NCBI GenBank assembly: GCA_043805855.1
Contig: JAZDHP010000010.1
Location: forward strand, 1 to 46,426
Direction of reading: 5' to 3'
Origin: Candidatus Micrarchaeota archaeon
GTDB lineage: Archaea > Micrarchaeota > Micrarchaeia > Norongarragalinales > UBA8480
DNA: 46,426 nt
Positions within the stretch are counted from its first letter, which is position 1, and every line of letters begins with the position of its first letter. This document shows, in pieces, positions 1 to 46,426 of this stretch. The notes beneath the pieces are model-generated. The model was not told the DNA's origin. It did not search any database and was given only the letters and a program-made list of their open reading frames with translations. The translations under genes were made by a program, and so were the position numbers.

Positions 1-491
1 TCGAATTGCATTTCTTGAAATTCAACTAGTTCAGTTTGTGAAGTGAGCTTGCGGTAAACTTTCTCTGCGTCTGCGCTGAATTGTTCTTTTAACTTTTCGT
101 GTAGCATCTCGTCAATAATGCTATCGACGACGAAAGGCAAAAGGTAAAACGCGGCGTATTCGTCGTTTGCCTTGCAAAACTCTCGATATGCGGCGGCTAA
201 TTGTTTATTGTTTAGTTTTGTGTTGATTTTACTTTTTTTCAACACCGCCGCAGACGTCCTTTGGTAAAAAGCAAGGTGTTCTTTCAAAGTAGTTTCCAAG
301 AGTTGCTTTGCAAGTCCTTTGTAAAGTGCGGCTTTTGGCTCGCTTTCCATCCAAAGCTCTTCGTTTTTCCCCTTACGTATTGCTAAAAAGCCAGTTTTCC
401 ACTTGTCCCAAGTGTAAGGCGCGATTATGTCGTCGCGTTGAAAGCAAGACGGCCTCTCGACCCACTTTTCCCACTTGGATAAATCTAGCAT
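1..491 (-). CDS. Hypothetical protein, 3'-truncated by window edge; possibly the helical N-terminal part of a PEP-utilizer mobile-domain protein
   Basis: Manual translation from ATG at 491 (MLDLSKWEKWVERPSCF...LNNKQLAAAYREF...EFQEMQF) stays open to base 1. It is absent from the ORF track because it has no stop. Weak resemblance to 21277..22614. Confidence 0.6.
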   Translation of the reverse strand, partial: MLDLSKWEKWVERPSCFQRDDIIAPYTWDKWKTGFLAIRKGKNEELWMESEPKAALYKGLAKQLLETTLKEHLAFYQRTSAAVLKKSKINTKLNNKQLAAAYREFCKANDEYAAFYLLPFVVDSIIDEMLHEKLKEQFSADAEKVYRKLTSQTELVEFQEMQF

Positions 492-538
492 AAAGTATTT
501 GCTCCGCTAGTTATTTTAGTTTTGATGGTTTAACTTCG

Positions 539-952
539 TTACTTTGTCTTTGTTTTAAGCTGTTTGTATTGTTTGTAAGTGTAGTAGCGGAAAACAGTAA
601 GCATAAGCGCTAGAACAATAGACATTTCTAGGTTATCTAGCGGTTGCTTTTGAAGTACTAAATTGATTATGCCAACGAAAAATACCATTAATACAAGTGA
701 AATTACAAAGTAAAGTATTGCGCCGCCTATTCCTTCGCTTAGCAACGTGTCTGGAAACTTATTGAACTTGGCCTTTTTCTCAACTAGTTTCTTTGCATCA
801 GCTTTTGTAATTATGCCAAAGCCAGCAATGGTAGTAATTATTATAAGTATAAACGCAGCCACGCCAATCAGCGGTTGTTGTAAAATGGTAGCGGCAATTG
901 CAGCTATTGCTAGGAAAACAACGAAAAGACGAATTGCAGTTGCGTTTTCCAT
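539..952 (-). CDS. Small multi-pass membrane protein
   Basis: 137 aa with four hydrophobic segments, 4 nt downstream of trmB. Confidence 0.7.
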   Translation of the reverse strand: MENATAIRLFVVFLAIAAIAATILQQPLIGVAAFILIIITTIAGFGIITKADAKKLVEKKAKFNKFPDTLLSEGIGGAILYFVISLVLMVFFVGIINLVLQKQPLDNLEMSIVLALMLTVFRYYTYKQYKQLKTKTK

Positions 953-956
953 TCGC

Positions 957-1709
957 TCACTTTGTAATTAGCTGCTTTAGCGTTTGTGCAACGTGTTGGT
1001 TCTTTAGCCAGAGGCCGACTTCGTCGTCTGCGTGAGTTTTGTCGTTTGATAAGAATAATAGTGCTTGGTCGTCTGCCAAAACGAAACGCGTTGGCAAAGA
1101 GTTTAGCGAAGTAGTATGTGCTAGCGAGGTAACTTCTGGGGCCATTTTAGACGCGATTATGTGTATTCGTGCGCCGCGCGCTTTAGCTGCTTGTAGTAAC
1201 TGGCCATGTAGTTTCATTTTTTGCTGTAAGCCATCTTGAGTTGAACTAATTACAACGTGGCTCTTTGCCTCAGCAAGCATTGAAGCGAGTTTAGAGTTAA
1301 TTGCGTCTTTTCCTTTTAGCGTCCAGACGTTTTCTTCAATTGCAACGCCGCTTGAAATAGAACCTGCTTTTATTTTTGACTGCATTTGCTTTGAAACTGT
1401 GTCGAAATGCGTAAATTGTTTTTCCAATTCAGCGCGTTTTTGCTTCTTTACGGTGTCCATTGCCTCTTGAATTGAAAGCGCGGAATATTTCACTGGCCTT
1501 CCTGGTTGTAAAACAACATATCCTTGGTCTTGTAAACTTGTAAGTACGTCGTAAACGCGAGGGCGAGGTAATTGTGCGCGTGTTGCAAGCTCTCCAGCTG
1601 TGCAGGTTTGAGATGCAGCGAGCGCGTAGTATGCCTTTGCTTCGTATTCATTTAAACCTAGAGCGCGTAGGCTCGCGATTACATCAGAGTTACGTGAGAT
1701 TGAAGGCAT
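957..1709 (-). CDS. TrmB-family transcriptional regulator (wHTH plus PLD-like effector domain)
   Basis: LRALGLNEYEAKAYYAL...LPRPRVYDVLTSLQDQGYV...GRPVKY; start moved to ATG 1709, which follows a GGGAG RBS. Confidence 0.9.
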   Translation of the reverse strand: MPSISRNSDVIASLRALGLNEYEAKAYYALAASQTCTAGELATRAQLPRPRVYDVLTSLQDQGYVVLQPGRPVKYSALSIQEAMDTVKKQKRAELEKQFTHFDTVSKQMQSKIKAGSISSGVAIEENVWTLKGKDAINSKLASMLAEAKSHVVISSTQDGLQQKMKLHGQLLQAAKARGARIHIIASKMAPEVTSLAHTTSLNSLPTRFVLADDQALLFLSNDKTHADDEVGLWLKNQHVAQTLKQLITK

Positions 1710-1837
1710 TATACTCCCTGACGTAGTATAGTGCTTGGAACTTTTTAAACTATCTGAATTGAGGCTTGTCATTACTGTTCACGTGTTTTTTTAAACATTC
1801 AATGTATTTTTTTGGCCAATACCAATATATAAATGTA

Positions 1838-1902
1838 TTCACTGGAAAGGAGTGACAAAGCGTAAAGCTTAAATATGTGTTGTCACCGACTAATAGTAAC
1901 AA
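1838..1902. promoter_or_regulatory. Divergent promoter region with two candidate operators TTGTCAC-N9-GT(A/G)A
   Basis: TTCAC-N9-GTGACAA at 1838-1858 lies next to the trmB TATA. TTGTCAC-N9-GTAACAA at 1880-1902 lies just downstream of TTAAATA. Confidence 0.6.
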
Positions 1903-1920
1903 CCTCTGGTTAGGGGGGTT

Positions 1921-3411
1921 TTGGTGATTATGATGAATTTCAAAGCTTTGTTGACGGCGCTTGTTGTAATTGCAAGCGTAGCGCATGGTTTGGCTTTACA
2001 GTCAACGTCTCAGCATGTTGACACGTTTAGCAACCGCGATGGCCAGCTAATGTTTTGGTTTGTTGGAGAAAACGACGGAACTTATGCTGTGAACACTGAA
2101 GGACAACTTGTAACTAGTGTTGAACCTTCAACTGGAATTATAAGCGCAGGCGCTGTCAAAAGCTTTGTAGTTAAATTCTCTCCTTCTTTATGTTCACAAG
2201 GAACATTCTATACTACAGTTAATCTTGATACTGTGAGCGCAAGCGGCGTTAGCCAGCGCGTTTCTAAAGTAGTTGAACTAAACGTACAACGTGCTGTTGT
2301 TTGTAATAGCGGCGCAGTTGTGCAAGGAACTCCGATAAATGAAGGAGACACTTATTCAAACGCCGTTACTGGTAGTCATGTTTCGTTAGCAAGTGAATTT
2401 GATGCAAGTGACGTTAATGTTGTAATTAATTCGCAGGAAGGTTTGCGCAACGTAGCAAACGGCGAAACGCAAACACTTTCTTTAGATGTTGTGAACCGCG
2501 GTAGCCCTGGTTTAATGCAATTATCTTTATCAGCTGACCCGAAGCTCAACGCACAGCTAAGTGAATATTCTTTTGTGCTTGAACGCTTTGAGTCAAAACG
2601 AATTACTTTAACAATTAAACCGCAAGAATTGCAAGGTCGACAATTTGTTAACTTGCAAGTTACTCGCGGTAACCAAGTTGCAGTTGTAAAAGATATTTTT
2701 GTCGACGTTGCCAACTCTCATTCAATTGAGTTAGTGATGCCGCAAGTTGTAAACACTGACAACTGTGCTCCGTTCACATTAGCTGGCGCAGTGAATAACT
2801 TAGGTTCAACAAGCGAATCTGTGCGCGTCACAATTCCTTCAATTTACTTTGAATCAAGTTCATTTACGGTTAACCCGCGCGGTACAAAGAGTTTCGTGTT
2901 GAATATGGACTTCTCACAATTACAAGCAGGCAAGAGAACGCTTGAAGTTGTATTGACTAGCGCAAACAGTGCAGCTCGTACAAGTGAATTAGTTGAATTC
3001 AATATCGCTCAATGTAGTGCTGGCATGGTTCAGTACAACGTTTCTTACACAAACAGCGGAAACACTACAATAAACGGCGTCGTTGCGTCAATTGCAAATA
3101 TTCCAAGTAACTGGCAAGTTATTGCGCCAATGCCAGTGAACGTTGCACCGAATGAAACGAAGAATTTCAGCGTTTTCATTAAACCAAACGGCGAAGTTAG
3201 CGCAGAAGTTGTCCCAACGCTTTTAGTAAAAGACGGCAACGGTAACGTTTTGCAACAGGAGACGCTTCCAAGCGTTAAGCCAACAAGCGCAACTGGTATG
3301 TTCCTAGCTGGTATGTTCGGTTTTAGTGGATTGCAATGGATTGCCGGCATATTGCTAATTGCACTTGCAATTGCAGTAATGAGCGCACGTGCGTCACTCA
3401 ACAGAAGTTAA
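1921..3411 (+). CDS. Secreted, C-terminally anchored surface protein with Ig-like/NEW3-like beta domains
   Basis: Signal peptide, repeated V.N.G and P.ETK...V beta motifs, SATGMF then a C-terminal TM helix. Confidence 0.75.
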   Translation: MVIMMNFKALLTALVVIASVAHGLALQSTSQHVDTFSNRDGQLMFWFVGENDGTYAVNTEGQLVTSVEPSTGIISAGAVKSFVVKFSPSLCSQGTFYTTVNLDTVSASGVSQRVSKVVELNVQRAVVCNSGAVVQGTPINEGDTYSNAVTGSHVSLASEFDASDVNVVINSQEGLRNVANGETQTLSLDVVNRGSPGLMQLSLSADPKLNAQLSEYSFVLERFESKRITLTIKPQELQGRQFVNLQVTRGNQVAVVKDIFVDVANSHSIELVMPQVVNTDNCAPFTLAGAVNNLGSTSESVRVTIPSIYFESSSFTVNPRGTKSFVLNMDFSQLQAGKRTLEVVLTSANSAARTSELVEFNIAQCSAGMVQYNVSYTNSGNTTINGVVASIANIPSNWQVIAPMPVNVAPNETKNFSVFIKPNGEVSAEVVPTLLVKDGNGNVLQQETLPSVKPTSATGMFLAGMFGFSGLQWIAGILLIALAIAVMSARASLNRS

Positions 3412-3470
3412 CTTTTTCTTTTTATCTTTTATTTTTTTTATAATTTCTTTTATATTTTCTAATTTTCTAT
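3412..3470 (+). terminator. Oligo-T terminator tract between convergent genes
   Basis: About 59 nt, very T-rich on the + strand. Confidence 0.6.
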
Positions 3471-4043
3471 TTAAGGTAATTGATCAGTTTCGCCTTGCGT
3501 GTATTTTAACTTTAGTTTTTTTCTAAGTTCGTCTGTAACTTCAAAATGTTCTATATCGGTTAAAGTAATTCCTTTCGAGTGGCTAAACCACTGCGTATCG
3601 TGTGGTGTTATTCCGTGTTTTTCAAGCTCTGCTTGAGCGTGTCTTTCTTCGAAAGTTGCGGGCCTGGCGTATAAGGCCGAGCTATGTTGCCCTTCGGCGT
3701 ATTGGTAAACTATTTTGTGTTTTTTGTCACTGCCTAGGATAACTGCAAGCGGTTCTTCTGCGGTTATGCCTGGTATTTGTAAATTGTTTATGTGGCTCGC
3801 TAGTCTAGCTTCAGAAATTGGTTCAAGTTTGTAGCTTTTATTTCGGCTTTTTTCCTTTATAACGAACTTTAACGCCGGATCTATTTTGCTTCTTGCTATA
3901 GCCGCGCGCTTTCGTATTTCCAAAATCTCATAATTTTCAGGTAAGAAGTGTTCAATTGAGATTTCGTGCCCAGGTAATTTTACTATTCTAGTATTTGTGT
4001 GCGCGTATGGCTTTCTAACTTCAAGCGCGTTAACTTTTGTCAT
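3471..4043 (-). CDS. Hypothetical protein with divergent protein-kinase-like (Kdo/RIO-like) motifs
   Basis: EEPLAVI...IVYQYAEG...LEKHGITPHDTQW...ITLTDIEH resembles the hinge, catalytic loop and DFG-equivalent. Confidence 0.45.
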   Translation of the reverse strand: MTKVNALEVRKPYAHTNTRIVKLPGHEISIEHFLPENYEILEIRKRAAIARSKIDPALKFVIKEKSRNKSYKLEPISEARLASHINNLQIPGITAEEPLAVILGSDKKHKIVYQYAEGQHSSALYARPATFEERHAQAELEKHGITPHDTQWFSHSKGITLTDIEHFEVTDELRKKLKLKYTQGETDQLP

Positions 4044-4053
4044 TTGCTATTAG

Positions 4054-4785
4054 TTACCATCCGTAGATTTTTTCAATTGCTTTTTCTAGTAGGATTTTCA
4101 GCACGATTGCTTCGTCTTCGCTTATTGGAAGCGCAACGCTGTTCAATTTACCATCTTGTCCCTGGGTTGACAATTTAAAGTAGTAGCCGGTTTGCATTTT
4201 GGAAAATGAAACAGTTGAGTTGCGCGTGTCGCTGGACACGGCATAGCCGCCTTTCGATGGGTCGTGGAACAATTCGATTGTTGGCAATTTTCCGCTAAGT
4301 ACAACGAGCAACTTTGCAATGTCGGTTACTGCCATTTTGAAAGATAATTTTGTGCTCCAGTCAAAGCTTTGTGGTGCATTTGAGCATCGAGCTTCGCTCG
4401 ATGACTCAGACACAAGCTCGCGAGCTTGTGCTGATTGCTTTGCTGCTTCGACAAATACGCTTTTCTTTTCTACATTAAAGTCAAACTGCACTGCTGAGCC
4501 GTTGCCGTTTTTGTTCGGCTTGTAAATTTTAAATTTCTTATCAAAATTAGACGGTGCAGATTGCGGTTGGTAAGTTTGAGTTGTTTGGGTTGGGTTTGGC
4601 CGCGGTGCAGTTGTAACCTGTGTTGTTGGTTTTTGTGGTATTGGGGTACTGATAGTTTGCGTTGGTTTAGTTTGCGGCGTTTGTGTCGCTTGCATTGGCT
4701 TAGCTGGCATAGGCTGTGGCGTTGCAAGTTGTTTATTGAATTGGTTTAGTGTTGGTTGTATTTTATTTGCTGGTTTCGTTTCCAT
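4054..4785 (-). CDS. Whirly-like putative ssDNA-binding protein with Q/T/P-rich N-terminal linker
   Basis: FDWSTKLSF..AVTDI...ELFHDPSKG...GYYFKLS...LPISEDE...YGW parallels the plant Whirly signature; GGTGA RBS before ATG 4785. Confidence 0.65.
   Translation of the reverse strand: METKPANKIQPTLNQFNKQLATPQPMPAKPMQATQTPQTKPTQTISTPIPQKPTTQVTTAPRPNPTQTTQTYQPQSAPSNFDKKFKIYKPNKNGNGSAVQFDFNVEKKSVFVEAAKQSAQARELVSESSSEARCSNAPQSFDWSTKLSFKMAVTDIAKLLVVLSGKLPTIELFHDPSKGGYAVSSDTRNSTVSFSKMQTGYYFKLSTQGQDGKLNSVALPISEDEAIVLKILLEKAIEKIYGW
4381..4434. repeat. 54-nt in-frame twin-hairpin insertion in the Whirly-like CDS
   Basis: Perfect 20-bp palindrome CACAAGCTCGCGAGCTTGTG (4411-4430) plus hairpin CATCGAGC-TTC-GCTCGATG (4385-4403). 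Confidence 0.7.
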
Positions 4786-6133
4786 TTTCTTCAATCACCA
4801 TTTGCGTTGCGATGCCGATTATTTCCTTAGCGTAGTCTTTTGGGAAGCGCGTTGACGCGGCTACGTTGTGCCCGCCTCCTGAGAAGCCGTACTTTTCAAA
4901 CTCTTTGCGCAGTATAGTTATAACTTTATTTGCAGAAAACCCAACTTGTGCAGCTTCTTGGTTTGCCCTGAATGAAAGAGAATCTTGTGTGTACAATAAA
5001 GTTGCAGTTGGTGCGTTACTGTTCTTTTCTACATAATGATTTTGCACGGCGTTGTGTAGCTTTCCAATAGAAGGATAAGTATTTTTCTTCACTAAACCGC
5101 TGGCGTCACATATATAGAGCGCGAATTTGCCAGTGTGTTCTTTTGACTTGCGTAGCGTTTTTTCCAACGCGTTTCTCATGTGCATTTGCTCTTCGTGATA
5201 GAGTTCGTTTGACAAATGCCTATCGCGGCTAACTTTTTCGTAATACTCTAGTGAATACGGTTCGTCGGCCTTTACTGCTAAATAGTCCAGCGCAACTGCT
5301 TCAGGAAAGAATTCTTTTAGCCTGAAAGAGCTGTGGTCACCTTGCATTGAGATATTACACAATGGGCGTATTTCTTTTTCCAATTCCAGCGCAAAATAGC
5401 GCGTTAGTTCAAAAACTAACAGCGCCGTGTTGTAACTTGATGGCTCTTCGCAGTTTTTCAACGCGAACGGTGACACGAATACTTTGAGTGCTGGTTTCTT
5501 TGCCGGTGGGTGGTGGTCAATGCACATTACTTCGAGCGTCTTCGCTGCTTCTGTTACATTGTAAACGCTTTCCTCGTTTGCCCCGTGGTCGAGGAGAATA
5601 AGTAAGCTGCCTTCGACTAAAGTTGACGTATCTTCCTCTGCGTCTCTATCGCGATAAACTGCTCCGTTTGCCTCTTGCGCGCGTAGAAATAGCGGTGCGC
5701 CTCGCTGTTTTGCAAAGCTTTCAATTGCTTTTTTCAACATTATCCCAGCGCATATGCCGTCGCAATCTCCATCGTAGCGTATTTTTATCTGCTTCATTGA
5801 CAATACCGCGTTGGCTATTTCCTGCGATGCGCGTTGGAATTCTCCTTCCATTTCTTTCAGCGAAGGTGCGTTGTTTAATGGTTCCAAGTGCGGCGGTTCA
5901 AAATAAGTGAATTTTTCAATTTCTTTTTCTATTTTGTCGTCTTTCCCTGGTTCTATTTTCTCAACGTTGTCCGCTTGGAATAAATAACTCGCGTACTCGC
6001 CTTGCATTTCGTAGATTTTGCCATCTTGTAACTCTTCCATTGTTTCAACTAGCGTGAACTTTTCAGAAGTGCACGCGTAGTAGCGCATTGTTGACATTGC
6101 GTCTCTTTTTATTATTTTTACGACGATTTTCAT
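4763..6133 (-). CDS. RecJ/Cdc45-like DHH-family nuclease (DHH plus DHHA1)
   Basis: IRYDGDCDGICAG, LILLDHG, CIDHH and GGGHNVAAS motifs; start placed at ATG 6133. Confidence 0.85.
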   Translation of the reverse strand: MKIVVKIIKRDAMSTMRYYACTSEKFTLVETMEELQDGKIYEMQGEYASYLFQADNVEKIEPGKDDKIEKEIEKFTYFEPPHLEPLNNAPSLKEMEGEFQRASQEIANAVLSMKQIKIRYDGDCDGICAGIMLKKAIESFAKQRGAPLFLRAQEANGAVYRDRDAEEDTSTLVEGSLLILLDHGANEESVYNVTEAAKTLEVMCIDHHPPAKKPALKVFVSPFALKNCEEPSSYNTALLVFELTRYFALELEKEIRPLCNISMQGDHSSFRLKEFFPEAVALDYLAVKADEPYSLEYYEKVSRDRHLSNELYHEEQMHMRNALEKTLRKSKEHTGKFALYICDASGLVKKNTYPSIGKLHNAVQNHYVEKNSNAPTATLLYTQDSLSFRANQEAAQVGFSANKVITILRKEFEKYGFSGGGHNVAASTRFPKDYAKEIIGIATQMVIEENGNETSK

Positions 6134-6220
6134 CTTTCTTGGTATCACGAGGGTTTTTATTTTTACAAGTAGCTCTTTATAGATATAATTGTACACTATT
6201 TTAGAGAAGGTGCTAATTAA

Positions 6221-6478
6221 ATGGAAGCTATTATTGAAAACTATCGCCGTGGAAGGCACACTGAGTACTGTGACCAGTTTATTGTATTCATTGAAGACTG
6301 CGATTCCCTTGCAAAGGCAGAGAAGCTAGTCGGCAAGCAAGTTACTTGGAAAACGCCATCTGGAAAATCTATTCTTGGTAAAGTCGCTGGAACGCACGGC
6401 AACGGTGGCAAAGTTAGAGTAAAGATGGAAAAAGGTTTGCCAGGCCAAGCAGTTGGAACTAAAATTGAAATCGCCTAG
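6221..6478 (+). CDS. rpl35ae: 50S ribosomal protein L35Ae
   Basis: NYRRGRHT...LVGKQVTWKTPSGK...GKV.GTHGNGGKVRV...GLPGQA.G. Confidence 0.95.
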   Translation: MEAIIENYRRGRHTEYCDQFIVFIEDCDSLAKAEKLVGKQVTWKTPSGKSILGKVAGTHGNGGKVRVKMEKGLPGQAVGTKIEIA

Positions 6479-6498
6479 AAAGACAAACGCGCTTATTT

Positions 6499-7650
6499 AT
6501 GTCTAAATTAACAAACTTGGCAAACGCGGTAATTAAGGAAGGCAACTCTATATTTACAATTCCAAAACAATCCCTAGTTGACCCCCACCACTGCACTGTT
6601 TTTTACAACCCTGCAATGGAATTCAACCGCAATTTATCTGCGCTGTTTCTAAAAAGCTGCCTTGACTTTACAAAAATTAAACCCAATTTGCTATTCGATG
6701 GATTTTGTGGCGTCGGAGTAAGGGGAATCCGCTATGCAAAAGAATGCGATGCAGCTAATGTAGTGTTGTGCGACGCAAGCGACGCAACTATTCCCTATGT
6801 TAAGAAAAACGTTGCCGTCAATAAATTGCAGAAAAAGTGCAAAGTAATGCACATGGACGTCAACCAAGCGCTTTCCTCGCTTCCATTGTGCGACGTTATA
6901 GAAATGGATCCGTTTGGTTCGCCTATACAAAACATCGACTCAGCGTTTCGCCGCGGAAAACCACACTTTATTTTGTCACTAACGTTCACTGACTTGGCTA
7001 ACTTGTGCGGTGGGCACAAAGACGCGTGCAAACGTTACTACGACGCCGCTTCGATAAACTGCGAGTTTTCACACGAATTAGCACTGCGTATTATCTTGCA
7101 ACGCGTTGGAAATATTGCTTCAATGCACGAGTTCGGCATCACTCCTCTAGTGTCGTGGTACCAGGGGCATTACGTAAAGGTTTTCCTTCTGTGCGAAAAA
7201 GGCGCGGCAAAAGCCGACAGCAATTTCAACAAAATTGGGTACGCTTGGCTGTGCCGTAATTGCAATAGCCACGGCGTTGGTAAAGACGCGGTAAGTAAGT
7301 GTCCTTCGTGCGGTAATAAAACTCAAATCGCTGGCCCGTTGTGGATTGAAAAGTATTCCAACAAGGAAATTATTCGCAATGCACTGGTGGAATTGAACGA
7401 GAGTAAAATTTACGAAGAGAAAAAGAAGCAGCAACTCGCCACTTTTCTCGAGCTGTTAATTGAAGATATTGAAGAGCCGCTTTTCTACTCGCTTCCGGAA
7501 CTATGCTCCAGCAAAAGCATTGGCGTACCGAAAACAGAAACTTTCCTTACTAAATTACGCGGCGCTGGTTTCAAAGCAACGCGAACACACTTTACACCTT
7601 ATGGATTTAGAACAGATGCGCCGCTAGAAGAAATTTTGAAAATTATTTAG
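6499..7650 (+). CDS. trm1: tRNA (guanine26-N2)-dimethyltransferase Trm1
   Basis: VFYNPAMEFNRNLS, GVRGIRYA, DPFGSP, Zn finger, GPLW, RTHF...GFRTDAP. Confidence 0.95.
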   Translation: MSKLTNLANAVIKEGNSIFTIPKQSLVDPHHCTVFYNPAMEFNRNLSALFLKSCLDFTKIKPNLLFDGFCGVGVRGIRYAKECDAANVVLCDASDATIPYVKKNVAVNKLQKKCKVMHMDVNQALSSLPLCDVIEMDPFGSPIQNIDSAFRRGKPHFILSLTFTDLANLCGGHKDACKRYYDAASINCEFSHELALRIILQRVGNIASMHEFGITPLVSWYQGHYVKVFLLCEKGAAKADSNFNKIGYAWLCRNCNSHGVGKDAVSKCPSCGNKTQIAGPLWIEKYSNKEIIRNALVELNESKIYEEKKKQQLATFLELLIEDIEEPLFYSLPELCSSKSIGVPKTETFLTKLRGAGFKATRTHFTPYGFRTDAPLEEILKII

Positions 7651-8366
7651 TTGAATTTGCGTGTTTTGCTTGTGCCCCTATATTTTGCAATTTCTTTTAT
7701 AGTCCTTAATAAAGCAGAGTGTAACCTACGGTCAAATCTAGCGAGTTCTTTGCGGGTAACGAGGGGTTTTTCTAAGTAATTTGGATGTACTTGAGTATTT
7801 GGAAAGAATATGTCCGGAATTCTAAACGCTTGTTTTTGTCTCTTTCCGGCAAAGTAATGTTCGACTAATATATTGTCTCCAGTCCATTTTTGCGTGCTAA
7901 GCACAAGTTCAACTCCTGCACCTCCAACTCTTTTAATAGCGTTGTAGAGCCGAGGTGGGACGCGGTTATTGACGATTATTCTTAATTTAGGAGCGGCCGG
8001 GTTCCTCAAGAACGCTTGACTAACTGAAGTTCCATGAAAGGTAATTACTTGCGCAGTGATGCCCGCTCTTTTTAGATATCTTGCTATTTTCCAGTCACTT
8101 GGTATTTGTTTAGCTTTTTGGTTTTGTTCACTCACAGTAGCTCTAGATGGTTTCAGTTCATGCCAGAACCCGTGCGGAGTCCAAGCTGCTGGAATGAGGG
8201 CGGTTACTACGCCGTGCTTTTCCCATTCCATGTGGTGGCGAACCGCTAAATTGCGCGTGCCTTCATTTAAATGTCGTCCAGCTAAAATCACTACTTTTCT
8301 TTTTTCCGGGGGTAGTGATTTAATTTGTGCTGCGAATTCTCGTAAATTTCCTAGTTTTAATAGCAT
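7647..8366 (-). CDS. Basic hypothetical protein, M14/AstE-like Zn-hydrolase-like family (paralog 1 of 3)
   Basis: AGRHLNEG...WTPHGFW...ITFHG shared with 13210..13932 and 14344..15042. Confidence 0.6.
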   Translation of the reverse strand: MLLKLGNLREFAAQIKSLPPEKRKVVILAGRHLNEGTRNLAVRHHMEWEKHGVVTALIPAAWTPHGFWHELKPSRATVSEQNQKAKQIPSDWKIARYLKRAGITAQVITFHGTSVSQAFLRNPAAPKLRIIVNNRVPPRLYNAIKRVGGAGVELVLSTQKWTGDNILVEHYFAGKRQKQAFRIPDIFFPNTQVHPNYLEKPLVTRKELARFDRRLHSALLRTIKEIAKYRGTSKTRKFN

Positions 8367-8418
8367 AAAGAGCTTACGCTAGCGTTCTAAAAAAGGTAAT
8401 TGCTTAGCGGCGAGTAAC

Positions 8419-8706
8419 TTAGCAATTCACGTATTTTGAAACTCTTACGTTTGGCCGCGTGTGCTTGTAAAAGGTTACGTGTAACCCGCTGCTTACGCCG
8501 TCGGTTCTAACTACTCCAAGTAAATTTCTTTTCAATGCAATTCTAGCGACCACTTCTCTAATTGTAGCTTCGTGGCCTAGGGTCATCCTGCGTTTTAACG
8601 GTGCAAAGAACATTGTATTTTCGTGAACGCCAATTGTATTGTGGGTTAAAACTTTTGGGGTTCTTTTCAACTCTTTTATAACTAAGTCAACAGCATGTAC
8701 TGGCAT
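8419..8706 (-). CDS. Small basic hypothetical protein
   Basis: Open frame with GGTGG RBS before ATG 8706 and the array promoter motif upstream. Confidence 0.6.
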   Translation of the reverse strand: MPVHAVDLVIKELKRTPKVLTHNTIGVHENTMFFAPLKRRMTLGHEATIREVVARIALKRNLLGVVRTDGVSSGLHVTFYKHTRPNVRVSKYVNC

Positions 8707-8806
8707 TTTTTCCACCTTGTAAGCTTACAGCTAGTTAGTTTAAAATTGCTTTTGCGCTACGGCCTAAGCGCTTTGTTAAACTACGGCTTTTCGTTCCTTA
8801 TTTGTT

Positions 8807-9073
8807 TTATCGCTGTTTTTCCCGTATCTTTAAAAATTCTTTTGATAATTTCCCTGGCGCTGCGGTAATTCTCATAACCGGGCTTAGACTTTTAACTGCT
8901 CTAGGGTCAGTCATTTTAGGTAATATTCGTATTGGCGACACTTCAGGTTTTCTCAGTGCTTCTTCTAATCTTTCTCTAGAAATTGGCGTTATTGGTCTAT
9001 TGTCAAGCTTTAATTTGCGGGCGCTAAGTCTTATTGGCGCACCTTCGTTTGGTCTTCTTGGTTTTTCTGCCAT
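8807..9073 (-). CDS. Small Arg/Lys/Pro-rich protein (paralog of 9151..9507)
   Basis: Starts MAEKPRRPNEG; about 70-nt near-identical repeat 9042-9114 versus 9476-9548 spans the promoter, GGTGA RBS and first codons. Confidence 0.7.
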   Translation of the reverse strand: MAEKPRRPNEGAPIRLSARKLKLDNRPITPISRERLEEALRKPEVSPIRILPKMTDPRAVKSLSPVMRITAAPGKLSKEFLKIREKQR

Positions 9074-9150
9074 TAATCTTTCACCTGATAAGCTTACAGC
9101 TACTTGGTTTAAAATTGCTTTTGTCAAAAGCAACTAAATGATTTGCCGGA

Positions 9151-9507
9151 TTACTTCGGTAGCTTTGGTTTAGGCGATCCCTTTAATTTAGCTATCCTTC
9201 CTCTAGCTTGTTCTCTTAGTCTATCCCGTAAGCTTTCTGGTAGTGACGCAGGTGGTTTTATTGCGCCTCCAAATGCAGCTGGGTTCCATGTAAACTTTCG
9301 TCCTGGCGGCGCACTAGGTGTTGGAAGGATGCCACTTCTTCCGGGAACTAAAATTTTCGGGGGTTTTCTTGGTAAATCTTGAAGTGTTTTGCTTAATTTT
9401 TCTAATCTCTCTCTAGGAATTGGCCTTATTAGTTCATTTCTAAAAGAGAATTTTTTAGTGCTAAGGGTTGGTGTGCCTTCGTTTGGTCTTCTTGGTTTTT
9501 CTGCCAT
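9151..9507 (-). CDS. Small Arg/Lys/Pro-rich protein (paralog of 8807..9073)
   Basis: MAEKPRRPNEG...PI.RERLE shared with its neighbour. Confidence 0.7.
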   Translation of the reverse strand: MAEKPRRPNEGTPTLSTKKFSFRNELIRPIPRERLEKLSKTLQDLPRKPPKILVPGRSGILPTPSAPPGRKFTWNPAAFGGAIKPPASLPESLRDRLREQARGRIAKLKGSPKPKLPK

Positions 9508-9578
9508 TAATCTTTCACCTACTATGCTTACAGCTAACTGGTTTAAAAAAGGAAAAGAAAGCAGTTAGTTTTCAGTTT

Positions 9579-10478
9579 CTAAATACTTACCTTTAGTCCA
9601 AGTGCTTTTTTGAGCTCGCGGTAACGGTTACGGATTGTAACTTCAGTTACTCCTGCCACGTCTGCAACTTCCTTTTGTGTTCTGCGCTCGCCGGTCATTA
9701 CACTAGCGATGTAAACTGTTGCAGCTGCCACTCCCATTGGCCCACGTCCGCTAATCAAGCCACGTTTAAGTGCCTCATCGAGGATTTCAATTGCCTTTGT
9801 CTGCGTGTCTCCACTGAGTTTAAGTGCAGTGACGAAGCGGTTGATGTAAAACCTCGGATTTGTCAATGGTACCTTGAGTTCCAACTCTTGTGTAATCAAA
9901 CGGTACGTGCGGCCGATTTCTTTCTTTGGAATTTCAGCAACGTTTGCAATTTCGTCAAGCGTGCGCGGTATTCCGTATTGCCTGCAAATTGCGTAAATTA
10001 CAGCGCTTACGACGCTTTCAATTTGCCTTCCTCTAATTAGGCCTCGCTCAACGCACTTTCTGTAAAGCAACGCGCTTGACTCGCGGATACTTTCGGTTAA
10101 TCCTAAGTGGCTTGCCACTCTATTAAGTTCAGTTAGTGCAATGGCGAGGTTTCTCTCGATGCTGTTTGAAATTGAAGCGCGTTTGTGCCACTTTCTCATT
10201 CTGTACAATTGTGCTTGTTGCGAAGGTGCGATTTTTCCACCGCGTACGTCTCGGTTGTACTGGTCAATTTCAGTTACTAGTCCGCGGTTTGGCGACATGT
10301 ATTTCAACGGCGCGCCTGTATGTGCTCGCGCGTTGCGTTGCTCTGCGTCAAATGCCCTCCACTCTGGACCTTCTTGAACGATGTTTTCTTCGATAACTAA
10401 CCCGCATTTGTTGCAAACTAGTTCTCCGCGTTCAGCGTCTTTTTTTAGCGATTGACTTTTACATTCTGGGCACTTCAT
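9579..10478 (-). CDS. tfb: Transcription initiation factor IIB
   Basis: CPEC Zn ribbon, GPEWRAF B-finger, two cyclin repeats, VTEVTIRNRY. Confidence 0.98.
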   Translation of the reverse strand: MKCPECKSQSLKKDAERGELVCNKCGLVIEENIVQEGPEWRAFDAEQRNARAHTGAPLKYMSPNRGLVTEIDQYNRDVRGGKIAPSQQAQLYRMRKWHKRASISNSIERNLAIALTELNRVASHLGLTESIRESSALLYRKCVERGLIRGRQIESVVSAVIYAICRQYGIPRTLDEIANVAEIPKKEIGRTYRLITQELELKVPLTNPRFYINRFVTALKLSGDTQTKAIEILDEALKRGLISGRGPMGVAAATVYIASVMTGERRTQKEVADVAGVTEVTIRNRYRELKKALGLKVSI

Positions 10479-10708
10479 TTTTTATTTACACCTTCTAAAA
10501 TTTCTCCGGTTAAGTTTTGGCTTACAAGCAATTTCGCGAGGTAAAGCGGGCTGTTAACTTCCGCTATTGTATCAAATATCTCAGCGGCTTTTTTGCCGTT
10601 TAACAAAAGTTTAGTTTTCTTCGCTATTGGTTCCTTGTGTTTTACTGGCTCGAGCAACAGGTTTCCATTTGCGGTTACGCGTAATACTCTAAACTGTAAA
10701 CTCGACAT
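10475..10708 (-). CDS. gar1: H/ACA RNP protein Gar1
   Basis: AEIFDTIAEVNSPLY resembles the Gar1 G.V.D.FGPV..PY motif; gar1-tfb linkage with ATGA overlap. Confidence 0.7.
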   Translation of the reverse strand: MSSLQFRVLRVTANGNLLLEPVKHKEPIAKKTKLLLNGKKAAEIFDTIAEVNSPLYLAKLLVSQNLTGEILEGVNKK

Positions 10709-10882
10709 ATAAAAACCAACAATAGCAAAAAACAAGCAAACACTACGTTTATAAACGTTCCGATTGGGTGTTTTTGCAAGAAATGTGAAAATTAGATAAC
10801 AAAAGAAAATAAAATGAAAGAAAGAGGAGTTAAAAGATAAAATAAGAGTAAAAAATTAAAAAAATAATTGAAAAAGTAAAAT

Positions 10883-11272
10883 TTACTTTATCAGCACTGC
10901 GTTTATTGTGCTGTCTTGGCCTGGGCGGTTTGTTATTCGTGCTTTGCCGAGTTCAGTTTCCACAATTGCGCCTTTTACAATGACGTTTTCACGCGCGTAG
11001 TGTTTGTTTGAAGGTGTTTCAACGACGTTTGTAATTTTTACTTTTTTCACTTTGCCGTCAACTGGAATGTTTGCAAATTCAACTGACTTTTGTTTTATTG
11101 CGATTGACCCGCCTTTTGTCTTTATCACTTCTCGGTGTTCCTTTTGGCCTTTTACAACTTTGGTTAGTGCTTGGAAGCCGCCGTAGTGTGCTAGGGTTTT
11201 GTCTCGGTAGGCGCGTTTCTTTCCGCCTGATCCGCTTGTTTTTCTCTTGATTGGTTTGTGGTACAGTACCAT
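10883..11272 (-). CDS. rps8e: 30S ribosomal protein S8e
   Basis: RKTSGSGG, ETPSN...RENVIVKGA.VETELG.ARIT.RPGQD..INAVL. Confidence 0.95.
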   Translation of the reverse strand: MVLYHKPIKRKTSGSGGKKRAYRDKTLAHYGGFQALTKVVKGQKEHREVIKTKGGSIAIKQKSVEFANIPVDGKVKKVKITNVVETPSNKHYARENVIVKGAIVETELGKARITNRPGQDSTINAVLIK

Positions 11273-11305
11273 TTTAACTATTTTCAACTCCTTGTAATTA
11301 CTTAT

Positions 11306-11770
11306 ATGTTTTCAATTAAACTTGTTAAACTTTCAGCGCCTATTGAAAAGGTTTTGAAGTTTCAACGCAAGGACAATGAGTATTTCGTCATTATTAGTTC
11401 GGAATACGCTTGTAGCCCTCGCTTTGTACAATATGCGTTTCTACAAGCATTTAAAGCTTGCGAAGTTGGAAAAAACACCGCCAAGTCGCTTGAACTTGAG
11501 TGGCTGTGCAAATTAGCGCTAACGCCAAACGTGGCGAGTGCACTGCAGTTTACGAAACCAGACGACAACGTCGTCGCACTTGCTTCTTTCAATTGCTTTG
11601 AAAAAGAAAGCGACATGCGTGAAATCTGCGAAGTGCAGGCGGTTTCCGCCCAGTTGAAAAAAGAAGGAGAAAAATTGTTAATTGCAAAGTACAAAATTAG
11701 CGCGAAGGCGCTTGAGAATTATGCTATTGAAGATTTACTAATTGAAACAGCAGCGGTGGAAAACGTATGA
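11306..11770 (+). CDS. cgi121: KEOPS complex subunit Cgi121
   Basis: AF.QA...GKNTAKSLELEWL..LA.T.NV..AL and C-terminal IEDLLIETAA. Confidence 0.75.
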   Translation: MFSIKLVKLSAPIEKVLKFQRKDNEYFVIISSEYACSPRFVQYAFLQAFKACEVGKNTAKSLELEWLCKLALTPNVASALQFTKPDDNVVALASFNCFEKESDMREICEVQAVSAQLKKEGEKLLIAKYKISAKALENYAIEDLLIETAAVENV

Positions 11771-12558
11771 AAATTCCTTTTCTAGAAAATGCGCTGCAAA
11801 AGCGTTTTGAGAAAAAGGCAACTGCGGCGTTTAGCGCTGCTCTTGACGAAATTCCAAAAGAAGTTGATCGCAACAATTTGTCCGGCGCGGTTAAGCATAT
11901 GGCTCTTCGTGATGTTCCGGTAAATTTTACGTTTGACGCGGAAGGTCGAGAATTTACTTTATCTTGTTCAGCTACGCGTGCGCAGCAAGAGAGACAGACT
12001 TACCTTCCTGGAACTGTGCTAATTCACACGGTAAATCCTGGTTTTCGTGGTCAAAGAATTGAGTTGCCTTTCTGGGACAGTACCCTTTATCCTGAGGCAA
12101 AAAAGTGGACTAGTATTACGTTTGGCCCTTGTGTTGAAAATCGGTTTCGAGCCCTCGCGCGTAATATAACTGCGTTTAGCCATGTTGTTTTAAATTTTAA
12201 AGATAGAAAAGCCGTGCTATTAATTACTGTTTTGCAAAAATCAACTAGCGAGCGCATTAGTAAACGGGTACAAGATCGCCCGGTTGACGCGTTTGTGGGT
12301 AAATATGGCCCAGACCGGCATTTAGTGTTTTTACACGTTGCTGAACAAATCGCTGCCGCGATGAAAGCTAAAGGCATTGAAACTGAAGTGCATGTTCCTG
12401 TTCCTGAAGCTTTTGCGCCGGGAGCAGTAGATCTTGCAACACGTAAACGCATCCGTAGGCCATTTGCAAGACTTGCGGGGCACTTTGAACGCGATTCCCT
12501 GCGTTTTCACGGCCAAGAGTTGCCAACGATTAACTTATCGCGGCCAAAGCGCGCCTAG
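11767..12558 (+). CDS. Basic hypothetical protein
   Basis: 263-aa ORF coupled to cgi121 by ATGA overlap; basic C-terminus RPKRA. Confidence 0.6.
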   Translation: MKIPFLENALQKRFEKKATAAFSAALDEIPKEVDRNNLSGAVKHMALRDVPVNFTFDAEGREFTLSCSATRAQQERQTYLPGTVLIHTVNPGFRGQRIELPFWDSTLYPEAKKWTSITFGPCVENRFRALARNITAFSHVVLNFKDRKAVLLITVLQKSTSERISKRVQDRPVDAFVGKYGPDRHLVFLHVAEQIAAAMKAKGIETEVHVPVPEAFAPGAVDLATRKRIRRPFARLAGHFERDSLRFHGQELPTINLSRPKRA

Positions 12559-13217
12559 AATTCGCTTAATCCTTTTTGCTGTGCTTTTTCTTTTAAGTTT
12601 TTTACCGTAGCCCACTCGTGGCGAATGTACTCTTGCGCGTTTTTATTAGTGTGGTGCTTTTCCAGGAATTTCTTCGTGTTTGGATCAGCTGGGTAGCCGG
12701 AGCCGAATTCGCCGATTATCTTTTCAATTTTTCTAATCTCTGCGTCGCGTTCAACCTTTGCCACTATGCTTGCGGCGCTCGCAACTGGATAAGTTACGTC
12801 GGCTTTGTTCTCAGCAACTATCTCCGCGTTTCCCGCGTAATATTTTCTTATGCGCGTTGCGAATTTTGAAGGAATCGGGTCCGGCGAGTCAACGTAAACA
12901 GTTTGAAACGCAGTTGTCTTTTCTAACTTTGTCAACAGTTCGCCAATTACTTGTGCTTCGTATTCATTTAGTGAAACTTTTCTCTGCATTACTTCAGTGA
13001 TTTCCGCCGCAGTGGCGCTTTTCAAAACATAAATTCCTTTTTTCAATTCAACAGCAAGTTTTTCTCTTTGCAACGCAGAGAGCATTTTGGAATCTTTTAC
13101 GCCGGTTTTTTTCAACTCTGCTTCTTTGTCAGCGTCAACAGCGTAGGCGCATATTACTAGTGGTCCAATTACTGGACCCCGTCCTGCTTCGTCCACTCCG
13201 ACTATTATTCTATTCAT
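12555..13217 (-). CDS. rnhB: Ribonuclease HII
   Basis: GVDEAGRGPVIGP, VKDSK, AASIVAKVERD, GSGYP.DP.T. Confidence 0.97.
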   Translation of the reverse strand: MNRIIVGVDEAGRGPVIGPLVICAYAVDADKEAELKKTGVKDSKMLSALQREKLAVELKKGIYVLKSATAAEITEVMQRKVSLNEYEAQVIGELLTKLEKTTAFQTVYVDSPDPIPSKFATRIRKYYAGNAEIVAENKADVTYPVASAASIVAKVERDAEIRKIEKIIGEFGSGYPADPNTKKFLEKHHTNKNAQEYIRHEWATVKNLKEKAQQKGLSEF

Positions 13218-13932
13218 GGTGTGTTCTCGCCAGTAGTTGTATTAAATAGCTAAGTTTAGGTAAGTGTTTACCTTCAAATTCTTTAAGTTCATCTCGAGTT
13301 ATTCTGGGACTTTTTAAATAAACATGTGCGACTTGTCCAGTGTAGAGTCTTGCGCCTAGAACTGTTTTTGTCGAGTGTGGTTTTCCACTAAATTCATATT
13401 CAACCAATATTTCTCTCGGGTGTTGAGTTATACTTCGAGGGCCTTGTTCATAGGTGAGTGTCAATTCTCTTCCTATATATGTGTGTTTTAAGGAAGTTAC
13501 TGTTTTTTTTACATGAGCTGGCGCTTCTTGCTGTACAAAAAGTGATAGCCAAGGTCGACTATTGCCAGGGTGGCCATGAAGATTAACTACGCTTGCGCCT
13601 ACGCCTGCTCGTTCTAGCAAAGCTATTAAGTTTTCATCGAGAGGTACTTTGTCGGCGCGTTTCTTAACAGTGTAAAATAATTTCTTTACAGTTGTTCCCT
13701 TTGCTTTTGCGGTTTTTTCCATCTCGCGCCAGAATCCATGTGGCGTCCAAGCTACTGGAATTAAAACAGTAACTGCGCCGTGTTTTCCCCAAGCTAAATG
13801 GTTTCGTACTGCTATATTTCTACTGCCTTCATTTAAGTGCCTACCTGCTAGTACGACGACTTTCCTTTGCTCTGGCGGCAGCGCCATTATCTGACTTACG
13901 AACTCCGCTTTGTTCTTTGGCTTGAGAAGCAT
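13210..13932 (-). CDS. Basic hypothetical protein, M14/AstE-like family (paralog 2 of 3)
   Basis: AGRHLNEG...WTPHGFW...NLHG...VEY.F.G. Confidence 0.6.
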   Translation of the reverse strand: MLLKPKNKAEFVSQIMALPPEQRKVVVLAGRHLNEGSRNIAVRNHLAWGKHGAVTVLIPVAWTPHGFWREMEKTAKAKGTTVKKLFYTVKKRADKVPLDENLIALLERAGVGASVVNLHGHPGNSRPWLSLFVQQEAPAHVKKTVTSLKHTYIGRELTLTYEQGPRSITQHPREILVEYEFSGKPHSTKTVLGARLYTGQVAHVYLKSPRITRDELKEFEGKHLPKLSYLIQLLARTHHE

Positions 13933-14087
13933 TATACTTTAATGTCAAAAGGGTTTTTTACCCGTACGTCGCTTTTATTTACGCACTTTATTGCTTTAGG
14001 TTTTCGAGCCACGGGTCTCGAAGGCCTGCGGCGATTGAGCGGCCTTTGTGGGGTCATAGTACAACCTGGTAGTATATTAGGCTCCAG

Positions 14088-14145
14088 TCATATGGAGCAC
14101 AGAGAACCGCTAGAAATAGTTGTTCAATGATGAACTGTTGAAGAA
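14088..14145 (+). ncRNA. tRNA-Trp canonical intron encoding a box C/D guide for Cm34
   Basis: Guide TGGAGC is antisense to GCUCCA, followed by A and D-like box CAGA (N+5 lands on C34). GAAC/GTTC stem and box C ATGATGA at 14127-14133. Confidence 0.75.
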
Positions 14146-14166
14146 ACCTAAGGATCGGGGTTCAAA

Positions 14167-14299
14167 TGCCCATCTTTTCTCTTTTTGCGAAAAGAGAAAA
14201 GCTAGGCGCTCCAAAAGAGAAAAGGCGAAGTTGCTTTTTCTTTTGGCGCCACGCCTGGCACCTTTTCTTTTCGTAAAAGAAAAGGGGCATGGCTGAAAA
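14167..14299 (+). other. 133-nt non-canonical tRNA intron at 59/60 with strict BHB and three hairpins
   Basis: Central helix TTCA/TGAA, AAT bulges on both sides, outer helices GGGG/CCCC and GCC/GGC; hairpins at 14174-14201, 14205-14250 and 14261-14285. Confidence 0.85.
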
Positions 14300-14343
14300 T
14301 CCCCGCGACCCCACTTTTTATTTTTTTCTTTATTTTGCTTAGT

Positions 14344-15042
14344 TTAAATGAGTGCAAACGTCCGTTTCTTTTTTGCGACTAAATCGCTTATATGCTTTAT
14401 TACTGTGGTTAGTGTTTTTGCATATTTGTCATCGAATTCTTGCAATGCTTGTCTGTTTATTCTGTTTTGGGTTAAGTAGAGCGTGTTTATGTGTTCAGGT
14501 ATGTGTCCGTTTAGATAAATTTTTGGATTAACTTTTATTTTAGTTACCGTTGCATCGCCACCAAAGAAATATTCTATTAACATATCTGGATCTGCAGGGT
14601 GGGCATCTGATAAGTGCGCATTTCCTTCCACTATTGATGTTAGTGCAGTTTTAGTTGCTGCGGTAAGTCTACTGGATATTAATTGTAAGCCGCTTTTTTG
14701 TGAGGGCGTTCCATGAAAGTGTATTATAAATCCCTTATTGATTTCAAGTTGTATTTGACTGGATATTGAACGGTCATCTGGAACCTTTGCTGCTAATTCG
14801 CGGACTTTTACCGAGTCTTGTCTTTCGCCGTGTTTCTTCCAAAATCCATGTGGCGTCCATTGGCCAGGAATGCGTACTACTACTGCGCCGTGTTCTTCCC
14901 AGCTTTTGTGATGGCGGCGTGCAATGTTAGTTGTTCCTTCATTTGGGTGTCGGCCAACTAGTATTATTACGCGCCGTTGATGTTCTGGAAGTGCTTTAAG
15001 CTGTGCTATGAGTTCTTCTCTGTTTTTTGGTCTTAAGATCAT
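14344..15042 (-). CDS. Basic hypothetical protein, M14/AstE-like family (paralog 3 of 3)
   Basis: VGRHPNEG...WTPHGFW...IHFHG...IEYFFGG. Confidence 0.6.
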   Translation of the reverse strand: MILRPKNREELIAQLKALPEHQRRVIILVGRHPNEGTTNIARRHHKSWEEHGAVVVRIPGQWTPHGFWKKHGERQDSVKVRELAAKVPDDRSISSQIQLEINKGFIIHFHGTPSQKSGLQLISSRLTAATKTALTSIVEGNAHLSDAHPADPDMLIEYFFGGDATVTKIKVNPKIYLNGHIPEHINTLYLTQNRINRQALQEFDDKYAKTLTTVIKHISDLVAKKKRTFALI

Positions 15043-15087
15043 TGTTTTATTTGCTAAGAGCGTACGGCATTTAAAAGTACCCGAACC

Positions 15088-15120
15088 TTTAAATACTTGT
15101 CACTGTCGAGTAGTAACTAG
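15088..15120 (+). promoter_or_regulatory. TATA box (TTTAAATA) followed by operator TTGTCAC-N9-GTAAC
   Basis: Same arrangement as upstream of 1921..3411. Confidence 0.6.
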
Positions 15121-15128
15121 GTGTTTAG

Positions 15129-18002
15129 ATGAATAAAGCGTTATCTTATCTTGTAGCAGGAGCGGTCCTACTTTTAGTAGCTGGCTTCGCTAATGCGTAT
15201 ACTGTTAATGTAGCGGTAGCAACAGGCTATCCTGTTTCGTACTCGCATTACTGCGCGTATTCTGAGTATTATAACTATTATGCATGTCAACCTTACGTTT
15301 CTGGCTATTACTGCGATCCGTTTGATCCATTTTATTACCAATACTGCTATTCGCCTTACGTGTACAACTATGCTCCCTATTCTACTTACTACCCAACTTA
15401 CGTAGCTAACCCCGGAACAATTGTTTACACTTCAAGCGGAACGCCAGCAGCTCAGCCTCAAGGTCCACCTTGTAGCGATGGAACGCAATCAGGAATGTGT
15501 TCTTCAGATTTTCCAAAATATTGTTTTAATGGCCAACTAATTGAAAAGGCCACATTGTGCGGTTGTCCAGCCGGCCAAACGCAAGACGAAAACAACCGCA
15601 ACCGCTGTGTTGCACAATTGTGCAGCGACGGAACTGCGTTGAATTCATGTTCTTCTTCAAAACCACAATTCTGCACTTCAAACGCTAACTTAGTTGATCG
15701 CCCAACTCAGTGTGGCTGTCCAACTGGTTCTAAACTAGAAGGTAGTGTATGCGCTCCTTTGAACTCAATTTGTTTTGTTTCAAGCGTCTCGCCGTCAACA
15801 GTGCGTGCGGGACAAAGCGCAGTAGTGAGCGTTTCTTATAGCGACGTGCAAAACGCACATGGCTATGTCAATTGTGGCAACGGTCAAGTTGCTTCACTTG
15901 CATGTAATGGTGGAGTAAGCGGCTCATGCCTCGCATCGTGTTCATATTCTTCACAAGCAACACCAACAGTACAAGCTTATGTTAATGGCAATTTATGTTC
16001 AAGCTCTGCAAACGTCAATGTTGTTCCGGCTTTGCCAACAACTGGCACTGCTTTAATTAGAGTAACTGATTGTGCAACTGGGCGCGGTATTCCCGGAGCT
16101 TCAATAAGCGCAGGTGGCGCTTCTGTTGTTACAAATGCAAACGGTGAAGCAACTGCAACTAGCCTAGCGCTAGGTAGCGGTAGTGTAATCGTAAATGCAA
16201 ATGGCTATTCAACTGGCTTTTCTTCTTTAGTTTCTCAAAGTGGTTCAACTTCAATTGTTCCAGTTTGTTTAAGTTCAGTTCCAGCGTGTGACGTTGGAAT
16301 TGCACTAGCGGGAACAGTTACAACGAACAACGTGCAAAACGGAGTTCAATTAATTGTAACTAACAATTTACCAGAAAGTAACAACGTGGCTATTTCTTAC
16401 TCTTCGCCAGTAACTGTAAACGGCCCGCAAAGCGTTTCGCTTGCTCCGTTAGAGTCAAAAATAATTACGATTTATCCTCAAGTTTCGCAGAGCACTTCAG
16501 TTTCAGGAACTGCAAGTGTAACTGCACGTGGAAAACAAGCTTGTAGCTCAACCGCAAATGTGTTACTTAACTTAAATGGCGGCTTATCGCTACGTGCGTT
16601 GACAACTTCTCAAGTTGCTCACGGCGGCAGCGAAGTATGCTATGATTTAGTATTGCAAAACCGCGCTGGTCAAGACGCGACTGTTACGCTATCTGGTTCA
16701 GCGCCGGGAGTAACGGTTAATTTTTACAACAGCCGCTTTGTTTTAGCAAATGGCGAAACTCGCAACGCGAGAATGTGCGCTTCTATTCCAGAAGGCGCAA
16801 CGGGAAGTAGAACAATTACAATTAATGCAAACAGTGCATTGAACCCAGTGTCTACTAGTGTAGAGCTGATTGTCAATCCATTTATGTCTTCAAACGTACT
16901 TGGCTGCTTTAGTGTAAACACTTCTACAACTCAATTTGTCGAAGTTCAATTGACAAACACAGGGCCAGGAGAAAGTTTCGTTGCACGTTTAACTCCAACA
17001 CTAAGCTTCACTCCACGTTTAACTCAAGAGAATTTATTTAATTTTGTTAACCGCTCAACTCGCTCGCTTTTCATACAGCTTGATCCAAGTTCAATGAATG
17101 AACTCGAAGGCCGCGCAACGTTAACTGTAAGCGCAAAAGAATCAAGTGCAAAAGTTTTTGAGCAGGAGCTCTGTTTTAGAAAGGCAGGCACTTTCGACTC
17201 AAACGTTTTAGTTACGCCAGTTCGCGTTTCAGTACAGCAAGGTAAAATTGGACGTTCATTTGTCCACGTGAAGAACACTGGAAACACAGTTGACAACTAT
17301 GCAATTGAAATCGCTGCACCGTTTAGCGCGATAAGTGTGAACAGCGCAATGTTTTCAGTGCAACCTGGCCAAGACAAGGCAATTGAAATCGTGCTATCGC
17401 CTTCAACTTCAGTGCCAGCTGCTACGTATCTAGTTCCAATTGACGTTTACTCGCTGCATGATCCAGCGCTACGAACTAAAGTTTCAACTGTAAACCTAGT
17501 CGTAGACGTCACAAACGCACCAACAACTGCACTTCGCTTGGTACTTGCCAATCCGCCAGTAATTTCCTTTAACCAAAGCGCATCGTTGATTTACATAAAA
17601 GTGCCAGTTGTAAACTACGAAGACGACAGCCGTACAATAACGCCGTCAATAGCTGGATTGCCAGCAGGATGGACGTACACTGTAAATCCATCGCAAGTTA
17701 CACTTCCAAAACTTGGAATGACTGACTTTAACTTTGTTGTAAAAACACAAGGCATTGAAGCAAAAGACTACAATGCAACTTTGATGTTCACCGACGAAAG
17801 CGGACGCCAAGTAACTCAAGGAATCGTGCTTCCGGCAAAGTCAAGCAACTGGATGACTGGCTTGTTTACGCTAGGTTCAAGCGGTCAATTGTTTACCGCG
17901 TTGATTGTAATTTTGGTACTCGCAGGTTTGTACTTGCTCTACCGCGCATGGCAATTACGCCAGACAATTAACCAGCAAGAAGCTCTAGTTGAACGCAGAT
18001 AG
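15129..18002 (+). CDS. Large surface protein: Tyr-rich N-terminus, two Cys-rich repeats, multiple Ig-like/NEW3-like domains, C-terminal TM
   Basis: Signal peptide; CSDGT...CSS..P.(Y/F)C...CGCP.G twice; V.N.G motifs; MTGLF then TM helix. Confidence 0.8.
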   Translation: MNKALSYLVAGAVLLLVAGFANAYTVNVAVATGYPVSYSHYCAYSEYYNYYACQPYVSGYYCDPFDPFYYQYCYSPYVYNYAPYSTYYPTYVANPGTIVYTSSGTPAAQPQGPPCSDGTQSGMCSSDFPKYCFNGQLIEKATLCGCPAGQTQDENNRNRCVAQLCSDGTALNSCSSSKPQFCTSNANLVDRPTQCGCPTGSKLEGSVCAPLNSICFVSSVSPSTVRAGQSAVVSVSYSDVQNAHGYVNCGNGQVASLACNGGVSGSCLASCSYSSQATPTVQAYVNGNLCSSSANVNVVPALPTTGTALIRVTDCATGRGIPGASISAGGASVVTNANGEATATSLALGSGSVIVNANGYSTGFSSLVSQSGSTSIVPVCLSSVPACDVGIALAGTVTTNNVQNGVQLIVTNNLPESNNVAISYSSPVTVNGPQSVSLAPLESKIITIYPQVSQSTSVSGTASVTARGKQACSSTANVLLNLNGGLSLRALTTSQVAHGGSEVCYDLVLQNRAGQDATVTLSGSAPGVTVNFYNSRFVLANGETRNARMCASIPEGATGSRTITINANSALNPVSTSVELIVNPFMSSNVLGCFSVNTSTTQFVEVQLTNTGPGESFVARLTPTLSFTPRLTQENLFNFVNRSTRSLFIQLDPSSMNELEGRATLTVSAKESSAKVFEQELCFRKAGTFDSNVLVTPVRVSVQQGKIGRSFVHVKNTGNTVDNYAIEIAAPFSAISVNSAMFSVQPGQDKAIEIVLSPSTSVPAATYLVPIDVYSLHDPALRTKVSTVNLVVDVTNAPTTALRLVLANPPVISFNQSASLIYIKVPVVNYEDDSRTITPSIAGLPAGWTYTVNPSQVTLPKLGMTDFNFVVKTQGIEAKDYNATLMFTDESGRQVTQGIVLPAKSSNWMTGLFTLGSSGQLFTALIVILVLAGLYLLYRAWQLRQTINQQEALVERR

Positions 18003-18040
18003 AATTTGCGTTTTAATCAAAAAGTGGTAAAATTACAAAA

Positions 18041-19504
18041 ATGAAAACCGCGCTTACGTTGTTGTTCCTTGTTCTGGTTGCTCTAGTTGCAAGTACAAGC
18101 AACGTAAACGCGCTGGAAGTTACGCCGTTGCAGAAAAGTGCAACTCTCGCAAGCTGTCAGCAAGTAGTTTTTCCATTCCACGTAACTGGAACTGGTTACA
18201 CTAGCTTTGAAGTAAAAGGCTTACCGCAAGAAGTTAACTATTCATTTGTGCCGCCAATGTTTGTAAACGGCGAAGCAGATGTCAACGTTGAGATATTCTA
18301 TCCTTGCGATGCACTTCTCTCTCGCTATGGCGAACAAGCGTTTAGCTTAGTTGCAACTCAAGGAGATGAAAAAACCGCGGGAACTTCCTATGTTTTTCTC
18401 TCACAGCCGCGTTCGTTGAAAGTTGACATTACATCGCAAAATATTGCGTGCGCTTGTTCTTCAACTTCCTACGCAGTTACAATTCGCAACAATGGCCTTG
18501 CTGCTGAAAAAGGCACTGTTTTAGTTTCTTCTTTATTTCCATTCACAATTTCAGACACTGGGTTTGACTTACTGCCAGGCGAATCAGTTGTAAAAATAGT
18601 TTCAATTGACTTAAACTGTTCAACGCCAGCTGGAGTTTATCCGTTTTCAATTGCGCTAGCGCGGGAAAATAGTGTAGTTGACTATTACCACAGCGGCACA
18701 AACGTAGTTCAATGTTTTGCATCTAAACTAGTTGGGCCAAAAAACATCAGCCTATGCTATGGAGATAGCGTAATTGTACCTTTTGTGTTGTACAATAACG
18801 GTTTGCAAGAGCAGCAATATATCTTGACAACTTCAAGCGGTGCATTGCCGTTAAATGTATTTTCAATCCCAGCACACCGTAATTACATTTTCAACGTTTC
18901 AATTCCATCGCCACGCTTTCCCGGTACTGACAACGTAACTGTTTCAGCTTACTGGAATGAAGACGAAGAGCACTTTTTCTTTAATTTAGAAACGCACTTA
19001 TGTGAAGGAAAGCCAGTACCTATACTCTACGTTGCATTTCCATCGCTAAAGCCAACTTTTGAGTTATATCCTGGAACAAACGAAGTAGTAATTGAAGTGC
19101 ACAATCCATACCAATTCACGCTTAACAACTCTGTATTTTCAATAAAAGGAATTGGGCCAGTAAGTAGCTACTTTGACTTACTTGGAAACGAAACGAAAAA
19201 CGTCACTTTAGCAGTAAATGTTCCTGAAAATTTCACGAACCGCACAACGCAACTGGTGCTAACAACTGACAAAGGTACAGCTACTCTTCCGGTTAAAATC
19301 GGCGTCAAGCCATCTCCATTAAGTGGGTTGTTCTTTGCAGGGTTCTTCGTAGGTGAATTGCAGTTAATTGGAGTATTACTTGCACTTGTGATAATTGCTG
19401 TGCTTGCGTTTGCAGTTTACCACCAAGGCCAAAAGCGTTACATCGTTGATAAAGAAGTTTCACACGAGTTGAAGAAAGTGCTTGCGAAATATCAACGCAA
19501 GTAA
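18041..19504 (+). CDS. Surface protein with Ig-like/NEW3-like domains and C-terminal TM
   Basis: Signal peptide; L.PGES and TPAGVYPF motifs; LSGLF then TM helix. Confidence 0.75.
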   Translation: MKTALTLLFLVLVALVASTSNVNALEVTPLQKSATLASCQQVVFPFHVTGTGYTSFEVKGLPQEVNYSFVPPMFVNGEADVNVEIFYPCDALLSRYGEQAFSLVATQGDEKTAGTSYVFLSQPRSLKVDITSQNIACACSSTSYAVTIRNNGLAAEKGTVLVSSLFPFTISDTGFDLLPGESVVKIVSIDLNCSTPAGVYPFSIALARENSVVDYYHSGTNVVQCFASKLVGPKNISLCYGDSVIVPFVLYNNGLQEQQYILTTSSGALPLNVFSIPAHRNYIFNVSIPSPRFPGTDNVTVSAYWNEDEEHFFFNLETHLCEGKPVPILYVAFPSLKPTFELYPGTNEVVIEVHNPYQFTLNNSVFSIKGIGPVSSYFDLLGNETKNVTLAVNVPENFTNRTTQLVLTTDKGTATLPVKIGVKPSPLSGLFFAGFFVGELQLIGVLLALVIIAVLAFAVYHQGQKRYIVDKEVSHELKKVLAKYQRK

Positions 19505-19595
19505 TTTGTGCTTTGTTGTTTTTCGCTTAATTTAATACTTTTAATACTTTTACTCCCTAATTTTTATTATCTACTTTAAATGGTGATTTTGAAAA

Positions 19596-20066
19596 ATGAT
19601 GCAACAAACCGTCGTACTATTCAAGCCAGACGCAATGCAACGTGGAGTGTGTGGCAAGATATATTCTCGCCTTGAAGAAAAAGGGCTTAACCTCGTTGCG
19701 GCTAAACTTATCAAACTCGATGATGCACTTCTCGACATTCACTACGAGCACCACAAAGGAAAACCATTCTTCCCCCGTTTAAAAGATTTCATGAAATCAG
19801 CTCCAGTTCTCGCAATGGTGTGGGAAGGGTACGACGCCGTGAAAGTCGTACGCGATTTAGTTGGCCCAACAAACGGCCGTGCCGCTCCAGCTGGAACAAT
19901 CCGCGGAGACTTCTCAATATCACAAGCTTGTAACCTCGTACACGCTTCTGACAGCGTAGAAACCGCCGCAGTTGAAATAAAACGCTTTTTCACTGTAAAG
20001 GAAATCCACTCGTGGCAAAAGAAAAACGTTGAATTCGTATACTCTCCAGAAGAACTAAAAGGTTAA
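19596..20066 (+). CDS. ndk: Nucleoside diphosphate kinase
   Basis: KPDA.QRG, GTIRGDF, NLVHASDS. Confidence 0.97.
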   Translation: MMQQTVVLFKPDAMQRGVCGKIYSRLEEKGLNLVAAKLIKLDDALLDIHYEHHKGKPFFPRLKDFMKSAPVLAMVWEGYDAVKVVRDLVGPTNGRAAPAGTIRGDFSISQACNLVHASDSVETAAVEIKRFFTVKEIHSWQKKNVEFVYSPEELKG

Positions 20067-20069
20067 AAC

Positions 20070-20522
20070 GTGAAAATGATTGCGGTTAAAATAAAGCGAG
20101 CTGCAGGTGCAGAAGATATTCCCTTGCCTAGTTATGCTACGCCTGGCTCAGCTGCGTTTGACCTAAGCGCAGCGATTACTGACGATGTAACAATTACGCC
20201 TGGCCAACGTGTCCTCGTGCCAACAGGTTTACACTTTGAAATCCCCGAAGGTTACGAGATGCAACTACGGCCACGAAGTGGTTTAGCGTTGAAATACGGC
20301 ATATCCTTTCCAAATTCTCCGGCTACAATTGACAGTGACTACCGCGGCGAGTTAAAAGTAATAATGCTTAACCTCGGCAGCGAACCTTTTGTAATAAAAC
20401 GCGGTGACCGCATTGCACAAGCAGTAATCTCTCCAGTAACGCAAGCTACTTTTCAAGAAGTGAAAGAGTTAAACGAAGCAACTCAACGCAGCCACGGTGG
20501 GTTCGGATCGACTGGACGCTAG
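20070..20522 (+). CDS. dut: Trimeric dUTPase
   Basis: [37 protein letters not shown]. Confidence 0.97.
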
Positions 20523-20527
20523 GAATA

Positions 20528-21259
20528 CTACTTCTGACAAGCGATTATTTCCTTTAAATTAATTCCAATTTTCTTCGCTAGTTTTTCAGCTTTCTTTTCT
20601 CCGCCGACGTAATCGTAGAGTTTTTTCAAGTTACGCTTGCGCTTCTTCTTATGCGCCGTAGCGAACTCGCGTGCCAGCCACTCAACGTCACTTTTGCTTG
20701 GTGGTTTAAAGCCAACTGACATAAAACGCAATGCTGCAAAAAGATTGTGCTTATTGTCAACGGCGTTTACAACGAGCCGCTTTGCTTTCATATCTTTGAT
20801 TGAGCGGGGCATCTTTGCAACTTTTGCAACCCAGTTCTTTGCAAACAAGTCTCGTACTTCAATTGCAAATCCGTTTATAGTGAATGAGGAATGTTCTTTT
20901 AAATTTTGTAAAACATTTCCCCGTTTCTGCCAGTGCATATCTAGAAACACAAAGTCACTCAAGTCATCACCAGGTGCGCTTTTACTTTTAGCTCGCTTCA
21001 TCACAAGTTGATCTCTTCGCCGGATTTTGCCATAGGTAAATCCGCATTTGCGCAAATTCGCAATGAACTTTTTGTGATCTCCAATAATAACTGAATCGTA
21101 ATCGCGCTGCGGTAACTTCTTTCCAAAATAGTAATAAAACATCGCGTTGCGCATTGCCCCGCCAACAATGTAAAACTTCGTTCTCTTAGGCAACGCAGCA
21201 ACGACATCTTGAAAAATAGCGTAAACGTGCGGATCTTGCAAGAAAATTGGAAGTTTCAT
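20528..21259 (-). CDS. Class II (CCA-adding/poly(A) polymerase-like) nucleotidyltransferase with degenerate motifs
   Basis: YIVGGAMRN...RDYD, FTINGFA, ALRF. Confidence 0.7.
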   Translation of the reverse strand: MKLPIFLQDPHVYAIFQDVVAALPKRTKFYIVGGAMRNAMFYYYFGKKLPQRDYDSVIIGDHKKFIANLRKCGFTYGKIRRRDQLVMKRAKSKSAPGDDLSDFVFLDMHWQKRGNVLQNLKEHSSFTINGFAIEVRDLFAKNWVAKVAKMPRSIKDMKAKRLVVNAVDNKHNLFAALRFMSVGFKPPSKSDVEWLAREFATAHKKKRKRNLKKLYDYVGGEKKAEKLAKKIGINLKEIIACQK

Positions 21260-21276
21260 ACTTCGTTTACACAGAG

Positions 21277-22614
21277 TTAGTTAATTAGTTTTACAGTCCC
21301 GTTCTCCGCGTCGACTTCTATTTTGTCTCCGTCTTTGAACACTTTAGTTGCACAGCGGGTTCCTACAATGCAGGGTTTTTTCAACTCGCGAGAAATAATC
21401 GAAGCGTGGCACGTGATTCCCCCCTCGTCCGTAACAATTGCGCTCGCTTTGTCTGCGAGAAATAACATATTTGGAATCGTCATTGACGTTAGCAGCACGT
21501 CGCCTTCATTGAAAACCAAGTTTTTCATAGCTTCTATGCGGTCGGGTAGAATAATACGGCAAACTCCTGTTGCTTTGCCGGGATATACTGACATTCCATT
21601 TACTTCGCCTTTATTTTCTCCAATTGCAGTCACTTGTTTTTTCAACGCGGTGAACTCATCACCTATAACTAACGTCAGCCGACCGTTTTTCCACACGTAT
21701 GCACGACTGTCTGGAGTGTAAGGCATTTGTTTTTCCTCGAGAAACGTTAGTATGTCGTTGCCGTCGTACTTGTAAACCAACTCTTGAGGCTTTACGTTCA
21801 TTCGCCGGCTAATCTCAATATACAGTGGCGAACCAAGAATCTTTGTTCCAAGTACGCGACGTAGTTTAATGCGCATTGTTGCTGAGTTGCGCAGCGTTTC
21901 TGCGAGCCGCGAGATTTTTTCATCGCTAAGCAGGTACGAAAAGCGCAGCGTTGGTTTTTGTTCCTTTCGTGGTTCCCGCGTCTGCACCACTTTTTTGAAC
22001 TCAGTAATTGCGTCAGACATGATAAACGATTTCGCGCTTACCCAGGGGTGTTTACGAATGTGCGCTTCTAGTTGTGCTTCAGTTATTTTAGGCAATTTTT
22101 TAAGCGCATAGAAGTCCAGTTCTTCCCGGGTAATATCTTCAGAATCGCCAACGGCCAGTTCTTGCAATGCGCTCTGCCACTCTGGCGTAGCCGCCTTTAA
22201 CCGTGATATGAGTTCGTTTTCAATATTCTTCGTCGCTCCCTCGTCAGTACCTTGATAAAGCGAAGCACATCTAGCTTGGAGATGGAGCAACGTGGTGAAT
22301 AGCGTGGCTAGCTCTTCGTTTGACGCGGCGGAATAGCCGTTTTCAAGTGAACCGTAAAATGCATTGTAGCTGCGCTCCAAGTTTTCGCACTCAGTGAAAT
22401 AAAACGCCGCGTTGCTTGGCTGTGAAAAGAATTTCTGGGCTTTTCGTTGGCGTATTTTTACAATGTGTTCTGGCAGGTAAAATCCAAGTTCTCCTTTTTC
22501 ATATAGTATTACAAATTCTGACGCGTAGTTGTAATCTGCCGCGTAGCGTGAATAAGCTAGGGAAGTAACAGTAACGGCGAACAAGTGCGATTTCATGCGA
22601 AGCATTTCGTGCAT
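21277..22614 (-). CDS. PEP-utilizing enzyme mobile (phospho-His swivel) domain protein with long helical N-terminus
   Basis: GDVLLTSMT.P...AIVTDEGGITCHASIISRELKKPCIVG...DGD.IEVDA..G.V. Confidence 0.9.
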   Translation of the reverse strand: MHEMLRMKSHLFAVTVTSLAYSRYAADYNYASEFVILYEKGELGFYLPEHIVKIRQRKAQKFFSQPSNAAFYFTECENLERSYNAFYGSLENGYSAASNEELATLFTTLLHLQARCASLYQGTDEGATKNIENELISRLKAATPEWQSALQELAVGDSEDITREELDFYALKKLPKITEAQLEAHIRKHPWVSAKSFIMSDAITEFKKVVQTREPRKEQKPTLRFSYLLSDEKISRLAETLRNSATMRIKLRRVLGTKILGSPLYIEISRRMNVKPQELVYKYDGNDILTFLEEKQMPYTPDSRAYVWKNGRLTLVIGDEFTALKKQVTAIGENKGEVNGMSVYPGKATGVCRIILPDRIEAMKNLVFNEGDVLLTSMTIPNMLFLADKASAIVTDEGGITCHASIISRELKKPCIVGTRCATKVFKDGDKIEVDAENGTVKLIN

Positions 22615-22647
22615 GTAGAAAAAGTATTAATTGTGAATATATCTAGT

Positions 22648-22666
22648 TGTCACCATGAAAGTGACA
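22648..22666. promoter_or_regulatory. Palindromic operator TGTCAC-N7-GTGACA over the trmB2 start codon
   Basis: Perfect 6-bp inverted repeat enclosing ATG 22655; resembles TrmB-type TCAC/GTGA half-sites. Confidence 0.55.
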
Positions 22667-23374
22667 CTTTTGCAACTGTTACGTCGGCTCGGCCTGGGAA
22701 AAAACGAGTCTGCAATCTATGCACTGCTTCACGAGAGCGGTGAACATACTGCTGGCGAAATCGCTCAGCATACGAGTGTACCGCGCAGTAAAGTTTACTT
22801 TTATCTCGATACGCTTGTTGCAAAGGGGCTTGTGCTTCGTATTCCTAATAACCCTTTAAAATTCCGTACGAGCGGCATCGCCGTTGTCAAGAGTGCGGTA
22901 AGCCGAGAAAATAAACTCCTGGAACAGCTTACTGACGTACCGTCTCAATATTTTCCAGTTTACCTAACAATTGGCCAAGCTAACGTTATGCGTCAGTTTA
23001 CAGTTGAAAACCGCAAAGTGAAAAAGTCAATAATTTCTATAGTGCGCGGGCTCAAGCGTTTTCCTTTTGGAATTAATGTTGCGCGCACTGCAGTTAAGCG
23101 CGGTGTTGACATACGCATACTTGCGTTAGATCGTCCTGATGTGCGCGAAATTGCCCCTCTATGGAGAAAAGCGGGTGTCAAAGTAAAACTATATCGCGCA
23201 ACTGCACCTGAAGGCCTGCGGCTAACTGTTTTTGACGACGCGTTGGTACGGTTAACTCTAGGGAAGCCTGAAATTCCAGAAAGCGAAAATTATACTACTG
23301 TGTGGATCAAAAGCAAAGCTGTTGCAGCAATGTGTCGCGAGTATTTTGAAATGAAATGGCGTGAAGCGCAGTAG
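22655..23374 (+). CDS. TrmB-family transcriptional regulator
   Basis: LRRLGLGKNESAIYALL...VPRSKVY..LDTLVAKGLV; PLD-like C-terminal domain. Confidence 0.88.
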   Translation: MKVTLLQLLRRLGLGKNESAIYALLHESGEHTAGEIAQHTSVPRSKVYFYLDTLVAKGLVLRIPNNPLKFRTSGIAVVKSAVSRENKLLEQLTDVPSQYFPVYLTIGQANVMRQFTVENRKVKKSIISIVRGLKRFPFGINVARTAVKRGVDIRILALDRPDVREIAPLWRKAGVKVKLYRATAPEGLRLTVFDDALVRLTLGKPEIPESENYTTVWIKSKAVAAMCREYFEMKWREAQ

Positions 23375-23457
23375 TTCCTTAGTTCGCTTCTTGCAAATCG
23401 ATAAAAACGCGGGGTTTCCTATGTTTATTACTATTTGAAAATAGTGATTTTGCTTAT

Positions 23458-25227
23458 ATGCTACGCCAACCAATTGTAACTATTTTAGGTCACGTCGACG
23501 CGGGGAAAACGACGCTACTTGATAGCATTCGCGAAACCGGAGTCGCAGGGAGAGAAGCGGGTGGAATTACTCAAGCTGTTGGTGCGTCGATTATTCCAAT
23601 TGAAGCAATTGAAAGCACTTGCGGCGGTTTGAAAAACAAACTAAAGGTTAACTTCACAATTCCCGGTCTTTTATTTATCGACACGCCAGGCCACGAAGCG
23701 TTTGCTAATTTGAGAAAGAGAGGAGGGAGCATTGCGGATATTGTTGTGCTGATTGTTGACATTAACAAGGGAATAGAGCCGCAGACGCTGGAGTCAATTG
23801 GGTTACTAAAACAATACAAGACGCCGTTCATCATTGCCGCGACGAAGATTGACAACATTACTGGCTGGAAAAAGCAAATCAACAAGTGCATTTCAGAATC
23901 TTTCACTTCACAGCGTCAAGATGTAATGGACCGGCTCGACGAAAAACTGTACGAGTTAGTTGGGCAGTTGTCAATGCAGGGAATTAACTCGGAAAGATTT
24001 GATAGAGTTACTGAATTTACAAAACAAGTTTTAATTGTTCCAGTGAGCAGCCACTCAAAAGAAGGGTTGCAAGAATTACTTTTATACGTCGCTGGACTTG
24101 CACAGCGTTATCTAGAAAAACGCCTAGAGTTACATGAAAGTGAACCTGGAAAAGGGGCAATTCTAGAAGTAAAAGAAGAACGCGGCTTAGGAAAAACTCT
24201 TGATGTTATTCTCTACGATGGCGTGTTGAGAGAGAGCGACGAAGTTGCGTTTGCAACAATTGACGGTAGTCCAATTTCTGGAAAAATAAAAGCAATTCTC
24301 CAGCCGAAGCCGCTTGACGAAATGCGTGACCCGCGTGAAAAGTTCAACCGTGTTGAAATGGCAAGTGCAGCAACTGGGGTAAAAATAGCGTGCGAGTTTG
24401 CAGATCAAGCTTTGCCAGGATCATCTTTCTACGTTGTGCGGGATAATAGAGAAAAGTTATTCGCGTTGCTTGAAAAAGAGTTCAGGGAAATTGTCGTTGA
24501 AAGTGAAGAAAATGGCGTTATGCTAAAAGCCGACGCGCTTGGCAGCCTAGAAGCAATTGCTAAGATTTTTGCAATTGCGAAGATTCCAGTTCGCAGTGCT
24601 AAAATCGGTGGGATTACGACGAAAGACGTCGCAGAAGCAGCGAGCGTTGCTAATGCAGATAAGCTCCTTGGGGTTATTTTTTCATTCAATGTTCCAGTTC
24701 CAGATGAAATAAAGCAAGATTTGGAAACTAACAAAGTGAAACTCTTTGAAGAGAATATTATTTACAATTTAGTTGAAAACTACCAACGGTGGGTTGTTGA
24801 AGAAAAAGCAAACGAGCGCAAGAAAGCGTTTGAACAACTCGCATTTCCGGGAGAGTTGAAAATCCTGCCAGGTTGCTGTTTCCGTGTAAGTCACCCGTTG
24901 ATTTGCGGAGTTGAAATGCTCGGCGGTCGTCTACGTAAGGGAGTTAAACTAATTAACGAAGCAAATGAAGAAATTGCAACTGTGCGCGCGATTCAACACG
25001 AGAAGAAGGAAGTTGATGCAGCGACAAAAGGACAGCAAATTGCAATTAGCCTAGACGGCGCAACGTTCGGAAGGCAAATAAAAGAAAAGCAAGTACTCTA
25101 CGTTGACATTCCAAAAGAAGATATTATTTTACTAGAAAAGAAGTTCGCCACATCGCTTTCGCCTGATGAAAAAGATCTACTCGCGCGGTTAAAGAAAATC
25201 AAAGGAATTGCTAGCTTTAAGTTCTAA
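23458..25227 (+). CDS. infB: Translation initiation factor aIF5B/IF-2
   Basis: LRQPIV..LGHVDAGKT, EAGGITQ, IDTPGHEAF, KADALGSLEA. Confidence 0.97.
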   Translation: MLRQPIVTILGHVDAGKTTLLDSIRETGVAGREAGGITQAVGASIIPIEAIESTCGGLKNKLKVNFTIPGLLFIDTPGHEAFANLRKRGGSIADIVVLIVDINKGIEPQTLESIGLLKQYKTPFIIAATKIDNITGWKKQINKCISESFTSQRQDVMDRLDEKLYELVGQLSMQGINSERFDRVTEFTKQVLIVPVSSHSKEGLQELLLYVAGLAQRYLEKRLELHESEPGKGAILEVKEERGLGKTLDVILYDGVLRESDEVAFATIDGSPISGKIKAILQPKPLDEMRDPREKFNRVEMASAATGVKIACEFADQALPGSSFYVVRDNREKLFALLEKEFREIVVESEENGVMLKADALGSLEAIAKIFAIAKIPVRSAKIGGITTKDVAEAASVANADKLLGVIFSFNVPVPDEIKQDLETNKVKLFEENIIYNLVENYQRWVVEEKANERKKAFEQLAFPGELKILPGCCFRVSHPLICGVEMLGGRLRKGVKLINEANEEIATVRAIQHEKKEVDAATKGQQIAISLDGATFGRQIKEKQVLYVDIPKEDIILLEKKFATSLSPDEKDLLARLKKIKGIASFKF

Positions 25228-25269
25228 GGGCAAGAGGGAAAACCTTAATATTGGTTTCTTGGCCTTGTT

Positions 25270-25330
25270 TTTACTTAAATGAAGTAAAAAACTTCATTTA
25301 AGGCCTTACACCTAGTAAGGTGTAAGTTAA
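25270..25330 (+). repeat. Twin-hairpin repeat element, copy 1 (upstream of rps6e)
   Basis: CTTAAATGAAGT/ACTTCATTTAAG, GC, CTTACACCT/AGGTGTAAG, TTAA; scaffold shared with 42112-42174. Confidence 0.75.
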
Positions 25331-25361
25331 TACTTTTAACGAATTTTTGAGTGGTTTTGAA

Positions 25362-25775
25362 ATGAAAGTTGTAATTAATGATTCTAAGAGCGGGAATAGT
25401 TTCCAGCGAGAGCTAGAAACGGCTAAACTCAGTCAAGTGATTGGCAAGCGCATCAGTGAAGTCGTTGAAGGCGCGCTTTTTGGGCTCCCTGGATATTCAT
25501 TGAAGATTACTGGCGGTTCAGATACTGACGGTACTCCAATGAGGTTTGACTTGGCTGGAACGAGAAAAGTTTATGCTCTTCTTTCGCGCGGGCCGGGAGT
25601 AAAGCACTTGAAAAAAGGCGAGAAGTTGAAAAAGCGAGTTATTGGAAATGTAGTTTCTGAAAAAACCGCGCAGTTGAACTTAAAAATTGAAACCTACGGC
25701 GAAAAGCCATTAACTGAATTGGGTTTCGTGCCAAAGCCAAAAGAGCCAAAGGCAAAAGAAGAAAAGAAAGCGTAA
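25362..25775 (+). CDS. rps6e: 30S ribosomal protein S6e
   Basis: GLPGY.LKITGGSD.DG.PMR.DL...KK.V.GN.V....QLN. Confidence 0.95.
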   Translation: MKVVINDSKSGNSFQRELETAKLSQVIGKRISEVVEGALFGLPGYSLKITGGSDTDGTPMRFDLAGTRKVYALLSRGPGVKHLKKGEKLKKRVIGNVVSEKTAQLNLKIETYGEKPLTELGFVPKPKEPKAKEEKKA

Positions 25776-25810
25776 AACCTTAAAGCTAATTTTTTTAATC
25801 GCTTTCACTA

Positions 25811-26221
25811 CTATTTTTCAAACACTTTTTCTATTTCTTTAATAAATTTAGCTGCGTCTCTAGGTAGTTCTTTTGTCAACGCAGTGTAAACTTTTTTATC
25901 GTCAACATTTCCATATTGGTGTACTATTAAATTTCGCATTGATTTAGCGTGTTGCATTGCGTAAGCAGTTTCTTCAGATATTGCTTTGTGTTTTGCAAGA
26001 GTTTCAAAAGCCTGCGTGTCGTTTTCAGGTATCCGCAAATCAAGTTGTTTTATTGCTATGATTGCCAAGTCAACAGTACATTCCACAATTTTTTCAAAGT
26101 AACGCTCGCCAGCAGCTTTTTGCCTTAAGTCATTGCTGAAATTTGCTAGCGAAGTTGGGCTAATGCTTTCATATTCCCTTAGCATTTGTTTGAGTTCTTT
26201 TATTTTTTCACGTGGCTTCAT
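25811..26221 (-). CDS. HepT/DUF86 HEPN RNase toxin
   Basis: RNLIVHQY (Rx4HxY) motif. Confidence 0.88.
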   Translation of the reverse strand: MKPREKIKELKQMLREYESISPTSLANFSNDLRQKAAGERYFEKIVECTVDLAIIAIKQLDLRIPENDTQAFETLAKHKAISEETAYAMQHAKSMRNLIVHQYGNVDDKKVYTALTKELPRDAAKFIKEIEKVFEK

Positions 26222-26789
26222 GTAATTTCATCACCCGACTTTCACTAGCAGTTTTAATAACATTAATCCAGAAATCCTCATTAAATTCATCGCCTTTGTA
26301 TAAAATTTTGTAGTTCTGCGCTATTCCAACTTTAACCCAAATTGGCAACGTGTTAAAAACTTGCACGTCTGCTAAGTCTGACGTTTCCCGTAACACGCGT
26401 AGTCTAAAATTCACTGCTTCATTTGTTGAAATGTCGTCAAACAATACGCACAAATCTATATCTGATCTGTAAGTTGGCTTTCCTTCTGCGTGAGATCCAA
26501 AAAGTAAAATTGCAAGAACATCTTTTCCTTTTTTATCTTTTAAAATAACTTCTTTGGTTTTTTCTATTATTTTGTCAAAAGTCTTGCGCCGTTTCACTTC
26601 AAACTCTCCTGCGTATTTACTGCAACTCTCAATGAATCGTAATTTTGGTCTAATAAATTTAGAAAGCCGATTACGTTCACTTTGGGTTAACGTTTCTCCG
26701 AGTAACTGCTTGCGAATTATGGCCAATTCCTTCTTTCCAAAAATAAGCCTTGCGTTTGGCTCCCGTTTTAAAAACTCTAATAAGCTCAT
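26208..26789 (-). CDS. MntA-type minimal nucleotidyltransferase antitoxin with N-terminal extension
   Basis: LFGSHAEG...SDIDL (GSx10DxD), overlapping the HEPN gene. Confidence 0.88.
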   Translation of the reverse strand: MSLLEFLKREPNARLIFGKKELAIIRKQLLGETLTQSERNRLSKFIRPKLRFIESCSKYAGEFEVKRRKTFDKIIEKTKEVILKDKKGKDVLAILLFGSHAEGKPTYRSDIDLCVLFDDISTNEAVNFRLRVLRETSDLADVQVFNTLPIWVKVGIAQNYKILYKGDEFNEDFWINVIKTASESRVMKLHEAT

Positions 26790-26814
26790 ATAAATATAAC
26801 CATCATTTAGGTTA

Positions 26815-27657
26815 TTAATTCTTTGCTTTTAAGATAGCAAGAGCTTTTTTCACATCCATTGCGTTGATTATTGTGCCGGTGCCCAGCTCCAGCCCAGCGT
26901 GGATATCTGTACGCGGGTAAACTTCAACGTGAAAGTGAACTTTTCCGTTGCGGAAAGAGTTGTGAAATGCGAAGTTGTAACTTTCAGTTTTATGTTTTAA
27001 ACCTTTAACTGATTCCTGCAGTGCTTGCATTAACAATAATGCGGTTTTGTTGTCGAATTCAGTGAAATCTTCCAAGTGTTGTTTTGGAATTACCCAACAC
27101 TCTAGCGGAAACCGTGCGAAGCTCGGGCGCACGACGGCAAACTTTTCATTTTGGAAAACAATGTTTTGTTTTGCGGTTTGACAAAAGATGCATTTTCCCT
27201 TTAAATTAAATTCACTTGCAATGAACTCGGGAACAAAAGGTAACGCTAGTATTTGGCTGTGCTCATGCGGAATGCTCGCGCCTGCTTCGCGACCGTGGTT
27301 TTTCATTAGAAAAACATACTTTACTCCTGGCTTTTTTGAAAGTGCAATGTAGCGGTTAACGTATGTTTGGAAAATTTCTGCGAGTTGTTTGCTTGAAATT
27401 TTTTCAAACTGCTCGTCGTGCTTAGCGGTTTCAACAATTACTTCGTGATGGTCTTTAGGCAACGCGGGGTAGAGGTTTTCAAAAACGCGGGTTACCCATT
27501 TTGTATTTTGGTCAATTTCAAAAAGCGTTTTAGTGGTTACCTTTTCATTCCCCGGGTCAAACTGGCATAGGTGTATTTTGCTTTTCACATGTGGCCTAGC
27601 GTTACGCTTACCCGCTGAGATTATAGTTATTCCTTTTGTAATTTCTTGAATTATCAT
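26815..27657 (-). CDS. galT: Galactose-1-phosphate uridylyltransferase-like HIT protein
   Basis: RVFENLYPAL, KNHG.EAGASIPHEHSQI (HxHxQ), AGLELGTG. Confidence 0.85.
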   Translation of the reverse strand: MIIQEITKGITIISAGKRNARPHVKSKIHLCQFDPGNEKVTTKTLFEIDQNTKWVTRVFENLYPALPKDHHEVIVETAKHDEQFEKISSKQLAEIFQTYVNRYIALSKKPGVKYVFLMKNHGREAGASIPHEHSQILALPFVPEFIASEFNLKGKCIFCQTAKQNIVFQNEKFAVVRPSFARFPLECWVIPKQHLEDFTEFDNKTALLLMQALQESVKGLKHKTESYNFAFHNSFRNGKVHFHVEVYPRTDIHAGLELGTGTIINAMDVKKALAILKAKN

Positions 27658-27782
27658 ATTTTCAAATTGTCAACGTTTAAAAGAAAGGTTTTGCCAATTT
27701 TAATAGTTAGCTTGGCGGGATAAGCGTCGGCACTCAAACGGAACTTTGCATTTGTGTAAAGTTTTCGGAGGAATGGTTATAC

Positions 27783-28949
27783 GTGGGAGTTTTACTTGAA
27801 AAGATAAAAGATGGCAAAATAATTGTAACCGACGCGTCGAGCGTTGGCTCGCTGTTAAAAGGGTTTTTCGGAAGCCAGTACGGTGAGAACAAATCTAAAA
27901 TACAACTAATGCCAGAAGAAGCGCTGTATCTTTCAGATGTGCGTAACGCCGTGTGTACAGACAATAATGTTCCAATTACTTTTAACGAGTTAGCTGCGCC
28001 TTTCAAAGACCAAGAAAAATTTCTTGCAAGATATTTTTGTTACCGTGACTGGCGTGACCGTGCGTTAATTGCACGGGATATGAGCGAAGCTGAAGATACT
28101 AACTATGGCCGCTCGCCAGTTGTCAAATATCCTTCGCAGGATTTAGTTGTACCTCAAGTCAAGAGCAAGGCGCTGTACTTTCCCGACGATTTAATGGCGG
28201 TCATGGACGACGATGAAGAAGGCCGTTCACTTTACGACGGCTATTGGCTTGGACAGTACGGCACTTACAAAGCGAAAAAACACGGCCGCTTACTTAAGCT
28301 AGACGCTTATGAGTGTCTATTCCTCGCAAAGCACGGAAAGATGAAACTCGATATTTCTCCGACGAAATTGCTCCGCGAGGCAAAAAAGCGCCGCAATGAC
28401 TTCGAAGCGCTGTACGACGTTTACGAAGATTTACGCCTGCGTGGTTTCGTGTTGAAAACTGGGTTTAAGTTCGGAACACACTTTCGTTTGTACTTCCCCG
28501 GCGCAAAGCCATCGCTTGACCAAGCAGAGTGGATGCACTCGAAGCACGTTATCCACGTTTTTCCACGCGACGCAAAGATGCTAATTTCAGAGTGGGCGCG
28601 CGCAATTAGAGTGGCGCACGGGGTGAAGAAAACTTTCATCTTGGCAATTCCAGGGAGAAAGCGCGAGTCAAAAGCTAAACTTGATTTCTTACTTTACCAC
28701 CGGAAGCACGGCAACGCGGAGAATCCAAAGGAACACAAACCGAAGTTCGTAATGCTGGCGTTGAGTGAAGAGGAGGAAATCGGCGGACAAGAATTGGCGC
28801 AGGCTATAGTGAGAGCAAAAGACTTAGGTCTCGACTTGATTTTAAGTATCTGCGACCGCGAGACAAGCATAACGCACTATCGTGTTAAACGTATTGAACT
28901 GCCAAAAAGTCAATACGAATACTATGAGATTGAGTGGGTACAACCATGA
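27783..28949 (+). CDS. endA: tRNA-splicing endonuclease, three-unit epsilon2 (ARMAN) type
   Basis: 388 aa; EEALYL unit; catalytic unit KTGFKFGTHFRLY...HSKH...RVAHGVKK; ARMAN-specific-loop-like GQYGTYKAKKHG. Confidence 0.92.
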   Translation: MGVLLEKIKDGKIIVTDASSVGSLLKGFFGSQYGENKSKIQLMPEEALYLSDVRNAVCTDNNVPITFNELAAPFKDQEKFLARYFCYRDWRDRALIARDMSEAEDTNYGRSPVVKYPSQDLVVPQVKSKALYFPDDLMAVMDDDEEGRSLYDGYWLGQYGTYKAKKHGRLLKLDAYECLFLAKHGKMKLDISPTKLLREAKKRRNDFEALYDVYEDLRLRGFVLKTGFKFGTHFRLYFPGAKPSLDQAEWMHSKHVIHVFPRDAKMLISEWARAIRVAHGVKKTFILAIPGRKRESKAKLDFLLYHRKHGNAENPKEHKPKFVMLALSEEEEIGGQELAQAIVRAKDLGLDLILSICDRETSITHYRVKRIELPKSQYEYYEIEWVQP

Positions 28950-29050
28950 TTAGCTTAGATTTACTTAAAGGTTTCTTTTTTCATCGATGTTTTTTCTTTG
29001 TGAAAGAAAAAAGATCGGAGTATTATGAGATTGAGTGGGTGCAACCTTAA
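28917..29050 (+). repeat. 33-nt direct repeat of the endA 3' end (28917-28949 and 29018-29050) flanking a T/A hairpin
   Basis: GAATACTATGAGATTGAGTGGGTACAACCATGA versus GAGTATTATGAGATTGAGTGGGTGCAACCTTAA; both encode EYYEIEWVQP-stop. Confidence 0.9.
28946..29050 (+). CDS. Possible 34-aa peptide ending in the EndA C-terminal decapeptide
   Basis: MISLDLLKGFFFHRCFFFVKEKRSEYYEIEWVQP; ATGA overlap with endA and TAATG overlap with the next gene. Confidence 0.3.
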   Translation: MISLDLLKGFFFHRCFFFVKEKRSEYYEIEWVQP

Positions 29051-29694
29051 TGGCACATTTATATTATTATGATTCAGCTCCGCCGCATTTTTCTGAAAAA
29101 AGCACCAGAACATTGGGAAGAATGTTAGTTAGATTATCTGACTTTATGCACAAAAAGGGAATTAAGCAGATAGTAGGGATTGGTCCAACTGCAACGCCGT
29201 ACGTGCGGGCAATTGCACGTGCGCATGCTAACCGTTACGGGGTTAAGCTAAAAGTTGTTGCGCTTGGCCATGCTGGTGAAAGAATTTCCCGAGCCGCTAA
29301 TGATATTTCAATACCTCTTGCAGCTGATTTGCTTTCTAATGAGCTAGCTGATTGTAGAAAGAAAACGTTATTGTTTGATGAAATTGTTGACAAGGGTACG
29401 CAAATGAAAGGCATTAAAGCTGCATTTAAACATCTCCAAATTCCGCACGAAACAGCTACTTTTGCAAAACACCCCCGCTCTTGCTATAGTCGTTTATCGT
29501 TTGTTGGCGGTAATTTGCTTTATCTTCCATGGGATTTCATACGTGCACTTCAGTTACGGCGAGGCCAGCTGTTAAGTGACTATTATTCGGGAACTCCTGG
29601 CAAGCGGCGGTATGAGGTAAGTTTAGCTTTTGATCATTTGAGAAAAGTGAGAAAAGAACTTCGCGAAATCGCTAATTCAGTTCCACGAAAGTGA
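29050..29694 (+). CDS. Basic protein with phosphoribosyltransferase-like motif
   Basis: KKTLLFDEIVDKGTQM resembles the type I PRTase PRPP loop; ATG 29050. Confidence 0.55.
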   Translation: MAHLYYYDSAPPHFSEKSTRTLGRMLVRLSDFMHKKGIKQIVGIGPTATPYVRAIARAHANRYGVKLKVVALGHAGERISRAANDISIPLAADLLSNELADCRKKTLLFDEIVDKGTQMKGIKAAFKHLQIPHETATFAKHPRSCYSRLSFVGGNLLYLPWDFIRALQLRRGQLLSDYYSGTPGKRRYEVSLAFDHLRKVRKELREIANSVPRK

Positions 29695-29756
29695 CTTATT
29701 TATTGTAGAGTATGGTACGCAAAACCTTATAAATGTTGCGGGGTATAATATGCAAT

Positions 29757-31115
29757 ATGATAAATGATGAAATTGGTTTTGTTAATGAGCTTTTGAAGGT
29801 AAACGAATGGTGGGCTACTGGAACGTCTAGAAAAGCTGAGAAATATCCTAAACGCCGGACAGTTTTTTCAAAGCTTGAAACTGAGTTGCAATCTAATCGC
29901 GTATTAATGTTGTTTGGATGCCGTAGGGTTGGCAAGTCAGTAGCGTTGCACCAACTTATTCAAAAATTACTAGATTCGAGAGTTCCTAGGGAAAACATTC
30001 TTTACTATCAACTTGACGATCCTTCGCTGTTGAGTTACGCAAGCGAGCCAGTTAAAGATTTGATTGAATATGCCTTGTCGAAAAAAAACAGGGGCAAAAC
30101 CTACGTTTTCCTTGACGAAGTTCAAGCTTCCCAAGAGTGGTATAAATGGATAAAAGCGTACCAAGACAGGCAGCTTGACTTGAAGTTCGTGCTTTCTGGT
30201 TCCTCTAGCCTTAGGATTCAAACTGATGCAAATAAGTACTTGCGGGGCAGAACAACTGAAGTGGAAATGTCTCCACTTGGTTTTCGCGAGTTTCTTGAAA
30301 TGAACGAAATTGAAATTCCGCATGTAAAAAAAGATGCAGCAAGTTTATCTGTGGCCAAAACTAAACTGTCAAAACCACTTGAAGAGTATATGCTTGTAGG
30401 TGGTTTTCCAGAGTGGCTTGAAGTGAAAAAACAGGAAGATTCAGTTCAACGTTGGATGAGTCACTTGCTAAGTGATGTTCCGAAAAAAGCCATTTATGAA
30501 GATATCGCGGTTTTTTTCGGCATACGTAACCCGAAAGTGCTTGACCTCTTGCTTAATTTCATTGCGGTAAACCAAAGCAAAATACTATCGTATGAAAAAA
30601 TGTCTCAAACAGTTGGTATTGACCGGTTAACTATTTTAAACTATTTGGAATTCCTCAAGGCAAGTTACTTGATTTTTGAAATTCCAGTTTACGGCAGCCC
30701 CAAAAAGCAAATTAAAGCGATGAAAAAGTTTCTAGTGACTGACCAAGGGTTAAGGAACTCGCTTGTTAAGGAGTATTCACTCCGCGAGGACAATCAAGGG
30801 TTTATAGTTGAAAACCTAGTTGGAACAACATTATACTCAAACTTTGAAAGCGTAACTTACTGGCGTGAACAGAAGCACGAAGTTGACTTTGTAGCTGGCG
30901 ATATTCCAATTGAGGTAAAGTACAAGAATGTAATAGGTAAGGGAGATTTGAATGGTTTGTTGAAATTCCTGGAAAAAAACGGAAAAAACAAAGGCGCGGT
31001 AATAACTAAAGATAAGTTTGGCAGAGAAACTATTGAAAACAAGCAAATAACATTCATTCCATTTTGGCTCTTTTTGCTAGAACCAAATATTATTAGCGAG
31101 GGAGTAAAACAATGA
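29757..31115 (+). CDS. AAA_14 ATPase with DUF4143 (PD-(D/E)xK-like) C-terminus
   Basis: GCRRVGKS, VFLDEVQ, SGSSSL, LRGR, GGFPE, EVDFV...IPIEVKY. Confidence 0.9.
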   Translation: MINDEIGFVNELLKVNEWWATGTSRKAEKYPKRRTVFSKLETELQSNRVLMLFGCRRVGKSVALHQLIQKLLDSRVPRENILYYQLDDPSLLSYASEPVKDLIEYALSKKNRGKTYVFLDEVQASQEWYKWIKAYQDRQLDLKFVLSGSSSLRIQTDANKYLRGRTTEVEMSPLGFREFLEMNEIEIPHVKKDAASLSVAKTKLSKPLEEYMLVGGFPEWLEVKKQEDSVQRWMSHLLSDVPKKAIYEDIAVFFGIRNPKVLDLLLNFIAVNQSKILSYEKMSQTVGIDRLTILNYLEFLKASYLIFEIPVYGSPKKQIKAMKKFLVTDQGLRNSLVKEYSLREDNQGFIVENLVGTTLYSNFESVTYWREQKHEVDFVAGDIPIEVKYKNVIGKGDLNGLLKFLEKNGKNKGAVITKDKFGRETIENKQITFIPFWLFLLEPNIISEGVKQ

Positions 31116-31330
31116 GTGAAGAGCGCCATTTCTCGCCTGAACATGCTGAAACGTTGAAGGGAATTTTTGTTCGGTTATCTGACTTTATGCATGAAAAAGG
31201 AATTGAGCAAATTGCGGGTATTGGTCCAACTGCCACGCCATTCGTTAGAGCAATTGCTGTTCCGCAGTTGATTTATACTTTAACTGGACAAATTATTGGT
31301 GAAAGTTATGGGTGTTTTTGGCACTGTTGA
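31112..31330 (+). pseudogene. Truncated paralog of 29050..29694
   Basis: HFS...VRLSDFMHEKGIEQIAGIGPTATPFVRAIA matches the N-terminus, then similarity ends near 31258. Confidence 0.7.
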
Positions 31331-31553
31331 GGGAAAATTCTTCTGTCCGTTTTGCGGTTCTAAATTGCAAGATTTTCAAACAAAAGACCTTAATCACTTG
31401 CTTAATGTATATAGTTTTGTAAAGAAAACACAAGTAGGTTACCCGAGTGTAGAGATTCATACAGATTGTAAAAAATGCAAAAATTGGATAAGTTTAAACG
31501 TAGCAAGACAAAATTTACAATTAGCAAAAGGAGAGGTTTCATATGAAGTTTAA
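31308..31553 (+). CDS. Small zinc-ribbon protein
   Basis: CPFCG...FQTKD...CKKC; GGTGA RBS. Confidence 0.65.
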   Translation: MGVFGTVEGKFFCPFCGSKLQDFQTKDLNHLLNVYSFVKKTQVGYPSVEIHTDCKKCKNWISLNVARQNLQLAKGEVSYEV

Positions 31554-32508
31554 AAACGTTTCTTTCCAACGCAAAGCAAGTGGTAGAATCTCGCTCCCTA
31601 GTGTCAAGGGGTTTGACGTTAATGACGAAATGCCAGTTTCTAAACTAGTGGAAAAGATGTCCACTCTTGGTTTCCAAGCAACTGAATTAGGAAAGGGCGT
31701 CGCGTTATTGAAAGAGATGAAAAAAGATAAGGCAACTATTTTCCTCGCGTTTACTTCTAACATAATTTCTTCAGGGTTAAGGGAAATAGTGGCGCAGTTA
31801 TGCCGCGAAAAAGCAGTGCAGTGCATTATAACGAGCACCGGTGCAATTGAAGAGGATTGCATGAAAAGCAAAAACGATTTCCTGCTAGGTACGTTTGATG
31901 TTGACGATGAGCAAATAAAGAAACAAGCGTTGAACAGAATTGGAAACATACTAGTTCCTGACGATTACTATGCTGGTTTTGAAAAGTTTAACTTGAAATT
32001 CCTAAGCGAATTGTACGCTGAGAACAAAGTTATTTCTCCTTCAATTTACTGCAAGAAACTCGGCGAGAAAATCAGCGATAAGAATTCATTCTTGTACTGG
32101 GCTAGCAAAAATAATATTCCCGTTATTGTTCCGGGGTTTGTCGACGGTGCAATTGGCGACCACGTTTTCTTTTTCAACCAAGATAAAAAAGCAGGCGAGA
32201 AGTTGATTGTCGACCAAGCGCAGGATTTGGCGAAATTTTATAATGTTATGTTAACCGCTGAAAAAACCGGTGGGTTAATTGTCGGCGGCGGAATTGCCAA
32301 GCATCATCTTATCGGCGCAGCGATTTTGAGAAATGGTTTAGATTATGTTGTGTATGTTGGCACTGGAACGCAGTACGATGGTTCGCTTAGTGGCGCGAGG
32401 CCAACAGAAGCAGTTAGTTGGAATAAGTTAAAAGATAAAAAGAAAAGCGCGTTTATCGAAGCAGAAGCAACTCTTGTAATGCCGTTTCTTGCATTGGCGC
32501 TGTTATAG
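31543..32508 (+). CDS. dys: Deoxyhypusine synthase
   Basis: GFQAT.LG, TSNIISSGLRE, NRIGN, GGGIAKHH, DGSLSGARP.EAVSW.K. Confidence 0.96.
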   Translation: MKFKNVSFQRKASGRISLPSVKGFDVNDEMPVSKLVEKMSTLGFQATELGKGVALLKEMKKDKATIFLAFTSNIISSGLREIVAQLCREKAVQCIITSTGAIEEDCMKSKNDFLLGTFDVDDEQIKKQALNRIGNILVPDDYYAGFEKFNLKFLSELYAENKVISPSIYCKKLGEKISDKNSFLYWASKNNIPVIVPGFVDGAIGDHVFFFNQDKKAGEKLIVDQAQDLAKFYNVMLTAEKTGGLIVGGGIAKHHLIGAAILRNGLDYVVYVGTGTQYDGSLSGARPTEAVSWNKLKDKKKSAFIEAEATLVMPFLALALL

Positions 32509-32596
32509 TTCTAGTCTCTATCTAAACGCATAGCGTATCTTCCGCCTGCGCCCATTACGCCGTGCGTTCGCGTTAAAGTTTCAAAGCGTGTTTCGG

Positions 32597-32962
32597 CTAG
32601 TCTGCCCTAGCTTCTCTATTGGAGCGTTCGGCCATTAGCCTATTGAATTCTCCACGGTATTTTTTATAAATTGTAAACGTGTGGTCTGCTACGTTCATGT
32701 GCGGCTCGCCAATTGTTACCTGTGCAACTCCCCAAGGCGCGCGTATTTTTTGTCTACCGCAATAAACGCTTCCCGTTGGTTTGCCGAAAGTCGCGGTTAT
32801 TGCTTCTAATATTATCCTTCGATTTGCAGCAGTTGGATTTCTTATTTTTACAACTATTTTGTCAGGGGTGTCTCGTTTAACCGTAAGTTTCGGCGCGTGT
32901 TCTCCAGTTAAAAATTGAAACAAAGGGTAAACTTTTGACATATTTTTTTCCTCTTTTTTCAT
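32597..32962 (-). CDS. Small basic hypothetical protein (divergent member of a 3-gene array)
   Basis: L.G..A....V......I.V...N.T......EA....FG pattern shared with its two neighbours; alternative start 32941. Confidence 0.6.
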   Translation of the reverse strand: MKKEEKNMSKVYPLFQFLTGEHAPKLTVKRDTPDKIVVKIRNPTAANRRIILEAITATFGKPTGSVYCGRQKIRAPWGVAQVTIGEPHMNVADHTFTIYKKYRGEFNRLMAERSNREARAD

Positions 32963-33273
32963 TCTTTAACTCGTGATATTATTCCTTTAGTGCCTGTTTT
33001 TAATTTTATAAATACGTCTGGAGGCAAATGTTCTTGAGAAATTTCTGGAACTAACCAAGCTGTAAAGTGTCGAGTTTCAATAATGCGCTTGCCTTTATTG
33101 CCTTTTCTAGATGGCCCGAATTGCGCAAAGGCTTCGTGAAGTGCGGCTAAATGTTCAGGCGTTCTATTGTGTAGCCTAACTTCTATCTGACTGCCAGCTT
33201 TCACTTTTACCCGAAACGTCCGCGCAAGTGGACCTTTAAGTATAGCGACGAGCGCTTCTCCGGGGTTGTTCAT
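32959..33273 (-). CDS. Small basic hypothetical protein (paralog of 33362..33682)
   Basis: AILKGPLARTFRV...NRTPEHL.ALHEAFA...VPEIS.EHLPPDV. Confidence 0.75.
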   Translation of the reverse strand: MNNPGEALVAILKGPLARTFRVKVKAGSQIEVRLHNRTPEHLAALHEAFAQFGPSRKGNKGKRIIETRHFTAWLVPEISQEHLPPDVFIKLKTGTKGIISRVKE

Positions 33274-33361
33274 GTATTACTTTTTGCCAGCCTGGGTTTT
33301 TAACTGTGTTTTTTGGTTAATTAGAACAATAAGTAACGAACGTATGTTTTTCTCTTATTTC

Positions 33362-33682
33362 TTAATCTTCTCTTCTAAATTGTGTTCTAACTCCACTTAA
33401 TCCACTTTTTAATAATCTTATACGTACATCTGGAGGTAAATGCTCTGGAGAAATTTCTGGCACAATAATTACTTTGAAAGAACGTTTTTCAAAGACAAGC
33501 TTACCTTTTTGTCCGGTTCTAGGTTTTCCAAGTGGCGCAAAGGCTTCGTGAAGTGCGGTTAAATGTTCTGGGGTTCTATTTTTTAACCTCAATTCAAGAT
33601 CGTTTCCATGCACTCGCACTCGAAATGTCGGCGCAAGTGGACCTTGGAGTATAGCAAGTAATGCAGCTGCTTGTTTGTGCAT
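33362..33682 (-). CDS. Small basic hypothetical protein (paralog of 32959..33273)
   Basis: Same motifs; near-identical 43-nt start/promoter block at 33271-33313 and 33680-33722. Confidence 0.75.
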   Translation of the reverse strand: MHKQAAALLAILQGPLAPTFRVRVHGNDLELRLKNRTPEHLTALHEAFAPLGKPRTGQKGKLVFEKRSFKVIIVPEISPEHLPPDVRIRLLKSGLSGVRTQFRRED

Positions 33683-33748
33683 GTATTACTTTTTGCCAGC
33701 CTAGGTTTTTAAGTGTGTTTTTCGCACTTATAATGTGATTTTTGCATT

Positions 33749-35350
33749 ATGTCTTTACATTGGGCTGACCAACTAGCTGAAAAAATTATCGAACGCGCAC
33801 ACCGCGATAAAATTATACCAAACATAAAGTGCCAGCAAACTCCATCTGGCGGTAAACATATAGGTAACTTGAACGACGTTATGCGCGCCTACTTTCCATA
33901 CAAAGCAGTAATTGAACGCGGTGAAAAGTGCACCTTCGTACATACTACTGACGATCGCGATCCATTGAAAGACATTCCAGCTAAACTTGCGGATTTAGAT
34001 GCGAATTGGCACGACGCGGCTAAGTTTCCAGAGTTGAAGAAATTCTACGGCAAGCCACTTGTCACTGTTCCAGACCCGTTTGGCTGTTGTTCAAGCTACG
34101 CTAGCCATTTTACTGAAGTGTGGATGCGGGGACTAGAAGAGATAGGTGTTAAGCCCGAGTTGCACAGTGTTGATGATTTGTATAAGAAGAAGAAATTCGA
34201 ACCGTATGTAAAAATGGTTTTTGAAAAACGCGAGCAAGCGGGTAAAATCGTTTCCGACTTGCAGGCAACAAAGGACACCAGCTATATTCCGTTTGACGTG
34301 TTTTGTCCACAGTGCGGCGGGTTGTCAAACGTTGACGATTTTGACTTAGAGAAAAAAACAGTTCACTTTGTGTGCGGCGGGAAGGAAATTAAAAAGAAGA
34401 AATCAGAAGGGTGCGGCGAAGAAGGTTGGGCGCCGTGGACTCAAGGTAAATTACAGTGGCGCTTCGAGTGGCCCGCGTTAATGTGCATTTTTAACACTAC
34501 TTTTGAACCGTTTGGAAAAGACCACGCTGAAGGCTCGTGGAAAAGCGTGTTACGCATAATGCCTGAGATTTTCAACCGCGAGCCGCCAATTCCATTTGTC
34601 TATGAATTTTTCCTCGTAAACGGAGAAAAGATGTCCGCGTCTAAGGGTAATGTTTACGTTGTGCAGGATATGTTGAAAATAATGGAACCAGAACCGTTCA
34701 AATTCTATTACGTTAAGCGGCCGGAAAAGCAACGTGATTTGGATCTCAATAAAATTTTTCAACTTGTCGACGAGTTCGACGCCGCAGAGCAGAGTTTTTT
34801 TGGTATTGGTGACGAGAAGAGTGAAAACCGCGAGGAGAACAACAAGAGAATGTACGAGTTGACAATGTCTACAATTGCCAAAAATGCGCCGACGCGGGTT
34901 TCATTTTCATTTTGCGGCCAGTTATCTCAATTAATGAGCGTTGACGACGCGGTTGCCAAACTAAAAGAACTAGGTCACGTGAAAACCAAAGAAGATGTTG
35001 AACTTGTAAAGCGTAGGTTAGTTGTTGCAAGGCAATGGGTTCAACTTTACGGCGCCGAGCATAAAATAGTAATTTCAACTTCTTCGTTTGCACGTGAACA
35101 AAAAGAAAAACTTTCGCCTAGCCAACGTAGTGCACTTTCGCAATTTGCAGTTACTTTGAAAAAAGAAACAACCGCAGATGAAACCCAGCAAATGACTGCG
35201 GTTAGAGAAATCTGCAAAGAAAACAAGATACAAATTAATGACTTTTTTGCAGCAGCGTATGGCGTTTTGATAAACAAACCCCGCGGTCCAAAGCTATATA
35301 CGTTAATTTCTGTGATTGGCCGAGAAAAGGCAATCGAGCTTCTCACCTAG
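33749..35350 (+). CDS. lysS: Lysyl-tRNA synthetase, class I
   Basis: HWAD, TPSG..HIGN, GKLQWRFEWP, FEPFGKDH, KMSASKGN, RGPKL. Confidence 0.96.
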   Translation: MSLHWADQLAEKIIERAHRDKIIPNIKCQQTPSGGKHIGNLNDVMRAYFPYKAVIERGEKCTFVHTTDDRDPLKDIPAKLADLDANWHDAAKFPELKKFYGKPLVTVPDPFGCCSSYASHFTEVWMRGLEEIGVKPELHSVDDLYKKKKFEPYVKMVFEKREQAGKIVSDLQATKDTSYIPFDVFCPQCGGLSNVDDFDLEKKTVHFVCGGKEIKKKKSEGCGEEGWAPWTQGKLQWRFEWPALMCIFNTTFEPFGKDHAEGSWKSVLRIMPEIFNREPPIPFVYEFFLVNGEKMSASKGNVYVVQDMLKIMEPEPFKFYYVKRPEKQRDLDLNKIFQLVDEFDAAEQSFFGIGDEKSENREENNKRMYELTMSTIAKNAPTRVSFSFCGQLSQLMSVDDAVAKLKELGHVKTKEDVELVKRRLVVARQWVQLYGAEHKIVISTSSFAREQKEKLSPSQRSALSQFAVTLKKETTADETQQMTAVREICKENKIQINDFFAAAYGVLINKPRGPKLYTLISVIGREKAIELLT

Positions 35351-36170
35351 TACAATGCGCATCTTGGCAGGAAACCATACAGGGAATTGGTATTTCTTGC
35401 GGGGTGTCTCCGTCGCAGCTTTGTTCTAGTAGCTGAAATGCATTTGCGCACACGTCGTAAGCTTTTATCTCTTCTCCATTAACGCGGTGAATAGTGTAAC
35501 TTGCAGTGTACCAACCGTCGTCAGTATTTGCGTCGGCATCTTCACAAATTGCCGCCAAGCCGCTAGGTTGTGCGCTTGTTTGTTTGCATTGGTTTGTTTG
35601 TGTGTCGCAGCCGTTTGGACAACTGGCGACGCGTGTACTTATCAAACCGCTTTGTGCATCTACACAGTAGTGTTCTATGCGTGAGTTTGTTTCATAGCAT
35701 TCGTTTGTGTATACTCCTGTTTCGTTTGTGGCGCTGTTAGCATCTTCAGTGCAAGTTGAATTAAGCGCAGGTGTAGTTTCGAGATCTTCTGAAGTTGCAG
35801 AATCTTCAGAAGCAGTAGCATCTTCGGTATTTTCATCGCTGGGACTTTCACTTTGGCAATCAATGTCAGTAGTGACTGTTGATTTTATTTCTGTTGAATT
35901 GCTGTTTTTACAATTGTAAACTGTTCTAGTTGTGCCAATGCAACTATCAATGCGAGTTGTCACTATGGGCGTCTGTCCGGCTGTTGTTTGGTTTGTTGTA
36001 GTTGTGTGTCCTTCTTTAGCGCAACTTATGGTTTTGTTGTTTTCGCCTGTAAGTTGAGATTCTTTGCCTGTCGTTTGCAAATAAACAAAACCCGCTATTA
36101 TGATGATAATTAAAACCGCAACTACGGCAATCGCGGGTTTGTTTTTTAACAACGAATCAATAGTAGTCAT
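35343..36170 (-). CDS. N-terminally anchored Cys/Thr-rich surface protein
   Basis: N-terminal TM, acidic linker, repeated DxC...E.(Y/S)C...C..GC...C modules; ATG 36170. Confidence 0.7.
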   Translation of the reverse strand: MTTIDSLLKNKPAIAVVAVLIIIIIAGFVYLQTTGKESQLTGENNKTISCAKEGHTTTTNQTTAGQTPIVTTRIDSCIGTTRTVYNCKNSNSTEIKSTVTTDIDCQSESPSDENTEDATASEDSATSEDLETTPALNSTCTEDANSATNETGVYTNECYETNSRIEHYCVDAQSGLISTRVASCPNGCDTQTNQCKQTSAQPSGLAAICEDADANTDDGWYTASYTIHRVNGEEIKAYDVCANAFQLLEQSCDGDTPQEIPIPCMVSCQDAHCTR

Positions 36171-36273
36171 TATGACAAATAATGCGGGGGCACTTTTAAC
36201 CTTAACTATTTCTTTGCTAAAATTGCGCAAGGTGGCTAAATTTATCTCCCGTGCAAAGGTTAAAATGGGTTTT

Positions 36274-36409
36274 ATAGCAAAACCGAAAAGTCTTTAAGTA
36301 CTTTTCGGCCTTTTGCTATCTAGTAAACCGCTTAGTGAACCAAAAGACTTTCGCGGTTTACTATAACTTCAGATAGTTGTTACTAATGCTGCTATTGGTA
36401 TCATTAGTA
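36274..36409 (+). promoter_or_regulatory. Three consecutive inverted repeats upstream of eif2g (operator and structured 5' leader)
   Basis: ATAGCAAAA-CCGAAAAGT/ACTTTTCGG-CC-TTTTGCTAT around TTTAAGTA; TAGTAAACCGC/GCGGTTTACTA; TACTAATG/CATTAGTA. Confidence 0.55.
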
Positions 36410-36436
36410 TTTTTCTAACGTTTATAGTGAATTTTC

Positions 36437-37633
36437 ATGGCGCAAGCTGAAATTAACATTGGTACAATTGGACACGTTGACCATGGTAAGACAACGCTAG
36501 TTTCAGCTTTAACTGGAGTTTGGGCCGACACTCATAGTGAAGAGAAAAAGCGTGGAATTACGATTAAACTTGGGTACGCTGATGTTAATGTTTACGTTTG
36601 CAAGTGCAGCGAATACGGTACAAGTGAAAAGTGCAAAAAATGCGGCGGCACTGCTGAGCTTTTGAAAAAGATTTCGTTCCTCGACGCTCCTGGCCACGAA
36701 ACGCTAATGGCAACTGTAATTGCCGCTAGCAGTGTAATGGATGGCGCGTTGTTCGTCATTTCTGCAAATGAAAAGTGTCCACAACCGCAAACCATTGAAC
36801 ACTTAAGCGTTTTAGAAGCTGCTGGCATTTCTACTGTTGTCATCGCACAGAATAAAGTTGACCTAGTTACAAAAGAACAAGCTAAACAAAATTACAAGGA
36901 AATCAAAGCGTTTCTCAAAGGTTCGCAGTTTGAAAATGTAACTATAATTCCAGTAAGCGCAAGCAGCGGGCTAAACGTCGGCGTGTTACTCCAAGCGCTT
37001 GTAAGCGAAATAAAACCACGGCCAAAAGTAGAAGGCAATCCCTTGCTTTACGTTGCTCGTAGTTTTGACGTTAACAAACCAGGAGTTGCAATTGAAAAAA
37101 TTGCAGGTGGCGTTCTCGGCGGTTCAATTGTACGCGGCGAGTTCAAACAAGGCGACGAAATTGAAATATTCCCCGGGATAACGCGTACAAAAAAAGACAA
37201 GGAGAATCTTATGCCGTTGCGTTCCAAGATAGTTGCAATTCACGCTGGAAAAGAAAAACTAGAAAAAGCAACTACCGGCGGGTTAGTTGGGCTTTCAACG
37301 CAACTAGACCCCGCGCTTTCGCGGGCAGATTCGCTGGTTGGCTGCCTTGTTGGTAAAATCGGCACGTTGCCAAAGCCGCTTTTTGAAATGACTCTCGAGC
37401 TCAAGCCGCTTAACCGTAGGGTTGAAAAATTTGCAGATACTTTCTTGCCAAACGAACCGCTTGTAATTGGAGTTGGCACAGCAACGACAATTGGATTCGT
37501 GACTAGTTTCAAGAAGAACAAAGCGCAGTTAAAATTGAAGAAATCCGTTTGCGTTGACCCGAGTGCCAAAATTGCAGTTATGCGCCGAGCAGGAAACAGA
37601 TGGCACTTATACGCCGCTGCGACACTTGTTTAA
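36437..37633 (+). CDS. eif2g: Translation initiation factor aIF2 gamma subunit
   Basis: QAEINIG.IGHVDHGKT, RGITIKLGYA, DAPGHE, PQPQT.EHL, RSFDVNKPG. Confidence 0.97.
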   Translation: MAQAEINIGTIGHVDHGKTTLVSALTGVWADTHSEEKKRGITIKLGYADVNVYVCKCSEYGTSEKCKKCGGTAELLKKISFLDAPGHETLMATVIAASSVMDGALFVISANEKCPQPQTIEHLSVLEAAGISTVVIAQNKVDLVTKEQAKQNYKEIKAFLKGSQFENVTIIPVSASSGLNVGVLLQALVSEIKPRPKVEGNPLLYVARSFDVNKPGVAIEKIAGGVLGGSIVRGEFKQGDEIEIFPGITRTKKDKENLMPLRSKIVAIHAGKEKLEKATTGGLVGLSTQLDPALSRADSLVGCLVGKIGTLPKPLFEMTLELKPLNRRVEKFADTFLPNEPLVIGVGTATTIGFVTSFKKNKAQLKLKKSVCVDPSAKIAVMRRAGNRWHLYAAATLV

Positions 37634-37690
37634 ACCTCAGAATTTTTGCAAGAAAAGCGTTTTTAACCAACTTAACGTTACTAATCGCAT

Positions 37691-39121
37691 ATGTCTACTT
37701 TGACAAACGTATGGTACCGCAACTGGCAAGCTAAATTAAAGTCCGTTGCATTTACAGATATTAGCAACGTCACTACGCTATGCGCGTTTAACGCGTTGAC
37801 TGACAAAGTAATTACTTATAACTCGCGTTCATTTGCGCCGTTGTTTAACACTTTTGAAAAGAACAGTCGCTACTTGTTGAAAAAAGCAAATTCTAAAATT
37901 AGCCGCGTTGACTCGCCCGCAATGCTTGCAGCTGCGCTTCTGCAATGTTTTAAAACCGGCAAAGCAATGCACGTTCCCGCGAATCAGCAATTACTCAATT
38001 GGCTTGAAAGCACTTTTTCAACGCACGGTTCAATAGGCGGTCAAGCGGGTATAATCGCGAACCAGCTTGCGCTTCTAGGCGGAAAGCCAATTTTATACAC
38101 TTCGCCTTTATCGCCGCAACTCGCGCAGTTATTTTCTCCCAGGGTTAAATTCCCAGTTGCGGGAAATGATTTAACTTTTATCCCAGTTACTCACGCTGGC
38201 CAGCGTGGAAAGCACAGCAAGACTAATTTCGTTATTGAATTTCAAAAAGGCGCTGCAATTCGCTTTAATGGCGCGATATACGTTGCCCCGCGGGCAAATA
38301 GAATAATTTTATCCTCGCCGTACATGCATCCGCCATTGTTTGAAACTGAACTAGTACACTTTCTCCCGCGGCTAGGTGAAAAGATCAATGCGGGGATATT
38401 TTCAGGCTACCAGGCACTGCAGCCGCTGTACGAAGACGGCACAACTTATGAATATTACTTGTCTCTAGAGGAACTTTACCTAACGATGTTAAAGAGTCAC
38501 AAGAACGTTCCGTTGCACGTTGAGTACGTGTCAACTCCGTTTAAAGACGTTGACAAAATGATCTACGAGCATATTACAAAGCACGTTGACAGTTTTGGAT
38601 TAAACGAAATTGAACTAGTTGAACTTTCTGAAAAACTAGGTTTTAGCCGGCTTGGGAGAGAAATTGTAAAGAAGGAAAACGTTGTTACGCTTCACGCAGC
38701 AGCTTATCAAGTGCTTAATGCTTTGCAACTAAAACGATTACACGTTCACAACCTCGGCTATCATTTGGTATTGTTGAAAAAGCCAATTGACATTGCTAGC
38801 CAACGCAAGCAGGTAAATGGTGTGCTTTTTGGTTCCCTCGTAGCTACTTCTCGCGCGTTGCATGGCAAGGAAATTACAAAGAGTGAAGTGCACGATGCGC
38901 TTTCAATTCCAGTAACGCAAAATGGCTTAAACCAAATGGCGCAAATGTGCGCACACTTATCACTATCGCGGCCGCGCGCTGAACACGCGCTGCTAACTGG
39001 CATTTTTGACATGCACGACCACATTGCGCTTGTAATTCCTGGACAAGTTGCGCCTCTCTTGAGAAAAACAGTTGGCCTAGGTGATACTGTTTCTGCATGC
39101 TCGTTTATAGCGGGGCTTTGA
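37691..39121 (+). CDS. ADP-dependent glucokinase/phosphofructokinase
   Basis: GGQAGIIANQL, PRANR.I, FSGYQ, GLNE.EL, TVGLGDTVS. Confidence 0.92.
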   Translation: MSTLTNVWYRNWQAKLKSVAFTDISNVTTLCAFNALTDKVITYNSRSFAPLFNTFEKNSRYLLKKANSKISRVDSPAMLAAALLQCFKTGKAMHVPANQQLLNWLESTFSTHGSIGGQAGIIANQLALLGGKPILYTSPLSPQLAQLFSPRVKFPVAGNDLTFIPVTHAGQRGKHSKTNFVIEFQKGAAIRFNGAIYVAPRANRIILSSPYMHPPLFETELVHFLPRLGEKINAGIFSGYQALQPLYEDGTTYEYYLSLEELYLTMLKSHKNVPLHVEYVSTPFKDVDKMIYEHITKHVDSFGLNEIELVELSEKLGFSRLGREIVKKENVVTLHAAAYQVLNALQLKRLHVHNLGYHLVLLKKPIDIASQRKQVNGVLFGSLVATSRALHGKEITKSEVHDALSIPVTQNGLNQMAQMCAHLSLSRPRAEHALLTGIFDMHDHIALVIPGQVAPLLRKTVGLGDTVSACSFIAGL

Positions 39122-39127
39122 TTGTAA

Positions 39128-40165
39128 ATGGCCAAAATTAACTTTGTGCGTCATTTGGTTGAAGAAGCGAAGTTTCGCCGATCTAAGCTAAAACCGCCTG
39201 AAGTTAAGTTTCGCAACGGCGGCGATAAGCATAAGTTTCTTTTTTACTTTAGTCCACATCGCGATATTAGAGATGTGCGTCATCTATTTCCAATTGTCGA
39301 GCAGTTTAAACCGCATGTTGTCTGTATCGAGCACGCACATTCAACTCTCGACGAAGCGAAATTAGTTGAATCAATGCTCACGATCTCGCCGCATTTAATA
39401 GGTGATAGTTATCACGCTGGCGTTTATGCTGTAACTAGACCTTTTCGGCCAAAAGTTATAGTGTTAGAGCGGTTTGATCCACAAGAAGCAAAGCGAATTG
39501 AAGAGCTATACGCGGCGGCTGATGAGATGGATTCGCAAGTCATGAATTTGTTTTATGATGGGAAACTTGCAGATGCGACAAAATTGTTGCGCGAGTCACT
39601 AACAAAACGCACTGAAGCTACTTTGGTGCGAGAACGCTTTGTAAAAGATGCTTTGCATGCTTTGCCAGAAACAGTAGCTTCTCGTTTTCCGGACCTAGCG
39701 TCGCAAAAACAACTTAGGGTATTAGTAGCTTATGGAGGTACTCATTCTTCAATATTTTCAAGTGCTTCAGAACAAGATCGACAAAAAGAACGGTTTATTA
39801 CAAAACCAAATTACCTTTCGGCTATTGACGCGCACCTCAGGCGTGCGAGTTTTAGAAGGCCGTCTAAATTAAGCGAGGCGGCACTCGGTAAAAGTTTGGC
39901 TAATATAATTTTAGCTATGCATGTCGCTACGCTTGGCGTAAACCGCTCAAATGCCAATGCATTCGGGTGCACAATGGCAAAAAACATTAACACTAGTCGT
40001 CTCCAGGCAGTATCTCAAGAATTAGAAAAGTTAAACGGAGTTAAAATGTCTGATGTGGGTAGATTGAGACTTGCGTTTAAGAAAAGCGGAGTGGTAATTC
40101 CTAGAACTAAGTTAGGAGTTCACAGCTTTCTACGCGAACATCGTATTCCACTTGCACAGGAGTGA
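39128..40165 (+). CDS. Basic protein with TraB/GumN(Tiki)/EreA-like hydrolase motifs
   Basis: FSPH...KPHVVCIE...RERF...VLVAYGGTH follows the H/E/R/GxxH order of that fold. Confidence 0.45.
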   Translation: MAKINFVRHLVEEAKFRRSKLKPPEVKFRNGGDKHKFLFYFSPHRDIRDVRHLFPIVEQFKPHVVCIEHAHSTLDEAKLVESMLTISPHLIGDSYHAGVYAVTRPFRPKVIVLERFDPQEAKRIEELYAAADEMDSQVMNLFYDGKLADATKLLRESLTKRTEATLVRERFVKDALHALPETVASRFPDLASQKQLRVLVAYGGTHSSIFSSASEQDRQKERFITKPNYLSAIDAHLRRASFRRPSKLSEAALGKSLANIILAMHVATLGVNRSNANAFGCTMAKNINTSRLQAVSQELEKLNGVKMSDVGRLRLAFKKSGVVIPRTKLGVHSFLREHRIPLAQE

Positions 40166-40212
40166 AGGACTTTAAATTCTCTTTTTATCTAATTTATAGC
40201 GTTGATTATGGT

Positions 40213-41616
40213 ATGTTGAGATTGTATAACACTTATACTCGCAGAAAAGAAGAGTTCAAGTCTTTGAAAAACAAAGAAGTGAGGATGTATTGTTGTGGCC
40301 CTACTGTTTACAACTATGCACATATTGGCAATCTACGCACGTATGTTTTTGAAGATGTGCTTCGCCGCTTTTTAATTTACCGCGGGTACAAAATGTTAGA
40401 AGTGATGAACTTTACTGACGTAGATGACAAAACGATTAAAGGAGCAAAGCAAGAAAACGTGTCGCTCAAGGAATTTACTGAGAAATATGAAAAACTTTTC
40501 ATAGCGGATTGTTCAGCTCTTAATATTCAACCTCCGGAAGTGCGCTGCAAGGCAACTGAACACATTAAAGAAATGGTGGACAACATTAAGCAGTTAATGG
40601 AAAAAGGATACGCGTACAAAGCAAGCGACGGAAGCGTATATTACAAGTTAGCCGAATTTCCAGAATACGGGTTACTTTCACATTTAGACTTAGCTGGATT
40701 AAAACCAGGCGCCCGCGTTTCATCTGATGAGTACGAAAAAGAAGGAGCAAGTGACTTCGCGCTGTGGAAAGCATGGACTCCCGACGATGGAAACGTTTAC
40801 TGGGAAACTGAACTTGGTAAAGGCAGGCCTGGTTGGCACATTGAATGCAGTGCAATGTCAACAAAATACCTCGGCAACTTTTTTGACATTCACTCTGGGG
40901 GAATAGATTTGATATTTCCTCATCATGAAAACGAAATTGCACAAAGTCAACCATTAAGTGGAAAGCCACTTGCAAACTACTGGGTGCATGGTGGGCACTT
41001 GCTAGTCGACGGGCAGCGAATGGGTAAACGTTTCAAAAACTTTTATACATTGGCAGATTTAGCACAAAAAGGATTTAGCCCATTAGTTCTACGTTACTTC
41101 TACGTCTCTTCTCATTACCGCCAGCAGCTTAACTTTACCTTTGAAGCGCTTCAAAACTGTCAAAACACTTTAAACAAATTACAATTGTTCCTCGACGAAA
41201 CGAAACGTCGTAGCAGAAAAGGTAAACCGTCAGTTGAAATTGAAGGGCTAATTAGCGGCATGTTAAAAGAAGTTGACTACGCGCTGGGTAATGATTTAGA
41301 AACGCCAACCGCACTAGCGGTTTTGCACAAGTTCGTAAAAAAAGCAAATAGGTCAGAATTATCTCCAGTAGATTGCACTGTGGTTGTCGAAGCGTTGAAA
41401 TTAGTTGACTCTATTTTTGGCTTTTTCAATTGGATGGGAAGCGAGAAAAAAGTAAACGTGAAACTAAAAGCAGAAGTTGAAAAGCTACTCGCACAACGCG
41501 CTGCTTTGCGCAGTGAAAAGAAGTTCAAAGAAGCTGACGAAATTCGCGATAAAATCGCCGCGCTCGGTGTAATTGTTGAAGATTCGCCGACTGGCCAAGT
41601 GTGGCGCTTAGCGTAA
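40213..41616 (+). CDS. cysS: Cysteinyl-tRNA synthetase
   Basis: MYCCGPTVYNYAHIGN, DFALWK, GRPGWHIECSAMS, DIHSGG.DL.FPHHENE. Confidence 0.97.
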   Translation: MLRLYNTYTRRKEEFKSLKNKEVRMYCCGPTVYNYAHIGNLRTYVFEDVLRRFLIYRGYKMLEVMNFTDVDDKTIKGAKQENVSLKEFTEKYEKLFIADCSALNIQPPEVRCKATEHIKEMVDNIKQLMEKGYAYKASDGSVYYKLAEFPEYGLLSHLDLAGLKPGARVSSDEYEKEGASDFALWKAWTPDDGNVYWETELGKGRPGWHIECSAMSTKYLGNFFDIHSGGIDLIFPHHENEIAQSQPLSGKPLANYWVHGGHLLVDGQRMGKRFKNFYTLADLAQKGFSPLVLRYFYVSSHYRQQLNFTFEALQNCQNTLNKLQLFLDETKRRSRKGKPSVEIEGLISGMLKEVDYALGNDLETPTALAVLHKFVKKANRSELSPVDCTVVVEALKLVDSIFGFFNWMGSEKKVNVKLKAEVEKLLAQRAALRSEKKFKEADEIRDKIAALGVIVEDSPTGQVWRLA

Positions 41617-41625
41617 ATTAGTTGT

Positions 41626-42072
41626 TTAACTTGTTTGTTTAACTTTTGTACGTTTTGCTTTTTGTGGAATTGATTTTCCGTCAATTGCCAAAGCTTGGTC
41701 CATTGAATCTCGCAATTGTTTCAACACGCTTCTACCAACGTCGCCTGCAAAAATAACTCCCTTGTTGTTGGCAATGTCTAAATGAATTAGCTCAGGTACG
41801 TACTTGTTCTTCTCTTCGTCAAGCACCTGCGGGTAACGTAAAGGTTTTAGTTTAAAAACAACTTGTCCGTGATTTACAATATTTTCAATCTTAATTGCGT
41901 TAGGTGCAAATTTATTTACAACTAAAAGTATAACAAAGTTTAACACGACTAGTCCGACGAAAAATAAAAGAAAGTAGTAGTTCTCTTCAAGTAAAGTCAA
42001 GGCTATTGCTACTATTCCAGTCCAGAAAAGCGCGTTTACGCCTAGATTTTTCAACGTTGAATTGTAATTCAT
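41626..42072 (-). CDS. Hypothetical protein with two N-terminal TM helices
   Basis: Hydrophobic residues about 10-52; TATAAAA box upstream. Confidence 0.65.
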   Translation of the reverse strand: MNYNSTLKNLGVNALFWTGIVAIALTLLEENYYFLLFFVGLVVLNFVILLVVNKFAPNAIKIENIVNHGQVVFKLKPLRYPQVLDEEKNKYVPELIHLDIANNKGVIFAGDVGRSVLKQLRDSMDQALAIDGKSIPQKAKRTKVKQTS

Positions 42073-42111
42073 ACGTTTCTAGCCAAAGCCAGACTTTTAT
42101 AGTTATCTCTT

Positions 42112-42174
42112 TTTACTTAACGAAGCGCGAGCTTCGTTAAGGCCTTACACTTCGCTCGGCGAAGTGTAAGTTAA
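42112..42174 (+). repeat. Twin-hairpin repeat element, copy 2
   Basis: CTTAACGAAGC-GCGA-GCTTCGTTAAG, GC, CTTACACTTCGC-TCG-GCGAAGTGTAAG, TTAA. Confidence 0.75.
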
Positions 42175-42250
42175 CAGCGGGGCAGTTACTTCGTGTGTTT
42201 TAGCGTTTCCACTAAAACGTTTTTGTAAATACTGTTTAGAACTTTAGCTG

Positions 42251-42514
42251 CTAGAGTTTTTCAACTGTTTTTTCTAAGTCTTTAAGTTCTTTTTTTACTT
42301 CGTCGATTGCGTCGGTTAAGTGTTTCTTTGGGCTTTTTCCTTTTACAATTAGCACTGGGTTGCCGAGCAAGGGGTGGTCGTCGTTGCAGCCTGCAAATTC
42401 AACTTCCTTATCGCCTGCAAGTTTTTCAACAACTAACGCACATATGGCTTTGTCTTCGCCCATGAGTTTTATTTTTATCTCGTCCTTTTCGTCTTTTATA
42501 AATTCAACTTTCAT
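42251..42514 (-). CDS. rpoL: DNA-directed RNA polymerase subunit L (Rpo11)
   Basis: GED......L...L.....VEFAG....HPL...P.L.V....P...L..A. Confidence 0.85.
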   Translation of the reverse strand: MKVEFIKDEKDEIKIKLMGEDKAICALVVEKLAGDKEVEFAGCNDDHPLLGNPVLIVKGKSPKKHLTDAIDEVKKELKDLEKTVEKL

Positions 42515-42609
42515 CGTAGTAATTCACCATTTAAACAGTAAAAATAGAGTTAGATAGAAAAAGGGAAAAGGGGGTTTAAAACACTATTTATGCCCCCAGT
42601 TAGTTTTAC

Positions 42610-42828
42610 CTAGCAGCTTTTCATTAATTTGCAAACGCCGCTTACTCCAACTAGAATTCCAACTACGCCTGCTGCGAGTGGTAGAGTTAGATAGCCAGCT
42701 GCGTATCCAAGTAACGCGAGCGCCATTAAAATTTTTGCACACGCGTTGATTTTACGACATGAACAATCTTTACCGCTGCACATGTCGCATGACATTGCGC
42801 TTGTTTTCTTTACAACTTTTTTCGCCAT
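42610..42828 (-). CDS. Small membrane protein with Cys-rich N-terminus
   Basis: CDMC...CSC followed by a hydrophobic hairpin; GGGTGA RBS. Confidence 0.6.
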   Translation of the reverse strand: MAKKVVKKTSAMSCDMCSGKDCSCRKINACAKILMALALLGYAAGYLTLPLAAGVVGILVGVSGVCKLMKSC

Positions 42829-42937
42829 TATTTACAAATCACCCTAAAGAGCACTGAAGCTCTATTGGAAGAAATACGAAGTGGAAGTATATAAACAAAA
42901 AGGAAGGAAAAGTAAAAATATAATAGAGAAAAATTAG

Positions 42938-43876
42938 TTAGTAGCTGTAATGCTTTACAACTTGCACGTCGTGTTTGAAAAAGCGAGCCATTTTCTTAGC
43001 AAGCTGAATTGCTTGTTCTTCATTGTCGGTCATTTTGTATTCGCGTTGTCCGGACTCTACATTTAAAGCTACTCCTTTATGTAAGCCTCTTTCAAAAACA
43101 TGTATGCGGTGGCCGGCAAGTGATCCAACTGTAACCCATTGCCTTGCGGTTATCTGTTGCTTTGCCTGTTCTCTTTCAGCTTCGCTGAATTCCAATACCG
43201 GTTCTACTAATAGATCGGGGGTTTTACTTGCGCCTGTTTTAGTATAAAGCCAGTCAGCTGATGCTTTTGCAGTTGGAGTAAAAACGGAGTGAAACATTTC
43301 TGGTCTACCTGGAAAAACTTCAGCAATTCTATCGGCGCGTAATTCGCTTGAACCGTAGGAGTTTTTGCGGGTCGTTACTTTGCTAAGCATTCTTTCCATG
43401 TACCCTTTATATTTGCTTGGAACAACTTTGAATCGCTCAGTTTCTCCTTTTGGTGCGGTTACTACTTGCACAGATACGACGTTTTTTTCAAGTGCTGCCC
43501 AATCGCGGGTTGTAGTAGGAGCTCTTCTACTTGTAACTAGTTTAACAATTGCTTTTCCAGTTGCTTTTGCAGCGCGAGCTATTGTACTTTCTGCTTTTGG
43601 AATGCCGTTTAGTAAGTGGCTTAACCCCGCGTCCGGAGTTTTTTCAAGTGCTTGCCTTTGCAATTCTCTTAAATGGGCAACTACCTTTTCGTATTCAGGC
43701 TTTTCTTTTTTGTCAGCTACGTGTTGCTTTATTCTTTTTCCCAGTTCAACGAGTTCTCCTTCTCGAATTGTACCAGCAGCAACTCCAGCGAGTAAGTGTC
43801 TTTTCAATGGTTCAGTTAAATAGCCGTGCCGTGGAATTTGGCCTATAATTTTTTCTTCTTTAGCGGTAAATGGCAT
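42938..43876 (-). CDS. Basic hypothetical protein downstream of tRNA-Val
   Basis: 312-aa ORF with TTTTAAA box about 25 nt upstream (leaderless-type). Confidence 0.65.
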   Translation of the reverse strand: MPFTAKEEKIIGQIPRHGYLTEPLKRHLLAGVAAGTIREGELVELGKRIKQHVADKKEKPEYEKVVAHLRELQRQALEKTPDAGLSHLLNGIPKAESTIARAAKATGKAIVKLVTSRRAPTTTRDWAALEKNVVSVQVVTAPKGETERFKVVPSKYKGYMERMLSKVTTRKNSYGSSELRADRIAEVFPGRPEMFHSVFTPTAKASADWLYTKTGASKTPDLLVEPVLEFSEAEREQAKQQITARQWVTVGSLAGHRIHVFERGLHKGVALNVESGQREYKMTDNEEQAIQLAKKMARFFKHDVQVVKHYSY

Positions 43877-43912
43877 GAAAAGAAATAGGGCATTTGGTTT
43901 AAAAAAGAGCGA

Positions 43913-44051
43913 TGGGCCTACTGAGAATCGAATACCTGAACCAATCCTTTTTCTTTTCTGCTGAAAGGCTTTTCTTTTTAATAAAAAGAAAAGGGTTTCT
44001 CAGGGTTTCCTCCGTGTGAGGGAGGCGTCTTAGCCACTCGACTATAGGCCC
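43913..44051 (-). tRNA. tRNA-Val(CAC) with a 66-nt intron at 53/54; exons 44051-43999 and 43932-43913
   Basis: GGGCCTA/TAGGCCC acceptor stem, CCTCC/GGAGG anticodon stem, CAC at 44018-44016; T-arm CTGAG-TTCGATT-CTCAG is restored after intron removal. Confidence 0.9.
43933..43998 (-). other. Non-canonical tRNA intron (53/54) with BHB and T/A-rich hairpin
   Basis: Helix CCTG/CAGG, bulges AG|A and TA|T, helix AACC/GGTT; hairpin CTTTTCTTTTT-ATT-AAAAAGAAAAG. Confidence 0.85.
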
Positions 44052-44097
44052 AATTTATATCATTAATGGGGCGGTTTAGGATTAAAAATCGTCGGAA

Positions 44098-44535
44098 TTA
44101 AAGTTTATCATTTATAAATTCATATAATCGATGCGTCGTCCATATTGTTATGCAGTGTTTTTCAAACAGTTCTTTGGATTTTTGTGTAAAGTGCGGGTCG
44201 TTACTCCAAATTCCACAATCGCCGGCGCTTAATGCCACGGCCGCAAACGGCCAGTCATTTTCATCTTCAATAACGCCAGCAGCTTCAGCTAAGTGGTGTG
44301 CGTAGGTTGTTTTTGGAACTATGTGAATAATTCGGCGTATAACTTGGCAAAAATCTTCAAAGTCTTGTTCGTTAATTTTAGCTTTTCTGATTATTTCTTC
44401 TCGGTGTTCGTTAAGTTCTTCAAATAGGTATTCTGGGCTAAATAGTTCTAAGTCGAACCTCAACAGTAGCCGTCTGGTTGTAGAATCTTTTATGATGGCG
44501 GCGATTATGATGTTTGTGTCTACAATTAGTTTCAT
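44098..44535 (-). CDS. PIN-domain (VapC-like) toxin
   Basis: LIVDTNIII...D.ND.PF.A.AL....IWSND.HF. Confidence 0.88.
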   Translation of the reverse strand: MKLIVDTNIIIAAIIKDSTTRRLLLRFDLELFSPEYLFEELNEHREEIIRKAKINEQDFEDFCQVIRRIIHIVPKTTYAHHLAEAAGVIEDENDWPFAAVALSAGDCGIWSNDPHFTQKSKELFEKHCITIWTTHRLYEFINDKL

Positions 44536-44606
44536 TAACCAGACTTCTGTGGTCAATTAATAAAAGCTAATCTATGTTGGTGGTTGACGTTTAGAAAAAA
44601 TAGGTG

Positions 44607-44837
44607 TTATTTTGTTCCTTCATGTCGTTTTCTCATTCCTTGTTTTATCTTTTCAGATAGTTCCTTAACGTCGCTTTCGGTTAATTTGCTTTTGGAAGCA
44701 ATTCGGTTAAGTGTCTCGAGCATATCTACTCGGTCTTCAACTGCTTTTCTCACTATTTCGCTCCACCTTACTTCGGGGAATTGTTTCATTTTATCAAACG
44801 TTTCTTCAGGGATTGACAAAGTTATGTTTCTAGTCAT
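44607..44837 (-). CDS. RHH (VapB/CopG-like) antitoxin
   Basis: NITLSIPEE....MK.FPEVRWSEIVRKAV. Confidence 0.85.
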   Translation of the reverse strand: MTRNITLSIPEETFDKMKQFPEVRWSEIVRKAVEDRVDMLETLNRIASKSKLTESDVKELSEKIKQGMRKRHEGTK

Positions 44838-44932
44838 GTTATCACTTATTTATGTGAACTAACTTATTTAAATACATTCGTTTTTTTGGCGGTTAATTTA
44901 GCTTTTATATTTCTCTTTGTTACTATTCGTCT

Positions 44933-45412
44933 ATGGCAGTTGGTTTAGTTTTGCGGAAAACAAAAAACGGTAAGGGCGCTTTTGCAACGCGGTTATTTAA
45001 AGCTGAAGAAGAAATACTTGAATTCAAAGGCAAGCTTTTTTCCTATAGTGAATTGCCGGTTCCATATAATTCTGTTGAAGATCATTTTGTGCAAGTTGGG
45101 CCTAAGCTATATTTAGGTCCGTCTGGTGGTATTGATGATTTTGTCAACCATTCTTGCGACCCAAATGCTGGTTTGCGTTTTCTTGGTCGTAAGTTTGTGC
45201 TAGTTGCAATTCGGGATATTACTGCGGGCGAGGAAGTTACTTTTGACTATTCTACAACGATGGATGAAGATGAGTGGGAGTTACAGTGTAATTGTGGTTC
45301 TAAAAAATGCCGGCGCGTAATTAGAGATTTTAAATACTTGCCGCGTGAAATTCAAAAGAAATACATTTCGGCAAAAGTAGTGCCAGAGTTTATTTTGGGC
45401 AATTTAGCCTAG
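44933..45412 (+). CDS. SET-domain protein-lysine methyltransferase with post-SET Zn site
   Basis: GKGAFA, FVNHSCDPNA, RDI.AGEEVTFDY, CNCGSKKCR. Confidence 0.92.
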   Translation: MAVGLVLRKTKNGKGAFATRLFKAEEEILEFKGKLFSYSELPVPYNSVEDHFVQVGPKLYLGPSGGIDDFVNHSCDPNAGLRFLGRKFVLVAIRDITAGEEVTFDYSTTMDEDEWELQCNCGSKKCRRVIRDFKYLPREIQKKYISAKVVPEFILGNLA

Positions 45413-45460
45413 TTTTGTCTACGCGGAAGTTTTAAATTGCCCGCCCGCGTTGTTTTGTTT

Positions 45461-45880
45461 ATGGTAGCTCATCGTATTATTTGGCTTAAAGTTGGTAGTA
45501 AGAGGTTTCACTTGTTGAAATTAGCCGGCGCGTTTTTCATCTTTGCCGCTGTGCTGAAAGTAGCTGAAGCAGCTTATCAGATTTTCGTAACCGCTAACAA
45601 AGCGACGTACGCGCAGATTGACCCCACTCTCATTCCATCGCTGTTTGGCTGGGCAATGGGTGCACAACCCTCCGGCGGTTCCTTCCTAGTTGAAGACCTG
45701 GTTGGGGTGCTTCTTGGACCGATTGCGTTGTTTCTATTCTGGCTCGGGCTAGCGGTAGTGGCAATTATGGTGTACCAAAGCGGAAAAGTTATACTTCCAA
45801 TAGAAGAGTACGAACAGCAAATCTCCGACCACCACAAGAACCTAATCAGAAAAGCAGTGCAAAGCCACAAACGAAAGTAA
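45461..45880 (+). CDS. Hypothetical membrane protein
   Basis: Two hydrophobic helices; ATG 45461 downstream of TTTTAAA. Confidence 0.65.
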   Translation: MVAHRIIWLKVGSKRFHLLKLAGAFFIFAAVLKVAEAAYQIFVTANKATYAQIDPTLIPSLFGWAMGAQPSGGSFLVEDLVGVLLGPIALFLFWLGLAVVAIMVYQSGKVILPIEEYEQQISDHHKNLIRKAVQSHKRK

Positions 45881-45942
45881 AACTGCTTTTACTTTCTTTT
45901 TATTTTCTCTTTCTTTTTGTTTTCTTTTAATTTTCAGCTAGT

Positions 45943-46413
45943 TTATTTTCTTCGCCGCTTTGCTTCCTTTATCCGGTGTTTTCCATATTCCGCTAGTGCT
46001 TTTGCGAAAAGGGTTATTTGTTCTCTCTTAGCTAATTTTGGAATTGTGCGTACAATGTGTCGCAAGGCGCGTCTTGCTTCGGTTACGCCGGTTAGTGGCA
46101 TTCCGCGTTTTTTGTAATCTATTAACTTTAAAAATCCAGGAAAGGCGCCGCTGTGTGACAAAGTGTAGTCAACAAAATACGCTTCACCTTTGTCTGTTGC
46201 TACAAAGTTATCCGCCCGCGGATGGCTATGCAGAAAGCCAGCGGCGTGTAGCTTTGCCAATTGTCTACTAGCTGAAAGGCAAGCTCTTTCTTTTAATTTT
46301 TGAGGCACTGTAGTTTGCTTTAGAAATTCTTCTAAATTAACTGTGTTTTTCTTCCAAATTGTAACAATAGTTTCTTCGCTTGAACCACGACGCGTTATGT
46401 GTGCAAGTGGCAT
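45943..46413 (-). CDS. Kdo/LPS-kinase-like protein with atypical catalytic loop; may extend beyond the window
   Basis: LAKLHAAGFLHSHPRADNFV...AYFVDY; frame is open to the window edge. Confidence 0.6.
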   Translation of the reverse strand: MPLAHITRRGSSEETIVTIWKKNTVNLEEFLKQTTVPQKLKERACLSASRQLAKLHAAGFLHSHPRADNFVATDKGEAYFVDYTLSHSGAFPGFLKLIDYKKRGMPLTGVTEARRALRHIVRTIPKLAKREQITLFAKALAEYGKHRIKEAKRRRK

Positions 46414-46426
46414 TTCTATAACTGCA

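Follow-up and report, generated by a model that had tools for sequence, protein, structure and literature searches.

A proliferating double-hairpin repeat as the body of a predicted T-loop intron of tRNA-Trp in a Micrarchaeota archaeon

Among the closest described systems is that of Candidatus Micrarchaeum acidiphilum (ARMAN-2), a genome with introns at position 59/60, many disrupted tRNA genes and an epsilon2 tRNA splicing endonuclease (EndA), which cut the relaxed motif of a 59/60 intron in vitro (Fujishima et al. 2011, PMC3239211). In Thermoproteales, families of introns are shared by different tRNAs, a pattern referred to as 'large-scale intron transposition' (Fujishima et al. 2010, via PMC4090602, 10.64898/2026.10.13.758758), and in eukaryotes the so-called 'introners' are spliceosomal introns derived from transposons (PMC11282704). 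How tRNA introns arrive in archaea is an open question, and a 2026 preprint on Asgard tRNA genes identified no general route (10.64898/2026.10.13.758758). The stretch of 46,426 nt from a Candidatus Micrarchaeota genome analysed here (the window) holds a tRNA-Trp gene with a 133-nt T-loop insert made of a repeat, here called E, that occurs throughout the genome.

This genome has in common with ARMAN-2 the 59/60 position, a relaxed motif of the hBH type, a three-unit endonuclease and a high share of disrupted tRNA genes. Unlike the example intron given for ARMAN-2, which measures 13 nt and has no repeat content, the Trp insert is 133 nt long and derives from a genome-wide repeat, and all T-loop inserts kept by our scan carry E. 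As in Thermoproteales, related introns lie in tRNAs of different identity, at canonical as well as non-canonical sites, and their gain appears to have taken place at the DNA level; the shared part is here, however, a defined palindromic double-hairpin unit. Copies of it are also found outside introns, take either orientation and occur singly or as inverted dimers, and one site at a protein gene is filled in some genomes and empty in another. Small palindromic repeats in introns and spacers comprise the mitochondrial double-hairpin elements, the GC clusters of yeast, the hairpin elements of sponges and bacterial REP sequences. These resemble E in that tens of short, perfect, non-coding hairpins occupy introns and spacers and are present or absent between relatives, but they are organellar or bacterial whereas E is archaeal; REP moreover has a known Y1 transposase, for which this assembly gave no match. 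To our knowledge none of them makes up the body of a protein-spliced tRNA intron, and none favours tRNA genes. While 59/60 introns and shared intron families are already known, the openly accessible main texts that we searched yielded no account of hairpin repeats as the body of tRNA introns in Micrarchaeota or DPANN.

The tRNA-Trp gene and its surroundings comprise the following features:
14013..14046, plus strand: GC-rich leader hairpin motif just upstream of tRNA-Trp, a second recurrent module
14050..14313, plus strand: tRNA-Trp(CCA) gene with two introns (ARAGORN after scripted intron removal)
14050-14087, 14146-14166 and 14300-14313, plus strand: exons of tRNA-Trp
14088..14145, plus strand: canonical 37/38 intron, 58 nt, with box C/D-like features (ARAGORN; motifs read in the sequence)
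14167..14299, plus strand: predicted T-loop intron at position 59/60, 133 nt
14156..14170, plus strand: 5' half of the splice motif, with T stem 14156-60, central helix TTCA 14161-64, AAT bulge 14165-67 and inner helix GCC 14168-70 (sequence, constrained folds)
14291..14305, plus strand: 3' half of the splice motif, with GGC 14291-93, TGAA 14294-97, AAT bulge 14298-300 and T stem 14301-05

In the intact window ARAGORN found no tRNA and no family reached its Rfam gathering score; an Rfam E-value scan of 13900-14400 returned only sub-threshold hairpin look-alikes, the best at 26 bits where the gathering score is 80. Once 14167-14299 was deleted in silico, ARAGORN called tRNA-Trp(cca) with a 58-nt canonical intron, and deletion of both inserts left a cloverleaf of 73-74 nt with the 7-nt T-loop TTCAAAT, just as the preliminary description had proposed for excision at 59/60. 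Because AAAT is repeated at both intron ends, a deletion of 133 nt can start at any of the five positions from 14164 to 14168 with the same outcome, and the cut at 14166/14167 is therefore chosen by the bulge-helix-bulge (BHB) rule alone. By all the sequence tests available, then, 14167-14299 behaves as an intron. The 5' exon of tRNA-Trp has a single BLAST match in the 92%-complete assembly, which makes the gene very probably essential.

Folding of the insert is far from random: the 133-nt intron reaches -60.2 kcal/mol (z -5.86, with none of 200 shuffles as good) and the pre-tRNA has a z of -7.40. An inverted-repeat search paired 14174-85 with 14213-24 (12/12), 14168-85 with 14190-207 (89%), 14208-22 with 14235-49 (87%) and 14253-71 with 14275-93 (84%), so that the three stems described earlier are real, although they are better read as two inverted double-hairpin units. 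In isolation the intron prefers a single rod of 51 pairs (-60.2) to three local hairpins (-56.6). The strict BHB proposed in the preliminary description can be drawn, with its TTCA/TGAA helix and AAT bulges in place, but it is disfavoured as a fold, lying 5.8 kcal/mol above the minimum free energy (MFE) and taking up 1.6e-4 of the ensemble; the alternative ATGCCC/GGGCAT pairing, correctly foreseen there as a competitor, wins in the predicted MFE. For the T arm plus intron, a relaxed motif consisting of T stem, central helix and 3' AAU bulge is the MFE structure and accounts for 63% of the ensemble, and the 5' cut site is there paired within the AUGCCC/GGGCAU helix. Co-transcriptional folding would favour the local hairpins and would leave the 5' site in a loop. 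Among the 16 aligned introns of the family, T-loop position 57 covaries with its central-helix partner at the intron 3' end (A-U in 6, G-C in 5, G-U in 2 and A-G in 3), and the T stem covaries as well; covariation of position 57 with the intron end is what selection for splicing would predict.

The genome encodes both proteins that such splicing would call for. EndA matches the ARMAN-2 epsilon2 enzyme (PDB 4fz2) across its full length (E 9e-131), and an RtcB ligase is found at 476 bits. The endonuclease and the repeat copy that follows it are located as follows:
27783..28949, plus strand: three-unit (epsilon2-type) tRNA splicing endonuclease EndA (Pfam tRNA_int_endo, tRNA_int_endo_N)
28950..29024, minus strand: E copy downstream of the stop codon of EndA, flanked by the direct repeats 28924-28946 and 29025-29047 (R1 match 28954-29027)

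The body of the Trp T-loop intron consists of two inverted copies of the repeat E, a double-hairpin unit of ~50-60 nt made up of a 10-bp pyrimidine/purine hairpin and a purine tract, the latter usually enclosed, as a loop, by a short stem with variable outer pairs. Its copies were searched for with R1, a covariance model that was built from the 16 aligned T-loop introns and includes the T arm. Two units were delineated in the Trp intron:
14168..14226, plus strand: E unit, forward, with hairpin 14174-14201 followed by purine tract 14211-14224 (inverted repeats; model R1)
14231..14293, minus strand: E unit, reverse, of 'type B' look, with pyrimidine tract 14234-14246 and hairpin 14261-14285 (model R1)

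On the plus strand R1 scores 18.7 bits at 14176-14207, and on the minus strand 25.6 bits (E 7e-6) at 14284..14235, which covers hairpin plus tract; since the matches lie on opposite strands, the 133-nt intron is read as E forward and E reverse, head to head. Its middle stem arises where the first unit's purine tract pairs with the pyrimidine tract of the second, and because of the inverted arrangement two folds are open to the intron, three hairpins or a single long rod. What had looked like a separate module (pyrimidine tract, GC-rich spacer, hairpin), with eight genomic copies, is E seen on the other strand; the 14231-14293 module is also present on many metagenome contigs with unlike flanks, these being partial contigs of relatives from four DNA runs. 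The 16 aligned T-loop introns share one order, namely the 5' part of the T-loop, a hairpin of 9-10 bp, the purine tract, and YGAA plus a 3-nt bulge. Hairpin column 21/35 is C-G in 14 of them and U-A in 2, a double compensatory change. As a hypothetical aside, the mirror-repeat purine tracts could form a triplex.

Perfect 8-bp homopyrimidine/homopurine hairpins number 83 in the 1.03-Mb genome, against a mean of 0.9 after local shuffling and 7.1 after Markov-type shuffling, and many of them are directly flanked by T-loop sequence. BLAST of the Trp intron against its own genome likewise matched many palindromes, and R1 gave 49 matches at E<=0.01. This abundance of related hairpins, together with the presence, absence and replacement of the insert in orthologous genes (see below), supports the earlier reading of the insert as a repeat element. 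The dimer of the Trp type recurs in the anticodon intron of tRNA-Cys (88.7% over 53 nt) and as the 133-nt T-loop intron of the C5 spacer tRNA, between the 23S and 16S genes. The T-loop intron of C22 holds E inverted relative to the Trp and C59 copies. Closely related E introns are thus common to tRNAs of different identity, as the 16 aligned introns and the dimer in Trp, Cys and the C5 spacer tRNA illustrate.

The 83 hairpins fall into 76 groups, distributed as follows in a census made partly by script and partly by eye (33 tRNA genes scripted, 6 read by eye):
about 54 groups: inside tRNA gene bodies, in ~39 tRNA genes, mostly at 59/60
7 groups: in tRNA leaders or trailers
1 group: inside the over-long 23S gene
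8 groups: at other intergenic or gene-end sites
1 group: contig-end duplicate
5 groups: probably chance

The six hard genes rest on sequence reading, as a loose acceptor/T-arm scan of them gave noise, and automatic BHB scoring around hairpin clusters, swamped by low-complexity pairings, was excluded from the counts. The 23S gene measures 4253 nt against a model of 2987 positions and holds an E insert. A scan for T stem, TTCRA and acceptor, followed by ARAGORN, recovered 19 tRNA genes, whose T-loop inserts measure 55-68 nt (15 genes), 78 nt (one), 133 nt (two) and 160 nt (one); (one row with a 368-nt C8 insert was left out of this set as spurious). Of 40 E-bearing deletions accepted by ARAGORN, 17 map to 59/60, 5 to the 5' side of the T arm, 7 to the D arm/acceptor region, 6 to the anticodon arm and the other 5 elsewhere, all positions being approximate; isotype labels given by ARAGORN to multi-intron genes are unreliable. 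The window itself holds a second tRNA gene with E, at a different position:
43913..44051, minus strand: tRNA-Val(CAC), with an E intron of 66 nt at 53/54, 43998..43933 (R1 match 43935-44004)

In this gene the central helix would be CCTG/CAGG and the inner helix AACC/GGTT. Altogether about 61 of ~70 E copies lie in or beside tRNA genes, which we estimate to make up roughly 1% of the genome. Since intergenic DNA, again by our own estimate, far exceeds intron space, the tie of E to tRNA genes goes beyond what neutrality alone would explain. The element, proposed earlier to hide in BHB introns, is not restricted to them: copies are also present in leaders, trailers, the 23S insert and intergenic sites. 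Standard finders cope poorly with such genes: ARAGORN reports only 11 tRNA genes in the whole genome, several of them doubtful or wrong, so that annotations of these lineages must badly under-count tRNAs.

Comparison of orthologous genes, which the preliminary description had recommended, revealed presence, absence and replacement of the insert among this genome (G000) and three others of its genus (G001, G002 and G003). In the T-loop of tRNA-Trp, G000 has the dimer and G002 a monomer of 61 nt; G003, whose flanks are very close to those of G002, has no intron there. In another family, three of four genomes (G040, G024 and G036, but not G032) carry a dimer of the same design in tRNA-Trp, with an extra insert nested inside that of G024. 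The window dimer has its nearest relative in G001, where the T-loop of tRNA-Gly(CCC) holds it (82% over window positions 14153-14255, E 1e-19); the same tRNA has an E intron in the anticodon loop and none in the T-loop in G002, and a D-loop intron plus a 59-nt T-loop E intron in G000. No donor of the G002 Trp intron was found at >90% identity, the best paralogues reaching 82-90%.

At E<=1e-4, R1 matched 41 of 68 genomes of the order and 25 of 151 genomes sampled across the phylum; as the model contains the T arm, weak matches may be other T-loop introns. The order search gave 31 copies in G000, 21 in G002, 16 in G013, 13 in G003 and 12 in G029, and several genera of the same family had no R1 match. 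Two large families of the phylum sample were likewise devoid of matches (0/45 and 0/25), while two genomes of another order had 14 and 16. Judged from these sequences, the gain and loss of E, and its exchange among tRNA genes, appear to keep pace with the divergence of species in a single genus.

A filled and an empty site outside any intron are provided by the 3' end of the EndA gene, where G000 and G002 carry an E insert and G003 is empty, having a single copy of the repeated stretch after which the next gene starts at once. The duplicated stretch spans about 23-33 nt. Over 47 nt, the inserted E of G000 and the tRNA-Gly(CCC) anticodon intron of G002 share 98% identity. Downstream of two tRNA genes lies E and, after it, a second copy of the gene's own 3' end (16 nt in one case, at least 17 nt in the other). 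T-loop copies are flanked by the repeat AAAT only, with no long target duplication, and five other intergenic copies have no direct repeats of at least 10 nt besides low-complexity matches. Searches of the 92%-complete assembly with six Pfam families (Cas1, Y1_Tnp, RVT_1, TnpB-type, DDE_Tnp_1 and rve) gave no match to any of them. All 16 aligned T-loop copies have one orientation, a uniformity that transposition would explain no better than constraint, or copying from one homologous site to another, would. Taken together, the filled and empty sites suggest that E is mobile, and its spread seems to take place at the DNA level.

We consider it probable, from the sequence comparisons above, that the Trp T-loop insert is a protein-spliced 59/60 intron built from the proliferating repeat E. 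The pre-tRNA would be cut at a relaxed BHB in which the T stem, the 4-bp TTCA/TGAA helix and the 3' AAT bulge are formed, with the 5' site placed within a bulge or a loop; going by known archaeal splicing, the cut would be made by the broad-specificity epsilon2 EndA of the genome (27783-28949) and the exons would be joined by RtcB. The T-loop may serve as a general landing site for E, because the near-universal TTCRA pairs with one intron end (YGAA plus AAT) in any tRNA. That the gene is simply dead, disrupted by a repeat that is never spliced out, can hardly be credited: tRNA finders do miss it and the strict BHB is disfavoured, but it supplies the sole match to a Trp tRNA exon in a 92%-complete genome, its exons form a clean cloverleaf, the same intron design with a covarying splice helix is found in about 20 other tRNA genes, and orthologues in another family keep an insert of this design at the same site. 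Somewhat unlikely, in our estimation, is a history in which the 59/60 intron is old and E colonised a short pre-existing intron as a safe place, so that it expands introns rather than creates them. The 13-nt 59/60 introns of ARMAN-2 (PMC3239211) would suit such a history, as would the fit of intron ends to each site (CCTG/CAGG in tRNA-Val, for example), which plain insertion would not produce, the insert nested inside E in G024, and the dimers, which suggest that E lands in or beside E. It is, however, at odds with the length-free scan (0 to 513 nt), in which every T-loop insert kept (the 368-nt C8 row excluded) carries E and none is short, with the tRNA-Trp genes of G003 and G032, which lack even a short T-loop intron, and with the T-loop of tRNA-Gly(CCC), empty in G002 and filled in G001.

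The hairpin unit could also be a working part of RNA, either a module that binds protein or aids folding and so helps tRNA and rRNA to mature or, as an excised and perhaps circular intron, a stable regulatory RNA, and its spread would then reflect function and not selfishness. The hairpin does stay paired in divergent copies, at times through double compensatory changes (21/35), the purine tract is conserved and the orientation uniform among the 16 aligned T-loop introns, and E occurs in most tRNA genes, exactly in the introns, leaders and trailers that processing removes from the transcripts. A function of this kind is nonetheless difficult to reconcile with orthologous tRNAs that, within one genus, carry E, lack it or carry a different form, with whole related families without a match (0/45 and 0/25), with introns that hold E in both orientations, and with a copy behind a protein gene whose site is empty in a congener; no Rfam family matches either, and we judge the proposal unlikely. 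Spread through RNA, by which excised introns would be reinserted at BHB-like sites through reversed EndA and ligase steps and then fixed in DNA, would explain the tie of E to tRNA genes; the very strong bias towards tRNA genes and splice-competent sites and the absence of a DNA transposase among the six families searched speak in its favour. It seems very unlikely all the same, as no reverse transcriptase (RVT_1) was matched and as the reverse copies, the intergenic copies and the 23-33 nt duplication behind EndA point to DNA events. Returning to the reading of the insert as a protein-spliced intron built from E, a further step, possible but tentative, would make E an archaeal counterpart of the eukaryotic introners: palindromic, non-autonomous and tRNA-seeking, it would create a new protein-spliced intron on arrival, with the T-loop as its universal landing site, and would be moved either by repair or splicing proteins of the host or by an enzyme yet to be recognised. 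The idea in common is that a non-autonomous repeat becomes an intron on arrival, with its ends and the target together supplying the splice signals; unlike introners, E would depend on EndA/BHB splicing and not on the spliceosome.

In this genus we have a concrete candidate for the vehicle that brings introns into archaeal tRNA genes, a repeat of ~50-60 nt that forms the body of most tRNA introns here, differs between orthologues of sister species and has at least one clean pair of filled and empty sites outside any intron. Its turnover may show how these introns arise, and their origin becomes testable by comparative genomics and by a cleavage assay with an already characterised type of enzyme. 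Should the introner-like reading be true, E would be the long-sought vehicle of tRNA intron gain and of 'intron transposition' in archaea.

Two further elements of the tRNA-Trp locus deserve mention. The canonical intron (14088-14145) contains the C-box-like sequence ATGATGA, together with a segment complementary to the anticodon loop; in Euryarchaeota, the canonical intron of tRNA-Trp harbours a box C/D guide RNA. This likeness is confined to the canonical intron: a candidate D box in the T-loop intron (CTGA 14293-96) was rejected, its first base varying among the 16 aligned introns of the family, and the T-loop intron had no Rfam snoRNA match at gathering score. The GC-rich leader hairpin motif, for its part, recurs beside or within other tRNA genes and on further metagenome contigs.

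The E repeat, a double hairpin of about 50-60 nt that forms the body of most tRNA introns in the source assembly, is accompanied by further recurrent modules, one of which lies directly in front of the tRNA-Trp(CCA) gene (14050-14313, plus strand). Features of the window are as follows.

13210-13932, minus strand: open reading frame of 240 aa, on one side of the tRNA-Trp gene
14013-14046: GC-rich hairpin motif, 3-4 nt upstream of the tRNA-Trp gene
14344-15042, minus strand: open reading frame of 232 aa, on the other side of the tRNA-Trp gene
43913-44051, minus strand: tRNA-Val(CAC) gene with a 66-nt E intron at 53/54

The GC-rich motif was found again upstream of other tRNA genes (contigs C47 and C17 of the source assembly) and, in either orientation, within the introns of yet others (C6, C21, C22 and C45). 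It is also present on other metagenome contigs, where the 5' end of a different tRNA comes after it. This motif is apparently a second module, of a mobile or leader type. Neither of the two flanking open reading frames gave a match in a Pfam search. A third recurrent module, with CTGAGTCA at its core and a short hairpin on either side, was nested within E-bearing introns or within an intergenic E copy, at the following positions of the source assembly.

C8:9561-9727
C56:2270-2330
C45:23380-23450

The tRNA-Val(CAC) gene was not called by ARAGORN on the raw window. Two further tRNA genes (at C9:30764-30864 and C32:6080-6200) have an E copy after them, and beyond it the 3' end of the gene itself is repeated (over 16 nt and 17+ nt, respectively). 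The repeated stretch is a target duplication of unusual length or else serves as an alternative 3' exon.

Some other archaeal tRNA-Trp genes carry an intron-borne box C/D guide, which the canonical intron studied here (14088-14145) resembles; clearer C/C' boxes are found in the tRNA-Trp orthologues of three genomes from another family (G040, G024 and G036). This intron contains a C-box-like ATGATGA (14128-14134), as well as TGGAGC (14093-14098), which is complementary to the anticodon-loop GCTCCA (14081-14086) and followed by CAGA.

Both rRNA genes of the source assembly (within C5:57583-64899) exceed their models in length (4253 nt vs 2987 positions for 23S, 2437 nt vs 1478 for 16S) and therefore contain inserts that add up to about 1 kb in each gene. 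The match to RtcB, the ligase proposed to join tRNA exons after EndA cleavage, is in two pieces (C59:12806-15532, minus strand; profile positions 1-50 and 45-426), separated by about 1.4 kb inside one 960-aa open frame, an arrangement that looks like an intein.

Follow-up and report, generated by a model that had tools for sequence, protein, structure and literature searches.

The spread of tRNA introns in Archaea is an old open question, and in Thermoproteales related introns have reportedly spread among the tRNA genes of one archaeal genome by intron transposition. To our knowledge, copies that sit at the end of a protein gene, antisense, devoid of the splice motif and flanked by a duplicated target have no place in the published picture of this process. 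Non-LTR retroelements and SINEs enter genomes by target-primed insertion, with a variable target duplication, one exact end, a fixed orientation and enzymes encoded elsewhere; we know of nothing of the kind described for archaeal BHB introns. Translational bypass, as in gene 60 of phage T4 and in the yeast mitochondrial ‘byps’ elements, concerns proteins that are unobtainable without the jump. In the crenarchaeal cbf5 gene, a BHB intron lies within a protein gene and the frame is restored by splicing (PMC2738675). Casposons are large elements with Cas1, PolB and terminal inverted repeats, which target the 3′-distal part of aEF-2 or the last bases of a tRNA and are flanked by direct duplications of 1–27 nt with a median of 15 (PMC4046053). 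In the model for tRNA gene disruption in Caldiarchaeum, integrase-borne elements duplicate part of the tRNA gene on integration (PMC3293823). Within the literature searched, we found no paper on hairpin modules or gene-end duplications of Micrarchaeota, nor on an endA intron.

The present case concerns endA, the gene for the tRNA-splicing endonuclease, in a genome of Candidatus Micrarchaeota (G000; 1.03 Mb, 67 contigs, ~92% complete), of which one stretch of 46,426 nt (the window) was analysed and compared with other genomes of the order, including the congeners G002 and G003. The features of the locus, all given in window coordinates, are as follows.

27783..28949, + strand: endA, coding for an epsilon2-type (three-unit) tRNA-splicing endonuclease of 388 aa (open reading frame; Pfam PF01974 and PF02778)
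28917..28950, + strand: copy 1, the working last 10 codons of endA (EYYEIEWVQP) with TGA and one further base, in frame with endA
28946..29050, + strand: 34-codon ORF running through the insert and copy 2, from an ATG that overlaps the endA stop to the ATG of gene X
28951..29017, − strand: tRNA-intron module, antisense to endA (variable part 28951–28969, T-rich tail 28970–28982, hairpin 28985–29017)
29018..29051, + strand: copy 2, the displaced endA end, which directly abuts the hairpin and whose TAA overlaps the ATG of gene X
29050..29694, + strand: gene X, 214 aa, with no Pfam family
29733..31115, + strand: AAA_14/DUF4143 ATPase gene (Pfam), between the two copies of X
31086..31115, + strand: copy 3, a decayed endA end found by local alignment, which forms the last codons of the ATPase ORF and stands directly before the ATG of X′
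31112..31330, + strand: X′, a truncated second X, homologous over ~49 codons (repeat search, blastn and tblastn)

The product of endA falls into the epsilon2 class, being a single chain of ~390 aa with an N-domain, a catalytic unit and an extra C-terminal unit, and a homologue of the EndA of ARMAN-2. It carries both the N and C domains of the Pfam tRNA_int_endo enzymes (PF02778 and PF01974), it matches the epsilon2 enzyme PDB 4FZ2/9W2K over its full length (residues 9–388 of 388, E 9e-131), and the gene is present in 65 of the 68 genomes of the order. An earlier note on this DNA had claimed that the 3′ end of endA recurs behind the gene with silent differences only, and both parts of the claim hold. 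Indeed, direct reading and an independent repeat search agree that 28917–28950 and 29018–29051 are identical at 29 of 34 positions with a start-to-start distance of 101, a level of identity (at least 29/34) for which a binomial estimate gives a probability of ~4e-10 of chance occurrence at any of 1500 offsets. Four of the five differences are synonymous (GAA/GAG, TAC/TAT, GTA/GTG and CCA/CCT), and the fifth exchanges one stop for another (TGA/TAA). Compared with the single-copy endA end of G003, copy 2 differs by 3 bases and copy 1 by 4. Tandem duplication of a 101-nt unit was ruled out, because the bases that follow copy 2 are unrelated to the spacer.

The coupling of the small ORF was also described correctly in that note, since its ATG at 28946 overlaps the endA stop (ATGA), the frame stays open to the TAA at 29048–29050, and this TAA overlaps the ATG at 29050. 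The ORF listing opens the same frame further upstream, from a GTG (28934..29050). In G002 the counterpart has 28 codons and a GTG start 1 nt after the endA stop, and among the four loci compared copy 2 is traversed by a small, canonically initiated ORF in G000 and G002 and not in G040 and G036. Note that copy 2 contains a TATTAT ~27 nt ahead of the X start codon, which is a possible promoter of X; the equivalent is absent in G040, where no gene follows downstream.

The two arms of the hairpin between the copies (28985–28999 and 29003–29017) measure 15 nt each and are 93% complementary around a 3-nt loop, and single-strand folding finds in this hairpin the sole stable element, the z-scores of the whole region being just −0.9 and −0.7. 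Positions 28972–29018 match the reverse complement of the tRNA-Gly(TCC) intron of G002 at 46 of 47 nt, and the match extends over 28963–29017 at 51 of 55 with one gap. The endA insert of G002 itself corresponds to another intron type, that of tRNA-Ala(TGC) (43/47), and comparing either insert with the intron type of the other lowers the scores (45 and 48 vs. 70 and 92). On the genome scale, the core TTTCTTT-N2-6-AAAGAAA occurs 54 times in the 1.03 Mb of G000 vs. 0 times in each of five shuffles, and the family counts 34 matches in G002 and 18 in G003 vs. one control match each. These alignments show the 67-nt endA spacer to be a near-full-length antisense copy of a tRNA-intron module, and judging from its relatives this module is not private to endA. 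The likeness to tRNA-intron hairpins proposed in the earlier note was thus understated, given the 46/47 match and the 54 core occurrences. The kinship with the introns of this lineage is found in reverse complement. Within the tRNA genes of G000, these modules occur in genuine introns that have the canonical hBHBh′ motif, as in tRNA-Trp (14161/14294). A search of four loci against Rfam assigned no family to the module; the two weak hits, both to unrelated families, are ascribed to chance. As proof of shared descent, covariation in the stems of the G000 and G002 inserts was rejected, because the two stems belong to distinct module subfamilies which are also found in tRNA genes.

The same arrangement recurs behind endA in relatives. 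Across the order 62 endA ends were examined, of which 60 have at least ~300 nt downstream, and four of these 60 carry the duplicate (G000, G002, G036 and G040) with modules that differ. In G003, of the same genus, endA is followed directly by gene X through a single-copy junction, TGATGATG. In G002 the same 33 nt are duplicated around a hairpin module, and the ATPase gene is missing; the module of G002 differs in length from that of G000 by a multiple of three, and its copy 2 carries an E to G replacement inside the strand. G040 and G036, which belong to another family, have endA duplicates with unrelated modules and without gene X. As the identical 33-nt stretch of endA is duplicated in G000, G002 and G040, either the site would be preferred or a very old insertion would have had its modules swapped. 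Degenerate remnants were seen downstream of endA in G024, G032 and G063.

Beyond endA, many loci share the common layout, in which a gene end with its stop is followed by a linker, a tail, a hairpin and the same gene end with its stop again. Two tRNA 3′ ends of G000 show the duplication (C9, ~30770–30870; C32, ~6105–6225). In genus g18, 16 of the 25 matches to the G040 module follow protein genes whose ends are duplicated, and a further match duplicates a tRNA 5′ end. The gene rpoB is affected in three of seven congeners, where G062 differs in duplicated length from G024 and G036, two genomes that appear to have one insert in common; Hsp20 is affected in two of the six matching congeners (seven searched). 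Four pairs are exact duplicates (L068, L070, L074 and L091), therefore the duplication arises in place. The duplicated length varies from about 16 to ~56 nt, and in most cases, young exact duplicates included, the outer end of the block lies 0–3 nt past the gene end. One module family is joined to many different flanking targets, with no integrase adjoining the module. A sample of 16 further hairpins in G002 and G003 contained no case whose flanking duplicate reached 16/20, so that in this genus the signature is rare outside endA and the two tRNA ends.

The recurrence of one layout at endA, at tRNA ends and at other gene ends argues for insertion footprints with a long target duplication, and we therefore regard the endA duplicate as probably, though by no means securely, the footprint of a mobile hairpin module derived from a tRNA intron, with a target duplication of 33 nt (the last 10 codons and the stop). 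On this reading the 3′ end of endA is where the module entered. Its hairpin end adjoins copy 2, copy 1 completes endA, and copy 2 keeps the original junction to gene X. Such an insertion would be tolerated because the duplication leaves the upstream endA whole and the downstream junction to X unchanged, and the ORF spanning from the endA stop to the ATG of X probably preserves, within this genus, a translational coupling of the G003 type. Candidate routes of entry are target-primed copying of the excised intron RNA and staggered-cut transposition, and the constant orientation, the exact hairpin-side end and the variable duplication length fit both of them; a random staggered cut would not fit an outer end that is fixed near the gene end. 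As expected of a transposon, a direct target duplication flanks the inserts, exact in the four pairs mentioned, but the insert is one-ended, with a tail and a single hairpin in place of terminal inverted repeats, and no transposase was found among the enzyme types searched. In a site-specific integrative element, the identity block would run from a core within the gene as far as the gene end, and the element would have an integrase of its own and a single fixed target; here the block ends 0–3 nt past the gene end in most cases, the targets are many and no integrase is adjacent. As for mobility enzymes, searches of the 92%-complete G000 for reverse transcriptase (RVT_1), Cas1 and TnpB-type domains yielded none, and only two tyrosine recombinases were seen.

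The spare copies do not look like neutral relics, to judge from their codons, and this pattern, which speaks against the insertion reading, holds across many loci. In the 18 alignable pairs, 43 synonymous differences stand against 10 non-synonymous ones and seven of the eight changed stop codons are still stops; the assumption that one copy is neutral gives a binomial P of ~1e-9, the pairs being not all independent. Multi-step synonymous changes separate the copies (e.g., AGA/CGG and AGG/CGC), while residues specific to a lineage are common to both copies within a genome, as for rpoB (ERG, DKG and EKG) and for Hsp20 of G024, whose copies differ at 11 synonymous sites and share two residues (Q and E) absent in five of five congeners. 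In some lineages copy 2 has decayed, by frameshift in L090 and by deletion at rpoB of G036. That copy 2 is kept alike by conversion with copy 1 as the donor was rejected, because gene conversion cannot yield saturated silent changes with almost no replacements; some conversion has likely occurred nevertheless, in view of the shared ATT in G000 and the shared GAT in G036. An origin of copy 2 as the allele of another species is unlikely for Hsp20 of G024, where both copies share the residues that the congeners lack. Readthrough of the stop from copy 1 into copy 2 was rejected, since the copy offsets occur in all three frames (0, 1 and 2 mod 3 in 3, 6 and 8 cases of the 17 offsets used).

This coding-like evolution is a ground for an alternative that we hold to be unlikely, in which the module is skipped in expression and copy 2 provides endA, like the other genes, with another 3′ end that is in use. 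The mRNA could be cut and joined by the broad-specificity epsilon2 endonuclease, acting on a relaxed motif, or the ribosome or the polymerase could jump over the hairpin, the polymerase from one matching repeat to the other. The general form of it, by which intron-derived modules would colonise protein-gene ends by duplication and expression could proceed via either copy since the module would be passed over in the RNA or by the ribosome, appears unlikely to us as well. Besides the ratio of silent changes, the retained stops and the multi-step silent changes, the residues shared within genomes at rpoB and Hsp20 speak for skipping, as does the fact that the same modules lie in true BHB introns in G000 (tRNA-Trp). 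In addition, the starts of the two endA copies can pair over 6 bp (AAUACU:AGUAUU in G000, AGUACU in G040, AAUAUU in G002), and two of the five G000 differences (GAA/GAG and TAC/TAT) preserve this pairing; against this, the pairing largely follows from the GAR-TAY codons and a complementary pair as in G000 has a chance of ~1 in 4. The module is moreover antisense to the gene, and the 5′ part of copy 2 is broken in endA and rpoB of G036 and in L090. Splice motifs also failed to appear, with a BHB scanner that recovers the true tRNA-Trp motif. At endA, no frame-restoring 4-bp helix with two 3-nt bulges and flanking helices was found, neither in a permissive scan nor in a stricter scan of G000, G002 and part of G040, and the best match restoring the native C-terminus, among the matches listed, is a 6-bp helix with 1-nt bulges. 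In 17 pairs no BHB was found in register, the best flank totals being 0–6 bp without a common position. These tests address the canonical motif, relaxed motifs accepted by epsilon2 enzymes being outside their reach, and permissive settings were swamped by A/T-rich false matches. Self-splicing of the endA mRNA is not supported, because no BHB motif could be drawn. Whether or not the module is skipped, the insert would be harmless and both ends would be under protein-level selection, because both encode the same protein.

The locus downstream of copy 2 bears on another alternative, that of a plain recombination scar, in which copy 2 would be the end of a foreign endA allele that arrived with gene X and the ATPase gene while the hairpin is incidental. 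Gene X is restricted to the genus, apart from a weak match in G007 (4 of 68 genomes), and X of G000 is only 38–40% identical to X of G002 and G003; this low identity alone shows no foreign origin, because X evolves fast between G002 and G003. That divergence, even between these two congeners, is apparent from the alignment. The ATPase gene is absent at the corresponding place in G002 and G003, by neighbourhood comparison, and has six weaker paralogous matches elsewhere in G000. Behind it lies a displaced older unit. Copy 3 agrees with the copy 1 region in 24 of 32 columns with a 2-nt gap, a score that 13 of 500 shuffles equalled, and its alignment to the ‘copy 2 + X start’ of G002 continues unbroken into X′. 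The X/X′ repeat (29109–29225 vs. 31150–31266) is 76% identical (blastn 80% over 97 nt, tblastn 70% over 44 aa), the N-terminus of X′ (MSEERHFSPEH) is of the congener type seen in G002, and the differences between X′ and G002 fall mostly at third positions, X′ having evidently been under purifying selection until recently, as far as these codons tell. Since a decayed copy 3 and a truncated X′ are both present, the endA locus of G000 is, on sequence grounds, one that was struck more than once, and the displaced unit means that copy 2, the full X and the ATPase gene may have arrived jointly. This older unit, the congener-type X′ beside a divergent full X, and a copy 2 that joins X in native fashion, its stop overlapping the X start codon, all favour a scar. 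The duplicate itself needs no cassette, however, because G002 carries duplicate and module without it and G040 and G036 have the duplicate without gene X; the layout is found at ~16 unrelated gene ends and three tRNA ends, and exact duplicates exist. The hairpin module would be the general cause. The earlier note's idea of a foreign endA allele whose recombination carried in the downstream cassette is therefore upheld for the traces of displacement and not for the origin of the duplicate, and as an account of the latter we find a scar distinctly improbable.

Its other suggestion, that a peptide or an RNA element is under selection for an effect on the splicing enzyme, is not supported: no frame-restoring BHB was found, the module is antisense, and the small ORF is limited to G000 and G002 among the four loci. 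That the 34-aa product, which ends in the C-terminal strand of EndA (EYYEIEWVQP), has been selected as a peptide to compete for EndA subunit contacts or to modulate them seems to us highly improbable. The ORF is open and well placed, with its ATGA start and TAATG end, and the 28-codon counterpart in G002 keeps the same frame relative to copy 2, the module lengths differing by a multiple of three; yet neither G040 nor G036 has a canonical ORF, the G002 copy carries its E to G change in the very strand, the N-terminal two thirds are the module read in one frame, and the layout also occurs at genes lacking such logic. There is no evidence in these sequences that the element regulates EndA or is spliced from the endA mRNA. 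Least credible of all is an assembly chimera of two strains, for which one could cite the fragmented assembly (67 contigs, ~92% complete) and copies that differ at silent sites only, like strain variants, but which is opposed by the recurrence of the layout in assemblies made independently (G002, G036 and G040, besides many further loci), by an intervening module not expected from an assembly-graph bubble, and by the exactness of some pairs.

Altogether, returning to the insertion footprint as the preferred reading, endA would offer a near-perfect intron copy that lies apart from tRNA genes and whose footprint looks fresh, and dozens of parallel cases, some exact and some old, would make the mechanism of entry tractable, as orientation, exact ends and duplication length can be read from them. 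The repeated hits on the ends of the essential endA, rpoB and Hsp20 genes, together with the coding-like copies, suggest either a novel form of expression across inserts or a constraint on gene junctions in compact genomes. If skipping were true, the modules would be protein-gene inserts of a class new to Archaea, harmless by design, and a living model for the birth of archaeal introns, and it would be explained why spare copies keep frame, residues and stops while silent sites drift. When such genomes are annotated, a short ORF or a ‘recoded’ duplicate that follows a gene should be suspected as a module footprint.

Set against the described systems, the locus shares features with each of them. 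The likeness to the bypass elements lies in a short hairpin insert with matching codons on both sides and a stop at the take-off side, but here copy 1 terminates EndA properly and a jump is therefore unnecessary. With the cbf5 introns it has in common an intron-type RNA element in an archaeal protein gene and a host EndA of broad specificity, whereas the unspliced endA message encodes the whole protein and no BHB was drawn. Targeting of gene 3′ ends and a long direct target duplication recall the casposons, from which the endA-type inserts differ in being 50–70 nt long and one-ended, with duplications of up to ~56 nt and no Cas1 found in G000. The Caldiarchaeum elements likewise leave a gene fragment repeated on either side, in a block that reaches the gene end, and are linked to tRNA intron gain; unlike those elements, of kilobases in size, with their own recombinase and one target, the present module is tiny and has a different target per locus. 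Insertion of the non-LTR and SINE kind resembles it in the variable duplication, the exact element end, the fixed orientation and a small RNA-derived passenger, although no reverse transcriptase was found in the 92%-complete G000. Finally, the endA copy departs from the Thermoproteales case in lying at the end of a protein gene, antisense, without the splice motif and flanked by a 33-nt duplication, but it resembles that case in that one family fills most tRNA introns of G000 and the endA insert is almost identical in sequence to an intron of this kind.

Contig C10, which the window covers entirely, belongs to a 1.03 Mb assembly of 67 contigs (G000, the genome under study; completeness ~92%, G+C 41%), and the EndA encoded on it matches over its full length the three-unit epsilon2 enzyme of ARMAN-2 (PDB 4FZ2/9W2K; E 9e-131). 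The last 10 codons and the stop of endA (28917-28950, copy 1) are repeated at 29018-29051 (copy 2) with a spacing of 101, and 29 of the 34 bases are identical, the differences being four synonymous changes and one replacement of TGA by TAA. A binomial estimate (P ~4e-10) excludes a chance origin of this duplicate. The two copies enclose a hairpin and are bridged by a 34-codon frame, whose ATG overlaps the endA stop and whose closing TAA overlaps the ATG of X, the next gene. What the earlier note had seen here, namely the silently differing duplicate, the hairpin and the coupled ORF, is thus correct in all details.

Features of the endA locus (forward-strand positions)
27783..28949, + strand: endA ORF, with both tRNA-intron-endonuclease Pfam domains
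28985-29017: hairpin between the copies, 15-nt arms
29050-29694: gene X, without Pfam family, found in no genome outside this genus except, as a weak match, in G007 (4 of 68 genomes)
29733-31115: AAA_14/DUF4143 ATPase gene (Pfam), between X and X'
31086-31115: copy 3, a decayed endA end after the ATPase gene; 13 of 500 shuffles score as well
to 31330, directly after copy 3: X', a truncated second copy of X, ~49 homologous codons

EndA of G030 (L022) bears a 27-residue Lys/Glu-rich insertion in the linker of the first and second units. In the congener G002 (L021), endA reads as two pieces that overlap, part of the sequence being masked and the frame changing near residue 190, which reflects either an assembly gap or a true break.

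The core of the hairpin occurs 54 times in the G000 genome versus none in five shuffles, and the majority of these copies are intron parts within tRNA genes, in which a purine-rich tail follows the hairpin. As an example, a motif scan of the tRNA-Trp gene (14161/14294) found a textbook hBHBh' motif around a 133-nt T-loop intron made of such modules. Such a tRNA-intron unit, in reverse complement, makes up the endA spacer, which is 46/47 identical to the tRNA-Gly(TCC) intron of G002; with one gap this match extends to 51/55 over 28963-29017 and ends precisely on the hairpin's outer base. The G000 assembly yielded no tRNA-Gly(TCC) exons, and an Rfam scan returned nothing on the module. In this 92%-complete genome, ARAGORN detected no more than 11 tRNA genes, and seven matches (five above cut-off) came from the Rfam tRNA model; most G000 tRNA genes are obscured by introns built of modules, which are multiple or large.

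The comparison of endA downstream regions proposed by the earlier note was carried out within the order, where endA is present in 65 of 68 genomes; the ends of 62 loci were inspected, 60 of them with sufficient downstream sequence. A second gene-end copy behind a hairpin-bearing spacer was found in four of the 60 (G000, G002, and G036 and G040 from another family). The G002 insert (spacing 85) resembles another intron type, tRNA-Ala(TGC), at 43/47, the cross-comparisons scoring lower, and G040 carries a G+C-rich hairpin that is unrelated and has a tail of its own. In G003, the sister of G002, X directly follows endA without a duplicate (junction TGATGATG). Since the same 33-nt stretch of the gene is duplicated in G000, G002 and G040, either insertion struck this target several times or an old insert later received a different module. 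Further endA-like ends were seen in the other family. In G040 (L015, ~2860-2900), a partial endA end (last ~5 codons, stop and following bases) lies ~150 nt past copy 2 and adjoins another hairpin element type, which stands directly 3' of the endA stop in G062 and G064. Several genomes of genus g18 (L009, L012, L013, L030, L037) carry behind endA a ~70-nt unit in tandem, which begins with the endA stop and five following bases, contains a G5/C5 hairpin and closes with an apparent decayed endA-end copy.

The finding is more general than the earlier note could see, as the same layout recurs at other gene ends. In its genus, the G040 module was located 25 times. Sixteen of these copies follow protein genes whose end is duplicated to either side, at one more it is the 5' end of a tRNA gene that is duplicated, and four or five form T-loop introns of tRNA genes. 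At the rpoB end (L093 of G062, L097 of G036, L098 of G024), three of seven congeners show the module and the duplicated end; the duplicated stretch of G062 differs in length from that of the other two, which seem to share one insert. The Hsp20 end bears the module in two of the six congeners giving a match (six of seven matched), and an NrdR-like gene and others also belong here. Within G000, two tRNA 3' ends (C9 ~30770-30870 and C32 ~6105-6225) show the endA-like layout with a reverse-oriented hairpin module and duplications of 16 nt, and of 32 nt including flank; no flanking duplicates were found at 16 further hairpins sampled from G002 and G003. In all cases, copy 2 is joined directly to the hairpin, the tail stands before the hairpin and a variable link of 0-32 nt leads to copy 1. 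Four of the pairs are exact, which indicates that the duplication is made in place at insertion. Oddly, most duplicated stretches, those of exact pairs included, have their outer end 0-3 nt past the gene end.

Altogether, the best-supported reading of the endA duplicate is the insertion footprint of an intron-derived module, in which copy 1 is the working end of endA and copy 2 the displaced original end, still attached to X. The recombination scar proposed in the earlier note is partly supported for copy 2 and the downstream cassette by copy 3 and an X' whose first 13 residues are those of X in G002. It does not account for the duplication itself, since G002 is duplicated without the cassette. 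The decayed copy 3, which now supplies the final codons of the ATPase ORF, and the truncated X' behind this gene indicate that the endA locus of G000 was struck more than once. The ATPase gene, which is not at the corresponding place in G002 and G003 and has six more, weaker paralogous matches in G000, may be mobile cargo, and X evolves fast (38-40% identity versus 84-93% for EndA). The other proposal, that the feature affects EndA, found no support. The bridging ORF recurs in G002 with a GTG start and is absent from G040 and G036; it may tie translation of X to that of endA, a link provided in G003 by the overlapping stop and start.

Random decay would be expected of a copy 2 that was no more than a dead relic, and the codon differences over 18 alignable pairs (43 synonymous, 10 non-synonymous) are unlike that: binomial P is ~1e-9 under a one-neutral-copy model, with pairs not all independent. 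Seven of the 25 cases lacked a stop-anchored alignment, three of these being duplicates with changed tails. Seven of eight differing stop codons remain stops, and several codon differences require two steps (AGA/CGG, AGG/CGC). In Hsp20 of G024, 11 of 19 codons differ silently between the copies, which share two residues present in none of five congeners. This resemblance of the spare copies to coding sequence leaves some probability for a bolder reading, in which the module is skipped in expression. Plainly broken spare copies (E to G in G002 endA, G024, G032 and G063 with remnants, L090 with a frameshift, rpoB of G036 with an internal deletion) count against a function of copy 2. The module is probably not an intron of the endA message, because it is antisense to endA and motif scans were negative: a 4-bp helix with two 3-nt bulges that would restore the frame appeared neither at endA in G000, G002 and part of G040 nor in register over 17 pairs. 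A relaxed motif may still exist there. A 6-bp helix is possible between the starts of both copies and follows largely from the codons GAR-TAY.

Insertion could start at a nick in the gene end, from which the excised intron RNA would be copied, with a staggered second cut; alternatively, the module could enter by DNA transposition with staggered cuts. Either route would fit the orientation, which is fixed, the module end, which is exact at the hairpin, and the duplication length, which varies. The 92%-complete G000 encodes two tyrosine recombinases, and no reverse transcriptase, Cas1 or TnpB-type domain was found in it. Within the literature searched, no papers on such modules or on an endA insert were found. 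Casposons are archaeal elements that can likewise target gene 3' ends and generate target duplications, theirs being up to 27 nt (PMC4046053).

Follow-up and report, generated by a model that had tools for sequence, protein, structure and literature searches.

The window, the 46,426-nt stretch of contig JAZDHP010000010.1 (assembly GCA_043805855.1, Candidatus Micrarchaeota archaeon) that was analysed here, carries a tRNA-Val(CAC) gene interrupted at the junction of its T stem and T loop, a tRNA-Trp(CCA) gene with two introns, and a gene for an epsilon2-type tRNA splicing endonuclease (Table 1). The host genome is that of a DPANN/Micrarchaeota-type archaeon (1.03 Mb, 92% complete); among public sequencing runs, none of RNA was found for it, and one DNA run contains 7% of the sampled words of this DNA. 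Standard finders pass over the tRNA genes. On the window, ARAGORN reports 0 tRNAs and Rfam at its gathering threshold gives 0 matches, the Rfam tRNA model scoring a weak 21.5 bits (cut-off, 29) on the uninterrupted 5' part of the Val gene; on the whole genome, ARAGORN without its intron option finds 3 tRNAs and Rfam 5 above the cut-off. Relaxed-threshold Rfam matches of the Val hairpin to sRNA and miRNA families were sub-threshold and at chance level and were not used. On BHB (bulge-helix-bulge)-spliced candidates the ARAGORN intron option made many false calls in low-complexity DNA, and a stricter cloverleaf finder was therefore written.

Table 1. Positions of the tRNA genes, introns, cassette parts and endonuclease gene in the window
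Feature	Position	Strand	Remarks
tRNA-Trp(CCA)	14050..14312	+	two introns; 29.6 kb from the Val gene
Trp 37/38 intron, 58 nt	14088-14145	+	
Trp 59/60 intron, 133 nt	14167-14299	+	
Forward module in the Trp 59/60 intron	14174..14225	+	hairpin 1 plus purine run
Reverse-oriented module, GGCCAGGCGTGGCC-linker subfamily	14234..14285	-	hairpin 3 of Trp in the initial annotation
Epsilon2-type tRNA splicing endonuclease, 388 aa	27783..28949	+	PF01974, 78.5 bits
Reverse-oriented module	28972..29012	-	22 nt past the endonuclease stop codon
tRNA-Val(CAC), one intron	43914..44051	-	positions 1-72; G1 = 44051
Val exon 1	43999..44051	-	tRNA positions 1-53
Val intron, 66 nt	43933..43998	-	at 53/54, T-stem/T-loop junction
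Val exon 2	43914..43932	-	tRNA positions 54-72
CCTG, exon strand of the 4-bp central BHB helix	44001..44004	-	positions 48-51; BHB scan H 4/4
CAGG, intron strand of the central BHB helix	43935..43938	-	followed by the 3' splice bulge, TA↓T
Pyrimidine arm CTTTTCTTTTT of the Val module	43983..43993	-	
Val hairpin loop ATT	43980-43982	-	
Purine arm AAAAAGAAAAG	43969..43979	-	Watson-Crick partner of CTTTTCTTTTT
Linker CCTTTCAGC of the Val module	43960-43968	-	
Third purine run AGAAAAGAAAAAGGA	43945..43959	-	includes the exact mirror of the purine arm

Removal of the Val intron in silico joins ...CTGAG to TTCGATT..., whereupon ARAGORN calls tRNA-Val(cac); the spliced gene has a cloverleaf finder score of 22, with 7/7 pairs in the acceptor stem and 5/5 in both the anticodon stem and the T stem, the loop reading TTCGATT. 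The intron boundaries are unambiguous, because a shift of 1 base destroys this T loop. At the exon-intron junctions (arrows mark the splice sites), a central helix of CCTG/CAGG is joined by a 5' bulge, AG↓A, an inner helix of AACC/GGTT, and a 3' site, TA↓T. This BHB is of the relaxed rather than the strict form, since its 3' bulge has no closing outer helix (BHB scan and reading by hand: H 4/4, inner helix 4, outer helix 0). We infer from the sequence that this is an archaeal protein-spliced (BHB) tRNA intron. The initial annotation had reported a 66-nt intron at 53/54 with a BHB, and this is what we find, on the minus strand; it had also noted that insertion position and BHB flanks differ between the two tRNAs of the window, which holds as well (53/54 in Val, 37/38 and 59/60 in Trp), each set of flanks matching its own exon.

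Nearly all of the Val intron body is one copy of a repeated cassette, a module that here measures 49 nt (43945-43993). The 11-bp hairpin that had been described, CTTTTCTTTTT-ATT-AAAAAGAAAAG, is present and is followed by AGAAAAGAAAAAGG; what had been read as a decayed second arm is no decayed complement but reproduces the 11-nt purine arm exactly in mirror order (GAAAAGAAAAA). The proposed likeness of the Val hairpin to hairpin 3 of tRNA-Trp stands in part: there is such a hairpin in Trp, but it belongs to another subfamily and lies in the opposite orientation, and the closest paralogue of the Val module is in the 53/54 intron of tRNA-Pro(GGG), with 87% local identity over 52 nt. Global identity of the Val intron to other introns is at most 71%. 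The tRNA-Trp(CCA) hairpin reads CCTTTTCTTTT-CGT-AAAAGAAAAGG, and the window contains 9 occurrences of CTTTTCTTTT where 1.09 would be expected, a total that 0/100 shuffles reach.

Across the genome, the cassette runs over 40 to 50 nt (about 45) in a constant order, namely a pyrimidine arm, a short loop, the complementary purine arm, a linker of 3 to 16 nt (this second loop often being a small hairpin itself), and a second run of purines, the mirror image of the purine arm. The genome holds 83 pyrimidine/purine hairpins in 54 loci, compared with 1 to 15 in 15 Markov-resampled genomes (order 1, 3, 5). tRNA genes account for 40 of the 54 loci (26 solved by script, 13 read by eye without exact splice sites, and 1 contig-end duplicate). 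At least 39 of at least 43 recognised tRNA genes carry a module, a share that is biased upward given that the census began from hairpin loci, with Asn and Phe among the isoacceptors missing from it. Among the 26 script-solved tRNAs, 33 of 51 introns contain a module. The check suggested by the initial annotation, enrichment of the hairpin in tRNA introns relative to other DNA, thus comes out positive, with module density at about 10 per kb of intron versus about 0.2 per kb of the remaining DNA that has no long open frames.

Introns of tRNA genes hold 58 of the 73 modules and tRNA flanks another 4, with the other 11 located elsewhere; outside introns, cassettes also occur just past the stop codons of protein genes (positions 1 to 9 nt) and in tRNA trailers. 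The introns, mostly 57 to 133 nt long, carry modules in the D-loop and at 29/30, 37/38, 53/54, 56/57, 58/59 and 59/60. Orientation is strongly biased: 51 modules are forward and 5 reverse in introns (2 artefact rows dropped), and the stop-codon-adjacent intergenic copies are forward in 5/5 cases. Many contigs end at cassette copies, as expected of repeats. The cassette family is far wider than the two tRNAs of the window, and the shared unit is the three-part cassette and not the hairpin alone.

The endonuclease encoded in the window gives a full-length match (E 9.1e-131) to 4fz2_A, the structure of the epsilon2 EndA of ARMAN-2 (Candidatus Micrarchaeum acidiphilum). Its specificity is taken here from PMC3239211, according to passages of which an enzyme of this type cuts strict as well as relaxed BHB motifs, a 59/60 intron among them, and the epsilon2 endonuclease is expected to be the enzyme that cuts the cassette introns.

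How similar are introns of different tRNAs? The introns of Gln(TTG) and Ser(GCT) are 95% identical on tRNA bodies that are 55% identical; the corresponding values are 90% and 58% for Tyr(GTA) and Lys(TTT) and 89% and 53% for Ile(GAT) and Ser(TGA). Related introns also occupy different positions, as in Ile(GAT) at 37/38 and Ser(GCT) at 29/30 (82% identity), or Gln(TTG) in the D-loop and Ser(GCT) at 29/30 (79%). The earlier proposal that one hairpin family is shared by both tRNAs and has spread between tRNAs is supported by these introns, which are up to 95% identical across isoacceptors. In relatives, the Val(CAC) gene of the congener G002 stands between homologues of the two genes that neighbour it in the window, and its intron, of 132 nt, is at 59/60; the G021 gene has a 78-nt intron at 59/60, and the genes of G005, G006, G009 and G016 have no intron (synteny was checked for G002 and partly for G005). 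That the Val(CAC) intron sits elsewhere or is absent in relatives argues that cassettes spread and turn over, and it is very probable that duplication or insertion at the level of DNA has distributed the copies, which would be gained and lost rapidly. In our phylum sample, the module pattern is present in 37 of 201 genomes (reversed-pattern control, 0/201), and linker subfamilies differ by lineage.

Only 3 of 73 copies are flanked by direct repeats, which have exact cores of 16 to 17 nt within repeats of 33 to 41 nt (controls, at most 11 nt). These duplications lie at the endonuclease gene, tRNA-Ile and tRNA-Pro; at the first of these, the last 33 nt of the gene are duplicated around the module (28917-28949 and 29018-29050). 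A BHB intron in the endonuclease mRNA was considered as the cause of this duplicated 3' end and rejected, there being no convincing BHB at the equivalent positions of its two copies. Pfam Y1_Tnp, the mark of a Y1 (IS200/IS605-type) transposase, was not found in the 92%-complete genome, and a MITE-like or transposase-driven element was set aside on the long and rare flanking repeats together with this result.

The third purine run follows a mirror rule. In Val, it matches the purine arm in mirror order at 11/11 and in direct order at 7/7. A perfect mirror match is present in 55 of 73 modules and a perfect direct match in 7, 6 of which are also mirror; when third runs were shuffled among modules (2000 shuffles), the mirror count averaged 17.8 and reached a maximum of 28. 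By longest common substring the 73 modules, with 30 distinct arm types, divide into 55 mirror, 16 tie and 2 direct. In arms of two blocks a mirror is indistinguishable from a phase-shifted repeat. The three-block arms, (1,3,5), (1,3,4), (2,3,4) and (3,4,2), are all mirrored, and phase-shifted direct repeats are therefore excluded. The rule extends to relatives: loci taken regardless of their third run gave 14 mirror, 8 tie and 0 direct (n=22), and in a matched pattern test on 61 related genomes the mirror form occurred at 22 places in 16 genomes, compared with 2 places for the direct form, both also mirror, and thus 0 that were exclusively direct.

In total, we consider it probable that the Val BHB intron is one copy of a multiplied cassette family that occupies harmless sites, mainly tRNA introns. 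In this model, the cassette would have multiplied in this genome and many relatives at sites where it does no harm. The main such sites would be tRNA introns, which a broad-specificity epsilon2 endonuclease could excise, along with post-stop sites and tRNA trailers. The short flanks of each intron, complementary to the neighbouring exon, would supply the BHB motif, and the cassette would be the portable part of the intron.

Why should the third strand be a mirror? A tentative answer, which we rate at a little short of an even chance, is that the three strands associate as an intrastrand triple helix of the purine motif, with A·A-T/U and G·G-C triads and the third strand antiparallel to the purine arm. 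Such a triplex could form in RNA or in single-stranded DNA; RNA would be favoured because of the strong orientation bias relative to transcription. The evidence for RNA purine-motif triplexes is mixed, as passages of PMC7583470 describe it.

The most serious rival dispenses with the triplex, taking the third run as an alternative Watson-Crick partner of the pyrimidine arm; this bistable hairpin might act as an RNA switch with two states, or form a long-range helix by which the ends of the intron are brought together for the BHB. It is just this pairing of pyrimidine arm and third run, through Watson-Crick and G-U pairs, that appears in the minimum-energy fold computed for the Val pre-tRNA with ViennaRNA, which considers only these pairs and no base triples. 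In 21 of 73 modules the third run is as good a pairing partner for the pyrimidine arm as the purine arm is, or a better one, and in many introns the short sequences on either side of the cassette base-pair with one another. For near-symmetric arms such as those of Val, a two-state hairpin is therefore as good an explanation of the sequence as a triplex. However, an arm that competed for the same partner should repeat the purine arm in direct order, whereas asymmetric arm types, of which the tRNA-Cys module is an example, lose third-run complementarity and keep the perfect mirror (the 55, 16 and 2 of the 73 modules above), the 61 genomes hold 22 mirror places and 0 exclusively direct ones, and the duplex that the pyrimidine arm makes with the third run averages -6.2 kcal/mol, versus -9.2 kcal/mol for its duplex with the purine arm. 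We regard the bistable hairpin as unlikely.

Somewhat less likely again is a vertically inherited functional RNA element of pre-tRNAs and mRNA 3' ends, in which likeness would come from selection and not from copying; it might, for example, bind a protein, block exonucleases, or act as a fold insulator against mispairing between long introns and exons. The orientation bias (51 forward versus 5 reverse in introns, 5/5 forward past stop codons) speaks for such an element, as does an architecture kept across many families while the sequence changes. It sits poorly with linkers and whole introns up to 95% identical between unrelated tRNAs, with orthologous Val genes that lack the intron or have it elsewhere, with reverse copies and lineage-specific linker subfamilies, and with the many contigs that break at copies, as repeats would. 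Function and mobility of the cassette can both hold. A last reading, that A/T-rich low-complexity runs arose independently by chance or slippage, with neither common descent nor selection, is exceedingly improbable. The arms do consist of simple sequence resembling (A4G)n, shuffled versions of the Val intron fold as well as the intron by itself (z 0.06), and two-block arms cannot tell a mirror from a phase-shifted repeat, but this reading is already contradicted by the controls, namely 83 hairpins versus 1 to 15 after resampling, the reversed pattern at 0/201, and 55 mirror matches versus a shuffled maximum of 28; non-simple linkers common to copies and the mirrored three-block arms also stand against it.

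Introns with near-identical sequence in unrelated tRNA bodies, at differing positions, and with relatives that have no intron or have it elsewhere, are a likeness to the introns of the Thermoproteales. Transposing or shared tRNA introns of that type are reportedly the subject of a 2010 article by Fujishima in MBE. The present case differs in phylum and in endonuclease type, and in that there is a defined unit of hairpin plus mirror run, found also outside tRNA genes and in 37/201 genomes of the phylum. In the Thermoproteales, intron “transposition” has a mechanism described as unknown and thought to act at the DNA level (passages of PMC4090602 and of the preprint 10.64898/2026.10.13.758758); for the tRNA introns of Asgard archaea, the portions of the latter 2026 preprint drawn on here report that no general route of arrival was found. 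ARMAN-2 is a closer comparison in several respects, as far as the passages of Fujishima et al. 2011 (PMC3239211) go: it has the same enzyme type, relaxed BHB motifs, several introns per gene, and introns at 53/54 and 59/60, with both in its tRNA-Pro(GGG). Its introns are short (13 and 25 nt in assays), whereas those described here are mostly 57 to 133 nt and contain a repeated cassette. The words “hairpin” and “purine” have 0 occurrences each in the text of PMC3239211, and shared intron sequence is not mentioned in the passages of it used here. Searches of the openly accessible literature found no published description of the cassette family.

At the level of sequence, the architecture of the cassette matches that of the class II intrastrand triplex motif. 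Bacterial PIT elements with class II intrastrand triplex motifs were reportedly described by Hoyne et al. in 2000 (JMB). CD and NMR have demonstrated a DNA triplex for TMECO, a bacterial class II motif (Holder et al. 2015, PMC4666352). Based on passages of that paper, the cassette shares with PIT/TMECO elements the order of a 5' pyrimidine stem, loop, purine stem, loop, and second purine stem as the reverse-Hoogsteen strand, with a complementary strand of the pyrimidine-motif class; both are abundant, patchy between relatives, intergenic, and tied to local genome variability (PMC4666352). TMECO is, in contrast, a G/C-rich (CCCTCNCCC...) bacterial element whose second loop measures 3 nt and for which tRNA genes are not given as a location (“tRNA” appears 0 times in the text of PMC4666352), whereas the cassette is A/T-rich and archaeal, has second loops of 3 to 16 nt, resides mostly in predicted spliced introns, and shows a strong orientation bias. 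The ITxF search defines its motif by stems of 6 to 15 nt and loops of 1 to 6 nt (passages of PMC4666352); cassettes have stems of 8 to 13 nt, first loops of 0 to 4 nt, and second loops (9 nt in Val) that often exceed 6 nt. The purine arm and third run also form a homopurine mirror repeat, as in H-DNA, which is linked to polymerase stalling and genome instability (review PMC11667243). By analogy, instability of the H-DNA type would fit the turnover and flanking duplications seen here. The cassette differs from H-DNA in its short arms (8 to 13 nt) joined with an inverted repeat, and it would be expected to fold within a single strand rather than as classical H-DNA in a supercoiled duplex.

We further speculate, on a reading that we hold to be rather unlikely as a whole, that the cassette is at once an RNA purine-motif triplex and a portable intron body, which would create and move the tRNA introns of DPANN archaea and whose post-stop fold would protect RNA 3' ends. 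The epsilon2 endonuclease would then be able to remove such a body from any transcribed gene in which it landed, needing no more than a few bases at the body's edges that are complementary to the exon.

The origin and movement of archaeal tRNA introns is an open question, for which this genome offers a moving unit that is defined physically, present in abundance, and unusual in structure: a cassette of about 45 nt whose three strands covary as a triple helix requires, which lies in the transcribed orientation in nearly every recognised tRNA gene and recurs across the phylum. The cassette is of use for annotation too: standard finders miss almost all of the tRNA genes in this genome, and a cassette serves well to flag those that stay hidden. 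If the triplex reading is true, the cassette would be the first natural all-RNA purine-motif triple helix, and its RNA triplex would constitute a second, purine-motif class of natural RNA triple helices.

Excision of 66 nt between positions 53 and 54 of a minus-strand gene in the window fuses ...CTGAG with TTCGATTCTCAG, upon which ARAGORN reads tRNA-Val(cac) and our own cloverleaf finder recovers the complete structure. Without intron removal, ARAGORN reports no tRNAs in the window, and Rfam gives no match there at its gathering score; a partial tRNA match of 21.5 bits (cut-off, 29) covers the 5' part of tRNA-Val. The bulge-helix-bulge (BHB) has a 4-bp central helix, CCTG (positions 48-51)/CAGG, a 5' bulge with AG and A on either side of the splice site and closing pairs AACC/GGTT, and a 3' site between TA and T; the outer helix is absent, which makes the motif relaxed. 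Judged from these features, the intron would be spliced out. The initial annotation had proposed a 66-nt intron at 53/54 with a BHB, and both finders and the relaxed motif bear this out; the hairpin that it described, CTTTTCTTTTT-ATT-AAAAAGAAAAG followed by AGAAAAGAAAAAGG, is present.

The purine stretch beyond this hairpin had been taken for a decayed second arm, a description that has to be replaced. It holds GAAAAGAAAAA, which is the exact mirror image of the purine arm AAAAAGAAAAG, not a copy of that arm and not a complement of the pyrimidine arm. A second purine run (the third run) follows each hairpin by 3 to 16 nt, and we refer to the unit of pyrimidine arm, loop, complementary purine arm, linker, and third run as a module or cassette. 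Among 73 hairpins of this genome with a purine run no more than 20 nt away, the match to the third run is perfect in mirror form in 55 and in direct form in 7, of which 6 are mirror-symmetric anyway; when third runs were reassigned randomly among modules (2000 trials), perfect mirror matches averaged 17.8 and never exceeded 28. By longest common substring, the mirror wins 55 times, the direct form 2 times, and 16 are ties (30 distinct arm types). A mirror and a phase-shifted repeat look alike in two-block arms but not in three-block arms, and 4/4 three-block arm types are mirrored. In relatives, at loci taken regardless of the third run, 22 modules gave 14 mirror, 8 tie, and 0 direct, and a matched comparison of patterns (61 genomes of the order; arms with 3 and 4 adenines) found the mirror form at 22 places in 16 genomes and the direct form at 2, both of which also contain the mirror form. 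Across a phylum-wide sample of 201 genomes, the hairpin-plus-run pattern occurs in 37, was not found in two large families (0/56 and 0/36 genomes), and has a reversed, non-complemented control that occurs in none. Our literature searches did not find a published description of the cassette.

What could such a layout form? A purine-motif triple helix is built in just this way: a purine strand pairs with a pyrimidine strand by Watson-Crick rules, and another purine strand lies antiparallel to the first purine strand, matching A to A and G to G. Holder et al. 2015 (PMC4666352) name this layout a class II intrastrand triplex motif. For TMECO, a G/C-rich bacterial member of the class, they demonstrated a DNA triplex with CD and NMR data, and they tie it to local genome variability. 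The strict purine/pyrimidine split between the arms is required for a triplex and not for a hairpin. The linker often forms a small hairpin itself (e.g., GGCCA-GGCG-TGGCC or CC-TT-GG), and we posit that this mini-hairpin would reverse the course of the strand so that the third run lies alongside the purine arm. The main rival is an ordinary two-state hairpin, in which the pyrimidine arm switches partner to the third run. Indeed, in the ViennaRNA best fold of the Val pre-tRNA the pyrimidine arm is predicted to pair with the third run, which is possible there because the arms are near-symmetric, and such pairing equals or exceeds the local hairpin in 21 of the 73 modules. Over all modules, however, it is the weaker pairing (-6.2 versus -9.2 kcal/mol for the local hairpin). 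Given this alternative, and because purine-motif helix formation by RNA is described as unsettled (PMC7583470), we regard triplex formation by the cassette as a serious possibility that falls a little short of an even chance.

The cassette is concentrated in tRNA genes. In the window, CTTTTCTTTT occurs 9 times (1.09 expected; 0/100 shuffles reach 9). Five single copies lie beyond tRNA genes, none within a hairpin of at least 8 bp. Across the assembly (1,031,631 bases, 67 contigs, 92% complete), 54 loci hold 83 perfect hairpins in which one arm is all pyrimidine, the other is all purine, and the stem is 8 bp or longer; Markov-resampled genomes (n = 15; order 1, 3, and 5) hold 1 to 15 each, so the motif stands well above background. 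Standard tools are almost blind to the tRNA genes of this genome: genome-wide, ARAGORN finds 3 without its intron option and 10 or 11 with it, and the Rfam tRNA model matches 19 times at E values up to 10, with 5 of those above the cut-off. Our finder, which parses DNA by a cloverleaf grammar and can skip any BHB-compatible interval, solved 26 tRNA genes at the hairpin loci, with 51 introns among them (the anticodon of the gene on contig 60 is uncertain), and reading the unsolved loci by eye added 13 genes and a contig-end duplicate of one of them. Hence 40 of the 54 loci are tRNA genes, 9 are modules elsewhere, and 5 are plain hairpins without other module features. With four hairpin-free genes from ARAGORN or Rfam, at least 39 of at least 43 recognised tRNA genes bear the hairpin, a share biased upward because the census began from hairpins. 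The module is present in 33/51 solved introns, including 19/20 at 59/60 and 4/4 at 53/54, 56/57, and 58/59; its density is about 10 per kb in introns (3,473 nt in total) versus about 0.2 per kb elsewhere in DNA without long open frames (about 86 kb). One gene, tRNA-Ala(CGC), was missed by the strict finder because of an apparent C at position 33, where U is near-universal in tRNA.

The idea that introns or elements have spread between tRNAs gains support from near-identical introns in unrelated tRNAs, from shifted positions, and from orthologue turnover. At 59/60, the introns of Gln(TTG) and Ser(GCT) are 95% identical (tRNA bodies, 55%); those of Tyr(GTA) and Lys(TTT) are 90% identical (58%), and those of Ile(GAT) and Ser(TGA) 89% (53%). 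Kindred introns also sit at different positions, as in Ile(GAT) at 37/38 and Ser(GCT) at 29/30 (82%). The closest paralogue of the Val module is in the 53/54 intron of tRNA-Pro(GGG) (87% over 52 nt). The initial annotation had compared the Val hairpin with hairpin 3 of tRNA-Trp, whose 59/60 intron has three pyrimidine/purine hairpins; that hairpin belongs to another subfamily, with linker GGCCAGGCGTGGCC, and is reverse-oriented. In a congener, the Val(CAC) gene lies between homologues of its two neighbours in the window, and its intron is at 59/60, measures 132 nt, and belongs to the subfamily found here in tRNA-Trp; the gene is intronless in four other relatives and has a 78-nt intron at 59/60 in a more distant one. 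Linker subfamilies are lineage-specific across the phylum sample. A review (PMC4090602) describes a like pattern in Thermoproteales, read as DNA-level intron transposition; here, the portable unit is defined. Reverse copies, turnover, and repeat-like contig breaks argue for copying at the DNA level. Flanking repeats accompany only 3/73 copies, and Y1_Tnp, the sole transposase family searched, was not found in the 92%-complete genome. In tRNA-Ile(GAT) and tRNA-Pro(TGG), the 3' exon (positions 60-73) and trailer are duplicated around a reverse-oriented GGCCAGGCGTGGCC-type module, with exact duplicate cores of 16 to 17 nt (none of 300 random controls exceeded 11 nt); these look like an intermediate stage in the making of the long 59/60 introns, with two modules each, of tRNA-Trp and tRNA-Cys.

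Other elements were observed. Three modules have an insert of about 52 nt in their linkers, which consists of two perfect hairpins framed as TCAGC...TCTGAGTC...GCTC. An additional intron family shared between tRNAs is GC-rich, about 55 to 66 nt long, with GGCC-type stems and no pyrimidine/purine hairpin; it occupies the D-loop introns of tRNA-Ser(TGA) and tRNA-Val(TAC) and the 37/38 introns of tRNA-Gln(CTG) and tRNA-Gln(TTG), at 77 to 78% identity across different tRNAs and positions. The canonical 37/38 intron of tRNA-Trp lacks the module; it holds ATGATGA (box C/C'-like) and TGGAGC, complementary to anticodon-loop nucleotides 31-36, then CAGA. If CAGA is read as a D' box, C34 falls at the fifth paired position, presumably as in the intron-encoded C/D guide of euryarchaeal tRNA-Trp. 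A clear box D is lacking in this intron, and Rfam does not match it.

The window also encodes a tRNA splicing endonuclease that matches the ARMAN-2 epsilon2 structure 4fz2_A end to end (E = 9.1e-131). Enzymes of this type are described as cleaving relaxed as well as strict motifs, a 59/60 intron among them (PMC3239211), and such broad cutting accounts for how insertions whose BHB flanks are minimal can be tolerated. The last 33 nt of the gene are duplicated beyond a reverse-oriented module, with 5 differences, all synonymous at third codon positions, one changing stop TGA to TAA. Were the second copy free of coding constraint, such differences would not be expected; import of this copy from a diverged relative is one possible explanation, and constraint on both copies is another.

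Coordinates of the features discussed (G000, the genome under study; C, its contigs; other positions are in the window)
Feature	Location	Strand or orientation	Details
tRNA-Val(CAC) gene	44051..43914	minus	sequence reading, ARAGORN after intron removal, own cloverleaf finder
tRNA-Val intron	43933-43998	minus	66 nt, between positions 53 and 54
tRNA-Trp(CCA)	14050-14312	+	introns of 58 nt at 37/38 and 133 nt at 59/60
tRNA-Trp 37/38 intron	14088-14145	+	canonical
tRNA splicing endonuclease	27783-28949	+	388 aa; Pfam tRNA_int_endo, 78.5 bits
Endonuclease gene 3' end	28917-28949	+	EYYEIEWVQP + stop
Module between 3'-end copies	28972-29012	reverse
Second 3'-end copy	29018-29050
Single CTTTTCTTTT copies	4460, 8294, 25080, 32438, 43700
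tRNA-Ala(CGC)	G000:C53:5695-5825
tRNA-Ile(GAT)	G000:C9:30760-30880		region of the duplicated 3' exon and trailer
tRNA-Pro(TGG)	G000:C32:6090-6230		region of the duplicated 3' exon and trailer
Element of about 52 nt	G000:C45:23349-23500
Element of about 52 nt	C8:9549-9848		tRNA-Ser(GGA) 59/60 intron
Element of about 52 nt	C56:2240-2360		tRNA-Leu(CAA) first intron
Stop-codon-adjacent modules	G000:C8:553, C9:36480, C31:11576, C40:20729, C64:12339	forward
C/D-box-like small RNA and module	G000:C63:10300-10570		two ATGATGA, two CTGA

Orientation is strongly biased. In tRNA introns, 52 cassette rows are forward, with the pyrimidine arm transcribed first, and 6 are reverse; the split is 51 versus 5 once two artefacts are set aside (in one, exon sequence had been counted as the third run; the other was a palindromic hairpin read on its opposite strand). 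Five intergenic copies, 1 to 9 nt past the stop codons of same-strand open frames of 141 to 421 codons, are all forward. Three of these five frames have very similar ends (...AAGTAYSRGTAAG), which are either paralogous gene ends or flank copied together with the module. Further copies lie in tRNA trailers and downstream of a C/D-box-like small RNA, after which the module is followed by a long purine-rich repetitive stretch. When a reverse copy is transcribed, the RNA has a single purine strand and two pyrimidine ones, which is how the pyrimidine motif is arranged. The bias speaks for a constraint on RNA or on transcription, and this constraint and DNA-level copying may operate together. The interest of the system lies in the mirror rule of the cassette, the near-saturation of the tRNA gene set, and the orientation bias.
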